A stretch of 64,000 bases of DNA from Octopus vulgaris. Lineage: Eukaryota. Positions 1-64,000 of this stretch are shown one piece after another. A model generated the notes under the pieces. It was given only the letters and a program-made list of their open reading frames with translations. It did no database searches and was not told where the DNA came from. The stretch spans positions 51,460,001-51,524,000 of the forward strand of contig OX597817.1 in NCBI GenBank assembly GCA_951406725.2, written 5' to 3'. Within the stretch, counting starts at the first letter, position 1, and the number at the start of each line of letters is the position of its first letter. The position numbers were made by a program, and so were the translations under genes.

Positions 1-575
1 CACATTCGTCTGCACAAAATCTTGATACTCGCGAATCGAATGAAAACCCATACGCTGTGTGTTTTAACGTCTTATCGACTTTACGCGCTGCAAACCTCTT
101 CTCAAAACAAGACGCTGAGTAAAATATAACAAAGAAAGAAAAAAAAACGTCAATTTTTTTTTTTTCCGTTCATGTTTTCCTTTATTATATCTTAGAATTT
201 ATAACTCACGAAAAACAATTTGTTTCTGGTTTGAATACAACATTAATAAAAAAAAAAAATTCCAATGTGCAAAAAGCGTATTAAGTAACAGATATCTTTT
301 TCACATTTCCTCGAAATCATGAATGCTATAGAGTAAATACATAACATACCATATATACATATATACATATACATATAGATACATATGCACATATATATAT
401 ACACACACATATATATATGTAAATATATTATATACATACATACACACACACATGTATATATATATACATATATATAGATATATATAGATATATATATTAT
501 ACACATATATATACACACGTATAGATGTATGTAGGTTTATACATATAAATGAATATTCTATATACATGCATTGAA

Positions 576-625
<50 letters not shown>

Positions 626-666
626 TTCAGTGCGTCAATGTTCAAATGGACTCAGAAAAGCATTCC

Positions 667-697
<31 letters not shown>

Positions 698-707
698 CAC
701 ACATACA

Positions 708-753
<46 letters not shown>

Positions 754-1306
754 CAAATACACACACACGTACACCTATACAGCTCATGCATAGAATGGTA
801 CTATATTTGCAGATATTTCTTCAGTTCTCTGCAAAGGTTTCCATCCGTTTATTGAAATTCCGTTGTATAAGGTGGATGGTTGGGAAAGCGGTGTCGGTTG
901 TTACAATGGTAGTTGTTTCTTTTCTATTTTTCCCTCTTTTCTATTTCCCTCATTTCTGATATAGTGCAGCTGCTGCCGTGGCTACTACTGCTGCTGCCAT
1001 TGCAGTAGTATCGGTTTTATGAAACCACGATAGATGAAATATTGTTTTCGTAGCTTTGAGATATAACATTAAAAATCTTTTGTTTTGTGTTTTATCCCCC
1101 TCTTTTTTATAGTTTTCGTTTTCCAACCACACTATAATACACCGTATTGTATGTAACGGAGTTCTTCAGAACTGTACATGGGGTTCTTCACCGCAAAAGT
1201 ATATAGAAGTCTTCACCGCAAGAGGCATAACGCGGTGACTAACGTTAGCAAACTGTTGTATTATTCCAGTTGTCCTCTTCAAGGTTAAAAAATGTATGAC
1301 GTACAA

Positions 1307-2205
1307 AGGGACAGGTGTAGCTGTGTGGTAAGAAGCTTGCTTCCCAACCACATAGTTCTGGGTTCAGTCCCATTGCGTGGTATCTTAAGCATGAGTCTTC
1401 TACGATAGCCTCACTCCAACCTAAGCCTTGGGAGTGGATTTGGTAGACGGAAACTGAAAGAAGCCCTCGTACACTTACCGTAAATCCTCGAGTATAGTCT
1501 GCCCTTGAGTATAATACGCAGGTTTTTTTTAGGGTGCTGTACCTCTGAAAAACCTAAACCTTGTGTATAATACGCACCCCTTCTCTAACTTGAGTCAAGG
1601 AGGTCTATATAACGTCCTTGGTTGGTAAAAATGTATACGGTAACGTCCTTTATTATTATTATTATTGTACATATAACATAATGCAAACGTGTAGCGTTTT
1701 TTGTGCATTTTGTTTGCAGAAAATAAAGAAATAACAGTAATAACCTTTAATAAATGTTGCTTACTGCAATTTATGGATGATTCTTTTATGACTTCATTGC
1801 TTTCTGGCTTAGCTTAAGGTATTTTCGCGCCCGACATCACAAAATGCGTCTGAATAAACATTGCCGGACAGCAAATAGAGACTCGGACATTGCTTAGAAA
1901 ATAATTTTCATTTTTAACCACGTATATAGTACGCACTGGGGATTTTGACCTTTACATTTTGGGGAAAAAATACGGATTATACTCGAGGATGTACGGTACA
2001 TGTGTCTGTGTGTGTGTGTGTTTGTTTCTGTGTTTGTTCCCCTCCAACGCCTGACAACCGGTGTTCGTGTGTTTACGCCCCCGTAAGCTAGCCGTTCGGC
2101 AAACTAGGATCGATGGAACATGTGCCAGATTCACTCGACTAAAAATTCTCCAATGTGGTACCACAGCATGGCCGCGGTCAAATGAGTGAAACAAGTAAAA
2201 GATAA
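1307..2205 (+). mobile_element. tRNA-derived SINE, family A, interrupted by a MITE
   Basis: Head 'gctgtgtggtaag...ggttcagtccca' has A/B-box-like motifs. The body 'ggatttggtagacggaaactgaaagaagccc' and tail 'cagcatggccgc...aaatga...gaaacaagtaaaaga' recur in many copies in the window. Confidence 0.85.
1478..1996. mobile_element. Tc1/mariner-pogo-type MITE nested in a SINE
   Basis: Terminal inverted repeats 'ccgtaaatcctcgagtata' and 'tatactcgaggatgtacgg', with TA on both sides and no ORF. Confidence 0.8.
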
Positions 2206-2329
2206 AGATAATGAAACAGAAGTTGCATTTGAGGTGTGGATCTTTCGCTAATTGGAGGGGGTAGATAAGAACGAAAGAAGGACCAACAATCGCTGTAGTC
2301 CTAGAAAAGCCAGAAGTTCAAAGACATTC

Positions 2330-2580
2330 TTTGTAGAGAATGAAATCCACAAGACTATCCTAATTTCAACATAAAAAGCACCATGTTGCCTTGCTCAAGG
2401 CCATCGTAACAGGAAGTGTAGAAGGGAAGAGAGGAAAAGGCTGTCGTACACGTTCACGGACTGACGACATGAAAGACGAGATGGAAACAAAAACCTGGCT
2501 GATTGAATTCGTGCAACACAAAAGAGAAAACTGGAGATTCTTGGGAAGCTGCCTCCTGGACACAAGGAAGACACCTGACT
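2330..2580 (+). mobile_element. RTE-clade LINE 3' fragment, degenerate
   Basis: Translation 'LLKAIVTGSVEGKRGKGCRTRSRTDD' resembles the C-terminal 'EGKxEGKRxRGRPRxRWxD' motif of RTE ORFs. Confidence 0.6.
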
Positions 2581-3522
2581 ACGTACGTATATTTCTGCAA
2601 TGTATAATTTTTCTATAATGTATTATAATATTGTCGGTTTTGTATTTGCGAAATGGTGTGTTTGTCATTCGTCGATTTAAAATGCTATTCATTTCATCTG
2701 TCTAGTGTCCATAACAAATTATTGCTATTTCAGAAGACTATGTACTTGCTTGTCCATTTGATATTGTAACATTTCCTACTAACGTTACCAACCAATAATA
2801 TTGTAACTGCCTTTCATCTTTTCAGGGTCAACAAAATATAGTACCTGTCAAGAACTGAAGTCGATATATTCTACTATTCTCTTCCCTCAAAATTAATTGC
2901 ATCCGCATAAACTATCAAAATACAAGACACGGGGGATCGAAACGGTGGCTCGATGAACAAAATAATTTCTACGCTTTCGTTACATCACATAATGTTCAAA
3001 TTACAAACCCTACCAATGACTCTAATTTAAGTTTCGTTTCTGCTTCATCCTATAAAAATACGTAGGAATCAAATAATGAGATCGATGAAAATGACCATGT
3101 ACCTCACAAATAATTGTATATCGTTAAATCGATATTAGAAATCAATACTTTTTTGTAGCTTGTGTTGACAATGAATTATGGCTTATCACATCTATATCGT
3201 TTTTTAAATGCTTCAATACTTACATATAACCAGTTCATTTTATTTGTTTGCCTAAAATTTCAGACTTTTCATTGGAACCAACCACGGAGATATTGACATA
3301 TTGAGAAATCGCTATTGTTGGTCCTGTTATTCATAAAATTTAGTTTTATTGTTATTATTACAATTATTATTTTCTTTTCCTTCTTTCTTCAAATATTCCT
3401 CCATTTCTCGCCGAGTGTTTTCCGTACACCTAGGGCAGAGAAACTCATTGTATGTGTTTGGAAAAAGACTGGGCGAGAAATGGAAGAAAAAAAGAGAATA
3501 ATAATGATAATAATATTAATGA

Positions 3523-3553
<31 letters not shown>

Positions 3554-3590
3554 ATATTATCATCATCATCATTATTATTATTATCATTAT

Positions 3591-3920
3591 AAGGCGGCAA
3601 GCTGGCAGAATCGTTAGCACGCCGGGCCTAATGCTTAGCAGCATTTCGTCCGTTTTTACGTTCTGAGTTCAAATTCTGCCAAGATCGACTTAGTAGAAAG
3701 GATTATTATCATTATTATCATCATCAAGGCGGCGAGCTGGCAGAATATTTAAGCACGCTGAGCAAAATTTTAGTGGTGTTTGGTCTGTCATTACGTTCTG
3801 AGTTCAAATTCCGCCGAGGTCTTTTTTATCTTTTCAGGGTCAATAAATTAAATACTAATGAAACACTTGGCTCGATGAAAACTCCCAAAATTTCAGGCCT
3901 TGTGCCTTTAGTAGAAAGAA
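3591..3920 (+). mobile_element. tRNA-derived SINE, family B, two tandem heads
   Basis: 'aaggcggcgagctggcagaa...ttagcacgc...acgttctgagttcaaattccgccgaggtc' occurs twice and matches the copies at 30.5-31.3 kb and 51-52.5 kb. Confidence 0.8.
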
Positions 3921-3934
3921 TTGTTATTATTACT

Positions 3935-4168
3935 CTTTTACTTGTTTCAGTCATTTTGACTGCGGCCATACTGGAGCAGGGCCTTTAGTAGAGCAAATCT
4001 ACCCCAGGACTTATTCGTTGTAAGCCTAGTACTTATTCTATCGGTCTCTTTTTGCTGAACCGCTAAGTGACGGGGACGTAAACACACCAGCATCGGTTTT
4101 CCAGCGATAACAGGGCGGGACACACACGCAAACATATACACACGCATGCATATATATATATATATATA

Positions 4169-4235
<67 letters not shown>

Positions 4236-4399
4236 GACGGGCTTCTTTCTGTTTCCGTCTACAAAATCCACCCTCAAGGCTTTGGTCTGCCCGAGGCTTT
4301 AGTAGAAGACACTAGCCCAAGGTGCCACGTAGTGGGACTGAACCCGGAACTATGTGGTTGGTAAGCAAGCTACTTACCACACAGCCATTCCTGCGCCTA
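3935..4399 (-). mobile_element. SINE family A, full length with internal (TA)n
   Basis: Reverse complement of the copy at 13990-14445. Confidence 0.9.
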
Positions 4400-5469
4400 T
4401 TCTTATCAATAATTTAGAATTAAATGTGACACATTAGTAAAAAAAATTAATTACTTTACAATACTTTATACTGTACAGTTGGAATTTTGATGTTTAGATC
4501 TGAAATCCAACTCGAACCGACATTACGTGTAAAAGTTCCCGTTATTCAACACATCAGTAAGATGTCTGAGAATGATTCCGTTGAGTAGATTCTTTTATAA
4601 AAACGTGTAAATTTCAATTGTTAATGTTTGAAATCGTTTCTTGGAAATTTATATCATTGCTGTCTGTACATGATATGGAAATAAATGCTTTGGAAAAAAG
4701 CAAACTAAAAAACCCAGTCTAATTGAAATAGCGAAGGAGAGGCTCAAACAACGTGATAAATTAAAATATTTTTGACAAGTAGTAAACAACAGAATATGCT
4801 TCAACACACAACAGAATATGCTTCAACACACGAACTCACATAAAGAATCTTACAAACCAAATCCAAAAATGAAATAAGAGAATATTTGAGATCAAAGTAA
4901 GCAGTAAAAATGTCAGAATCTGTGAAGAAATATCGAAAATTATAACCATAACGAGCATTCGTTTTTAGAGATGTATAACCATAACGAACATTCATTTTAA
5001 GAGATGTAGTGTCAATTATAATCTGTCTCGATGAATGCAAATCATGATTTTGTGAGATTTTGTAAGAGAGAATCAAGCGATTATCAGACTTGAAATAAAA
5101 TGTTATAGAAATATGTTTTAGACGCCATATACAGAACATGAAATAAATTACAATGACAGGAAAGACAACGTTGGGAATGTCTGCTGCCAACTCTCCAATT
5201 GCCAAAATGCAGATAATGAATTGGTTTGGTCATACAACCCGACGCCATGGTATTCTAACTTTCGCGAATTTAGTCTTGTATGGACAAACTTCACATAAAA
5301 GAGTAATAGGAAAAGCGCGGTGTAAGTAGATGAAGAATATCAACAATTGGACGGGATAAAATCGGTTAAAATAGGAAGGAGGGGTGGTCAGGAAAGATAC
5401 GAGAAGGCGTTAAGTTACTCTGCTTCTGTACCTATGGCTACCCAAGGCCAGATATTGTGATTGACTGAA

Positions 5470-5760
5470 GTATACTTTCCACTTTCTATGTTGGGGCCTA
5501 ATCGTCGAAATATATTTTCCTTGAGTCTTTTCTATAAGTATTTCAATGGTAATTGTTCTTATGAACTTTCTCCTCTGTCACCCTTTGTCAAGGGCCTTAT
5601 ACGTGGCACTCGTTTCTTTACCCATGCGCATTGGTTTCCTTATTGAGATTCTTGTTAATCATAAATCCTTTTATTCTATCTTCTGTTTTTCGAACTGCTG
5701 CTCTCTGAGACTCACAACCTTAGTCTTATTTTCCATGGTCACCCATATCTAGTCCATTAC
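5470..5760 (+). mobile_element. CR1/Jockey-group LINE 3' fragment, degenerate
   Basis: 'RRNIFSLSLFYKYFNGNCSYEL...RGTR' resembles the post-RT C-terminus of these LINEs. Confidence 0.5.
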
Positions 5761-6653
5761 GCATTCTGTAAATCAAAATTTATAGGCCCCTTCCTTTCTT
5801 TCTTTAGATTTCTTACGCAACAGTTTTATCAAGCCTTATTTGGTGAAAATATCGTTAAAAAATATTTAACAAATGCAATTGTAATAATTTGCATAAAGAG
5901 GCTTGATATAATATTATTATGAAAACATGAGGTTCTACATATTTAATGCAACATCCATCCATCTCTTTTCATCCATCCATCCATCCATCTCTTTTCTCCA
6001 TTCACTGTTCCTGGGAGGGTCGTGGTAATCGCGTCATCAGGCAATACATCCATAAAGGTTCCCTTAGAAGCAACTGTCATAAAACTTTCTAGTTCGATTC
6101 TAAGCGTTACCAGCAGAGACCTATACTAGATGTTAGTATACGCTTCAATTGTCTGAATATATTTTGTATATTCCTGCACTACGTATTTACGACATGATCT
6201 TCCTTCTTTCGTAATTATCACCAAAACCAATTAAAGATAAGTTTTAAGACTGTTTTTGATTCGAATAACCATGAAGTAATTCTTAACCGTCGTAAATCAT
6301 ATTCGTATATCCAAGTTCAGATGCAGAACAATGAGGTTTTAGTGACGAAATGGATCGCATACATATGGAGAAGTGAGAACAATCAATAGATAGATTACCT
6401 CGAAAAAGAAGTATAGTGGTCAGAGGTTAATGTCGATGTATTGATGACAATAAATTGATTAGACCTATTTCTCCAATAACACCATCGATTATTCGACAAG
6501 TAAAAATGTTATAACTTAAGGAGCTGTTCTTTTCGGAATCGAAAGTACCTACACGCTTATATGCGCTTATGATTCGTGACTAATTAAATTCAACAAGAAT
6601 TGTTTGCTTTCAAATGGTATATCACAATACACACACACCACGAGAGAGAGAGA

Positions 6654-6700
<47 letters not shown>

Positions 6701-6942
6701 CGATGAAAAAATACAGAAAACCTATTTAACAGGATCTGAGAGTATATTAGAGCCATAATAATAAAGATATACAATTTTGTTCTTTCAACATAAATGAAGT
6801 AAGGGCCGGTTTCGCGATGCACATCAAACGGATATATATATATATATATATATAAGGTTGAAAAGGAACACTCGAGTTGATATATACATATATGGAAAAA
6901 GTCAAGGTAGAAAATGCTAAAATAATTTTGTAAAAATCATTT

Positions 6943-6978
6943 CAGTACCGGTTTCGGTGATTGAGACTTTTTCAACTG
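6943..6978 (-). ncRNA. Minimal type I hammerhead ribozyme, U3-A8 variant
   Basis: Minus strand reads cag-TTGAAAA-agtctcaatcacc-GAAA-CCGG-TA-ctg: stem I cag/ctg, palindromic loop III, GUA site. Confidence 0.65.
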
Positions 6979-7131
6979 TAAGTATGGCAGCTCCAACTCA
7001 CAAAAGTAAACAAGAGAGACAGAGACAGGTGGAAACAAGGAAAATACACCTTGTATTTGAATACTATGCAAATATTCTTTTAAAAAACTTTTCATTAAAA
7101 TTTTCCAAAATTTAATTGTTTTCCATGCTTA

Positions 7132-7167
7132 CAGTTGAAAAAGTCTCAATGACCGAAACGTGCACTG
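7132..7167 (+). ncRNA. Degenerate hammerhead copy, U3-A8 variant with mutated cleavage site
   Basis: cag-TTGAAAA-agtctcaatgacc-GAAA-cgtg-ca-ctg. Confidence 0.45.
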
Positions 7168-7262
7168 ACATATTTTTTTTTAATATTTTAACATTAAAAA
7201 ATTATATTAACATTTTCTACCATGACATTTTTTTCCACACATGTATATATATATATATATAT

Positions 7263-7440
7263 AGTTGAAATTTCTAGAAAACAAAAGACGAAGACAGGTG
7301 TATGAACAACAAGCAAGTGTATTAGCTTGACGCTCGGGGGAAAAAAACAGTCTTTTACGTTTCAAGCCTCTGCTCTTCAACAGAAAGGAATAAGAGGAAA
7401 TAAACAGAGAGAATGAAAAAAGCGGTCCAGCATAGCGTGT
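7263..7440 (-). mobile_element. Short (TA)n-anchored element with a hammerhead-like motif at 7352-7387
   Basis: Minus strand reads cttt-CTGTTGA-agagcagaggctt-GAAACGT-A-aaag. Related to 39850-39995 and to the 28440/31693/41796 family ('gagcgtc...ctaataca'). Confidence 0.55.
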
Positions 7441-7469
7441 ATGTATGTATGTTTGTTTGTGTATATATG

Positions 7470-7506
<37 letters not shown>

Positions 7507-8310
7507 TGTGTGTGAGAGAGAGTGATCTAAACATACATTAAACTTATAGCAATTTTTATCGCTCCGCTAATCGAACGGTATTATTGGCGAGGACCGATGG
7601 GTCTAATCGATTTCCTGTCCTGTACATTAAATATGGAAGATTTCGAAATTAATTTGATTGTCGGATTCATCCATTCATTAAAGAGCTAATATCCTTCGAT
7701 AATGAAGATTGATAGCGGTAATTCAATGGGACATGTGTTCACCAGTACTACCCACGTGTATAACGATAATTAAAACAATTAATTAAAATAAGAGTAATAG
7801 ATTTACAAAAAAATATTGCATTATTTCTTACAAAACATTGAAAAGTTCAGATGGAGTCACCATTTTCCCCAGCATAAATTGTATCTCTATATTAGAAGTG
7901 AAATTGTGACCCCCAACTCGAAACTATTCAAACAACATCATTCTAACTTCTTGCCTATGACATTTCTCATTTCAGTGACTGATTTATTCTCTCCCAGTTT
8001 TTTAGTTAGATCAGTATGTTATTGTCTAAGCCCTCCGTTCACTTTAATTTAACAGCTGCTCTAGCTCAATTACACATTTTGTTTTTTGTTGGGGTCTTTT
8101 TTTTGGGTCATATTACAATCTATTACAATCTCCTTAACGAGACAAAAACATTAAGTCATAATTATTTTGTGGACATAATTACCATGTTTACATAAAATAT
8201 ATTCAGCGAAACATGTTTTAGAATATTTTTTATACGAAACCTTTTCAGTACTATGTGATTTTTCTTTCTTTCCCTCTTTCAGTCTTTCTCCCACCTATGT
8301 CTCCCTCTTC

Positions 8311-8376
<66 letters not shown>

Positions 8377-8492
8377 TCCTCCCTCCTGTGTGTGTAAAAG
8401 TCAGTTTGTGAAAACAGACTAATATTTTAACAGTAAAAGTCTTATATGAAAACATTTATGAGGAAACACCAATTGGTATTTTTACTTTATAT

Positions 8493-8524
<32 letters not shown>

Positions 8525-8527
8525 CAA

Positions 8528-8589
<62 letters not shown>

Positions 8590-8607
8590 TATATATTATA
8601 TATATAT

Positions 8608-8638
<31 letters not shown>

Positions 8639-8889
8639 CACACACAAACATAAATTTATATAGGTATTTGTTTATCTTGACTATATAATAATCATGATAT
8701 AATATTCTAGTCACGCTAAAGAGGGAGGATTTCACAAAAAATAATATATATTTCGTGTTTGTAAAAACTTCATACATGTAGTTTGATATTGATTTGAAAG
8801 AAACCTAGACATATCTAAATACCGAACGGCAACTAAAGGCGTGCTGTTGTCGATTTCTTTTCCATCCCTTTTTACTTTTCCCTTCCTCC

Positions 8890-8922
8890 TTTCCGACGAA
8901 GAGCTATGCTCGAAACGTCAAA
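8890..8922 (+). ncRNA. Minimal hammerhead ribozyme (U4C) in a short (TA)n-tailed element at about 8840-9005
   Basis: ttt-CCGACGA-a-GAGC-tat-GCTC-GAA-ACGT-C-aaa, with a GUC cleavage triplet. Confidence 0.7.
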
Positions 8923-9025
8923 CAGCAGTAAGCCATTTAATTCTTCATTTTCTATATAACATGCAACTCGGTGTATTTCTTATTTGTTTAACTGAGTGTA
9001 GTGTATATGTGTGTGCGCGTATTTA

Positions 9026-9101
<76 letters not shown>

Positions 9102-9102
<1 letters not shown>

Positions 9103-9851
9103 AGGAGCAAAACTGCTGGAGAATCAGTATACCCCACGGGGCAAAATTATGAAGTGAAAATATGTTGAAAACATATATTAAAAAAAAGGGAAGAGAAATG
9201 CAATCAATTCACATAGTTTTAATATTTTTTTATAAAAATATATATATACATATTTTATCGATGGTAAAAGTCTCATAAAATGTAGTTATATCCAACCGGT
9301 TGTTGCTATTTAAATTAGCTTTTCAAAGGAAATTGTGAAGTAATAATTCCTTGAAACAAGGAATCACGCCATTTTGGATTTCTCGAGAAGTTTCCTTATG
9401 TCCATATTTTTCCATGATACCAACGCAAAGATTGAATCTCCTTACAAGAACGCGTAAACAAGGAAAACAGACCACACCGTAATATATAAACTTGACCACC
9501 TGATCCCCATACATTCCTACTTCAAATTCAGATTTATTTACCACTATTCAATAATGCTGAGGAGGTAGTTCCCCCCCCCTGCCACCTGTTGCCTCCCTTT
9601 ATCCACTCTCTCCATTCATTTTTACTTCTCCAGAAATCCAAAATGGCGTGATTCCTTGTCTTGAGGAATTATTACTTCGCAATGTCCCTTGAAAAGCTAA
9701 TTTAAATAGCAAAAACCGGTTGGATATCACTACATCTTATGAGACTTAAAATCCATGAAATATGTATTTATAATTTTTATAAAAAGATATTAAAACTATG
9801 TGAAACGAAGGCATTTTTCTTCCTCTTTTTTGTTTTCCACATATTTTCACT
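9102..9851. mobile_element. (TA)n-flanked foldback element with about 230-bp inverted arms, each carrying a degenerate hammerhead-like motif
   Basis: 'caaggaatcacgccattttggatttct' versus 'agaaatccaaaatggcgtgattccttg', and 'gtgaaaatatgttgaaaaca' versus 'tgttttccacatattttcac'. Motif TTGAAAA-gcta..tagc-aaaaa-CCGG-TT-gga at 9685-9724 (+) and 9291-9330 (-). Confidence 0.7.
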
Positions 9852-9858
9852 ATATATA

Positions 9859-9920
<62 letters not shown>

Positions 9921-10121
9921 TATACATGTATATATACATGTAAATACACACATATATACATATATACACATATATATACATATATATATACACATATATA
10001 CATATATATACACACACATATATATGTACACATACACACACATATATATATATACACACACACATATATATATACACACACATATATATATACACACACA
10101 CATATATATATACACACACAC

Positions 10122-10155
<34 letters not shown>

Positions 10156-11337
10156 TCACATGTACACACATAAACGTATACATATGCACGTTGGCAGCAC
10201 GACAAACCTTCACACACACACACACATACACAGACGCACACAAACATCCTCTTTATTTCAATGAAAATTATTTGCTTTGGGGTATTCTCTTCATTTCCCA
10301 ACATACACGAGTTTCGTTTCTATAATACACACAAATATCTCCCATCATTCCTCTCCCTATCTCTCTCATCATCTCTATCATTCGCTCACACAATACTTCA
10401 AGTTTAAAACATTTACCCCTGCACCTATTCCTCACTCACTCCTTTCTGTATTCGTCTTTTTTAAACAACATTCCTTTGACCCTCTCATGTCTTTTATTCA
10501 CATAGTGTATTCCTCTCTCAATCTTTCTTCTCTTCCCCTGTCTTCCCCTCTCCTCTCTCTCTCTCTCTTTCTCTCTCTTTCTCCCCCCTCTCTCTCTCGC
10601 TCTCGTACCCTCGCTCTTTATACTTCACAGTTTACTATCTTGAATATTTTTTCTGGTCTTACCTCCCTCACTATTAAAATCCAAACTATCTATATATCCC
10701 TCTAACTAATCTATCAGTATTCATTATAAATTCTTCGCGCTTCTAATCTCCCACTCAACATAATCACTGCTTTTTTCATTTCAGCTTGCAGAGACACAGA
10801 TGCACAAACCACGATAAACTTTACACATGACTTCGCGTTTTACATATTACGATAAAAATCTATAACAAGCTACATGCGAAAATAAATCATAATAAACTGT
10901 ATACAAACGAATAATAATTTACATTGGGACTTATCCACACATTCAAACTGTGAATCACTCATAAAATGAATCCAACAGTTTACAATAACGTTGTAGGACG
11001 GAGGCATTCACGGATACATACCTACATTGTAGTAAAAATATTCATCTCATGGTAAATCAATTGTTTTAAATGAAGGAAAAGCCTGGGAGGTATTTAATGT
11101 TGATGTTTAAAACAAAATATAAATTGCAGAAGAACGACAAAAAGAATTGTGATTTTAAAACCACTGCACGGTATAAAATCTAAAATAGAATAAGCTGGAA
11201 TTTTTTATGAAGTGTTAGGTTATGTCTCTACGTATGCAGTTCTGTTCTTTCGTTTGTCTGTTCAGTGGTGTTTGTGTGTGTGTGTGTGGGGGGGCTGATG
11301 TTTATGTTTCCGTGTTTATATATGTGTGTATGTGTGT

Positions 11338-11611
11338 GGAGGCACAATAGTGGTTACGGCAGCGAAGTCGCAGTCGTAGGATCGAGGTTTCGATTCACAG
11401 ACCGGGCGTCGTCAGTATTTATTGAACAAAAACACCTAAAGTTCCACGAGGTTCCGGCAGGGGATGGTGTTGAACCCTGCAGTACTCTATCACCACAACT
11501 TTCAATCACTCTTTCTTCCTCTTTCTGTTGTACCTGTATTTCAAAGGGACCAGCCTTGTCACACTTTGTGTCCCACTGAATCTCCTCGAGAACTATGTTA
11601 AGGGTACACGT
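11338..11611 (+). mobile_element. tRNA-derived SINE, family C head with an alternative tail
   Basis: Head 'ggaggcacaatagtggtta...gtcgtaggatcgaggtttcgattc...accgggcgtcgt' shared with 29352-29646. The 3' half differs. Confidence 0.75.
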
Positions 11612-12155
11612 GTCTGTGGAGTGCTCATCTACTTGCACGTTAAATTGACGAGCAGGCTGTTCTGTTGATCGGATCACCTGGAACACTCGTCGTCGTAACC
11701 GACGGAGTGCCATAGAAGATATATAAATACACACGCGCACGAGCATATAACCGTGTGTCAATGTGACGTACGTGACTGTGTGTACCTGCCTACTTGTACG
11801 TGTGTGTATGCGTATACATGCATCTATATATATAAGTGGACGTGTGAGTGTGTGTCTGTGTGAGTATGTGTGTGTGCTTTTGTGTGTGTACGAATATTCG
11901 CAAGTACCGTAATATCCATAAACATCAGATTTTTGTACCTGATTTTCATATGTATTTACGTGTGGGCATGTGCACGCGTATATGTGTGTGTGTGTGTTTG
12001 TGTGTGCATGTGTGTGAGCACCTGTCTGCGTGCGCATGTGAGCGTATGAACATGATAATATCGTTAATATGTAGCATGCATATATAGATATATGTGTATA
12101 CAGATATCTGTTCTTTTTGTACCTGTATATTATAAATGTATAAACACACACATAC

Positions 12156-12204
<49 letters not shown>

Positions 12205-12212
<8 letters not shown>

Positions 12213-12222
12213 AGCTTATGGG

Positions 12223-12273
<51 letters not shown>

Positions 12274-12331
12274 CTTATGGGTATATATATAAATATATAT
12301 AGAAATATATATATGTATATAAGCTTATGGG

Positions 12332-12389
<58 letters not shown>

Positions 12390-12397
12390 CTTATGGG

Positions 12398-12420
<23 letters not shown>
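12205..12420. repeat. Compound minisatellite: 4 x 'agcttatgggtatatatataaat' separated by (TA)n
   Basis: Units start near 12211, 12271, 12320 and 12386. Confidence 0.85.
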
Positions 12421-12445
<25 letters not shown>

Positions 12446-12899
12446 CACCCATATGTATGCGTATTTGTACACGTATGTATATATTCATATCAATCCACAT
12501 ACGTCCATAGATCTAATTCTCTTTAATTCGCTTACGTTTCCTCCACTTGAATTATAAAAAGATTAAGGCAAGGCTGTCATTAAATAATGGAGTGCAGAAA
12601 TGGTATAATTGATTCCATTTCATAAAACAAAATAATGCATCGTTAACCATAATTTGATTCTCACATGATTGGAGAATATTCTAAGAGGATGCTACACGCA
12701 GATTTGCTGAAAGTTTTACTCAGTATTATTCTAATATAATTAGTTGTTATCATATAGCATGTTTTCACGTTAATCTCGAAGGAGGGCATGCGCGCTTAAA
12801 GCATTTATTTGACAGCGACGAAAGAGAGATATTGTAATTGACAGGCAGGTATACAGAAATACATACGTAAGTAGGTACGCACACACACAGAGACACATG

Positions 12900-12943
<44 letters not shown>

Positions 12944-13073
12944 TATGTATGTATGTATGTATGTATGTATATATATATATATATGTATGTGTATCTATAT
13001 ATATATGTATGTGTATCTATCTATCTATATATATGTGTGTATCTATATATATATATATATATGTATGTATGTG

Positions 13074-13138
<65 letters not shown>

Positions 13139-13214
13139 GTGTGTGTGTATATATATGTGTGTGTATATATATATGTATATATATATATACACACACACAC
13201 ATCAAGAATACATA

Positions 13215-13271
<57 letters not shown>

Positions 13272-13989
13272 ATAGGCACACATACACTCAAACTCACACG
13301 CAAAAGCAAAGCAAAAGAGGAGAGAAACAAACGAATTAAGATGCCGGTAGTACATTTACTAATCAGTTACGATCGTTTCAATAATTAGTGGAATAGTTAG
13401 ATCAATCAATGTGCTGGGTTATGCACATAAAAAGAAATAATGCAAAATCATACAATAATAATGAAATTTTCTTCCCACCATCCCATCAGATTTGACACAA
13501 ATGCAATACCAAAGTACTTCGCCGAATTCGGTTAAATATATATCATGAGAAAAGGGAGCGATGTAGACGGTTGTGTTTATGGTTTAAATGAAAGCTGTCA
13601 CTCTATGAGAGAAACACGCAAGCGAACGACGGCAAATTGTCATCTTAGTTCCCATTCGTCAAATTTATTCTTGCCAAGGTGACTGTTATATTTAGTGAAC
13701 TAAACGATTAAACGTACGTGTACTAGCGGAGAAATAGCATTTCCTTGAAGTGCATTTAATAGGAAGAAGAAAAATATAGATAGAAAAACGAGATAGAGAT
13801 AAAATCTGAAAAGATGAGAAGTAATTATAATGAAGGTACAGAATATAGTTATAAGCCAGCCACAAGAATTATACTACGATATTATTCGATCAAATAGAGT
13901 TGAAATTATATAAAAGTATTGGTTAAAAAATTATTAAAGGAAGATTTTAAGCCGGAAAATTTAGAGGCCATTTTATAAAGATTTATCTA

Positions 13990-14153
13990 TAGGCGCATTA
14001 GTGGCTGTGTGGTAAGTAGTTTGCTTACCAACCACATGGTTCTGGGTTCAGTCCCACTGCGTAGCACCTTGGGCAGGTGTCTTCTACTATAGTCTCGGGC
14101 CGACCAAAGCCTTGTGAGTGGAATTGGTAGGCGGAAACTGAAAAGAAGCCCGT

Positions 14154-14236
<83 letters not shown>

Positions 14237-14445
14237 TTGTGTGTCTGTGTTTGTCTCCCCAACGTCACTTGTCAACCGATGCTGGTGTGTTTACGTCCCC
14301 GTAACTTAGCGGTTCGGCAAAAGAGACTGATAGAATAAGTACTAGGCTTACAAAGAATAAGTCCTGGGGGCGATTTGCTCGACTAAAGGCGGTGCTCTAG
14401 CATGGCCGCACTCAAATGACTGAAACAAATAAAAGAGTAAAAGAG
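13990..14445 (+). mobile_element. SINE family A, full length
   Basis: tRNA-like head, internal (TA)n(TG)n, and tail ending 'gaaacaaataaaagagtaaaagag'. Confidence 0.9.
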
Positions 14446-16035
14446 TATGGTAACGGAAAGAATAATATTGCTTTTGCAATTTTTCTGAATTGGTTAAGTT
14501 GCACGACATAACATTTTGAAAGGTCTTTTTACTGGATTATTGTGAACAACGGGTCAACAATTCGTTTACATTATTTAAGCTGCGTCAGACAAAATTCTGA
14601 TTTCATTTTTCTAGTGCGATGCATACGCATATCAGCAAATAGGTTTTGAATCTGTTTATTTATGCTGTCTAATCGACGGAGATCGTTTCCCTGGTGAATG
14701 ATTGCGTGGCCCTGAGGACTGAAGTGACTGCAAAATATTAATATCTGTCACTCTCATTTTCGAGTGATTTTTTTTTCACTTAGCCTGGCGTATACTATGT
14801 CTTTGAACAGAATACGTCTTAAAGGGGACTTCCCTGGACAAGTTTCTACTCCCAACAGCGGAGACCCGAAAGTTCTACAGTAGCGATCTTGGAGAGTCAA
14901 GCGCCGAAATTTGGAATTGAAAGTTATACAAACCCCTGAACTAGTAGTTACCGCGATCTTCTAAAGTTCTCACCCTCTTCCTTTAGAGGAAGACACAATA
15001 CTACAGTAAGTTAATGTTCAGCGTCACACAGCTTTTCAATGCTTGCCGAAAAAGTTCATGATAACTACAAAGCATAAATGTGGATGGATTCAACAAGCAT
15101 TTAAACAACTTATGTGAATCCAGATAAACACAAATGAAGAGTGCAAGTTTAACTGCTTCGTTTACCAAACCAAATCAGATAGTGGGTCATGGAAATAAAT
15201 TTAAAATCATATGAACGACGGTGCCTCATCATATCCACAGCCTATAGCAGAAGCAAATAAAGTGTAGATAAATGGATAAATAAATAGATAGCTAGATAGA
15301 TACGTACATACATACATACATACATACATAGATTGATAGATACATTGAGAGATATACAGACACACAGATAGCTAGACAGACAGACAGACAGATAGACATA
15401 CACAAATATATGTGTGTGTATTCATATACACATGCATGTATATGCGTCCGTAGTTGTACATGAGTATATTGGTGACCCAAATTTTATGATGATCTCACAC
15501 ATGTTATCCTATAAGATATGTTTAATCGTTAAAGAACATACAATAAACACAAATTCTCTTTGCTATGTTGGATTTAAATTAATTAGTTATTTTTTGTATT
15601 CCATAGGGAAGAAATTATTTCGTTTGCATACTAAAGATACCCTAGACCTGGCGTCGTATATGCAATTTTCAGTGAGACGGATTACAATGTTTTGTCTGTT
15701 CCGAAAAGAATCAAGATATTTCAGAATAAAAAGAAATTAGGCCAGAACCCTTTTCGATTTCCTTTCTCCCTTCTGACTGTTATAAGTTTATGTAGTGGGA
15801 ATGATCTTTTTCTTCTTAAATAAATTACTGATGCAATTTGTTCTTAATAGATTTCCTATATAGACAGAACAGTTTTCGGTCGATTTCACAGTGAGCACTA
15901 TGTCTATGTCTGTTAATTGTGAAGGACGTACTTTTCGAGTATTTGGAGCAGTTTTAGTATTTATATACTTGTTAATTGAGGGGAAATATATATTAATTTA
16001 TTTCTTATGTGATATACATGCATACACACACACAC

Positions 16036-16073
<38 letters not shown>

Positions 16074-16076
<3 letters not shown>

Positions 16077-16502
16077 TCTTTTCCGTTTGACCGGCAGTTT
16101 TTTCTAGCGGTGTCATATGAAATTGTCACACATAATTATAACCCTAGTATCGATCTATTGCATTTCAATCTGTTTTAGGGTTAGGGTTAGAGTTAGGGTT
16201 AGTTAAGGTTAGGGTTAGGGTGGGGGAAGGGTATATTTTTTTTCTTCAGAAATGTAAATAAACCCAATCTGTTTCTTAAACGAAGGACATATTCATACGG
16301 CACAGATGTCTTCACCGCCATTGATTTGTTGAGATTGGAGAAATTGATGAAAAAAAAAAATATCTTACAAACTGTAGAATTTTCTCAATAAAGCCAAGAG
16401 AAAAAGATGTTTTATAAACACATTCTACCGTATACGAAGTTTAAAAGTGTTTAGTTACGTTTAAATTATTTAAAAAAACTGCCGGTCAAACCCAAAAGAT
16501 CC
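16074..16502. mobile_element. Non-autonomous TIR element with an internal (TTAGGG)n tract
   Basis: TIRs 'gaatcttttccgtttgaccggcagttttt' and 'aaaaactgccggtcaaacccaaaagatcc'. TTAGGG repeats at about 16175-16220. Inserted in (TA)n. Confidence 0.8.
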
Positions 16503-16526
16503 ATATATATATATATATATATATAT

Positions 16527-16825
16527 CACGTGACCGACCAGGCTATCAGAAGTTGCTACGCATCGCAGGTCACAATGCACTTCGCATTGTTTTAGCCATC
16601 AAGTGACGCCACCCCGCTGGCTAAGCGATCAGGCCAACAGAAGAAAGAGTGAGAAAAAGTTGTCGCGAAAGAGTACTGCAGGGATTGCCACCACCCCCTG
16701 CTGGAACCTCGTGGAACTTTAGGTGTTTTCACTCAATAAACACTCACAACGCCTGGTCTGGGAATCGAAACCGCGATCCTACGACCACGAGTCCGTTGCC
16801 CTAACCACTGGGCCATTGCGCCTCA
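16527..16825 (-). mobile_element. SINE family C
   Basis: Reverse complement of 29352-29646. Confidence 0.85.
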
Positions 16826-16846
16826 AGACACACACACACACACACA

Positions 16847-17147
<301 letters not shown>

Positions 17148-17258
17148 TCGGAAAAAGAATGTGTGTCGTTAGCCAGCTGGAAGGGATGTCTACGTGGGGC
17201 TATAAACGTCTGAAGCACTGTCTTGTATAGGAAGCCACACTTGTTTGGCAATTGTATG

Positions 17259-17728
17259 GGATATTTTCCTTTTGAACGGCACATGTCAACACAATTTCTA
17301 GTTAACTAAACACTTTAAAACTTCGTATACCGGTAGAATGTGTCAAAATAAAACATTTTTTTCTCTTGGCTTTCTTGAGAAAATTGTAATTTGTTTGTTT
17401 AACGTAGTTTAATTTTTCGAATTTTAACCAATGAATCGCCTCTAGTGAGCTAAAATCATTTGCTGCGTCTAAAACTGAGACAACATCCTGTCACTAACCC
17501 TAACCCTAACAAAATAATATCGCAGCGAATGCAATTTGATCAAAAGCAAAAACACATATTTTATACAAAATTAAGGATAAAAACACTTTAGTGGTTTCTA
17601 GAGCATCTATTTTGGCATCTATTTCTAGTCTGTCGGAACGTAACGACAGACGAAATACGGCTACGAATTTCGCCCGGCGTGCTAACGTTTCTACCAGCTT
17701 GCCGCCTCTATTTATATATTTATATATA

Positions 17729-17805
<77 letters not shown>

Positions 17806-19200
17806 AACATGCGCACACACGCACACCAGACGGTTTTCGTTACAGTCTCCGTTTTACTAAATTTATTCATAAAGCATTGATCGACCCGGACTTTAGTAGA
17901 AAACATTTGCAAAATGTGCCGTGTAGTGGGACTGAACCTGAAACCATGTGGCTGCAAAGCAGGTTTCTTAAACTTGTACAGTAGTGGAATATCTACAATG
18001 CCAATAAATACAAGTTTAACCCATACTTTGAACTATAAATATACGTCTCTTTCAAAATATAACAAGAATGCGGAGTCTAAGCAGAGTTTATAACAATGAT
18101 TTACTAACAGGTGTTTAAATATAAATTTATATAATGTTATATTAGACTTACTGAATTAAACAGAACTCGATGCGTATATTTTAATATTCTCATATATTAT
18201 TTCAGGATGTAAATTTTACCTCAGGAACCGAGATTCATTAATCAAACATCAGAATAGACTCTTTGGTCTGAGATGAAATAAAATATATTCAAATTCCATT
18301 AGAAAATATTCAGTTCCGCAGCTGGAATTAAAGCCACAAGGCCTAAATATTAGTTTGATTTCAATAGAATTCCAATGTCTTGTCCTAATATGTTGTATAT
18401 ATATTCTTCAAAATGTATTGAAAAAGACAAGTTTAATGTAGACTTTTAGAAATAAATTCGAAACGTTGCTCAAAATATATCAAAATTGCAATTCCAAAAC
18501 TATTCTACAATACAAATGCATAAACAATTTTTCATATATTATCAATAATAATAAAGGGTAAAATTAATTAATCAATTAATAATTAATAATTTTACCAAGT
18601 AGTTCGGTACGTTAAAAGAAGCATTATCAGTAACCTTATACATCCTGTCACTAACCCTAACCCTCACACTAACCCTAAATTTTAGCCTTTCGTTTTTTTT
18701 TTTCTTAATTGTTAAATTAATTCAATTGTTACGCGTGTGTCTAAAATTATTCGTTTTGTTTTGAGTTTTTGCTTTCGTTTTAGCCTTTCGTTATGTATAC
18801 GTACGAAAAGCATGTGTATAAAATTATAGAATTATTTTGTTTGTTAATTGTTTAAATTATTTTCCATTGCTTTCGTTTTTTTTCTTAATTGTTATCCTTA
18901 AATTAATGTAACAGTTAAGTAAAAAAGAACGAAAGGCTAAAATTTAAGGTTAGGGTGAGGATGAGGGTTAGGGTTAGGGTTAGGGTTAGTGACAGGATGT
19001 TGTCTCAGTTTTAGACGCAGCAAATGATTGGTTAAAATTCGAAAAATTAAACTACGTTAAACTTACAAATTACAATTTTCTCAAGAAAGCCAAGAGAAAA
19101 GAATGTTTTATTTTGACACATTCTACCAGTATACGAAGTTTAAAAGTGTTTTGTTAACTAGAAATTGTGTTGAAAAGTGCCGTTCAAAAGGAAAAGATCC
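17259..19200. mobile_element. Foldback TIR element(s) with long inverted arms containing CCCTAA/TTAGGG repeats
   Basis: 17259-17510 is the reverse complement of about 18965-19200 (GGAT...ATCC ends). 18640-18700 is inverted against about 18920-19000. Termini are related to the 16074 element. SINE fragments lie within 17630-17970. Confidence 0.75.
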
Positions 19201-19294
19201 GTTAAATTCTATTCCACGGTATGTAGTGAAGCAATTTTAGCTGATCCCTAATTATAATTATGCTTATAATTATAGAATTTTTGCACAATTTCTC

Positions 19295-19354
<60 letters not shown>

Positions 19355-19806
19355 CATATATATATGAGTAAGAACATAAAAGGGTTGAGGTTCACTACAG
19401 CTGCTTCGGATGTGTTTTTTATTGGTGATCATTGTGAATTTTATCACGAAAAACACCGTTTACTTCAGGGGGATAAAAATATAAGTCTAAAATTTAACAT
19501 TTATGATTTGGCTCATGACGAATATATTTTGACACAATCATCTCAGTAATGATCAGAGAGTGACTATTAAAGCATAGCTAGGAATTATATGAGAGAAAGG
19601 CGTATAAACCCTTCAACAATCGAGACTGTCCAAATTTATTAATAGATAGTAAGAGAGGCAAATAATCAAGTACATTTGCACCGGCGCCATTCGCCTGACA
19701 AAAAGCATTCATCCAGGGTGGTCTAGTGACAGCATACATTTAAACATACGCACATATAGTTTATATATACAAATCATAAATAACACAAAAAATTTTAAAA
19801 AATGAA

Positions 19807-20215
19807 TAGGCGCAGCCATGGCTGTGTAGTAAGAAGCTTGCTTCCCAGCCACATGGTTCCGGATTCCGTGGAACCTTCAGCAAGTGTCTTGTTTTCTACT
19901 ATAGTCTCAGGCCGACCAAAGCCTTGTGAATGGATTTGGTTGATGGAAACTGAAAGAAGCTTGTCGTATATATATATATATATATATGTTTTTATATCTA
20001 TATGTGTATGTATGTGTGTGCTTGTGTTTGTCTCCCATCACCGTTTGACAACCTGTGTTGGTATGTTTACGTCCCCGTACCTAAGTGGCTCAGCAGAAAA
20101 GACTGGTAGAATAAGTGGCTTAAAAAATAAGTCCTGGTATCAATTTATTCGACTAAAACCACTCAATAACATTCTGTAGCATGACTACAGTCAAATGACT
20201 GAAACAAATAAAAGA
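19807..20215 (+). mobile_element. SINE family A, diverged
   Basis: Colinear with 13990-14445. Confidence 0.85.
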
Positions 20216-20238
20216 GTGTATATATACATATATATATA

Positions 20239-20307
<69 letters not shown>

Positions 20308-20473
20308 ATTATTATTATTATTATTATAATTATTACGGAGATGTACTTGCATAGCAAGTGACCTGATCTGAGATCGTGTGCTGGAACGAAAACAATTGCA
20401 GCGCGGAAGGTGTTTATAAGCCATTTAAGAAACACACAAAATCCGTTAGATTCACTTCAACATTTAAATTTTA

Positions 20474-20524
20474 TTTGTCAAAATATTTTCGTCACTTTGA
20501 GACCGCAGCCAGTTCACTGATAAA
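20474..20524 (-). ncRNA. Hammerhead-like motif, G3-C8 variant, in a short microsatellite-flanked element at about 20333-20537
   Basis: Minus strand reads tttatca-GTGAACT-ggctgcggtctcaaagtgac-GAAA-ATAT-TT-tgacaaa. A9 is mutated and stem II is eroded. Confidence 0.5.
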
Positions 20525-20533
20525 ATTCCGTGC

Positions 20534-20589
<56 letters not shown>

Positions 20590-21574
20590 CATACATACCC
20601 ATATACAAACACACGTACCCATACAAGTATAGTCGAGGCATTACGCATGTATTGACAATCTAAACCAATAAATACATATCGAGAGATATACATCAACAGT
20701 TAGACAATCATAGCAAACAGACTTTATACATACATATACAAGCGCGCTCACACACACCCAATTACCATACACGGGTGACAGTGGTATAAATGTTACAATA
20801 TACGTAGTCTCTCCCTCCACGAAAGAAACGGTACACTGAATTTGATGGCTGTCAGTCTGGTATAATCCCATCGAATATCTTCAGGTTGAGTGAGGATCAC
20901 CTAGGAACCACTACTGGTGGAATCATTACCTTAGAAACGTAGAGACTGGCAATTGTAGGTAGGAGCCTGAAGCAGATGCTGCGTAGAAGATGATCCCGAA
21001 TGCCATGTGAGCTAGAATACATTAACTAACCTTGATTTTATGTAAGTCAAAGGACTCTTGTGTGGACAACATCTCAGTTACGACGTGCTTTCTTCACTCT
21101 GTTACATTTTGAGTAATTCAAATTAAATTCACAAGTTTTTATTAAGATTATTTACACTCCATGACATATTGAATGCTATTCTCTTTCGTTAATCTATCTA
21201 AAAATAGATGTGTGTGCAATGCAAGTATGTGAGATGTATTTGCATACATTTATATAGATGTACGTTTACGCTTATGTGTGCGCGTGTGTGTCTGTCAATA
21301 TTGAGTTGAAAATAAATAAAATAAAGACGATTCCCTTTTGTCAACCCGTCGAGTATCAGAGACAGAATTCCATCGATAACTAAACTCTTTTAAATCTTTA
21401 TTGGAGAATAAAACCAATGAAAGGATTTTCAATTGATAATTCTTCAAATATAGTTTAGTATTGAAGTTATCGAAAACATATTCAGACGCAATAGAAGTTA
21501 TAACAACGAGACGAACAACAATAACAAGAATAATAACCGCGACAACTACGACAATACCAACAATAATAATTATG

Positions 21575-21700
21575 ATTTCAAATTTTGGCACAAGGCCAGC
21601 AATTTCAGGGAGGGGAGTAAGTCGATTACATCAACCCCAGTCCTCAACTGGTATTTATTTCATCGACCACGAATGGATGAAAGGCAGAGTGGACCTCGCT
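21575..21700 (-). mobile_element. SINE family B 3' fragment
   Basis: 'aagtcgattacatcaaccccag...ctggtatttatttcatcgacc...ggatgaaaggcagagtggacctcg'. Confidence 0.7.
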
Positions 21701-21709
21701 TTCATAATG

Positions 21710-21777
<68 letters not shown>

Positions 21778-22243
21778 CAACCAGACATAGTTATTAAAGA
21801 CAATGAGGGAAATATTTGTAGACTAATAGATGTAAGTGTTCTCGCTGATTAAAAAATATATCTGTAAAGGAATTTGAGAAATTAAGTAAACATAAGGACG
21901 GGAAAATTGGAATACAAAAGATGTGGCATCTTAGAATGAGTACTGTTCTAGTTATTGTGGCTGCCCTATGTATGATAAAAAGTGGATGTCAGAAACATTT
22001 AGATAATATCCCAGGAGAACCATGTCTCAGAGAATCACAAAAGAGTGTGCCGACCAGTAATGATCACATCCTTAGAAAACCCCTTTCAAATGTGTGTTGC
22101 ATTTCATGAAGATATTTCGCTACTGCCCATGCCACTTCTCCTCCCCAAGGTTTCAGTCATGCTGTAACCTCTCTTATCCTTCACTCACCCTCGGAAGCTG
22201 GGTGTGTCTCGGCAAGTGATTGTAACTAATATGTAAAAGTAAA
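21778..22243 (+). mobile_element. 5'-truncated RLE-type (R4/Dong-like) LINE tail in (TAA)n
   Basis: Translation 'PDIVIKD...LIDVSV...KEFEKLSKHKD...KMWHLRMSTVLVIVAAL...HILRK' is a PD-(D/E)xK endonuclease C-terminus. Flanked by TAA repeats. Confidence 0.75.
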
Positions 22244-22257
22244 TAATAATAATAATA

Positions 22258-22537
22258 ACCCAAAAATGGCAGAAATTCAAAAGATAGTGCTCATGGGAAC
22301 TGCTCATATCCTACGCAAAATACTTTCTATGTAATCTCAAGGTTTAAAACAAACATAATTTTCGGTTTTAAAAAAAAAACAACTTTTTTTTTAGACATTC
22401 ATTAGTACAACCCCTCCCCCCAATATATGACACACTAGGCATAACAACAACATGAACTTCCAACCCTGTTGTCTCTTGAGGTCTCTGGGTGAAACTTGGA
22501 GCCAACTTGTACAAATATAAAGCAAAAGTCAAACATA

Positions 22538-22540
<3 letters not shown>
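22258..22540 (+). mobile_element. 5'-truncated RLE-type LINE tail, second family
   Basis: 'MAEIQKIVLMGTAHILRKILSM*' plus 3' UTR, ending in (TAA)n. Same family as 57612-57992. Confidence 0.8.
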
Positions 22541-22580
<40 letters not shown>

Positions 22581-22582
<2 letters not shown>

Positions 22583-22708
22583 TCCAGCACTCCTTGGAAC
22601 CGCTCGAATACTCCGGAAGGTGCTCGAAAAAAGGGGTGTTACCTTAGTTCACTGGTTGTGAGCAACTGACCCGTATTTCATCTTCAGCATTAGAAGCTGT
22701 GCAAAGAC
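22581..22708 (+). mobile_element. Very short RLE-type LINE tail, third family
   Basis: 'ALLGTARILRKVLE' plus a short 3' UTR between TAA and CAA repeats. Confidence 0.65.
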
Positions 22709-22711
22709 AAT

Positions 22712-22813
<102 letters not shown>

Positions 22814-22817
22814 GATT

Positions 22818-23232
22818 TTCAGACGAATCGAACACCGTTGGCCGGATATTGTCATACTGAATGTGAGAGACAAATACAGTCAGATCATTGATGTAGCCAT
22901 ACCAAGTGACATGAATATTGTGAGTAAAGAGGTTGGAAAAAAATCACCAAGTACTCTGAATTGAAAGGGGAAATGGCCACACTGTATGAAATATGAGAAG
23001 ATAATGTAAAATGATACCAGTGATGATCGGAGCGTTGGGTTCAGTTCCATTGAAACTTCAAAACTTCTTGAGGCAACTAGAAATCCCATGCAAGATTGAT
23101 GTCTTGCAAAAAGCAGCCTCATTGGGCAGAGATCACATCTTAAGGAAAGTATTATCTGTCTGACGTCCTTGTTGTAACTTGACAGATGACTAAAGACTCC
23201 GGTGCATTTTTAACCACACTGTGTTACGAGGA
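22818..23232 (+). mobile_element. 5'-truncated RLE-type LINE tail, fourth family
   Basis: 'IEHRWPDIVIL...IIDVAIPSD...LQKAASLG...LRKVLSV*' with frameshifts, flanked by TAA repeats. Confidence 0.7.
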
Positions 23233-23261
23233 AATAATAATAATAATATATATATTATTAA

Positions 23262-23309
<48 letters not shown>

Positions 23310-23412
23310 CATCATCATTATCATTATTATTATTATTCAGTAGTTTTATTTTTATAACGTGCTTTCACTTCACTACCGAGCGCAGCTCTGTGTGCCTTGG
23401 GTATGTGCTGTG

Positions 23413-23488
<76 letters not shown>

Positions 23489-23605
23489 ATTGTTGTTGTT
23501 GTTGTTGATATTTATTAACATTATCATCAGTATTATGATGATGAAAATGATAGTGATGATGATCATCATCATCATCATCATCGGTCGTGATGGAGTGGAT
23601 GTTAC

Positions 23606-23636
<31 letters not shown>

Positions 23637-24863
23637 GATGATGTTAGGTGTGTGATTGACTCAGTGAAGCATTGAAGAAATTTGATCATGGAAACAAACA
23701 TTTCATAGAACAGGTAAAATGAAACGCAATAACAACGAAGAAACAAATATATTTTTTTAAAATGAAAATCAATAAAAAAAATTGATCTATAGAAGAAAAT
23801 TATCCATCGGAATTTTGTAAAAAAAACATAATATTTTTAAAAAAACGATGAAGGAAAAAAATATTTGAAAATGTACTATGGAAAATAAGTTGCAAGGAAT
23901 GAAAGAAAGGGATATGGAAAAATAGGGGGAAGAAGTGAAATAGAGGAGGAGAGAGAAATATAAAAAAAAATATTTTTAAAAACTATGAACTTAAATGAAA
24001 CACCCAAATAAAGCAAGAAAGAAGTTTAGAAAGAGAAGATGATAGTTGGAAATCATCCATAGAAAGAAGTTGACAGAAAGAAGAAATGAATAGTAACAAA
24101 GAAAGAAGGAATGAATAGTAACAAAGAAAGACATACAGACAGAAGAAAAGAGAAACAAAGAAAGAAACGTTACAAATGAATGAATAATTGAAAGAAATGA
24201 GATAAATCATTGGAAAATTCCTCACAAAAATTGGAAACAAAATGGCTTCAGATCTCACAAAAGCGTCTTGCTAGAATGACTTTTATTGTTGAAGAAGTGT
24301 TTACCGTTTTCTATATGCTGGAATATTTTCAAAAAAATTTATGCATTTCTATTGCTTCATGTATTTGTATTCCGCTAAAAATGTTGGAAAGCAAAAGAGA
24401 ATTTGCAGGTTTACAGCTAACCACATATGACTAGGAGTTTCGTGGTGATGTCTAAAGCGATAACAGAAATGATGGTATCGTATGGAATGATGGTATAATA
24501 CATGGTTGGTGATCATTATAACGGTTAAGTTACTAAGCTTGAATATTGATGATGCATTCAAGAGATTTGCAGATTGCTAGATTTGTGTGTTTATTTCTGT
24601 GATTAAAAACTCTGGTATTGTCTGTATGTATGATTTTTCTTTGAGTTTAATTTAAGTTCTCCTTGAGAAGGATCAAACCGGTCGCTAACAAAGCGACAGG
24701 ACTTTTTGATTTAATAGAGTTCCTGGTGTTTGTAAATATGTGGTTGAGTTAGTGTGTTGGTTGCACTGTCGTTGCATACACCCGAGTTTTATGCATCTGT
24801 TAACATAAGAATTGCATCTCAGCTGTATGTATGTATGCCTGTGTTTATGTACGTATGTACACA

Positions 24864-25404
<541 letters not shown>

Positions 25405-26074
25405 TACTCACATATATGGTGACTGCTCCATTTTCACATATGATTGACGTGTATTTGTGCATCTTCCTTGTCGATACAATTTCTCACTTCCTGTCCAAGA
25501 CCTCCCACATGTTTCTTTATTCACGTGTCAGATTTGCCTGGTTTGGAGCTTATAAAGGAGACGAATGATGTAACTTCCTGTGGGCTTCCAAATGGCTAGG
25601 GCTGCACACGTCGCCAGTTTTCCATTCCATTGATGGAATATTGAATAAGGTCACCATAAAGAGACATTTGTAAGTCATTACATTATAGTAATACAAGCTT
25701 GTCCAAAATGAGTTCCACTCTGTGTGATCAGTACCTAGCGACAGGCCGAAGCGAGAAATTCTGTATGCGGTATTGGAGCTCTGATTTGGAAGTTCTCGGG
25801 TGTTTCGAGTGTGGGACCACCTCCTAACCGCTATTGTTCTTCGGTCTACTCTCACTTACACTTCTAGCACCTGTCAGAATCCCAGCTATGAGTTAAACTA
25901 GCATATGTCATCATAAATCCTCATCACAAATCCATCTGAAAATTTGATTCAGGATCAAGATCGACACGAAGTATGGTATACAATGTGAAGATATTTATTC
26001 CTCAGTAAAACATACTTAACAAAATGTAAAAACGTTTATTCATTTATTTATTTATATGTGTATTTATTTATATG

Positions 26075-26600
26075 TGCAGAAGTAGGTGGGTGCTACGTAA
26101 CTTGCTTACCAACCACATCGCTCCGTCTTCAGTCCAGTAGGACTGAACACAGAGCGATGTGGTTGTGGGCAAGTGTCTTCTACTATAGGCTCGGGTCGAC
26201 CAAAGCCTTGTGAATGGATTTGGTAGACGGAATCTGAAAGAAGCACATCGTGTATATATATATATGTGTGTGTAAGTGTGTGTGCGTGTGTGCGCGTGTA
26301 TGCGGGTGCGCCTGTATGCGTGTGCGCGTGTATGCGTGTGCGCGTGTATGCGTGTGCGCGTGTATGCGTGTGCGTGTTTGTGTAATTTTGTGTATGTGTT
26401 CCCCCCCCCCACCATCGCTTGACAATCGATGTTGGTGCGTTTACATCCCCGTAACTTAGCGGTTCGGCAAAAGACACCGACAGAATAAAGTACTAGGCCT
26501 ACAAAGATTAAGTCCTGGGGACGATAAGCCCGACTAAAGCCAATGCTCCAGCATGGCCGCAGTCAAATGACTGAGACAAGTAAAAGAGTAAAAGAATAAG
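26075..26600 (+). mobile_element. SINE family A
   Basis: Colinear with other copies, with an internal (GCGTGTGC/GTAT) expansion. Confidence 0.85.
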
Positions 26601-27079
26601 GATATGACAGGAGTTGGTATGGACGGAATGTATAGGTCTTAATGTCGGTGAATTCAGCTCTGTTGGAAGCATGGACGTTTGTTACAACGCTGTGCTGTAT
26701 TTAGCGAGAAATATCTAAGACCAAAGTAAGTGAATTAGTGCAGTGTCTATGGTTCATTAGGAGCGTTGCTTGTGCTTATACTGCAAATCTATTGTTCTGT
26801 TAATAGTATATTTTATTAGAATCGTGAGTTTTCGAAAAGTTTAAGTAGCAAGATGTTTGTGGAAAAGTCAATAAGTAGAGCTCAAATATGGCCGACATGC
26901 CAACTAACCGGCCGTGCTCTCACTTACTCACACTAACACACATGCATAAATATTCAGACATACACACCCACACCGACATCTACCCAGAGAGCGCGTATGG
27001 AATGAAGGAAAAAACTTCGCATTCATGTGGAAGTCAACGCAGTATATGTAATTCTTTCTTTCGATAAGCACAGGACGTA

Positions 27080-27335
27080 GAGGTGCGTGGCTTAGTGGTT
27101 AGGGTGTCAGCATCATGATCGTAAGATTGTGGTTTCGATTCCTGGGCCGGGCGACGCGTTGTGTTCTTGAGCAAAACACTTCATTTCACGTTGCTCCAGT
27201 CCACGCAGCTGGCAAAAATGAGTAACGCAGCGATGGACTGGCGTCCCGTCCAGCTGGAGACCACATGCCATTGAAACCGGGAAACCGGGCCCATGAGTCT
27301 GGCTAGGCTTTAAAAGGGCGCATTTATTTTATTTA
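27080..27335 (+). mobile_element. tRNA-derived SINE, a further family
   Basis: 'gtggcttagtggttagggtg...ggtttcgattcctgggccgggcgacgcgttgtgttcttgagcaaaacacttcatttcacgttgctccagtccac', with a (TTTA)n tail. Confidence 0.75.
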
Positions 27336-28044
27336 TAGGCACATGACCTGGAATTGATGAGGAAAAAGGCCAGTTGATAACATTGAATCTAGAAATCAAT
27401 AATATTTATTTTATCGGCCCACAAGAAAAAAAAATTAAAGCGAAGTGGAGCGAGGCATTATTTGCAGCGGGAACATAAAACCAGGAAAATGTCGCCAACG
27501 ATTCGAACTAGGAGGAAGCAGCTTATGTATTTCAGTCTACATGTAAAGTTGAGTAAGTTTTAGGTCCGGCAGCATATAAACTAAAAAGATGTATTCTTAA
27601 TCTAATAAATTTGACAATTTACATTTGCAGTTCAGTGAAATTTGTAGATGCAATCAATCGAACTGCACACACAAAAACCGTTCTCATCTTAGCAACCATT
27701 ACATTCAAAATATATACGGTTTAATGATAAAAGTTTTAGACAGGATATTCCTACAAAAGCTGTGCAGATATCAACTTGCTGCAACGACAAAAATCGATAA
27801 ATAGTCAAACTACCAATAGCGGTAGTTTATAAACAAAAAGAGAATACAAATTTTACTGAAGCTTAACATTTATCGCGCACAGTGTAGTCCAAATATTCTC
27901 CTCTTGTACACGAGAATATTGCAAATGGATTATTCATGTACAGATCGTACATCTACCGCATATTTTACGAAATAGAAACGGTCCGATGAAAGTGCAGTAA
28001 TGAGTTTTATTAATATATATGCACATAAACACACACACACACAC

Positions 28045-28357
<313 letters not shown>

Positions 28358-28439
28358 TATATGTTTATATATATATATATATATATATATACACAAAAAT
28401 ACATATATATACATATATGTATATAAATAAATACATACA

Positions 28440-28640
28440 TGACCGCGTGTGTACCGTTGGCCACTTTTTTCCTCCGTCTTCCCTTCTCTGGATCTTTCCT
28501 TCTCCTATGTTTCCGACGAAGAGCTCCGCTCAAAACGTTAAACCCTCCTTCTTCCCTTCCTTCCTGAGCGTCCAATAATACTATATTTTTTCCACGTCCT
28601 CGCGTTGTTGTGTTTTCTCTTTGTGTTTTCATGTTTGGAT

Positions 28641-28645
<5 letters not shown>
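28440..28645 (+). mobile_element. About 205-bp hammerhead-containing non-autonomous element (family H1); motif at 28509-28543 has G12>A
   Basis: gttt-CCGACGA-a-GAGC-tcc-GCTC-aAAACGT-T-aaac. Near-identical to 31693-31896. (TA)n tail. Confidence 0.85.
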
Positions 28646-28679
<34 letters not shown>

Positions 28680-28680
28680 T

Positions 28681-28755
<75 letters not shown>

Positions 28756-29093
28756 TATATACATATGTATGTATATATGTATGTATAATGCGAACAGAAA
28801 AAAAGAACTTGAAATATTAGTTATATAGCTGGTGAAAATTACGTCTTCCTCTGGATTGTTCTAGATTGAATATGACTTGTAACTATTTTGATAAATATCA
28901 ACGCACAAAACTCTCAGATCTTGAGTCACTCTGTTCCTTCTGCTACATAAATATAAATACAACATTTGTGTAGGTCGATTGCCAAAGAAGCTGAACGGTC
29001 TATGTCATCTTTGACGGGAGAATCCGCCATATATATATATTTCATTTTTGGATTTGGTTTGCAAGATTCTTTATTTGAGTTCGCGTGTTGGAG

Positions 29094-29273
29094 CATATTC
29101 TGTTGTGTCTGGGGAGAGTCATTTTCTTTTTGTGCCTTATAATGTAACACACACACCGGTAAAATTTCCACTTAATAAAAATAAAAATAAGAAAAAAGTG
29201 GAAATTTTACCGGTGAGTGTGTTACATTATAAGGCACAAAAATAATATGACTCTCCTCAGACACAACAGTATA
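29094..29273. repeat. Inverted repeat (foldback) with about 78-bp arms
   Basis: 'ctgttgtgtctggggagagtcat...accggtaaaatttccactt' versus 'aagtggaaattttaccggt...atgactctcctcagacacaacag'. The adjacent 29040-29105 matches 4800-4875 in reverse. Confidence 0.85.
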
Positions 29274-29281
29274 TATATGTG

Positions 29282-29351
<70 letters not shown>

Positions 29352-29354
<3 letters not shown>

Positions 29355-29642
29355 AGGCGCAATGACCCAGTGGTTAGGGCAGCGGACTCGCGGTCGTAGG
29401 ATCGCGGTTTCGATTCCCAGACCGGCCGTTGTCAGTGTTTATTGAGCGAAAACACCTAAAAGCTCCACGACGCTCCGGCAGGTGGTGGTGCAGATTCCTG
29501 TTGTACTCTTTCACCACTCTTTCTCTCACTCTTTCTTCTGTTGGCCTGCTCGCTTAGCCAGCGGGGTGGCTTCATTCGAAGGCTAAAACAATGCGAAGCG
29601 CATTGTAACCAGCGATGTGTAGCAACATCTGTAGCAACATCT

Positions 29643-29646
<4 letters not shown>
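29352..29646 (+). mobile_element. SINE family C with a tRNA-Arg-like head
   Basis: 'ggaggcgcaatgacccagtggttagggcagcggactcgcggtcgtaggatcgcggtttcgattccc' forms a cloverleaf-like head. Confidence 0.85.
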
Positions 29647-29685
<39 letters not shown>

Positions 29686-29842
29686 TTGACTTTCCCGTCA
29701 GTGACGACATAAAAGCTTTCAGCTTCGCATTGCAAAATTAGTGACTGTATGTATATATACCGGCTATTAAGGAATTCTAAGGGTGAACGAACTCTATTTT
29801 TACTCTTATACGTTCTTAACAGAAGAAACCTCAACTCTATGT

Positions 29843-29920
<78 letters not shown>

Positions 29921-29923
<3 letters not shown>

Positions 29924-30127
29924 CTTTTCCTTTTCAGTCATTTGACTGCGGCCATGCTGGAGCACCACCTTCAGTCGAGCAAATCGACCCTAGGACTTAT
30001 TCTTTGTAAGCCTAGTACTTATTCTATCGGTTCTTTTTTGCCGACCCACTAAGTTACGGGGACATAAACACACCACCATCGGTTGTCAAGCGATGGTGGG
30101 GGGACAAAAAGACAAATAACAACTACA

Positions 30128-30169
<42 letters not shown>

Positions 30170-30279
30170 CACACACACACATATATGACGGGCTCTTTTC
30201 AGTATCCGTCTACCAAATCCACCCACAATGCTTTGGTCGACCCGGGGCTATAGTAGAAGACACTTAGCCAAGGTGCCAC
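29921..30279 (-). mobile_element. SINE family A, 5'-truncated
   Basis: Reverse complement of the family A body and tail. Confidence 0.85.
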
Positions 30280-30504
30280 ATATACATACCAATACAAACA
30301 CACGCATACACATATAACATATTATACGTACGCAAATAGGTCTACAGTTATTACTGTTGTTTTTCGAATTCCATTTGCATCATCCTATTCCAGTCTGCTT
30401 CTAGTATACTGATTAAATAACTACTTTACTTCGTAATACTACTAGTAAAGAGATACAGACCAAGTACACGATAATTTAAGATGAACATGCTTTTTATATA
30501 TTCT

Positions 30505-31263
30505 TTTCTAGTCTTAGCAGAAGGCCCGAAATTTGAGGGAGGGGGCCAGTCGGTTAGATCGACCTTGTACGGAAATGCTACGTAAGTTATCGTCGAAATC
30601 GACGGAATTTGAACTCAGAACATAAAGAGATACGAAATACCTATTTTTTTACTACCCACAAGGGGCTAAACACAGAGAAGACAAACAAGGATAGACAAAT
30701 GGATTAAGTCGATTATATCGACCCCAGTGCGTATCTGGTACTTATTTAATCGACCCCGAAAGGATAAAAGTCGACCTCGGCGGAATTTGAACTCAGAATA
30801 TAGCGGCAGACTAAATACTGCTAAGCATTTCGCGTAGCTCGCTACCTTAACGAATGGAAAATCACCTTATCTACTCTAGGCACAAGGCCCGAAATTTTGG
30901 GGGAGTGGGCCAATCTATTAGATCGACTCCAGTATGCAACTAGTACTGAATTTATCGACCCCGAAAGGATGAAAAGTAAATTCGACCTCGGCGGAATTTG
31001 AACTCAGAACATAAAGAGAGACTAAATACCTATTTGTTTCGTACCCACAAGGGGCTAAACACAGAGAGGACAAACAAGGACAGACAAACGGATTAAGTCG
31101 ATTATATCGATCCCAGTGCGTAACTGGTACTTATTTAATCGACCCCGGAAGGATGAAAGTCAAAGTCGACCTCGGCGGAATTTGAACTCAGAACTTAGCG
31201 GCAGACGAAATACTGCTAATCATTTCGCCCGGCGTGCTAACGCTTCTGCCAGCTCGCCGCCTT
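30505..31263 (-). mobile_element. Cluster of SINE family B copies: two tandem dimers of about 370 bp
   Basis: 30510-30850 and 30870-31263 share the order 'aaggcccgaaattt...ggaatttgaactcagaacataaagaga...acccacaaggggctaaacacagag...gacctcggcggaatttgaactcagaa'. Confidence 0.85.
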
Positions 31264-31692
31264 CTGGGTTTATATAGTAGTTCCTTCGTACTCTCCCTCA
31301 TCATTGTTGTTATGATATCTCTACGTAAAGTGCACAGTCGCCAATTATTTTTTTTAGTAAAGCCAACATACAGAGTAAGGTTGAAATAATGAAAATAATA
31401 TTAACACATAATAAATCCCTGAATAAAAGATAGATTTTCATGTAATCTGTTCCAGTGTTCCTAATCTACTTATATGTATTATTGTAATGACGTTAGCTAT
31501 AAAATTTTATTCAAGTATAATAATGATACAGACGAAATGGTGCCTGAAAATATATCAGATGTTTATATCAATAAATATTTGTGTGTAATTCGAACAGGTG
31601 AGAGTAATGTGTGTCTGTAATTTGCTTCTCAATAAATTTTAATATATAGTAATGCGTCCTCAGCTGTCAAACGTGCACACACAATTCAAAAT

Positions 31693-31892
31693 GTGACCGC
31701 GTGTGTACCGTTGGCGATTTTTTTTCCTCTGTCTTCCCTTCTCTGGATCTTTTCTTCTCCTATGTTTCCGACGAAGAGCTCCGCTCGAAACGTTAAACCC
31801 TCCTTCTTTCCTTCTTTCCTGAGCGTCCAATAATACTATATTTGTTCCACGTCCTCGCGTTGTTGTGTTTTTTTGTACTTTCTTGTTTGGAT

Positions 31893-31896
<4 letters not shown>
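31693..31896 (+). mobile_element. Hammerhead element, family H1
   Basis: Same family as 28440-28645 and 41796-42000. Ends in 'ggattaac(ta)n'. Confidence 0.85.
31764..31798 (+). ncRNA. Minimal hammerhead ribozyme (U4C, extra A after A9)
   Basis: gttt-CCGACGA-a-GAGC-tcc-GCTC-GAA-ACGT-T-aaac. Confidence 0.75.
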
Positions 31897-31931
<35 letters not shown>

Positions 31932-32114
31932 TCACACCCACACATATATTCTTGTATTAAAGTAGTAAAATCTTCCCAAGCTGTTCTGGGAACGTAAAAC
32001 TTTCAGTAATATCCAGTGAAAATTTTGCATCCACAATAAAAACATATTACTCTACCTTCGGTATTCGAGTACTATTTTTCTACTTTGGTTTGCATTTATG
32101 TGCTTACTAGTGTA

Positions 32115-32169
<55 letters not shown>

Positions 32170-32254
32170 CATTGAACTCATAATACGTTTGAATGTCTTG
32201 AATTTAACATAGTGCAAGTATATCCGTTTGTGCAAAGAAAACACATAGACATAC

Positions 32255-32397
32255 TGGTTTCAATTTTTGGTACAAGGGGGATAAGTCGATTACCTCGATC
32301 CCAATCGACCACGGTGGAATTTGAACTCAGAACCTAAAAACGGACGAAAATACCGCTTTGCTCGGCGTGCTAACGACTCTGCCAGCTAGCCGCCTTA
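32255..32397 (-). mobile_element. SINE family B, internally deleted
   Basis: 'ggaatttgaactcagaac...cggcgtgctaacgactctgccagctagccgcctt'. Confidence 0.75.
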
Positions 32398-32859
32398 AAA
32401 TTAAGAGAATATACAGTTATAAACGAAGATAGAAAAATGAAGACATATACAACAGCAAATATTGGAGAGTGAAGCTGAAAACAGGATTGAATGACAGAAA
32501 TATCGTAAACATTAACAATCCATTACAACTGGACACGAGTATTCATCCATTTAATGCGACTTCAATTTCATTCATACAATACCTACGTATTGTATGAATG
32601 AATCAAGTATAAATTCGCTTATATACACGGCATTTTACCTCGTCATATACGCTATATGAAATATTGCAATCATCACACAGTTGCTAATAGAGATTTAGTT
32701 ACAAAGCATTATATATTTTGTGTATGTGTAGCAATGCGTAGACGTAAAAATACACACACACACATACATGAAAAACAGATTTAAGACGTTTATCAAACAT
32801 TTAATGGAGCATACACGCAGAAGTGTTTATATATATATATATATATACATATATAGATT

Positions 32860-32896
<37 letters not shown>

Positions 32897-32933
32897 ATAT
32901 ATATATAATATATGTATATGTATATATATATAT

Positions 32934-33024
<91 letters not shown>

Positions 33025-33061
33025 AATTTATATATATGTATATATATATATATAATTTATG

Positions 33062-33139
<78 letters not shown>

Positions 33140-33168
33140 TGTATATGTATGTATATATATATATATAT

Positions 33169-33321
33169 TAGCTGTGTGGTAAGTATCTTGCTTCCCAACC
33201 ACATGGTTCCTGGTTCAGTCCCACTGCATGGCACCTTGGGCGAGTGTCTCTTACAATAGCGTCAGGCCGACCCAAGGCCTTGTGACTGGATTTGGTAGAC
33301 GGAAACTGAAAGAAGCCCGTC

Positions 33322-33323
<2 letters not shown>
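33169..33323 (+). mobile_element. SINE family A 5' half
   Basis: tRNA-like head through 'gaagcccgtcg', followed by (TA)n. Confidence 0.85.
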
Positions 33324-33392
<69 letters not shown>

Positions 33393-33602
33393 CATATATA
33401 TATATATATATATATATATCAACATATATATTTATTTATATATGTAGCAATGTATGAACATAACCTTCTGTCTTTCTATACATATATACATACATGCATG
33501 CATGTGCGTGTGTATTTGTATATAAGTATACGTATATAACCAAGATATCTGCATATATGTCAATACAAATTCGTATCTATGTATGCTTGTGTACATGTGT
33601 AT

Positions 33603-33673
<71 letters not shown>

Positions 33674-34091
33674 CGTAAGTGAATGTTTGTCTGCGGCAAT
33701 GTCTATGAAAACAATGTTGGCTTGCATGCTGAAGGAAATCCTTTAACAGCATGTTGTGTGGGAATAATATCTGAATTGTTATTTGAAACTTGGAACTTAA
33801 AATCTAACATAATTATTAAAATAAATTAATGCTCTATAGAATGAAAATTTTAGTTGCATCGTTCTTTGATATTTAAACATTATTGAAATTTCTCTCGTGT
33901 CGTGCTTGCATATTGTCTTACCATTTTAACTTTCATTAATGTCACATGTATTGAATCCATTTTTTTATTTTTGTTTTTACTTTTGTTGTATACATCCCTC
34001 ACGCCTCCCCTACTTCTAATTCACTCGAGCTCCCGTTATAATCTTTCAATTTACTCTTTAAATGATCATACAAACACGCACAAATGTAAAG

Positions 34092-34175
<84 letters not shown>

Positions 34176-34206
34176 GCATTTATGCATATATATATATATA
34201 TATAAA

Positions 34207-34242
<36 letters not shown>

Positions 34243-34392
34243 CGTATGTTCGTATATACAGGTCGTCCAACAAAAACGTATACACGATTAAACAGCTGAT
34301 AACTAAATTAATTTCCATTCTTAATAGATTTAACCTATTACAGATAAGCAAGCGAGCCAAACTAATCTTTGATTAACTGTTACATTGTAAAA

Positions 34393-34720
34393 ATGGTCCC
34401 TCCTCTCAATGAAATTGATGTGGCCCGAAGAATAGTGATTTGCTCGTCGTACTTGGATAAAGGTATAGAAGATATCCACTTTCCAACAAAGGTTGCTTGG
34501 AGCGATGGGTCTACATTTAAGTAAAATGGCTCAATTTTCCCCTCCAATCGTACCTTCTGCGGTCCTGAGAAAATTAATAATGCCGCGGAACATCATGTTA
34601 ATTTACATTGCGGTGAGTCTTATCATGAAAAGAATTAATTGGTTGTCCTTCCTTTTTTGATGTTTCTGTAACTGGCCCCATTTCCTTGTACTTATTGCGA
34701 TAATTTCTCAAGTATTTTAT
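34393..34720 (+). pseudogene. Degenerate Tc1/mariner transposase fragment
   Basis: Manual translation 'LNEIDVARRIVICSSYLDKGIEDIHFPTKVAWSDGSTFK*NGS' resembles the 'D..RR..FC...WSDEAxFxLNG' region around the first catalytic Asp. Confidence 0.55.
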
Positions 34721-35000
34721 TCTCCTTTCTATGATTCAAATCACCAGTACTTTTCCAAATACCGACAGCTCAACAATCAGACACGTGTCTATCGAATCAC
34801 ACGATACAAAAGCCATAAACAAGCGAGACAACTCGCCTCCAATCCCACTCAGGAAGAACACTTTAATACCCAGTACTACGAGGGGAGAGTGACATCCCCA
34901 AAGTGCTATAATGCAGCGAAACGACGAACAAGTAAAACACATATATTACGTATGTGCAGTGGCTAATGTATACAACACTAACGCTGCAATAAATTCGTTC

Positions 35001-35092
<92 letters not shown>

Positions 35093-35251
35093 GTGTGTGT
35101 GTATGTATATATATATATATATATAATTAATTAATAAGGGTGAGAGAATTAGATACTAATTTAATAGTATATTTATTCCACACCAAGTGGCCTAGTGCTA
35201 CGAGAAACCTGGATTATTATAATATTTTATAACATATTATAATATTTTCAC

Positions 35252-35373
35252 AAAATAAATATAAGAGAGTGGTCACTATATTGATCACTCTAGCACCAGT
35301 TAATCCAAAAGGTTGAAACCTTTTGGATTAACTGGTGCTAGAGTGATCAATATAGTGACCACTCTCTTATATT

Positions 35374-35379
<6 letters not shown>
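35252..35379. repeat. Perfect palindrome with 63-bp arms and a 2-nt spacer
   Basis: 35252-35314 is the exact reverse complement of 35317-35379. Confidence 0.95.
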
Positions 35380-35428
<49 letters not shown>

Positions 35429-35618
35429 AAATTTTGTTTGTAAAAAATCTTTAATCTTCGGATTTTTTTAAATATGCTAGACCACTGGTTTTAATTGATT
35501 AATATCAATTTCTACCCTTATTTAATTATACATATATATATGTGTGTGTGTGTGTATAATAGTGTATAAACAATTTAAGTGTTTATATACACGAAAGAAG
35601 TGACCTTTGACAGAAAAC

Positions 35619-35702
35619 CTTACATGCTAGAAAGGGCAGTCAAAGCCCAAAGATTGCTTTTATTCGTGGTTTGGGTTTTGACTGCTCTTTCTAGCATGTA
35701 AG
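35619..35702. repeat. Hairpin with about 33-bp arms
   Basis: 'cttacatgctagaaagggcagtcaaagcccaaa' versus 'tttgggttttgactgctctttctagcatgtaag'. Confidence 0.85.
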
Positions 35703-35854
35703 CTGTCCTCCTAAATAAATACTTGAATAAATACTTAAAATTTTTTATATACTATTATATATGAAAATATGTTGTCTCTTGACTTCATTACGCATGCTAG
35801 CTACCGGAATGGAAATGTTTCTCAATTCTCTACCCTTATTATTTTTACAGTATA

Positions 35855-35957
<103 letters not shown>

Positions 35958-35995
35958 ATTATTATTGTTGAATATATATATATATATATATATAA

Positions 35996-36333
35996 AGTAA
36001 TCAAAGAACATACTAAGCATGTCTGCCTGCTGGAAATAACAGTCAAAACTCTTATTTAAATCGTCAGAAGGCACTGATAATTACATAAATCAACCGACCG
36101 AAGGAAAACGGGCTAAGACAATCTTTCAGCATACATTGAAGTATCTGGACTTGCGTGTACCGGTTTATGCACGTGAGCCCAAATTCTTGAATGTATGTTG
36201 GGAGATTGTCTTAGCCCGTTTGCCTACGGGCAGTTGATTTGTGCAGTTATTATCAGTGCCTTCTGGCAATTTAAATAAGTTTTCACTGTTATTTCCAGCA
36301 GGTAGACATACTTCGTATGTCCTTTAATTAATT
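35996..36333. repeat. Diverged foldback with about 145-bp inverted arms
   Basis: 'cctgctggaaataacagt...cagaaggcactgataat...aaacgggctaagacaatct' versus 'agattgtcttagcccgttt...attatcagtgccttctg...actgttatttccagcagg'. Confidence 0.85.
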
Positions 36334-36512
36334 TTCATCCTTCAGCAATCTAATGCTTATTTGGGGGCCCGCAATCGCCTATATTATTGATTCTGATATT
36401 ATCATTTTTAAACTGTTACACTAGATGATAACAAATTATTTTTTCGTGACACTTTTGCTCCATATTGATATATATAACATATATATGTATATATGTATAT
36501 GTGTGTGTGTAA

Positions 36513-36555
<43 letters not shown>

Positions 36556-36625
36556 AGTATGTGTGTATGTGTGTTTGTATGTGTATGATTGTGTGCAAGT
36601 ATATATATTTACAAATACATACATA

Positions 36626-36680
<55 letters not shown>

Positions 36681-36720
36681 GTATGTATATATATGTATAT
36701 ATATATATATATATAGATAG

Positions 36721-37105
<385 letters not shown>

Positions 37106-37385
37106 CTTAGTTGGGATTGTTTATAAATTGTTTTTGAAACATTTTAATAAAAAACGTAGATACTATAAAATTTTAAACTGTGATCTTTTAAAGTTGCTTT
37201 TTCGGTTTCTCGGAATTATTCATGTCAGATTATTTCTTCTATTCGTGAGAAATATCTGTCAGTTATCATCGTTTTCGCTCAGTTAATATCAGTGCGATCG
37301 ATTCCGTGGATGGTAATGTTATTGATTTTTCCATTAGCCAGGGTGGTAGTGATGGTTTTGATTCAGATTTATGTTTTAGTAATAA

Positions 37386-37776
37386 ATAGTAGCATAGCCC
37401 GGCGTTGCCCGGGTATGTAAGCGCCCCTAGTAGGCAACGACTAATCCCAATCTAGTCCTTTCCCTCTAAGGAACGAAGGCGCATGTGTAGTTTGCAATGT
37501 CTTCTCTTCACTCGAATACTTCTGTGTATACGATGTTCCTAGCTGTCCCTAGATGTCGAGTTGTGTCCCCTAGACAGAAAATGTGTTGCATATAAAAAGC
37601 TTAGATTCTCGACCCCATGTCGAATTTATCGATTTTTTTCAGAACTGGGGGAACTTTTCAAAATTTTCGCTGCGTTAGTTTCATCAGAATCGGTTGAAAG
37701 CCGTGGTCAGGGTGAGGGTACAACCTGACAGACACACAGACACACAGACAGACAAACTGCCGTTTATATAGAGAGA
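37386..37776 (-). mobile_element. Non-autonomous Helitron
   Basis: Same family as 54710-55094 in the opposite orientation: 5' TC and subterminal hairpin 'cccgggcaacgccggg', with the terminal CTAG mutated. Confidence 0.75.
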
Positions 37777-37849
37777 TGAGGAGGAGGTTAGCTGTTTACT
37801 TAATAATAATTCAATTGTTGAAGGCTTGAGTAGGGGTGGAAATTCTCTT

Positions 37850-38371
37850 TGTGACTGTAGAAACAAGGAAAATAGCGTATTTAGAAACTCACTCAAGTTG
37901 AGTGACCAAATCAAGCTTCTCTGTTAGTTCCTCAACAGTTACGATGGAATTTTGTTCCGTCAGGTTTTGCAGGAACTCCTCGTCATGCTCTACAGATCTT
38001 CCAGGACGGGGCTCCTCTTCTAGGCTGTAGTTTCTGACACGGAATTCCTGGAACAACCGGTGACACTGGTTTACGCTTATTGTCCGATCCCCATATACGG
38101 CATTAATATTCCTTGTACTTTCCGTTGCGTTGTTGTTGTTTTTTGAACTCATAAAACTAAACATGCCGAATATGCTCCTTTGTCACTTCCATTATAACTT
38201 TGAGAAAATAACTGTTAAAATCTAACTTCATTCTTCAAAATTTGTACTAAGAATAAGTACAAAGGTAAAATTACTACCTGCTTTTATAGCAAGTTGATGT
38301 AGGTAGTTTATCCCGTCCCCCTCCGAATTTTAGTTAATGCAGTTGAAAACACTGCATTATTTGTGGAAAGA

Positions 38372-38374
<3 letters not shown>
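37850..38374 (-). mobile_element. Mariner transposon 5' fragment (N-terminal HTH region)
   Basis: ORF 37889-38164 'NATESTRNINAVYGDRTISVNQCHRLFQEFR...LEEEPRPGRS' is a mariner HTH. A probable TIR abuts (TA)n at about 38350-38374. Confidence 0.8.
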
Positions 38375-38429
<55 letters not shown>

Positions 38430-38632
38430 TATATATATATGGCTGTGTATAGAGGGATATATATTATTCAAAGAAATCCCAACTCTGTTATTTTATGTTT
38501 TATTTATATTCCTTATAATATTAATGTAGAATATAGAATATATAGTATAATATATATATAGCAAAATGAAATGAAGTATTGATTGTCTTATTGAATAGAT
38601 GAAATTTTGAATATCAAATGTTAAGGGACTTT

Positions 38633-38668
<36 letters not shown>

Positions 38669-38698
38669 CATATGCATATATATATACACAAACACACT

Positions 38699-38747
<49 letters not shown>

Positions 38748-39324
38748 CACATAGAGGGCATGTGCATTCTGATGAAAAGCCACAAAGAAATGAATGAAAT
38801 ATGTACTAAACTAGTAATTGCCCACACACCAGGAGGAGTTTCATTTATATTTCGTGGACTAAAAATGCTACATAACTTCTATATTTTAACATCAAAAGAC
38901 AGTAAAAATCTTACAAAGGTACAAATGCTTGGAGCACAGAAAAGCAAAAATGAGGTTATCATTCCAAAGCATCCGTTTTAATTTTTCTGCTATATCCTGC
39001 TGTTGCATGACCAGATTTCGTCTTGCGAACTCTGAGACAGAGAGAGAAACCACCATAATGCGTAAGGAATTCTAATTGATGTCGAAGAATACTTGACCTT
39101 CTGAAAGAAGGTTGAACCCAATTAATCAATTCATCTGTCATCGATCATCTCTGTTCAATTAGTATAAAGTCGACAGTTCGATGAGGAATTTCCTGTTGAA
39201 CTAACATATACACAATTATACACAGCGCACACACAAACATTTATACATAATACATTCATACATAAATACAAACATACATACATGCACACACACACACACA
39301 CAAACACATATATATATATAAAGT

Positions 39325-39711
39325 GTAGGTATGGCTTTGCAGTAAAAACCTTGTTTCCAGACCACATGGTTCCGGGTTCAGTCCCACTGCCTGGCATATT
39401 AAGCGTGTCTAAAGACTACATGAGAGCAAAGCCTTGTGAGTGAACATGGCAGACGGAAACGGGAAGAAGCCCGTCGTATATATTTATATGTCTGTTTGTG
39501 AGTGTGTGTGTGCCTTTGTATCTGTGTTTGTCCCCCAGAATCTCTTGACAACCGATGTTGGTGTGCTTACGTCCCCGTAACTTAATGGTTCGGCAACAGA
39601 CACCGATAAAATAATACTAAGCTTACAAAGAATAAGTTCTGGGGTGGATATCTTCGACTAGAAAATCATTTAAGGTGCTGCCACTGTAAAATTACTTAAA
39701 CAAGTAAAAGA

Positions 39712-39712
<1 letters not shown>
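39325..39712 (+). mobile_element. SINE family A, diverged
   Basis: Colinear with other copies. Confidence 0.85.
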
Positions 39713-39767
<55 letters not shown>

Positions 39768-40000
39768 CATACACATGAGGGCAGTGGTGAGGGGGTTGTA
39801 TTCACGATCGCGAGAGCATGGTTTCAATTCCATGGTAGATCGGAAGCCACTACACATTCTTTATTTTCTGTCCTTGTTTCTTTCCGTGGAAGAGCGCAGG
39901 CTGGAAACGTTAAAAACGTTTTCACTTCCCGAGCGTTCAACTAATACATCTGTTTTCTACACCACCTGTCTTCTCTTTTTTTTTTGCTGTGAATTCTCCG

Positions 40001-40048
<48 letters not shown>

Positions 40049-40892
40049 TGTTCAAAATGTTAAAAATTGAATATCTAAAGAATAACAGTGCAACGCATAC
40101 CACGTCACCGATCTTTCCGCTGACAACAATGGCGTCTTGCCACAAAAATAATTTTTAAAACGTTAAATGACTGATATAAAATGGATGCTTCAACGTCACT
40201 ATTTGATCCTCCTTCCAATTTCTTTCGGCCAATACAAAATTATTTGAGTCAACACTTCTTTTAGAAATGTCCTTTACTTGATTTGTGTTATAAATGTTAG
40301 TATATATATAAATTATTACAATGTGTCTGCGTTTAGGTATGTACATATGTGTATATGTAGGGCGACACGCATGTATAATCATTATTGAGTGCGTGTCCTT
40401 GCGTGTTGCTTGTCGGCGCTTTGAATCATCCTCCTACGATTTTTTATACTTATCGTTGTAACATCATCGCTTTCTCTTTCTGGCCAGTTACATATACGCG
40501 CATGCGTGTGTGTGTTTATGCATGTGTACATATTACTATATGAGACTTTCTATCTAATAAATTTTATAATTTAATTTGTGTACAATACATGAACAAACGA
40601 TGAAAATTACATTCACTACTGAACGAACGGAAGCTAGACATTTATGTGTAAAGAAGTCTGAGAACATATACGTGAGTAAATAAACATTTTTCCTAATGAG
40701 GTTAAAATCCTTTTTGTGTAATATATTCTATTTTATTTTTATTTCATTTTTTTTGTTTTCATTTTGAAATTATTGTCTATTTTTTTTCTAAGGATTTATT
40801 TCCTTCACAAAATCTTAAAGCTAAATTTCACGCAAAAGAATCAATTTTATCAGGAATTGTCTCTTTCCGATAGATAGATAGATAGATAGATT

Positions 40893-40985
<93 letters not shown>

Positions 40986-41056
40986 ATCGACATGTGTGTG
41001 TATGTACATGTATATATATGCATGTGTATATATACTTATATGTACATGAAGTTATA

Positions 41057-41137
<81 letters not shown>

Positions 41138-41241
41138 TGTATAAAATTTAAATTGTCAGAAAATGGTGAAAACCTTTGCTGAACAAACAAATTGAACCAC
41201 ATCGGTTGATTATTTTTTTTATACAAAACATGACAGCATTT

Positions 41242-41353
41242 CTTACGGCCGTTTCCGCTTCCAATTTTAGTCGGTGCTTACGAAAGACATTTCGAAAATA
41301 ATATTTGTCATCTTCATAGCAGATTCGATCTAGAACATGGAGCTTCATCAGAG
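41242..41353 (-). ncRNA. Hammerhead motif with long stem-loop II
   Basis: Minus strand reads ct-CTGATGA-agctcca...tggaagcg-GAAA-CGGCCG-TA-ag: canonical core, palindromic stem III, GUA site, short stem I. Confidence 0.55.
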
Positions 41354-41736
41354 TGAATACAAAGGCATAAAATAAAATGAACGAAGGGAAGAGGGAATAG
41401 GAAAGTACAGGGCCTCGAGAAGAAGCCAGATGTGTCAATATATTAAAATTTTACCATCTTGCAGCGTGGAGCTTGAAGTCAATAGGAAAAATAGCGAACT
41501 AGCAGTGCTAGGGGAAAATGGTGAACTAGCAGTACTCTGGGGAAATATTTGCCGGTTATTTCTATATAAAGGGGAACAAGGATGTTTGAATAGTAGTGAA
41601 ACGAAGCTAGTACTACTAAAAAAACATGTACCAATATGACTAGAAAAAGAATAGTACTTATGAATACGGATCCTATTGTCCCTTAGACGTTTACTACAAC
41701 TGCTAACTCTCCTTACCTATCTATCTATCTATCTAT

Positions 41737-41795
<59 letters not shown>

Positions 41796-41799
<4 letters not shown>

Positions 41800-41999
41800 C
41801 TCCAAACATGAGCAAAGAGAAAACACAACAACGCGAGGACGTGAAACAAGTATAGTGTGTTATTGGACGCTCAGGAAATGAATGAAAGAAGGCGGATTTA
41901 ACGTTTCGAGCGGAGCTCTTCATCAGAAACATAGGAAAAGGAAACGCCCAAGGAAGGGAAGACGGAGAAAGAAAATCGCCAACGATACACATGCGGTCA

Positions 42000-42000
<1 letters not shown>
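41796..42000 (-). mobile_element. Hammerhead element, family H1
   Basis: Reverse-complement homologue of 31693-31896, with (TA)n on both sides. Confidence 0.85.
41896..41930 (-). ncRNA. Minimal hammerhead ribozyme with the canonical CUGAUGA core
   Basis: Minus strand reads gttt-CTGATGA-a-GAGC-tcc-GCTC-GAA-ACGT-T-aaat. Confidence 0.8.
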
Positions 42001-42071
<71 letters not shown>

Positions 42072-42121
42072 GATAGATAGATACATACATACATACATAC
42101 ATACATACATACATACATACA

Positions 42122-42152
<31 letters not shown>

Positions 42153-43068
42153 GTGTTTGTCTTTCACTGATCGACATCCGGTGAGATTTCGTTCACGTCG
42201 GCAGAACTTAGGAAGTCGGCAAATAGAAAGCAATATTATAAATCTCAGGATTAAAAATCAATCACTAGACTCAATTCGATCAACAGAAATCCTTGCATGC
42301 GGTGCCGCATCACGGTCGCAATCTAATAACTGAGAGACATAAAAGAATTAAAGAATATATACCAATATCGCTGAGAATCGCTAAAGCTGAACATCCTGAC
42401 GCACTTTGCCATAGTTATTTCACACAAATATCGAAATTTGAATTCTTTGAAATTGCCAGCTATATATATGTTCCCTCGCAGCTGAAAACAGATTTGTGGT
42501 GGATGTATATAAAATGGCTAACATAGAGTACTTCTTGTCTGTCTTCCGGTTGATGACACTTCAGTTCCTGCCTCTATGAATGCAACGAGATTCTATAAAC
42601 ACAATGATATCAAGCTATAGTGCATACATATATGAATACATATGTGTGCGCGGCGATCGCTTTTATGTGTATGTGTTTAAACTGTCTTTTAATGTACGTA
42701 GTATACAAAATATCATATCCAGATATATTGCCGGAAATCTATTAGATACTACAACAATACAACGAAAGATATCTATTAAATGTCACTGGTTCGCTAGAAT
42801 CCTTTGTTGTTGGCACTGGGACATGATCACAGAATTATAATTCTATTTATTCATTACGCATTCCTGTTGTTCTTCTTGATCTCTCTGTATTATTCTTTTC
42901 CCTAATATTGGTAATATTTCTAGTGAGGCAGCTGATACTGTGTTTGTTTTGGTTTTCTTCCATTTTTTTTCTTTTTTGGCATCATTGTAAGTAATGATAC
43001 TACAATATAGACTTTGTGTCACATAAAACAGCATCCAAAGAACCGGATCACATTTGTAAATATATATT

Positions 43069-43132
<64 letters not shown>

Positions 43133-43199
43133 ACGATATTCATTAATATATAAAGATATTCATATTTATATACGTTTCTTTGTTCGTCCCTGCGCGAGC

Positions 43200-43282
<83 letters not shown>

Positions 43283-43409
43283 GCACAACTCGCTATCACA
43301 GAATTATATACAGTTGCGCCCAAATACAAATTCTGCAATATTTCAACATTCACATACGCAGTGTTTGAATATGTATATGTACATATACAAATATATATAT
43401 ATGTATGTT

Positions 43410-43447
<38 letters not shown>

Positions 43448-43602
43448 TGTGCATTTATATATGTATATATTACACGGAGTAAGCCCACAAATGTGAAACA
43501 AGATGGAAAAAAGAGTACTCAAATACCAGAGGTAGAGTAATTTGCTTTATTTAAAAGCAGCAGAAATATAACAAAAGCAGTCACTCAGAGTTTCACGTTC
43601 CC

Positions 43603-43636
43603 GTCCGACGAATGGGAACGTGAAAATCTGAGTAAC
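43603..43636 (+). ncRNA. Hammerhead motif at the apex of a foldback hairpin spanning about 43552-43662
   Basis: gt-CCGACGA-atg-ggaa-cgt-GAAA-atctgag-TA-ac. The left arm supplies the ancestral stem III ctc-t-gag. The flank 43470-43555 is homologous to 32035-32110 in reverse. Confidence 0.6.
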
Positions 43637-43683
43637 AGCTTTTGTTATATTTCTGCTGCATTTAAGTAAATTATATGTATATA

Positions 43684-44725
43684 TTAGGTTGTCAAGAAAG
43701 TTCTTGCGGTTTTTAAACTTTAAATTCAGTTGTCGAGAGGCGAGGGGTCTGGTGTATATGGTGGATGAGACAGAGTTTCCTAGCCCAATTCGTTCAACTT
43801 CTGCAGGGTCAGTTGTGCGACGTGCGGCCGAGCGTTGTCGTGCAGAAGAATTGGTCCTTTTTTATTGACCAATGCTGGCTGTTGTTGTCGGAGTTTCTTA
43901 TGCATATCATCCATTTGCTGACAGTACTTCTCCGCCGTAATGGTTTCGCCTGGATCTGTGATGGATGAGACCAGCCACAGACTACCAAATAGTCACCATG
44001 ACCTTCTTTTAGTGCAATTTTGGTTTCGGAAGTGCCGTGGAGCTTCGTCGGCGTCCAACCACTGAGCTGAGCATCGTCGGTTGTCATAAAGAATCCACTT
44101 TCCATCGCATGTCACAATCTGGTCGGGAAACGGTTCGTTCTTGTTGCGTAAAAGAAGGGAAGACGACACTTCAAAAACGGCGTTTTTCTTTTTTTGGTTG
44201 TCAATTTGTGCGGCACCTATTTCTCAAGTATTTTTTTTTTTTCCAATCTCTTTCAAGTGGTTGGAAATTGTATACGTTACGTCTAATTCAGAAGCAAGCT
44301 CTCTAGCTGTTGTGCGTGGATTAGCTTCGACTGAGGTTCTTAGTTTATCTTTATCAACATCCGATGGCCGACCACTACGCTTATCACCTTCTAGACACTC
44401 AGCACCGGTACGAAATTTCTTGAACCACCATTGTGCTGTACGTTCATTAGTGGTTCCTGGGCCAAATGCATCGTTGATATCGCAAGCTGTTTCAACAGCT
44501 TTTCGGCCTAACTTGAACTGGAAAAAGTTGTCCATGTTGTATTCAACGTTCCGGGAAAAAGTGGCCTAATTATTCAAAAAGAAAATGAGTAACAGGATTA
44601 GATAGAACGAAAAACGGGATTTAAAATGATTTATAAAGTTAAAGTACTTTAACGAAAAGTATTTTGAAAATACATTATTTAAAACGAAAATTTAAAATTC
44701 CGCAATACCTTTCTTGATAACCTAA
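43684..44725 (-). mobile_element. Internally deleted mariner transposon with both TIRs; transposase pseudogene
   Basis: TIRs 'ttaggttgtcaagaaag' and 'ctttcttgataacctaa', with TA flanks. ORF 44224-44535 'ETACDINDAFG...RTAQWWFKKFR...LEGDKRSGRP' is the HTH. Frameshifted catalytic-domain remnants (CD.KWILYDN, LHDNARPHVA) lie downstream. Confidence 0.9.
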
Positions 44726-44843
44726 TATATATATATATATATATATATAAAGAGAGAGAGAGAGAGGGGGAGAGAGATACAGAGAGAGAGAGAGGGGAGT
44801 GAGACAGCGACAGAGAGAGACACTGAGAACCAGAGTCAGACAT

Positions 44844-44882
<39 letters not shown>

Positions 44883-44928
44883 TTTATATTTTATTTATAC
44901 TGTATATATATATATGTGTGGGGAGGGC

Positions 44929-44975
<47 letters not shown>

Positions 44976-44977
<2 letters not shown>

Positions 44978-45303
44978 GTATTATTAGTGAATTGAAGAAA
45001 TGGAGTTGAACGAAGATTGAACAGAATTCCTTTTATTGCATTCTACACATGTTTCAAAAGCCACAATTTTCCAAATTCTGATTAAATAAGGATCCCATAT
45101 TGTGGCTTTCTCTTCAGGAAAAAAATATAGGAATTCCGTTGGCAGAACAAAACAGAACAGAGGCGCAGCAAAGCAATTTGAACGAAGCGGCTCTTTAAGA
45201 GCCCATGGGTGAACATGGCTTTTGAAACATGTGTAGAATGCAATAAAAGGAATTCTGTTCAATCTTCGTTCAACTTCATTTCTTCAATTCACTAATAATA
45301 CTA
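44976..45303. mobile_element. Foldback element with near-perfect 88-bp inverted arms and a hammerhead-like motif at 45042-45119 (-)
   Basis: Arms 44976-45063 and 45216-45303. Minus strand reads CTGAAGA-gaaagccacaat...attgtggctttt-GAAA-CATG-TG. Confidence 0.75.
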
Positions 45304-45450
45304 AAATTCAATTATCCGCACCAATGCACGGTTGCCACACCAAAAGGTTTTATCTCCAACCGTGCTTTCTTCTGCCGTGATTTTTGCTACCAAGGTATCG
45401 GTTAAACTTTTGATTAATCTGCAACAAGATTATTCATCTTTCTATTTTAC

Positions 45451-45491
<41 letters not shown>

Positions 45492-46119
45492 AACACTAGA
45501 TGCGGACATGCGTACATAAAATGCACAGAAATGTCGAAAAACATATGCTCGTGGTTAAACGCATGCTCGGTATCTACATGCTTACCGCTTAAGCCTAACC
45601 GGGCGGCACGGTACTTAGTGTAAGTTACTTCTACAATAGTCGCATGACGTCTAATGGCACATCAATAGATTTGGTAGGCGGAAACTCTGTGGAAGTCCCT
45701 CATACATGTATATATAACTCTGTGTGGGTATGCATGTGCTGGTGCGAGTGCGAGGACGCGTACGGTTTCCAGTTGGGCTTCAAGTACCATCACTATCCGA
45801 CTGGCGTTGGTTTCTTCATTCGATGTGACAGCGATTCGGCAAAAGGCCGATGTAATAATTACCAGAGAAACAAAAAATTGTACTGCAGTCGTTCTGTTCA
45901 ACTTGGAGCCCTTCAAGGACATACAAATCCATGGCAGCAGTTCCATAACCGAAGCGTAGAAATGGTAAAGAATACACTCACGCAGAGCTCATAGATACAT
46001 AGCACATGGCCACATACACATACACACGCATAAACATACATATATACACATATACACACATATGTATAGAGATATATATGTATATATGCATATATATATA
46101 TATACGCATATATGCATGC

Positions 46120-46169
<50 letters not shown>

Positions 46170-46281
46170 AAAAGTGAAAAAACTACAGAAGGCTTGTTTT
46201 AAAAGGTTAAAAAAAATATATTTGAGTCAATATGTCTGAAGAATGTTATAAATTTTTTTCATACAATGACATAGTATAGAA

Positions 46282-46317
46282 GAAATGACCGGTTTCGCGT
46301 TCAGCTTTTCAAATTTC
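46282..46317 (-). ncRNA. Minimal hammerhead ribozyme (U3-A8) in the 3' UTR of the PLE
   Basis: gaaat-TTGAAAA-gc-tgaac-gc-GAAA-CCGG-TC-atttc: perfect 5-bp stem I and a GUC site, on the same strand as the RT, about 80 nt after the stop. Confidence 0.85.
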
Positions 46318-46397
46318 ATAAAACGTTATGTTTACGTTGAGCGGTGATCTAGATAATAAGTGATTTCTTCCGGTGTAAGGGAGATAATCGCTTAAAA

Positions 46398-48518
46398 TTA
46401 TTTGCCTTTCTTTTGGATTGAGTTTCTCTGTATAAGTATGTTGGAATGGTTAAGTTTGGGCTTGTATTTTTCAATGAAGAATGTTTCCTTGTTTAGTCTA
46501 ATTTGTGTTGGTGTTCCGATAGCACATTGGTAGAATGGAAAGATTAGAAATTGTGGTAGTAGTTGCTTTGCGCATTTCTCAATGTGCTCACTAAAGGGTA
46601 TCATTCTGTATTCTGGGAATGCAATCTTTTGTCGATGCAGTGTGCATCTACGTCTGAGTGATAGTCCCGTGGATCCCACGTAGTCTTGGTGGCAGCCCGA
46701 GCATTTTATGACATAAATTATGTTTTCAGATACACAAGTAAAATTAGATTTGATCTTGAATTTCTGTCCCTCTTTGAAGAGGAATTCTGATCCTTCTAGC
46801 AGGTTTGAACATGTTGCACAGTTCGGTCTACCACATTTTTTTACTTTTGCATCCGTAATTTCAGAAAACAATTTTGCCTTTGTGAGAATCTTTTTAAGTG
46901 ATTTAGGTTATTTGTAGCTTTTAATGATTTGGTGTATGTTTAGAATTTCCTTTAATTTGGGGTCCTTATGAAGTATTGGTAAATTCTGGGTGATGATGGT
47001 GAAGGCTTCTTTGTTTCTGGGGTTGTATGTGGATATGTAAGGTAGTATTTTCGGGGAAGGTATGTTGAACTTTTCTTAAAGTTTCTATGTTGATTGCTGT
47101 TGCACGTCTGATCCCATCCTCTATGAGTTGAGCTGGGTAATGTCTGTCAGTTAGGGTGTTTTTGAGTTCTTGCAGTCTAAAGTTCCTGGTATTTTGTTCT
47201 GACACTATTGTACATATCCTTCTTGCAAGGTTGAAGGGGATGTTTGTTTTAGTGTGTCTTGGGTGGCATGAATCAAAAAGAAGGTATTGTTTGGCGTCTG
47301 TGGCTTTGTAAAAAATGCCTGTTTCTATTTTAAGGTTAATATTTTTAATTAGTATATCAAAGAATGGGAGCTCCTTTTTGTTGTATTCCATTGTGAACTG
47401 TATATTTGGGTTTATGCTGTTCAATAGGTTTTTAAATTTTAGGAGTTTATCTGTGTTTTCATTCCAGAGTATAAAACAATCGTCCAGGAATCGTTTCCAA
47501 TTCTCTTTTATGTATTGAGAGAAGGGGTTTCCAAAGATTGATAAAGATTCCTGGTAAATGATTATTTCCAGGTAGCCCATTGTTAGGTTCGCAATGGCTG
47601 GTGCTGCCCTTGTACCCATAGCAATTCCGGATTTTTGACGGTAAAATGTATTGTCAAACATGAAGTGGTTATTATGTAGGATGAATGCAATTGATTTAGT
47701 AATGAAATTCTTTACTGATCCTTTTTGGTATTTCTTCCGGAAATTGGTCCAGCCAGAACTGTATTGCCTCTAGTCCATAATTATGAGGTATAGTGGTATA
47801 TAAGTTAACTACATCAAATGAGACCATGATTGATTCTTCCTTGGCTTTTTTTGGAAGGTGGTTTAACATATCTAGGTCATCTCTGATATGGCTATCGATA
47901 TGTTTAAGGAAGGGTTTGAGGAGGATGTCCATAAATAGACTTAGTCTGTGTGTTTTCTCAGGTTGGGCCAGCTACAATGGGTCGTAGTTTTAGGTCCCCC
48001 GGGTCGGTGTGTGTATGTATGTCTTTGGTGATTTTTTAATGGTTTCATTTATGATTTGGCTTTTATGAACTTTTGGCAGACCATAGAAGAGGCTAGGTTT
48101 GTATTTAAAGTTTGTTAGAAAGTCAATCTCTTTGGTTGTTAGTTCCTTTTCATGGGTTTTAATTAGTGAAGATAGAGTTTTCATTATTTTTTGTGGGGTG
48201 TAGTTGGTGATTTTTTCATAATGCTGGTTGTCATCAAGCAAGGAAATTACAAGATTTCTATAGTATGATGTATCCATTATTACAACTGCACTTCCCTTGT
48301 CTGCTTCCTTAATGGTTATATCTTCATCATTTTGAAGTTCTATCAGTTCCTTCCATTGTGTAGTGTTCAAATTTGAGTTAACTGTCTGTTTATGTATAGT
48401 ATGGTAGGGAAAGTTCTCAATTTGGTTACAGAATTCGTCAAGATCTTTATTTCTTCCTCTGTGGGGGATGTGTTCACTTTTGTTCTTGACTAGTGATTCA
48501 TCTTCAGTATTGAAACTG
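46398..48518 (-). pseudogene. PLE RT/GIY-YIG endonuclease pseudogene with at least 3 frameshifts
   Basis: Four ORF fragments colinear with the intact ORF at 60377-62704. Confidence 0.9.
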
Positions 48519-48625
48519 TATGTATATATACATACATATAAATACATATATATACATACATATATACACATACATATATAGATATACATACATATACATA
48601 TATACATATATATATATATACATTC

Positions 48626-48666
<41 letters not shown>

Positions 48667-49310
48667 CACATACATATACATATATCTATATACAAATATA
48701 TATACATATATGCATATATATACACACATACATATATATATATATACATATATATATAAATATACATATATACACACATACATATATATATATACACCAA
48801 CTTACACACACACAGGTGCGTGTGTATCTGAAAGCGTGTATATGCGTCTGTGTGTCCGCGCGCACGCGTGTGCACTAGTAAGAGGTAGGAATCTCATGCA
48901 ACAGTAATGGTTTCGTTTAATCTGAAAATCCTATTGAATTTGATAAGAGCAGACAGAGAGAGAGAGACAGGTTTACACATTGAATGTTCTCATTGGATAC
49001 ACAGCGACTGTTTTCCATAGGAAATAATAAAAATGTGCAACATGGGTGATAGAAACTAACCGCTTGATGTTTATTAAAACACTAGAGTAATGTAAATACC
49101 ATAGAACCGTTATTGGATTGTTCGAGCACCGAGAAAGGCCTTTTATGTACGTCGCTAGACTTAGTGATCTCTTCCAAGTATGCGTGGAGGCACGGAGCAA
49201 GCGGAAGTTTGGATAGGAGGAAATGAAGAATGTTGGTAAAGTTCTATCATTTACAGTTGAATGACAAATGACAGATATCGATATTTCGAAGGCGGAGAAA
49301 AATTTTACCT

Positions 49311-49344
<34 letters not shown>

Positions 49345-49346
<2 letters not shown>

Positions 49347-49745
49347 TTTTATTCATTTATTTGTTTCAGTCATTTGATTGCGGCCATGCTGGAACACCGC
49401 CTTTAGTCGAGCAAATGGACCCCAGGACTTATTCCTCGAAAGCCTAGTACTTATACTATCGGTCATATTATTGGGTGAACCGCTAAGTTATCAAGCGAGG
49501 ATGGGGGGAACGATTACAGAGGCACATATATATACACACACACGCATACACACACACACACACACACATACATATATATATATGACGGGATTCTTCCAGT
49601 TTCCGTCTACCAAATCCATTCACAGGGCTTTGGTCGGCCCGCGGCTATAGTAGAAGACACTTGCGCCAGATGTCACGCGGTGGGACTGAACCTGGAACTA
49701 TGTGGTTGATAATCAAGCTAGTTACCGCACAGCTACTCCTGCGCC
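49345..49745 (-). mobile_element. SINE family A
   Basis: Reverse-complement copy, followed head-to-head by a 50-bp inverted head fragment at 49745-49796. Confidence 0.85.
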
Positions 49746-49796
49746 TGTGTGGTAAGTAGCTTGCTTACTAACCACATGGTTCCGAATTCAGTCCCA

Positions 49797-49960
49797 TTTT
49801 ATATAGAATTACCTGAGGTTTCATGCCTACAATGCCAAACACTTCTGGACAACTCGTCAGACTTTATATTTTTCAAATTTTGTATTCATGTAGAGTCTGA
49901 CGAGCTGTCCACATGACCTTGGTTTTGTGGGTGAAAAACCTTGGGTAACTCTATAGAAAA
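49797..49960. ncRNA. Inverted pair of hammerhead motifs at 49804-49867 (-) and 49891-49953 (+)
   Basis: Plus strand reads tagagt-CTGACGA-gctgtcc...-GAAAaa-CC-ttg-GG-TA-actcta with a 6-bp stem I. Minus strand reads taaagt-CTGACGA-gttgtcc...-GAAA-CC-tca-GG-TA-attcta. Confidence 0.65.
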
Positions 49961-51279
49961 TTTTATTGTTATATATATACATATAGCTGAAGGATTAAAA
50001 TTAATCAAAGGACTCACTAAGTATGTCTACCTCTTCGTATGTATCTTCTCATGAATTATTTGCTCCGTAATGAAGTTATGTATATATATATATAGTCGAC
50101 AGACATTTCACTCAAAATGTACTGGTTGACCCGGGGCAATAGTAGAAGTCAATCGCCAAGGTGCTGCCACGTAGCTGGACTGAACCTGAAACGTCGTGAT
50201 AGTATAATGAGATTCTTAACCACAGAACCACGTAAATGGTAATGTATTAAAGACGGTGTTCGTTTAGACACGTCTGTTAGAGACGTATGCAATTTGTACA
50301 CCATAGCAAAAAGTTTCCAACAGAGCTGACTTGATTCTCAATTCTCGTTATAATATATTGCTGCGATTTTGATTAGATAGATGAAAACGGTTTCACTTTA
50401 AACACCAACATAAACATCAACATAGAGTAGGGTAATATCCCAAATCCAGAATAATTATCACCTGCGCAGTGGTGTATTACAAGTTAATAGCTACGGTTAA
50501 GATGAACTAACTTATAGATGTACATGGCAGTTTATCATTTCGTCCTTTCGTTAAAATATTCTGCACGCATAAAGTTGATTAAGACGGACAAAGAGAAAAG
50601 TGTAAACGGAAAGTGAAGTTCGTTTCGGTAGAGATAAATCAGGATATAAGGTAATCAGCGTGTTATCCTCAACTGTAAAGGGCAACAAAGACAACTGAAC
50701 AGAATTGCTTAAATTGAGGGGTTATCTGTTTCAATTTAGTCATTCATCATGAAGACAACTACGAGGGAATTCTGCCAGATATATAAGAAATATCTGGAAC
50801 GGGAAGGAAAACTAGAATCATTTGTGTTTAATGTAATCGCATCCATCTCATTTCAACTTTCTTTTACCTCTCTTTCTTTCCCACTCTCTATTTTTCTCTC
50901 TTTTGTTTTTGTTTTTTTGTATCTCTCACTCTCTTTGACTTTCCCTATCATTCATACTTGTACACAAATAACATTATATTAATTGTTAGGTGCGCTTTAA
51001 AACAAAAAAGAAATGCCGAGCACACTTGATTCGGCATGTAAATGTGTTAGCTGTAAATCAAAGTTAAACAACTTTCATGACATTAGTTGCTGGAAAAATA
51101 TTCCCTGTTCCGTGTTCATGTAAATTATACAGGATGACTCGTCGAAGAATGAAACCATGAATTCCGAACCAACTCAGTTCTGTAGACGCTTAATAACCAT
51201 TGTACAATGCTTGCATACATGTCTACCAATTGTCTTCATAGAAATAGCACAATTCATATATTATCTTTTGCAGTAAGGA

Positions 51280-51695
51280 ATTGAGCTGGCAGAAGGCGGC
51301 GAGGTGGCAGAAACGTTAGCAGTATTTCGTCTGTCTTTACGTTCTGAGTTCAAGTTACGCCGAGGTCGACTTTGCCTTTCATCATTTCGGGGTCGATATA
51401 TTAAGTACCAGTTGCGTACTGGGGTCGATTTAATCGACTCGCCCTTTCCCCAAAAATTTCAGGCCTTGCGCCTAGAGTAGAAAAGGATTTGATCTGGCAG
51501 ACCCATTAACACGTTGTAGCAAATGCTTAGCGACATTTAGTCCATCTTTATATTCTTAGGATAAATTCCACTGTGATCGACTTTGCCTTTCATCTAATCG
51601 GGGTCGATAAAATAAGTACCAACTGAACAAGAGGGTCGCCGTAATCGGCTTTCACCGCCCCCAAAATTGCTGGTTTGTGCAAAGATTTGAAACCA
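51280..51695 (+). mobile_element. Tandem SINE family B copies
   Basis: 'aaggcggcgaggtggcagaaacgttagc...gttctgagttcaa...gccgaggtcgactttgcctttcatc'. Confidence 0.8.
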
Positions 51696-52279
51696 AAACA
51701 TCATTGTTTAGATTGAAATGATATTTGCTTTTTGAAAAGATCAGAGTTTGTGTTACAATACAAACAGAAATTTGTCATAATAATCTGTTTACGATCAAAT
51801 TAATTTATCTTGACGTAATTAGCGATAATAATTATATTACTGATTTTTTTTTTATATTTGTTGCCCATTGAAAGCACTATAAATTTAAATTTATTACTAA
51901 ACTTTATCTTCGAATATCATCATAAATCTGAAGGTTTCGTATTGTTAATATTTGTAAAAATAATAATGGCGATGAAAATTTATGTATTTATAATAAAGAT
52001 TTATTAGAAATACTAATATTATTGTATGAATCACTATCATTATTATATGAATTAGCTATTTTTCTGAACACGGCTCTGTGCCCCTTGGCTACGTCTTGTG
52101 CTCTTTTCGTGTTCCACGTTCCGTGTTTTCTGATGTGCTGAAATTATTAAAGGTGATAGGTAACGCCAAGAAACGTTACTCTCCGTTACTAATACGTATA
52201 AGTCCCAATTTTCTGGTTACGTATCATTCTACACATTTTTAATCATGCCCAGAACATCTATTACTTATTTATTTCTTAT

Positions 52280-52513
52280 TTCTTATTTCTTTACTGCCCA
52301 CAAGGGGCTACACACAGACAGGACAAACAAGGACAGACAAAGGGATTAAGTCGATTATATCGACCCCAGTGCGTAACTGGTACTTATGTAATCGACCCCG
52401 AAAGAATGAAAGGCAAAGTCGACCTCGGCGGAATTTGAACTCAGAAAGTATCGGCGGACGAAATACTGCTAAGTATTTCTCCCAGCGTGCTAACGTTTCT
52501 GCCAGCTCGCCGC
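52280..52513 (-). mobile_element. SINE family B, full length
   Basis: Matches 31030-31263. Confidence 0.9.
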
Positions 52514-52603
52514 CCAGGATATCTATTACTATTGGGATGCTGTCTCTGCGAACAGGTGTATTCAAGAATATTGCCATTTCAAAATGTTTCTTGGTATACC
52601 CTT

Positions 52604-52827
52604 GTATAAGGGTCCGCTGAAAAGATCCTGTCCGAGGATAAAGGAAAAATAGAGGAGGATCAGTTAATTATGACTCCATTCAAGATATACCCCTCTCAGA
52701 CTCACACACTTAATCCGGCAGTCCTTCAGTTTTTCGAAACCCTGTAAAAGAACTCTGATCGTTGAACCTCTGACAAGGCGTTTCGCGTCACCCTTAAAGC
52801 CAGGAACTTTACAACACGCCTTGGTAC
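52604..52827 (-). mobile_element. Mariner-derived MITE retaining the transposase C-terminus
   Basis: 'LQGFEKLKDCRIKCVSLRGVYLE' is the mariner terminal motif. Degenerate TIRs '...aagatcctg' and 'caggaacttt...'. Confidence 0.55.
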
Positions 52828-53149
52828 CGCCATCTTCGGTTTCTATTTCAAAATGATAAAAGACTTTCACTGCATGAAAACCCAACTGTGCCATGTGTGT
52901 ATATTGATGTTGTTTTGACTGAAAATGGGCAGTCTCGTACATTGTGGCTATTTTTTTCTTCCCAGCCGCCAAATAACACGATTCATTTAATGCATTCTGC
53001 AATCTCATAACCGGAGGCTCTTGTTGAAAACTACGTACAATAATAATTATAGAGATACTTTTCATTAAAATGAGATAATGAAATTAAAAAAAGAAATGTC
53101 AGCAATAAACCTGAAACAGCAAAAATACATTTAGGTCTTTGTAAATATA

Positions 53150-53601
53150 TTCTTTTATTTGTTTCAGTCATTTGACTGCGGCCATGCTGGAGCACCGCCT
53201 TTAGTCGAACAAATCGACCCTAGGAAGGACTTTATTCTTTGTAAGCCTAGCACTTATTTTATTGGTTCCTTTTGACGAACCGCTAATTACGGGGATGTAA
53301 ACACACCAGCATTGATTGTCAAGCGATGGTGGGTGACAAACATGAACACACAACACACACACATAGATACACACACATACGCACAAACACACACACAAAC
53401 ATACATACACACACATATATATATATACATATATATATGACAGGCTTCTTTCAGTTTCCGTGTACCAAATCCACTCACAAGGTCTTGGTCGGACCGAGGC
53501 TACAGTAGACGACACTCGCCCAAGGTTCCATACAGTGGGACTGAACCCAGAACAATGTGGTTGTTAAACAGCCTACTTACCACATAGCCACTCCTGCACC
53601 T
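53150..53601 (-). mobile_element. SINE family A
   Basis: Reverse-complement full-length copy. Confidence 0.9.
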
Positions 53602-54034
53602 GTATGACTGTACACATTTTATACCTCTGATATCAATATGAGGGTTTGGACTAAGAGTTGTGCCTAGGTCACTTTCGAAAGAAGCACGTTAAACAAGTCA
53701 ACAACATCCATGGAAGTTGACTAACTGTGAAAGCAACTGGAAATAGGAAGGATATATGAACGCGTGAGGATAAGAGAACGTACACAGATCTAGCGAGCAG
53801 GCATAGGGGAAGTAATTCTGTAGAAATACTTCAGTCGGATAATGGTGATTCTAAAAGGGGGTTGAAAATTGAAATAGGATCAGTGTCCAATGTGTCAGCT
53901 GGGTCATGAAGCAAAAGATTTCATGTCATACACAGAAAGATGGAATATGGAAAAATACAAGCGAAACAACACTATCACCAATATTTACAAGAGATTGAAG
54001 GCAGACAGACAGACAGACAAAAGACGGACGATCG

Positions 54035-54065
<31 letters not shown>

Positions 54066-54078
54066 GGACAGACGGACG

Positions 54079-54118
<40 letters not shown>

Positions 54119-54153
54119 GGCAGGCAAGCAGGCAGGCAGGCAGGCAGTTAGAC

Positions 54154-54251
<98 letters not shown>

Positions 54252-54709
54252 TGCATTCTTAAATATTTCAACTGCAGCTAAATGAGTTGTGTATTAATAC
54301 CGAATCAAATTGTTTGTGTACGTGTTTGTATGTGTGTATACAGATATGTATACGTATGTCTATTTATGTTTTCGATTTTGACGATGGCAGTCGAAGTAGA
54401 TAAAGCTATGAATAATAGCGTTATATAGCGGGTTAAAAACCACTTTGGATAAGAAAAATCGACGGATACATGAGCGAGACGAAACAACATCTTTTGTAAA
54501 CATGACAGACTTCGACATTTTCTATGCAAAAGACTTTTTAAACCAATATTTGCACGCTATTATTTGAAGCTTTATCTACATACAGTTCAACCACTCAAAT
54601 CGAATTATTTCATGTTCTCGAAGCTTCTTAATATTTTTGACGTAAACAGAATATATATGTGTGTGTGTGTGTGTGTACATATGTACATACATACATAACT
54701 ATACAAATA

Positions 54710-55094
54710 TCTCTCTATATATAAACGGCAGTTTGTCTGTGTGTGTGTCTGTGTGTCTGTTAGGTTGTACCCTCACCCTGACCACGGCTTTCAACCGATT
54801 CTGATGAAACTTGATACACACATAGCCCAATGTCATAATTCAAAACTAACGCAGCGAAAATTTTGAAAAGTTCCTCCAGTTCTGAAAAAATCGATAAATT
54901 CGACATGGGGTCGAGAATCAGAAACACAAACCACAGACTGTCTAGGGGACGCAACTCGACCTTTTTTAAATCTCAAAAACAAAATTTACCATCATTTTTT
55001 TCCATTTTTTTGCTATTTTTTGACTATAACTCTCTAAAAATGCTTTATAGTTATTTCCCTTACAAACCCGAGCAACGCCGGGCGATACTGCTAG
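54710..55094 (+). mobile_element. Non-autonomous Helitron
   Basis: 5' TC, 3' CTAG, subterminal hairpin 'cccgagcaacgccggg', inserted between A and T without a TSD. Second copy at 37386-37776. Confidence 0.85.
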
Positions 55095-55266
55095 TACTTA
55101 TATAAATATACTAATATATATATGCCTATATATATATGTATATATATATTCATGTATTAATACATTTATATATCCATATGTATGCATATATACATATATA
55201 TATATATATGTATGTATATATATATATATATATGTGTATATATTGCTGTGTGTGTATGTATGTATG

Positions 55267-55312
<46 letters not shown>

Positions 55313-56724
55313 CATATTCATTTCATTTCATTTTTATCAGTCAAAGCTAAGTGATAACCTCGTAAGCACAAAAAATATAAATAATCGTAAGAAAGCAAAC
55401 GTTTTGATGTGGATTCCATTAGACGCGTTCATTTCTTTAATGGCTGCCATTATTTTTACATCCAATGCAAATGATGTCAGATAATACACCATGTTGCTAT
55501 GTATAATTAATTTAGAAACAGTAAAGTATAGAATCATATTTGATTAAATAATCTAATAACAATTTGAAGGTGACAATTTACTAATATAACAAGAATAATT
55601 TTAACATTAGAACCTGTCTTAAAACTATATATCATTACATAAGACAAAATGTTATATAACTTTTTTCCGACAACTTCTCTAAATCCAGTAAGTGCAATAT
55701 TGCATTCAATCAAAACTTTAATACAATTTTCTTCCTGCTTGATAATACAGACTTTTAGTGGCGGGTTAGCAGAATCGCAAGAACGTCCGGTAAAATCTTC
55801 AGTTGTATTTCTTACAGCTCATTAGGTTTTCCGTTCAAATTCCTCGCAGGGCGACTTTGTCGTCCCATGACCTCCACGTCGATGAAATAAAGTAACAGTA
55901 AAGTACTGGTGTCGGTTCATCAACTATCCCTTTTCTAAAATTGCTGACCCTGTACCGAATTCTGTGATAATAATTTGTGGAGTAATGTCGAAAAGTTGCT
56001 ATCACGTGCAATATGAATCCGGTGATCAGCCGACTTCATCGTAAACATCAGCCAACCACCTTACTTGGTTGCTCTGGACTGCACTCGAACTTCATTAGAA
56101 AATTTGTTTGTTAGAACTGTTTGTTAATTGTCTTTATACATTATTATTTACAATTCTATGTAAATCTTCACTCTCCTTTGTCTGTCTATTGTTCTCAATC
56201 TTTTGAGAGTCGAACTGAAAATTCAAGGATCGACATGGAATTAAGCCTACAAGCAAAGATAAACGAACGTGTTAAATAAAACTGTACGCAGAAGTATTCT
56301 ATTCAACGATGCTTAACGTGCCTTTAATTTATTCCAGCTTGGCAAAGCTTTGCGCACACCAGCAGATGTATCATTTCCTGTACTAATATAAGAACGTATC
56401 TGGTGAACCATAAGGTCGCAGAAACGCGCGCGTGCTACGGTCCCGTAATATCATTCACAAAAAACAAATTATCGGGACAGACATACGGAGAACAAAATCG
56501 CGCGATCATAAAACACTACGCACATAGCGCACTGCAAACTCGCTCATATTCAGAGAGCTGCAATCAAGAAACGAGACAAGGAGGAAAAATGCGACACGGT
56601 ATAGGAGCATTTTTCAAAACTTGGAACAAGTTCATTTGTATTACCATTTAAATATTTCGATATGCCCTATAACAAATCAGGCTGTCATCATTTTGGGCGA
56701 TGACACTAACTCATATATATATAC

Positions 56725-56773
<49 letters not shown>

Positions 56774-56777
<4 letters not shown>

Positions 56778-57353
56778 AAATAATGAGGGAGATAAATTAA
56801 TATTAATTTTAATATCAATTTAAAACCAGTAGTCTAGCATACACAAAATCTGAGAAGTCAGAGAAAATTCTAATATATGTGTATATTGGCAGGGCAAGAC
56901 TGCTAGGTAGTCGGCCGTATGCTAGAAATAGATCATCAACGATCAAACTACAAAGGAAATTCTCTAGAGGAAACATTCAGCGAACACCAGAACCAAATTT
57001 GGCGGGCAGGACAGATGAAGATTTATATAAAAAACAGAATTAAATGCATACCTCGGTTTCGGCCTTTAACAAAAGAATTACTTACATAATTCAAATGTCC
57101 GTGGCTTCATCAGTGCATTCGTTCAGTGTAAATGCAATTCGCAAAACTAACCCCAGCTTTCTGTGCCAAAACAGACACGTGCTTAGTTTTACCGATTACA
57201 TTAGGGATAAAATTTCAAATGTCTTGGTTCCGGCGCGCTAAGAAATTCCTGAAGCGAAGAACTGCAGTAAATAACTCACTGCGGTTAGTGCTTGCTACTA
57301 GAGAACGTATTTATTTCAATATTTAAATAATGAGGGAGATAAATTAATATTAA

Positions 57354-57362
<9 letters not shown>
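56774..57362 (-). mobile_element. About 550-bp non-coding hammerhead element with a 42-bp terminal direct repeat (retrozyme-like / PLE pLTR-derived)
   Basis: 'atttaaataatgagggagataaattaatattaattttaatat' at both 56774 and 57321, (TA)n on both sides, internal hammerhead. Confidence 0.8.
57043..57119 (-). ncRNA. Type I hammerhead ribozyme with canonical core
   Basis: aatgca-CTGATGA-agcc...ggcc-GAAA-CC-ga-GG-TA-tgcatt: 6-bp stem I and a GUA site. Confidence 0.85.
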
Positions 57363-57380
<18 letters not shown>

Positions 57381-57388
<8 letters not shown>

Positions 57389-57510
57389 TAGAAAAAAAAC
57401 ACCTTTAATCAATTCAATAATGAAAAATTAAATTACATCTAGAAATAGATGATGTAATTTAATTTTTCATTATTGAATTCATAAAAGATGGGTTTTTTTC
57501 TAATTTATAT
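57381..57510. repeat. Hairpin with about 55-bp arms
   Basis: 'aattcaataatgaaaaattaaattacatc' versus 'gatgtaatttaatttttcattattgaatt'. Confidence 0.85.
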
Positions 57511-57611
57511 ATATATTTATATATATATTATTTTGTGAAATTTGATTTAGTATTTCTAAATTGAAAATTTCCCTGTAAGTTTGGAATAATATTCCCTCAC
57601 GTTATTATTAT

Positions 57612-57992
57612 TATTCTATGTTTGACTTTTGCTTTACATTTGCACAAGCTGGCTCCAAGTCTCAATCAGAGACCTCAAGAGACAAATTAGAAGTTCTTGT
57701 TGATGTTATGCCTAGGTTACCATATATTTGGTTTTGTACTTAGTGCTGTACTAGTCAATGCCTAAACAACCATACGAAAATTATGTTTGTTTTAAAACAT
57801 GAGATTACATAGAAAGTATTTTGCGTAGGATATGAGCAGTTCCCATGAGCACTATCTTTTGAATTTCTGCCATTTTGCGGTTTCCTGGTATCTGAGTTAG
57901 GTAGCAATCAGCCCCTTTTGCAATCATTCCCAGGGCACCTATGACAACAGGTATTTTTTTACTCTTCAGGTTCCACATTTTGCTTATTTCTA
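57612..57992 (-). mobile_element. 5'-truncated RLE-type LINE tail in (TAA)n
   Basis: 'EISKMWNLKSKKIPVVIGALGMI...EIQKIVLMGTAHILRKILSM*'. Same family as 22258-22540. Confidence 0.85.
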
Positions 57993-57994
57993 TT

Positions 57995-58026
<32 letters not shown>

Positions 58027-59498
58027 TATATATACATACACATATATGTGTGTGTGTGTGTGTGTGTGTGAGTGTATATATGCGTGTGTGCGCGCGCGTG
58101 TGTGTAAATGTAAGTGTATAGTGCTCTAAGTATACGTAAGTCAGAAAGCAAGGCATTCGCATAGTTTTCAGTACAATGGATGCTCTTTATACACTATTAA
58201 CGATCCACTTCGGAAATGGTGTTATAATACTGCATATTTTATAACTAATGTACACACACACACACACACTCACACATATGCGTTTACATACACACACATA
58301 CATATATATATGCGTGTATGTGTTCGTATATGTGTATGTATATCTATATCTATATATATATATATATATATATATGCGTGCGTGTGTGTGTGTGTATGTG
58401 TGTGTGTGTGTGTGTGTTTGTATGCATGCATGTATGTATGTCATTCTTCAGTTTTATTTCAAAAGAGAAAGAGCTATTTTCTAAACTAGATCCACTCCTC
58501 CTATGTATGCTTGTATGTTCTATTTTTTAAGTGTTATGATTCTTCCACTGGGAAGGGACCCGGTTTCCAACAAAGATAGAAGGCTACATCTTTGGGATGT
58601 AGCTAACACAGACAAATTCACACTTGAAACTTGAGAAAAGACTTGCATATTGTTACTGTTCCACCCACTGATTGCACTTGTAATGTACGAATTATGTGGT
58701 CAATTTCTCTTTCTGAAAATCCCGTTTATCCAAATTCTCCTTTAAGTATTTACTAAGAAAGCCTAGAACTCCAATCATCATTGGTATGAGTATGTATGTA
58801 TGTTTGTATGTTTGTATATAAGAAGTGCTTTCAGGTCAGTTAGGTAACACACAATGAGACTTTATGTGCGAATTTCCGTTTTATATACGCGAAAACACGC
58901 AAATTTCTTTCCTACGTAATCGCAAAATCCTATCTAAATGATGAACAAAAAATCTTGAAGGAAGCTGCGTAATAAAATGACATGAATTCATATAAAACTC
59001 AAACCAAAATTGAAAGTAATTCCAATTCAATTTTGCTTTCGTATGCTCACAAATATCCAGCTATGTGCATGTGAATGTATGCGTGTGTGTATATGTATGT
59101 ATGGATTCATATACCATTATATACATGTACATATATATATGCATATCTATGTTTATACTTTATATATTTATATATTATACTATATGCATATGTGTGTGTG
59201 ATTGTGTATACAGGCAGAAACACATAAACGCACACACGCACACCCACGCACATTCACACACGCACACATATATACGAACTGGATTCAGACTTTCCTTTCT
59301 CGTTCTATTCTGTACAAGAATCTGTTTTCTGCATGTTTGCGAAACATTACGACAATAATAGCATCGACTTTAATGTTGTTCACGTTCTTCATTGAAAATA
59401 TTTTTTTAAAATCCAAATCTTTTCATCTCTATGTATGTCTGTTTGTACCCTTGAGATTATACTCTCTCTCTCTCTCCCTCTCTCACTATATATATATG

Positions 59499-59545
<47 letters not shown>

Positions 59546-59546
59546 G

Positions 59547-59595
<49 letters not shown>

Positions 59596-59612
59596 ATATA
59601 TATGTATGTATG

Positions 59613-59645
<33 letters not shown>

Positions 59646-59837
59646 GTATATATATAGATATATATATATATATGGGTGTGTGTGATAGTGTATAGAAGAA
59701 TATATTAATAAAAAGAATTCCAACCTTGTCTGATTTTCACGTTTTATTTACAATCTTATAATGATATATTATAAGATAATATATTATAATTGAATAAAAT
59801 AAAATGAAATAGTAGAATGTTAAATATTCATTCTGAT

Positions 59838-59882
59838 TGAACTAGTACTTTCATGCATTGAATTCTGCAATCTTCGGGTTCA
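59838..59882 (-). ncRNA. Minimal hammerhead ribozyme (U4C) in the PLE pLTR
   Basis: tgaac-CCGAAGA-t-TGCA-gaattcaa-TGCA-t-GAAA-GTAC-TA-gttca: 5-bp stem I, palindromic loop III, same strand as the RT. Confidence 0.8.
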
Positions 59883-59944
59883 TGTAGTAGTGTTGACAGT
59901 CATGCTTCACAATTTTTGACTGTAGCAAGATGAGTGATTCTGTG

Positions 59945-60061
59945 CTATAAATACAGCTGGGTAGGCTCCAGAGTGCTAGGTTTTGCAAACTGTATTCTGA
60001 CCAATCAGTGTGTAGTATCACTCAATTACTTAAGCTGATTGGTTGGTTGAGCTGATTGGTT
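59945..60061 (-). promoter_or_regulatory. Putative Pol II promoter in the pLTR (CCAAT boxes plus TATA-like element)
   Basis: Two minus-strand CCAATCAGC at about 60033-60059, one plus-strand CCAATCAG at 60001, and minus-strand TATTTATAG at about 59953-59945, about 60 nt upstream of the hammerhead. Confidence 0.4.
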
Positions 60062-60376
60062 TAGGCATCACGCTTTGTTGGACAGGTCAAGAGTCCTGTA
60101 TCTTGACCCTGGCCGAAGCAGCAATTGTTGGGTTATTTTTAGAAATGTTGTAAATATCCTTTGTCAGAGATTTTTATATTTTTATATTTCAATTGTCATC
60201 ATCATCATTGTCAGCACCTTAATTATTGTTGCTAGTGGTGATGGTGGTGGCAATAGAACTTTTAACCCTAAATAAGATAATTTTCCTGCTATCTTCGTCT
60301 TGATCACCTTTAGTATTGTTGTTGTTGTTAGTGGTCATGGTCGTAGCAGTGGAAGTAATACCTCTAAGTATTATTA

Positions 60377-62704
60377 TTATTGCTTATTTAGCTTGGGTTC
60401 GAATTTATCAATAAAATTCTTTTCTCTGATTTTCCTCTCGATTTCACTTGGGCTGTGTAATTTGTAGAATGGAAATATTATATATATTTTCCGACCACAT
60501 GTTGCTAGGTGGTTACTCAAAGGTATCTGACGGACCTCTGGGTCTCTAATCTGTTGCCGGTGTACACGTGAGCGTTCTAATAGTGCGTTTCCCGTCTGAC
60601 CTACATATATTTCTTCACAATTTGGGCATTTGATGCAGTAAATTAAATTTCTGCTTTTGCAGTTCATATTCGCGTTTGTGAATATTTTCCCGGTTTTTGT
60701 GTTTATATATTGACCGGTATGTATGAATTGGCATGTGCCACATCGGCTATCATTGCATTTAGATACCGTGAATGTTTGGTCTTTGTTGCTGAGGTCAAAT
60801 TTTGCCTTTGTTAGTAATGTTTTCAAGTTTTTAGGCTGTCTTTTACTAAGCACCATAGCTCGATCCTTGATTATGTCTTTTAATTCATTACTTTGGGCAA
60901 TGATTGGTAGGTTTGCTTTGGCAATGTTGAAGATATTCTGGTGACATGGGTTGTGTGTCACTATGAATGGTATGACTTGTTCTTGTTTTCCTCTTCCTTG
61001 GGTTGTCCTAAGTTGTTGTATAGGTATTTTTATAGCCCGCTGTATGCCATTTTCTATAAGTAGAGATGGGTATTTTTGTTTGAACAAAAATTCTCTTAGT
61101 TCTATTAGGCGTTTGTTCCTGATATTTGCATCTTCTACAATAGTACAAATTCTTCTGGCTAGGCAGTATGGGATGTTACGTTTTGTATGTGGTGGATGGC
61201 ACGACTTAAAATTTAGGTATTGATGTGTGTCTGTGTGTTTATAGTATATATCTGTGGTGATGGTGGTGTCTTTTTTAATTACCATTATATCCAGGAATGG
61301 TAATTTGGTACTACTCATCTCCTTTGTAAATTTGAGAGATGGGTGTAGGTTGTTCAGGAGGATATTGAACTCTTCCAGAGTATTTAGAGATTCTGTCCAG
61401 ATTATGAAACAGTCGTCTAGGTATCTCTTCCATGCCTTTTCAATATACTTTCTAAATCCAGTGCCATAGTTTACCTCCACCTCTTGGTAGAGTTGTTCTT
61501 CTAAGTATCCCATTACAGAGTTGGCGTAAACGGGAGCAAACCTCGTTCCCATCGCCGTGCCTCTAATTTGGATGTAATTCTTTCCATTGAAGAAGAATGT
61601 GTTATTTTCTAGAATAAGTTTGACTGTGTCTAATATAAATGGCACTGTGAATCTGCTGGGAATCACTTCTCTATCTTTTTCTAACCAGTATTTAATCGCC
61701 TTTATTCCTAAATCGTGTGGAATATTGGTGTAGAGGCTTACCACATCAAAACTTAGTAAAACTGAATTTGTTTCTGTTGTTTTGGGAAGATGGGACAGGA
61801 AGTCGATGTCATCCCTGATGAAACTTGGTATGTAAGTACATAGTGGTTTCAAAACAATGTCAATAAAATTGCTTAGACGGTGTGTAGGGCATGCTGGACC
61901 AGCTATAATAGGTCTAAGTTTTAGGTCTTTTGGATGTAATAATTTTATGTACTCACTTTCTTGTTCTTTTACTGCCTGTTGAATGTTTTTTGATTTGTGT
62001 ATTTTTGGTAAGCCGTAGAAGTTGCTGGGTTTTGGTTCAAAATTGGTGATGTAGTCTTTTTCATTATCCGTAAGTGAGTTGTGGTGTGTTGAAATCAGGT
62101 TGTTGATCTTTTTCATGATGTGGTGGTCTATATTTGCGGGTATTTCACAATAGAAGGTTGTATCCTTCAGTTGGTCTTCAACCAAATCCTTATAGTATTC
62201 GGTATCCATAATAACAATTGCACCACCTTTATCTGCTTGTTTAATTATTATTGTTTGATTGTTTTGTATACGTTTACATGCAGACATCTCTGATTTGCTA
62301 ATGTTTGGCCTAACATTGGTATTGCGTCTAAGGGGAAATTTAGACAGGATATCAATGTATTGGTCAAGGTAGTTATTTCTTCCTTTTGGTGGGGTGAAAT
62401 TTGATTTATTCCTTACTAGGGATTCATCAATCTCATTACTTTTGTTAGCGAAGAATTCTACAAGTCGTAATTTTCGACAGAATTTTTGGATATCCTCCTT
62501 TAATTCTTGGTGGTTGGCTGTTGGTGTAGGTGTGAATTTCAGTCCTTTTGACAGAAGTTGGATTTCATCATTGTCAAGATCTCTTTTTGATAAATTAATT
62601 ATTTTAGGATCTATACGTTCAGTTGTTTGGGGTATGTTTCCTCTTGGATTTTTTCTTTCTCCGGTGTTTGTTGTCCTGACGTAAAAAAATGGATTTTTTT
62701 CTGG
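60377..62704 (-). CDS. PLE reverse transcriptase / GIY-YIG endonuclease (ORF2); first ATG at 62287, frame open from 62704
   Basis: ADKGGAIVIMD, FYGLPKIHK, LRPII, SFDVVSLYTNIP, GTAMG, RYLDD, LPFLD, linker CNDSRCGTC, and LIYCIKCPNCEEIYVGQTG. Manual translation upstream of the ATG gives 139 stop-free codons including IINLS and LLSKGLKFTPTP. Confidence 0.95.
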   Translation of the reverse strand, partial: PEKNPFFYVRTTNTGERKNPRGNIPQTTERIDPKIINLSKRDLDNDEIQLLSKGLKFTPTPTANHQELKEDIQKFCRKLRLVEFFANKSNEIDESLVRNKSNFTPPKGRNNYLDQYIDILSKFPLRRNTNVRPNISKSEMSACKRIQNNQTIIIKQADKGGAIVIMDTEYYKDLVEDQLKDTTFYCEIPANIDHHIMKKINNLISTHHNSLTDNEKDYITNFEPKPSNFYGLPKIHKSKNIQQAVKEQESEYIKLLHPKDLKLRPIIAGPACPTHRLSNFIDIVLKPLCTYIPSFIRDDIDFLSHLPKTTETNSVLLSFDVVSLYTNIPHDLGIKAIKYWLEKDREVIPSRFTVPFILDTVKLILENNTFFFNGKNYIQIRGTAMGTRFAPVYANSVMGYLEEQLYQEVEVNYGTGFRKYIEKAWKRYLDDCFIIWTESLNTLEEFNILLNNLHPSLKFTKEMSSTKLPFLDIMVIKKDTTITTDIYYKHTDTHQYLNFKSCHPPHTKRNIPYCLARRICTIVEDANIRNKRLIELREFLFKQKYPSLLIENGIQRAIKIPIQQLRTTQGRGKQEQVIPFIVTHNPCHQNIFNIAKANLPIIAQSNELKDIIKDRAMVLSKRQPKNLKTLLTKAKFDLSNKDQTFTVSKCNDSRCGTCQFIHTGQYINTKTGKIFTNANMNCKSRNLIYCIKCPNCEEIYVGQTGNALLERSRVHRQQIRDPEVRQIPLSNHLATCGRKIYIIFPFYKLHSPSEIERKIREKNFIDKFEPKLNKQ

Positions 62705-63903
62705 TTATGATTTATATTCCTGTTGATGTTTGCTTGATGAATTTTGCGTTTTGGTTGTGGTACTTTACTTGGTTTCGTTATGTTTTCTGTCTTGTTTTTG
62801 GTATTATGTATGCTACTTTTCAATTTCTTGTTAGCATTGTTTTTAACCACCTGGAGAAATGATCTGGGTTTACTTCTAGATCTAGATCGGTTTTTTGTCC
62901 AGTTTCTTGTGGGTAATCTATGTTGAGGTCTTGAAAATGATCTCCTGTTATTTCTACTGCTAATGGTCTGTTCAAAACAATATCTATTTTGTTTGTGCTT
63001 TTTGTTCATGTTGTGTGCATTAGGGTGTTTGCATACAAAATGGGAAGAGTTCTTACCGTAGTTCGTCTTCGATTCGTGGTGAAACGGGTGTTCATGTTGC
63101 CACGTGTTCTGGTGTATGTTGCGTTGGTGAGGTTGTCCACTTTTAATGCTATTTCTCGGAGTTCTGGTGTCTTTACCGTAATTTGTAGCATATTTGTCGA
63201 GAAATAATTGTTTCCGCTGCCAAAACTTTCTTGATCTGCTTTCTTCTTTTGAGATATCTCTGATCCATAGTTCTCGCATTTTTTCTGCTATATTGCCGGT
63301 CGTTAGTTTGGATATTTCATCTCTGATTTGATCATCGATAGCTTCGTATTTGGCTTTGTAGCGGGATTGTTTAGACAGGGTAATGGAGATGTCGGTCCTG
63401 AATTTTATCAAACTAAGGTCCCATCGAAGTTTAGTTTCTTCCTCTGGTTCTCCTGCAATTTCTTTAATTAGGTACTTCCGAGGAAGTATGGGTGCCGCTA
63501 AAGATATCCATTTCGAATGTATTTCAGCATATTTTTCGCATTTATATGCCTTCCAGAAGTTTTGTTTTCTTATGTTAAGGAGTTTTTTCCATGTCTTCTG
63601 TATCTCTTCTCTTTTTCGGTGTGCCTCTTTTTCCAGATTTCTTTCGTTTATTTCTGACATCCAAGGAGGTTGTGGTAGGCTTTCTCTTGTAGATTTTATA
63701 ATTGTTGGTATCATTTCAGCTAAATTCTTAATTTCAGAGTTTATGTGTTCATTTCCAAGTTTTCCGTCTGTAGACTGTTTTTCTATTTCCTTTAAAATAG
63801 AGGATTGTGTGTCAATCATCGTGATGAGTGTTGATAATTTCGATGAAATTTCCATTAGAATTCTTTCGGATTCTGTTAATTTTGTTTGTTGCTTTCCAGA
63901 CAT
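62611..63903 (-). CDS. PLE ORF1, 430 aa; helical/coiled-coil-like N-terminal part and basic low-complexity tail; function unknown
   Basis: Uninterrupted non-microsatellite ORF inside the pLTR-bounded unit. ATG in a good context (gccaacATG). E/K/I/L-rich first ~240 aa and an R/S/K/N/H-rich C-terminus (RSRSRS). Confidence 0.8.
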   Translation of the reverse strand: MSGKQQTKLTESERILMEISSKLSTLITMIDTQSSILKEIEKQSTDGKLGNEHINSEIKNLAEMIPTIIKSTRESLPQPPWMSEINERNLEKEAHRKREEIQKTWKKLLNIRKQNFWKAYKCEKYAEIHSKWISLAAPILPRKYLIKEIAGEPEEETKLRWDLSLIKFRTDISITLSKQSRYKAKYEAIDDQIRDEISKLTTGNIAEKMRELWIRDISKEESRSRKFWQRKQLFLDKYATNYGKDTRTPRNSIKSGQPHQRNIHQNTWQHEHPFHHESKTNYGKNSSHFVCKHPNAHNMNKKHKQNRYCFEQTISSRNNRRSFSRPQHRLPTRNWTKNRSRSRSKPRSFLQVVKNNANKKLKSSIHNTKNKTENITKPSKVPQPKRKIHQANINRNINHNQKKIHFFTSGQQTPEKEKIQEETYPKQLNV

Positions 63904-64000
63904 GTTGGCATATACACAATAGGAATATAGATATATATATATATGGGTGTGTGTGATTGTGTATAGAAGAATATATTAATAAAAAGAATTCCAACCTTGT

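Follow-up and report, generated by a model that had tools for sequence, protein, structure and literature searches.

How does a Penelope-like element (PLE) express a reverse transcriptase (RT) whose frame overlaps an upstream ORF in the -1 phase and carries no ATG before the conserved N-terminal motifs? The question is raised by a locus in the window (the whole 64,000-nucleotide stretch of Octopus vulgaris contig OX597817.1 that was analysed), where a young, Neptune-like Penelope element that bears an endonuclease (EN+) is present as an intact copy whose two ORFs overlap, the label Neptune-like reflecting a by-eye resemblance of its RT motifs to the Neptune rows of the supplementary alignment of PMC8557442. 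Canonical EN+ PLEs are described as single-ORF elements in the abstract of PMC8557442, and little is known of how they transpose.

Architecture of the element

The features of the element are the following.

62611..63903, minus strand: ORF1, 430 aa; ATG at 63903 in the context GCCAACATG, TAG at 62611
63181..63873, minus strand: conserved part of ORF1 (residues 11-241), predicted all-helical domain with five long helices
62614..63168, minus strand: ORF1 residues 246-430, predicted disordered basic tail
60377..62704, minus strand: ORF2, 775 codons between stops, codon 140 being the first Met; domain order PLE N-terminal motifs, RT, thumb, Zn-finger-like linker, GIY-YIG
62611..62704, minus strand: ORF1/ORF2 overlap, 94 nt including the stop, -1 offset
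62705..62707, minus strand: TAA that bounds the RT frame on its upstream side, the heptamer following 15 nt later
62700-62694 and 62654-62649, minus strand: indel-prone A7 and A6 runs inside the overlap
62683..62689, minus strand: candidate slippery heptamer U UUU UUU, read in phase by ORF1 as His-Phe-Phe
62402..62602, minus strand: N-terminal motifs IINLS (62602), KGLKFTPTP (62548) and DESLVRNKS (62428), all before the first ORF2 ATG
61412..61423, minus strand: RT catalytic motif YLDD
60731..60757, minus strand: linker motif CX4CxxC (CNDSRCGTC) between RT and EN
60386..60646, minus strand: GIY-YIG endonuclease with CCHH (two Cys between LIY and YVG, two His downstream)
59652..60376, minus strand: 3' non-coding segment with a (TA)n microsatellite at its end
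63925..64000, minus strand: visible end of an upstream, 5'-truncated tandem copy, forming a pseudo-LTR

The original prediction of a 94-nt overlap at -1, with an RT frame opening right after the TAA and devoid of ATG for 139 codons, was reproduced to the coordinate, as was the location of the three N-terminal motifs upstream of the first Met. Within the overlap caT TTT TTT acg is the sole in-phase X XXY YYZ heptamer; recomputing a -1 shift at this site returned the predicted fusion of 1175 aa (407 + 768 codons) with the junction ...KKIHFF/YVRTT, and the ORF1 TAG lies 23 sense codons past the slip codons. Pfam detected GIY-YIG in ORF2 above the cut-off (E 2.6e-5) and RVT_1 below it (E 4e-6; 27.1 bits against a curated cut-off of 29.6), while ORF1 matched no Pfam family. 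The upstream tandem copy measures 1803 bp, of which about 1.7 kb extends beyond the window edge, and is 99.7% identical to 59652-61454.

Conservation of the junction in genomic copies and sequencing runs

The genome contains 192 matches to the junction, and the arrangement A7-TCCA-T7 together with the -1 offset is kept in 95 of the first 100 listed, in a family whose copies are ~99.7% identical. At the 30 top-scoring loci, which were selected for high score, the junction of the main copy was free of indels in every case. In each of four sequencing runs (three species labels), one contig spans the junction with 0 gaps; this evidence consists of assembled contigs, which drop rare forms, and the RNA status of two runs was guessed. 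The reading that the offset arose in assembly, or through an indel that disabled an element with one ORF, as suggested by the homopolymer runs at the junction and by a minority of fused copies, is effectively refuted by the listed copies, the four independent runs and the six genomic families described below: the other copies are mostly two-frame.

The fused minority comprises about 14 of roughly 190 copies, in which one extra base joins both frames. The A7 run carries +1 in 8 of the 192 copies (four A8, four with an extra G), T8 was seen in at least one junction copy, and the downstream A6 run gained one base in five copies and lost one in eight; several of the fused copies are full open frames of 1199-1214 aa. 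For comparison, an A6 run inside the RT has a single indel among the first 100 listed of its 277 matches. These variants could reflect stuttering of RNA polymerase II or RT on the A7/T7 runs, such that a minority of RNAs would gain a base and encode the fusion directly. This is highly improbable: stuttering needs no codon phase, yet the phase is fixed in 6/6 families; moreover, conservation extends over a run of just 6-7 U, more than 90% of insertions lack the extra base, and the fused copies stand on different SNP backgrounds. Since losses at the downstream A6 exceed gains, the junction runs are indel hot spots in both directions. A cis advantage for the +1 variants that fuse the frames was rejected, given the same excess of losses over gains and the lack of shared diagnostic SNPs.

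The site is conserved across sister families and homologues

Five other families in the same genome present caT TTT TTA in the identical ORF1 phase, although the families are diverged, with 47-71% identity in the RT N-terminal region among five of them and 26-50% in ORF1 among five. Of 43 loci scanned, 26 have the -1 overlap with the heptamer, and in two the overlap is -1 but the heptamer is mutated; indels or early stops disrupt 5, and 10 yielded no ORF pair. An ATG before GLKF is absent in four of the five families scored. In the family termed F3 an ATG occurs 16 codons into the RT frame, before the conserved motifs, and looks like a by-product, since its position coincides with that of the ORF1 stop in sister families.

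Homology searches with ORF1 returned 580 clusters at E<=0.001. Among the 94 homologues of at least 300 aa, 81 contain x-F-[L/F] within the last 45 aa, and the three windows before that give 5, 8 and 17 of 94; the other-phase U-run pattern [ILV]F[SYCW] was found in 1/94. Residue x is always codable as NNT: K, E, Q, M or W, which have no codon ending in T, occur in 0/81 as opposed to a 21.7% background, although the associated P of 2e-9 assumes independent rows and is overstated because the homologues are related. Heptamer and phase are therefore conserved while the flanks diverge, at the DNA level in six families and at the protein level in 81/94 homologues, the 81 having been compared as proteins only. 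As phase and heptamer recur in this manner, the observation is more than chance, and on these comparisons the two-ORF layout is a lineage-wide trait, not peculiar to the window element.

The same data bear on two further routes to the RT. In one, RT would be a separate protein whose translation starts close to the ORF1 stop, through reinitiation or at a non-AUG codon; this stop is flanked by in-frame ATA codons at 62635, 62614 and 62602, and the F3 ATG would fit as well. This route leaves the conserved in-phase T TTT TTA and the NNT rule unexplained, and with four of five families devoid of an ATG before the conserved motifs it is very unlikely.

In the other, the U run (TTTTTTAG in five of the six genomic families, TTTTTTTACGTCAG in the window element) would belong to a 3' splice site as its polypyrimidine tract, with RT translated from spliced and ORF1 from unspliced RNA. 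The residue following Phe-Leu has G-initial codons in 60/81 homologues, as a T6AG acceptor would predict. A splice acceptor is expected to favour CAG and to tolerate C in the tract, which counts against this reading. Furthermore, T6AG or TCAG acceptors need a phase-2 donor, and a simple-pattern scan of ORF1 in five families found none. By eye, a phase-1 donor-like ACG/GTAAGA at +847 in the window element could join AACCAG/ at 62701 in the RT frame, although this AG lacks a pyrimidine tract. PLEs are known to retain introns (PMC8557442, in the text available), yet single contigs cross the site and no GT..AG joint occurs in the contigs of 4/4 runs, a source that drops rare forms, and splicing accounts neither for the fixed codon phase and near-invariant Phe-Leu nor for an ORF1 that stays open through the site. 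Splicing, which would have overturned the original prediction, is accordingly improbable, if somewhat less so than the other routes.

Proposed mechanism of RT expression

Because the offset is retained in genomic copies, contigs and five other families, and the homologues end in x-F-[L/F], a programmed -1 frameshift is very likely; RT-EN is thereby likely to be produced at U UUU UUU as the ORF1-RT-EN fusion. The prediction of recoded RT expression in an EN+ PLE thus gains support from heptamer and phase conserved across diverged families. Most ribosomes would finish at the ORF1 stop, yielding the 430-aa protein, while a few percent would slip, giving a high ORF1:enzyme ratio comparable to that of gag and gag-pol. 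The helical domain of ORF1 probably self-associates, its basic tail probably coats the RNA, and the fusion would probably tether the enzyme into an ORF1-RNA particle.

The locus combines a heptamer in a -1 overlap with no stable structure 5-9 nt downstream. The original prediction had seen no clear stimulatory structure, in agreement with z values of +0.9 to -1.2 over 40-110 nt in the window element. No significant local RNA structure downstream of the heptamer was identified in families F1, F3, F4 and F5; z reached -2.8 to -3.8 in one of two F2 copies and -2.2 in F6, at 40 nt only. The fold scan covered local, pseudoknot-free structure. A missing 3' structure is unusual for efficient -1 frameshifting. 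With no conserved local hairpin, the leading guess for a stimulator is that ribosomes queue behind one that is terminating on the ORF1 stop codon.

Properties of the ORF1 protein

AlphaFold2, run on a 105-row alignment, predicted a helical block with pLDDT of 73-98 in ORF1, and the tail has a pI of 11.4 (40 K+R versus 8 D+E). Foldseek searches of the model against PDB and BFVD gave no match at E<=0.001; the best VIA Z (9.4) was to generic helical bundles; no CCHC motif was seen in the sequence, and Pfam returned single hits only across 105 homologues. The original prediction described ORF1 as capsid- or chaperone-like. Its capsid half is unsupported, as no Gag or capsid fold was matched, and a chaperone or RNP scaffold fits better.

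No ORF1 fusion was found among the best 120 ORF2 homologues (517-803 aa; search range 426-1357), and in a weak search of longer proteins with ORF1 0/343 candidates were fused. Metagenome scans with ORF1 and RT queries yielded no confirmed relatives, and a prokaryote-genome scan only one unrelated RT locus. In the ESM Atlas, ORF1 scored best (0.87) with mollusc-rich clusters, which is a lead only.

Relationship to known elements

A PLE-type RT with a C-terminal GIY-YIG and CCHH, and a pseudo-LTR or partial tandem arrangement (1803 bp here, 4271-bp tandem units elsewhere), assign the element to EN+ PLEs; inverted 5' pieces occur at many loci of the family. It departs from the single-ORF description in having two ORFs at -1 (95/100 listed copies). 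A canonical hammerhead ribozyme was sought in the window family, with no Rfam hit other than microsatellite-driven ones and no clear core by pattern; degenerate cores lie upstream of ORF1 in F3, F5 and F6. The linker CNDSRCGTC at 60757 conforms to CX2-5CxxC, the defining feature of Neptune/Nematis in the available text of PMC8557442, where Neptune-clade elements share with the window element this linker, the C-terminal GIY-YIG, CCHH, the pseudo-LTR tandem and (TA)n insertion. The window element differs from Neptune in its conserved 430-aa ORF1 placed before the RT in the -1 phase. In a reported killifish Neptune, ORF1 is 420 nt long, does not overlap and has no known similarity, frameshifting being unmentioned in the available text (PMC12602865). 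Athena/Terminon elements have no endonuclease and are telomeric, in contrast to the intact GIY-YIG and the interstitial copies, dispersed along chromosomes, found here.

ORF1 and a frameshift in animal PLEs are already present in a published legend of 2021 (PMC8557442 Fig. 1, and its preprint), which concerns PLEs with two ORFs and has ORF1 "separated by a frameshift with a pseudoknot". Like the present element, these place an ORF1 of coiled-coil type before the PLE RT, a frameshift lying between the two; the mark may refer to Athena only or also to Neptune, and the window element differs in having no evident pseudoknot or stable hairpin. Beyond this legend, a literature search (Repbase and subscription papers being outside its scope) found no description of frameshifting in EN+ PLEs, and term searches of the available text of PMC3846280, PMC6431247, PMC5408684, PMC4209133, PMC5718144, PMC13159263, PMC6515669 and PMC12602865 gave none. 

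HIV-1 gag-pol undergoes a -1 frameshift on a Leu UUA slippery site (PMC13712778, in the text available). A structural ORF followed by an enzyme ORF at -1, and the ratio control proposed here, are common themes. Unlike HIV-1, the window element has no LTRs, protease, integrase, RNase H or Zn knuckle, its ORF1 lacks a capsid fold match, and downstream RNA structure was not detected. The five sister families carry the same heptamer as HIV-1. The HIV-1 site reads U UUU UUA. LINE-1 ORF1p is a helical oligomer with an RNA-binding role, made in excess over the enzyme, and L1 ORF2p is produced on its own instead of as a fusion by frameshifting. The likely role of the present ORF1, a putative helical oligomer with a basic RNA-binding tail, resembles that of ORF1p, although it lacks an RRM/CTD.

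An ORF1 family of at least 580 clusters without a Pfam model, combined with a retrovirus-type slippery site, would imply that ORF1 is a structural protein and that the cycle includes a stage as an RNP or particle. Many annotated Neptune-like RTs would then be N-terminally mis-started, and a "frameshift" in such copies would not be damage. Being young and intact, the window family is a ready test system.

Spacing between the slip site and the ORF1 stop

In 26 of the 81 homologues the ORF1 stop lies exactly 10 codons past the slip site, and in none is the distance shorter. The intervening residues of the 10-codon cases are unrelated, and the cases are scattered over a quick ORF1 tree. A contig-end artefact was largely rejected as the source of this peak, since three genomic families (F4, F5 and F6) have natural stops at 10 codons; of 10 clusters checked, four include proteins that end at the identical residue although they come from different, longer contigs, and six are singletons.

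These spacings tentatively suggest that a large invertebrate EN+ PLE lineage might frameshift by -1 with no RNA structure involved, the roadblock being a ribosome that terminates on the ORF1 stop codon, one collided-ribosome spacing away. If real, the 10-codon rule would represent a kind of frameshift stimulator of which the literature search found no description, testable by shifting one stop codon, and the RT:ORF1 ratio would follow ribosome load and termination speed. The window element, with its 23 codons, would then be a derived form, possibly with a third queued ribosome.

Architecture of the two-ORF element

The element at 60377-63903 is a real, intact, Neptune-like member of the endonuclease-bearing (EN+) Penelope-like elements (PLEs), with two ORFs in a -1 frameshift arrangement that is conserved and common to a large invertebrate lineage. 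The ORFs, TAA, overlap, offset, heptamer, motifs and 1175-aa fusion of the original prediction were all borne out on re-reading.

Features of the element and of its relative in the window
63903-62611, minus strand: ORF1, 430 aa
62707-62705 (TAA) to 60377, minus strand: RT frame (ORF2), opening after the TAA, 775 codons, offset -1
62689-62683, minus strand: slippery heptamer T TTT TTT, the sole in-phase X XXY YYZ heptamer within the overlap
61423, minus strand: RT motif YLDD, within ORF2
46398-48685, minus strand: copy of a second family (F2; copies 95-98% identical), 5'-truncated and broken

The two ORFs overlap by 94 nt. The motifs IINLS, KGLKFTPTP and DESLVRNKS all precede the first ATG of ORF2, which is codon 140. 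ORF2 further carries a linker of the form CX4CxxC and a CCHH-bearing GIY-YIG domain; its RVT_1 score lies slightly below the curated cut-off, as expected of a PLE RT. A ribosome slipping by -1 at the heptamer would generate an ORF1-RT-EN fusion with a predicted length of 1175 aa. Programmed -1 slippage very probably joins ORF1 to RT, since it predicts the fixed phase, the near-invariant Phe-Leu/Phe, the constant -1 offset and the absence of an ATG, which its rivals do not jointly predict. The expression logic would be that of gag-pol; ORF1 is probably not a Gag, and the element is not an Athena. In excerpt, PMC8557442 calls canonical EN+ PLEs single-ORF, and the legend of its Fig. 1, which by itself does not give the clade marked, states, like the legend of its preprint, that a frameshift with a pseudoknot can set ORF1 apart; an excerpt of PMC6431247 describes PLEs as having one ORF if EN is present and two if it is absent. 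Outside the Terminon and Athena papers, a literature search turned up no EN+ PLE described as frameshifting.

The predicted ORF1 structure is confident over residues 11-241, which form five long helices, and disordered beyond; the tail has a pI of 11.4. No Pfam family matched more than 1 of the 105 ORF1 homologues, and fold searches returned generic helical bundles with no specific match. The capsid-like character originally proposed thus finds no support, while a chaperone-like role survives by analogy with L1 ORF1p and the Athena coiled-coil ORFs, which suggests an RNA-coating scaffold or chaperone.

Genomic setting and integrity of the junction

The window copy lies within a (TA)n microsatellite, and a 1803-bp 5'-truncated tandem copy that extends beyond the window edge precedes it; at other loci of the family, 4271-bp units stand in tandem. 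The 2.8 Gb genome contains 438 candidates, 40 of which scored ~100% over 801 nt. Copies are ~99.5-99.9% identical over 2.4-3.2 kb, and the family is thus young. Sequencing runs X15 and X18, under two other species labels, hold a ~99% identical element with the junction intact, reflecting either close kinship or horizontal transfer.

A homopolymer indel breaking an otherwise continuous ORF, an explanation raised with the original prediction, is contradicted by the other copies. A gapped junction pattern gave 192 genomic matches, and A7-TCCA-T7 is present in 95 of the first 100 listed, the remaining 5 having one extra base each. Contigs from four runs (three species labels; two runs are only presumed to be RNA) each cross the junction without a gap. 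Genome-wide, the A7 run is +1 in 8 copies, and the A6 run 30 nt past it is +1 in 5 and -1 in 8; the +1 counts imply ~14 copies fused in frame. These fused copies occur on differing SNP backgrounds and resemble repeated slips in runs of purines; assembly error may account for some. An extra G ahead of the A7 run (window 62701) was seen in 4 places on at least 2 SNP backgrounds. The A6 after the slip site (62654-62649) shows indels in 13 of ~190 copies, versus 1/100 for an A6 inside RT.

Conservation of the probable slip site

At E<=0.001, 580 clusters are homologous to ORF1, and the best 150, together with matches of another search, were analysed. In the resulting 94 proteins of >=300 aa (set aside were shorter sequences, a chimeric Mytilus model and a 609-aa protein that appears to be a gene-model fusion), the last 45 residues hold x-F-L (78) or x-F-F (3) in 81 cases, compared with 5, 8 and 17 in the three preceding windows. 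In these 81, none of the residues that lack a T-ending codon (K, E, Q, M, W) occurs at x (background 21.7%; nominal P = 2e-9, overstated because the rows are related). Judged from these sequences, the terminal pattern is the footprint of NNT TTT TTA. Polymerase stutter, as a source of the fusion, and reinitiation, as a source of RT, both leave the phase and this NNT rule unexplained. No ORF1 fusion occurs among the best 120 ORF2 homologues (517-803 aa), two of which have FFR at their start, before IINxS, as the slip site reads in the -1 frame.

Named relatives come from bivalves and symbiont bins. Close RT homologues P0011, P0013, P0026, P0071, P0098 and P0122 are catalogued within genomes of bacterial symbionts of bivalves and are probably host DNA contaminating the bins. 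ORF1 homologues P0206, P0221 and P0247 end in Y-F-R in place of their relatives' S-F-L, with an ADHNW tail in two. UUU CGN is a +1 shift motif in some viruses, and these three proteins may depend on a different recoding signal.

The 46-48 kb window element belongs to F2 (776 candidates), whose full-length copies have ORF1 and caT TTT TTA at -1. Among the loci displayed, caT TTT TTA GCC is present in 6 of the 7 reaching the junction, where the ORF1 frame reads QHFLARD and the RT frame PTFFSQG. A distant ORF1 query retrieved further families, and 26 of 43 loci scanned combine a -1 overlap with an in-phase heptamer, 2 have the -1 offset and a point mutation in the heptamer, 5 are broken, and the other 10 lack an ORF pair; 3 of these last belong to a sixth family, in decayed form, that likewise has caT TTT TTA. 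Offset and heptamer thus persist amid diverging flanks, as the original prediction had proposed to check: identity among five families is 47-71% in RT N-terminal regions and 26-50% in ORF1. The heptamer lies 40-47 codons upstream of GLKF in the five families scored, with no ATG before GLKF in four.

The main rival, splicing, draws its rank from the five families' TTTTTTAG and from a G-initial next codon in 60/81 homologues. However, no GT..AG ends were found among listed joints at the junction in contigs of the four runs (contigs lose rare forms), and no donor of the required phase in five families scanned.

Loci L093, L116, L117 and L112 represent four more two-ORF families (F3-F6) in the same genome. 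Degenerate hammerhead-like cores (TTGA..A, stem, GAAA, palindrome) lie upstream of ORF1 at L093:1340 (F3), L117:319 (F5) and L113:240 (F6); none is clear in the window element's family.

Downstream folding and position of the ORF1 stop

Consistent with the original report of no clear stimulatory structure, downstream folding, assessed for local pairing as distinct from pseudoknots and long-range pairing, is not significant in the window element's family, F3, F4 or F5, and is patchy at best in F2 and F6. One F2 copy has a hairpin (z -2.8 to -3.8) directly after the slip site.

The stop-spacing rule is the part most worth testing. The ORF1 stop falls exactly 10 sense codons after FL in 26/81 homologues and never sooner, while larger distances, up to 40 codons, mostly occur in 1-5 homologues apiece. 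The ten residues in between have no sequence in common. With 8.5% stops per codon and independent sites, 59% would stop earlier and 3.5% at this position. Members of 4/10 clusters checked end at the identical residue on other contigs. On a quick tree of 86 ORF1s the 10-codon state changes 15 times (at least 9 forced by well-supported branches) and is clustered relative to shuffles, indicating an old state, repeatedly lost or regained. Natural stops at 10 codons occur in F4, F5 and F6; F2 and F3 have TGG there and a stop at 20.

A ribosome terminating at the ORF1 stop might act as a roadblock and stimulator, although this is rather unlikely; paused on the stop, it would stand directly ahead of a ribosome whose A site holds UUA. 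The literature search found no description of a terminating ribosome as a -1 stimulator, and the 23 codons from FL to stop in the window element's family would misfit unless a longer queue is invoked. Alternatively, the spacing could reflect a protein-binding element within those 30 nt, a constrained RT-frame residue with the stop as by-product, or simple descent. The stop-distance histogram also rises slightly at 21-23 and 30-32 codons. These weak secondary peaks could be multiples of a ribosome spacing, but the 22-23 group consists of close kin of the query.
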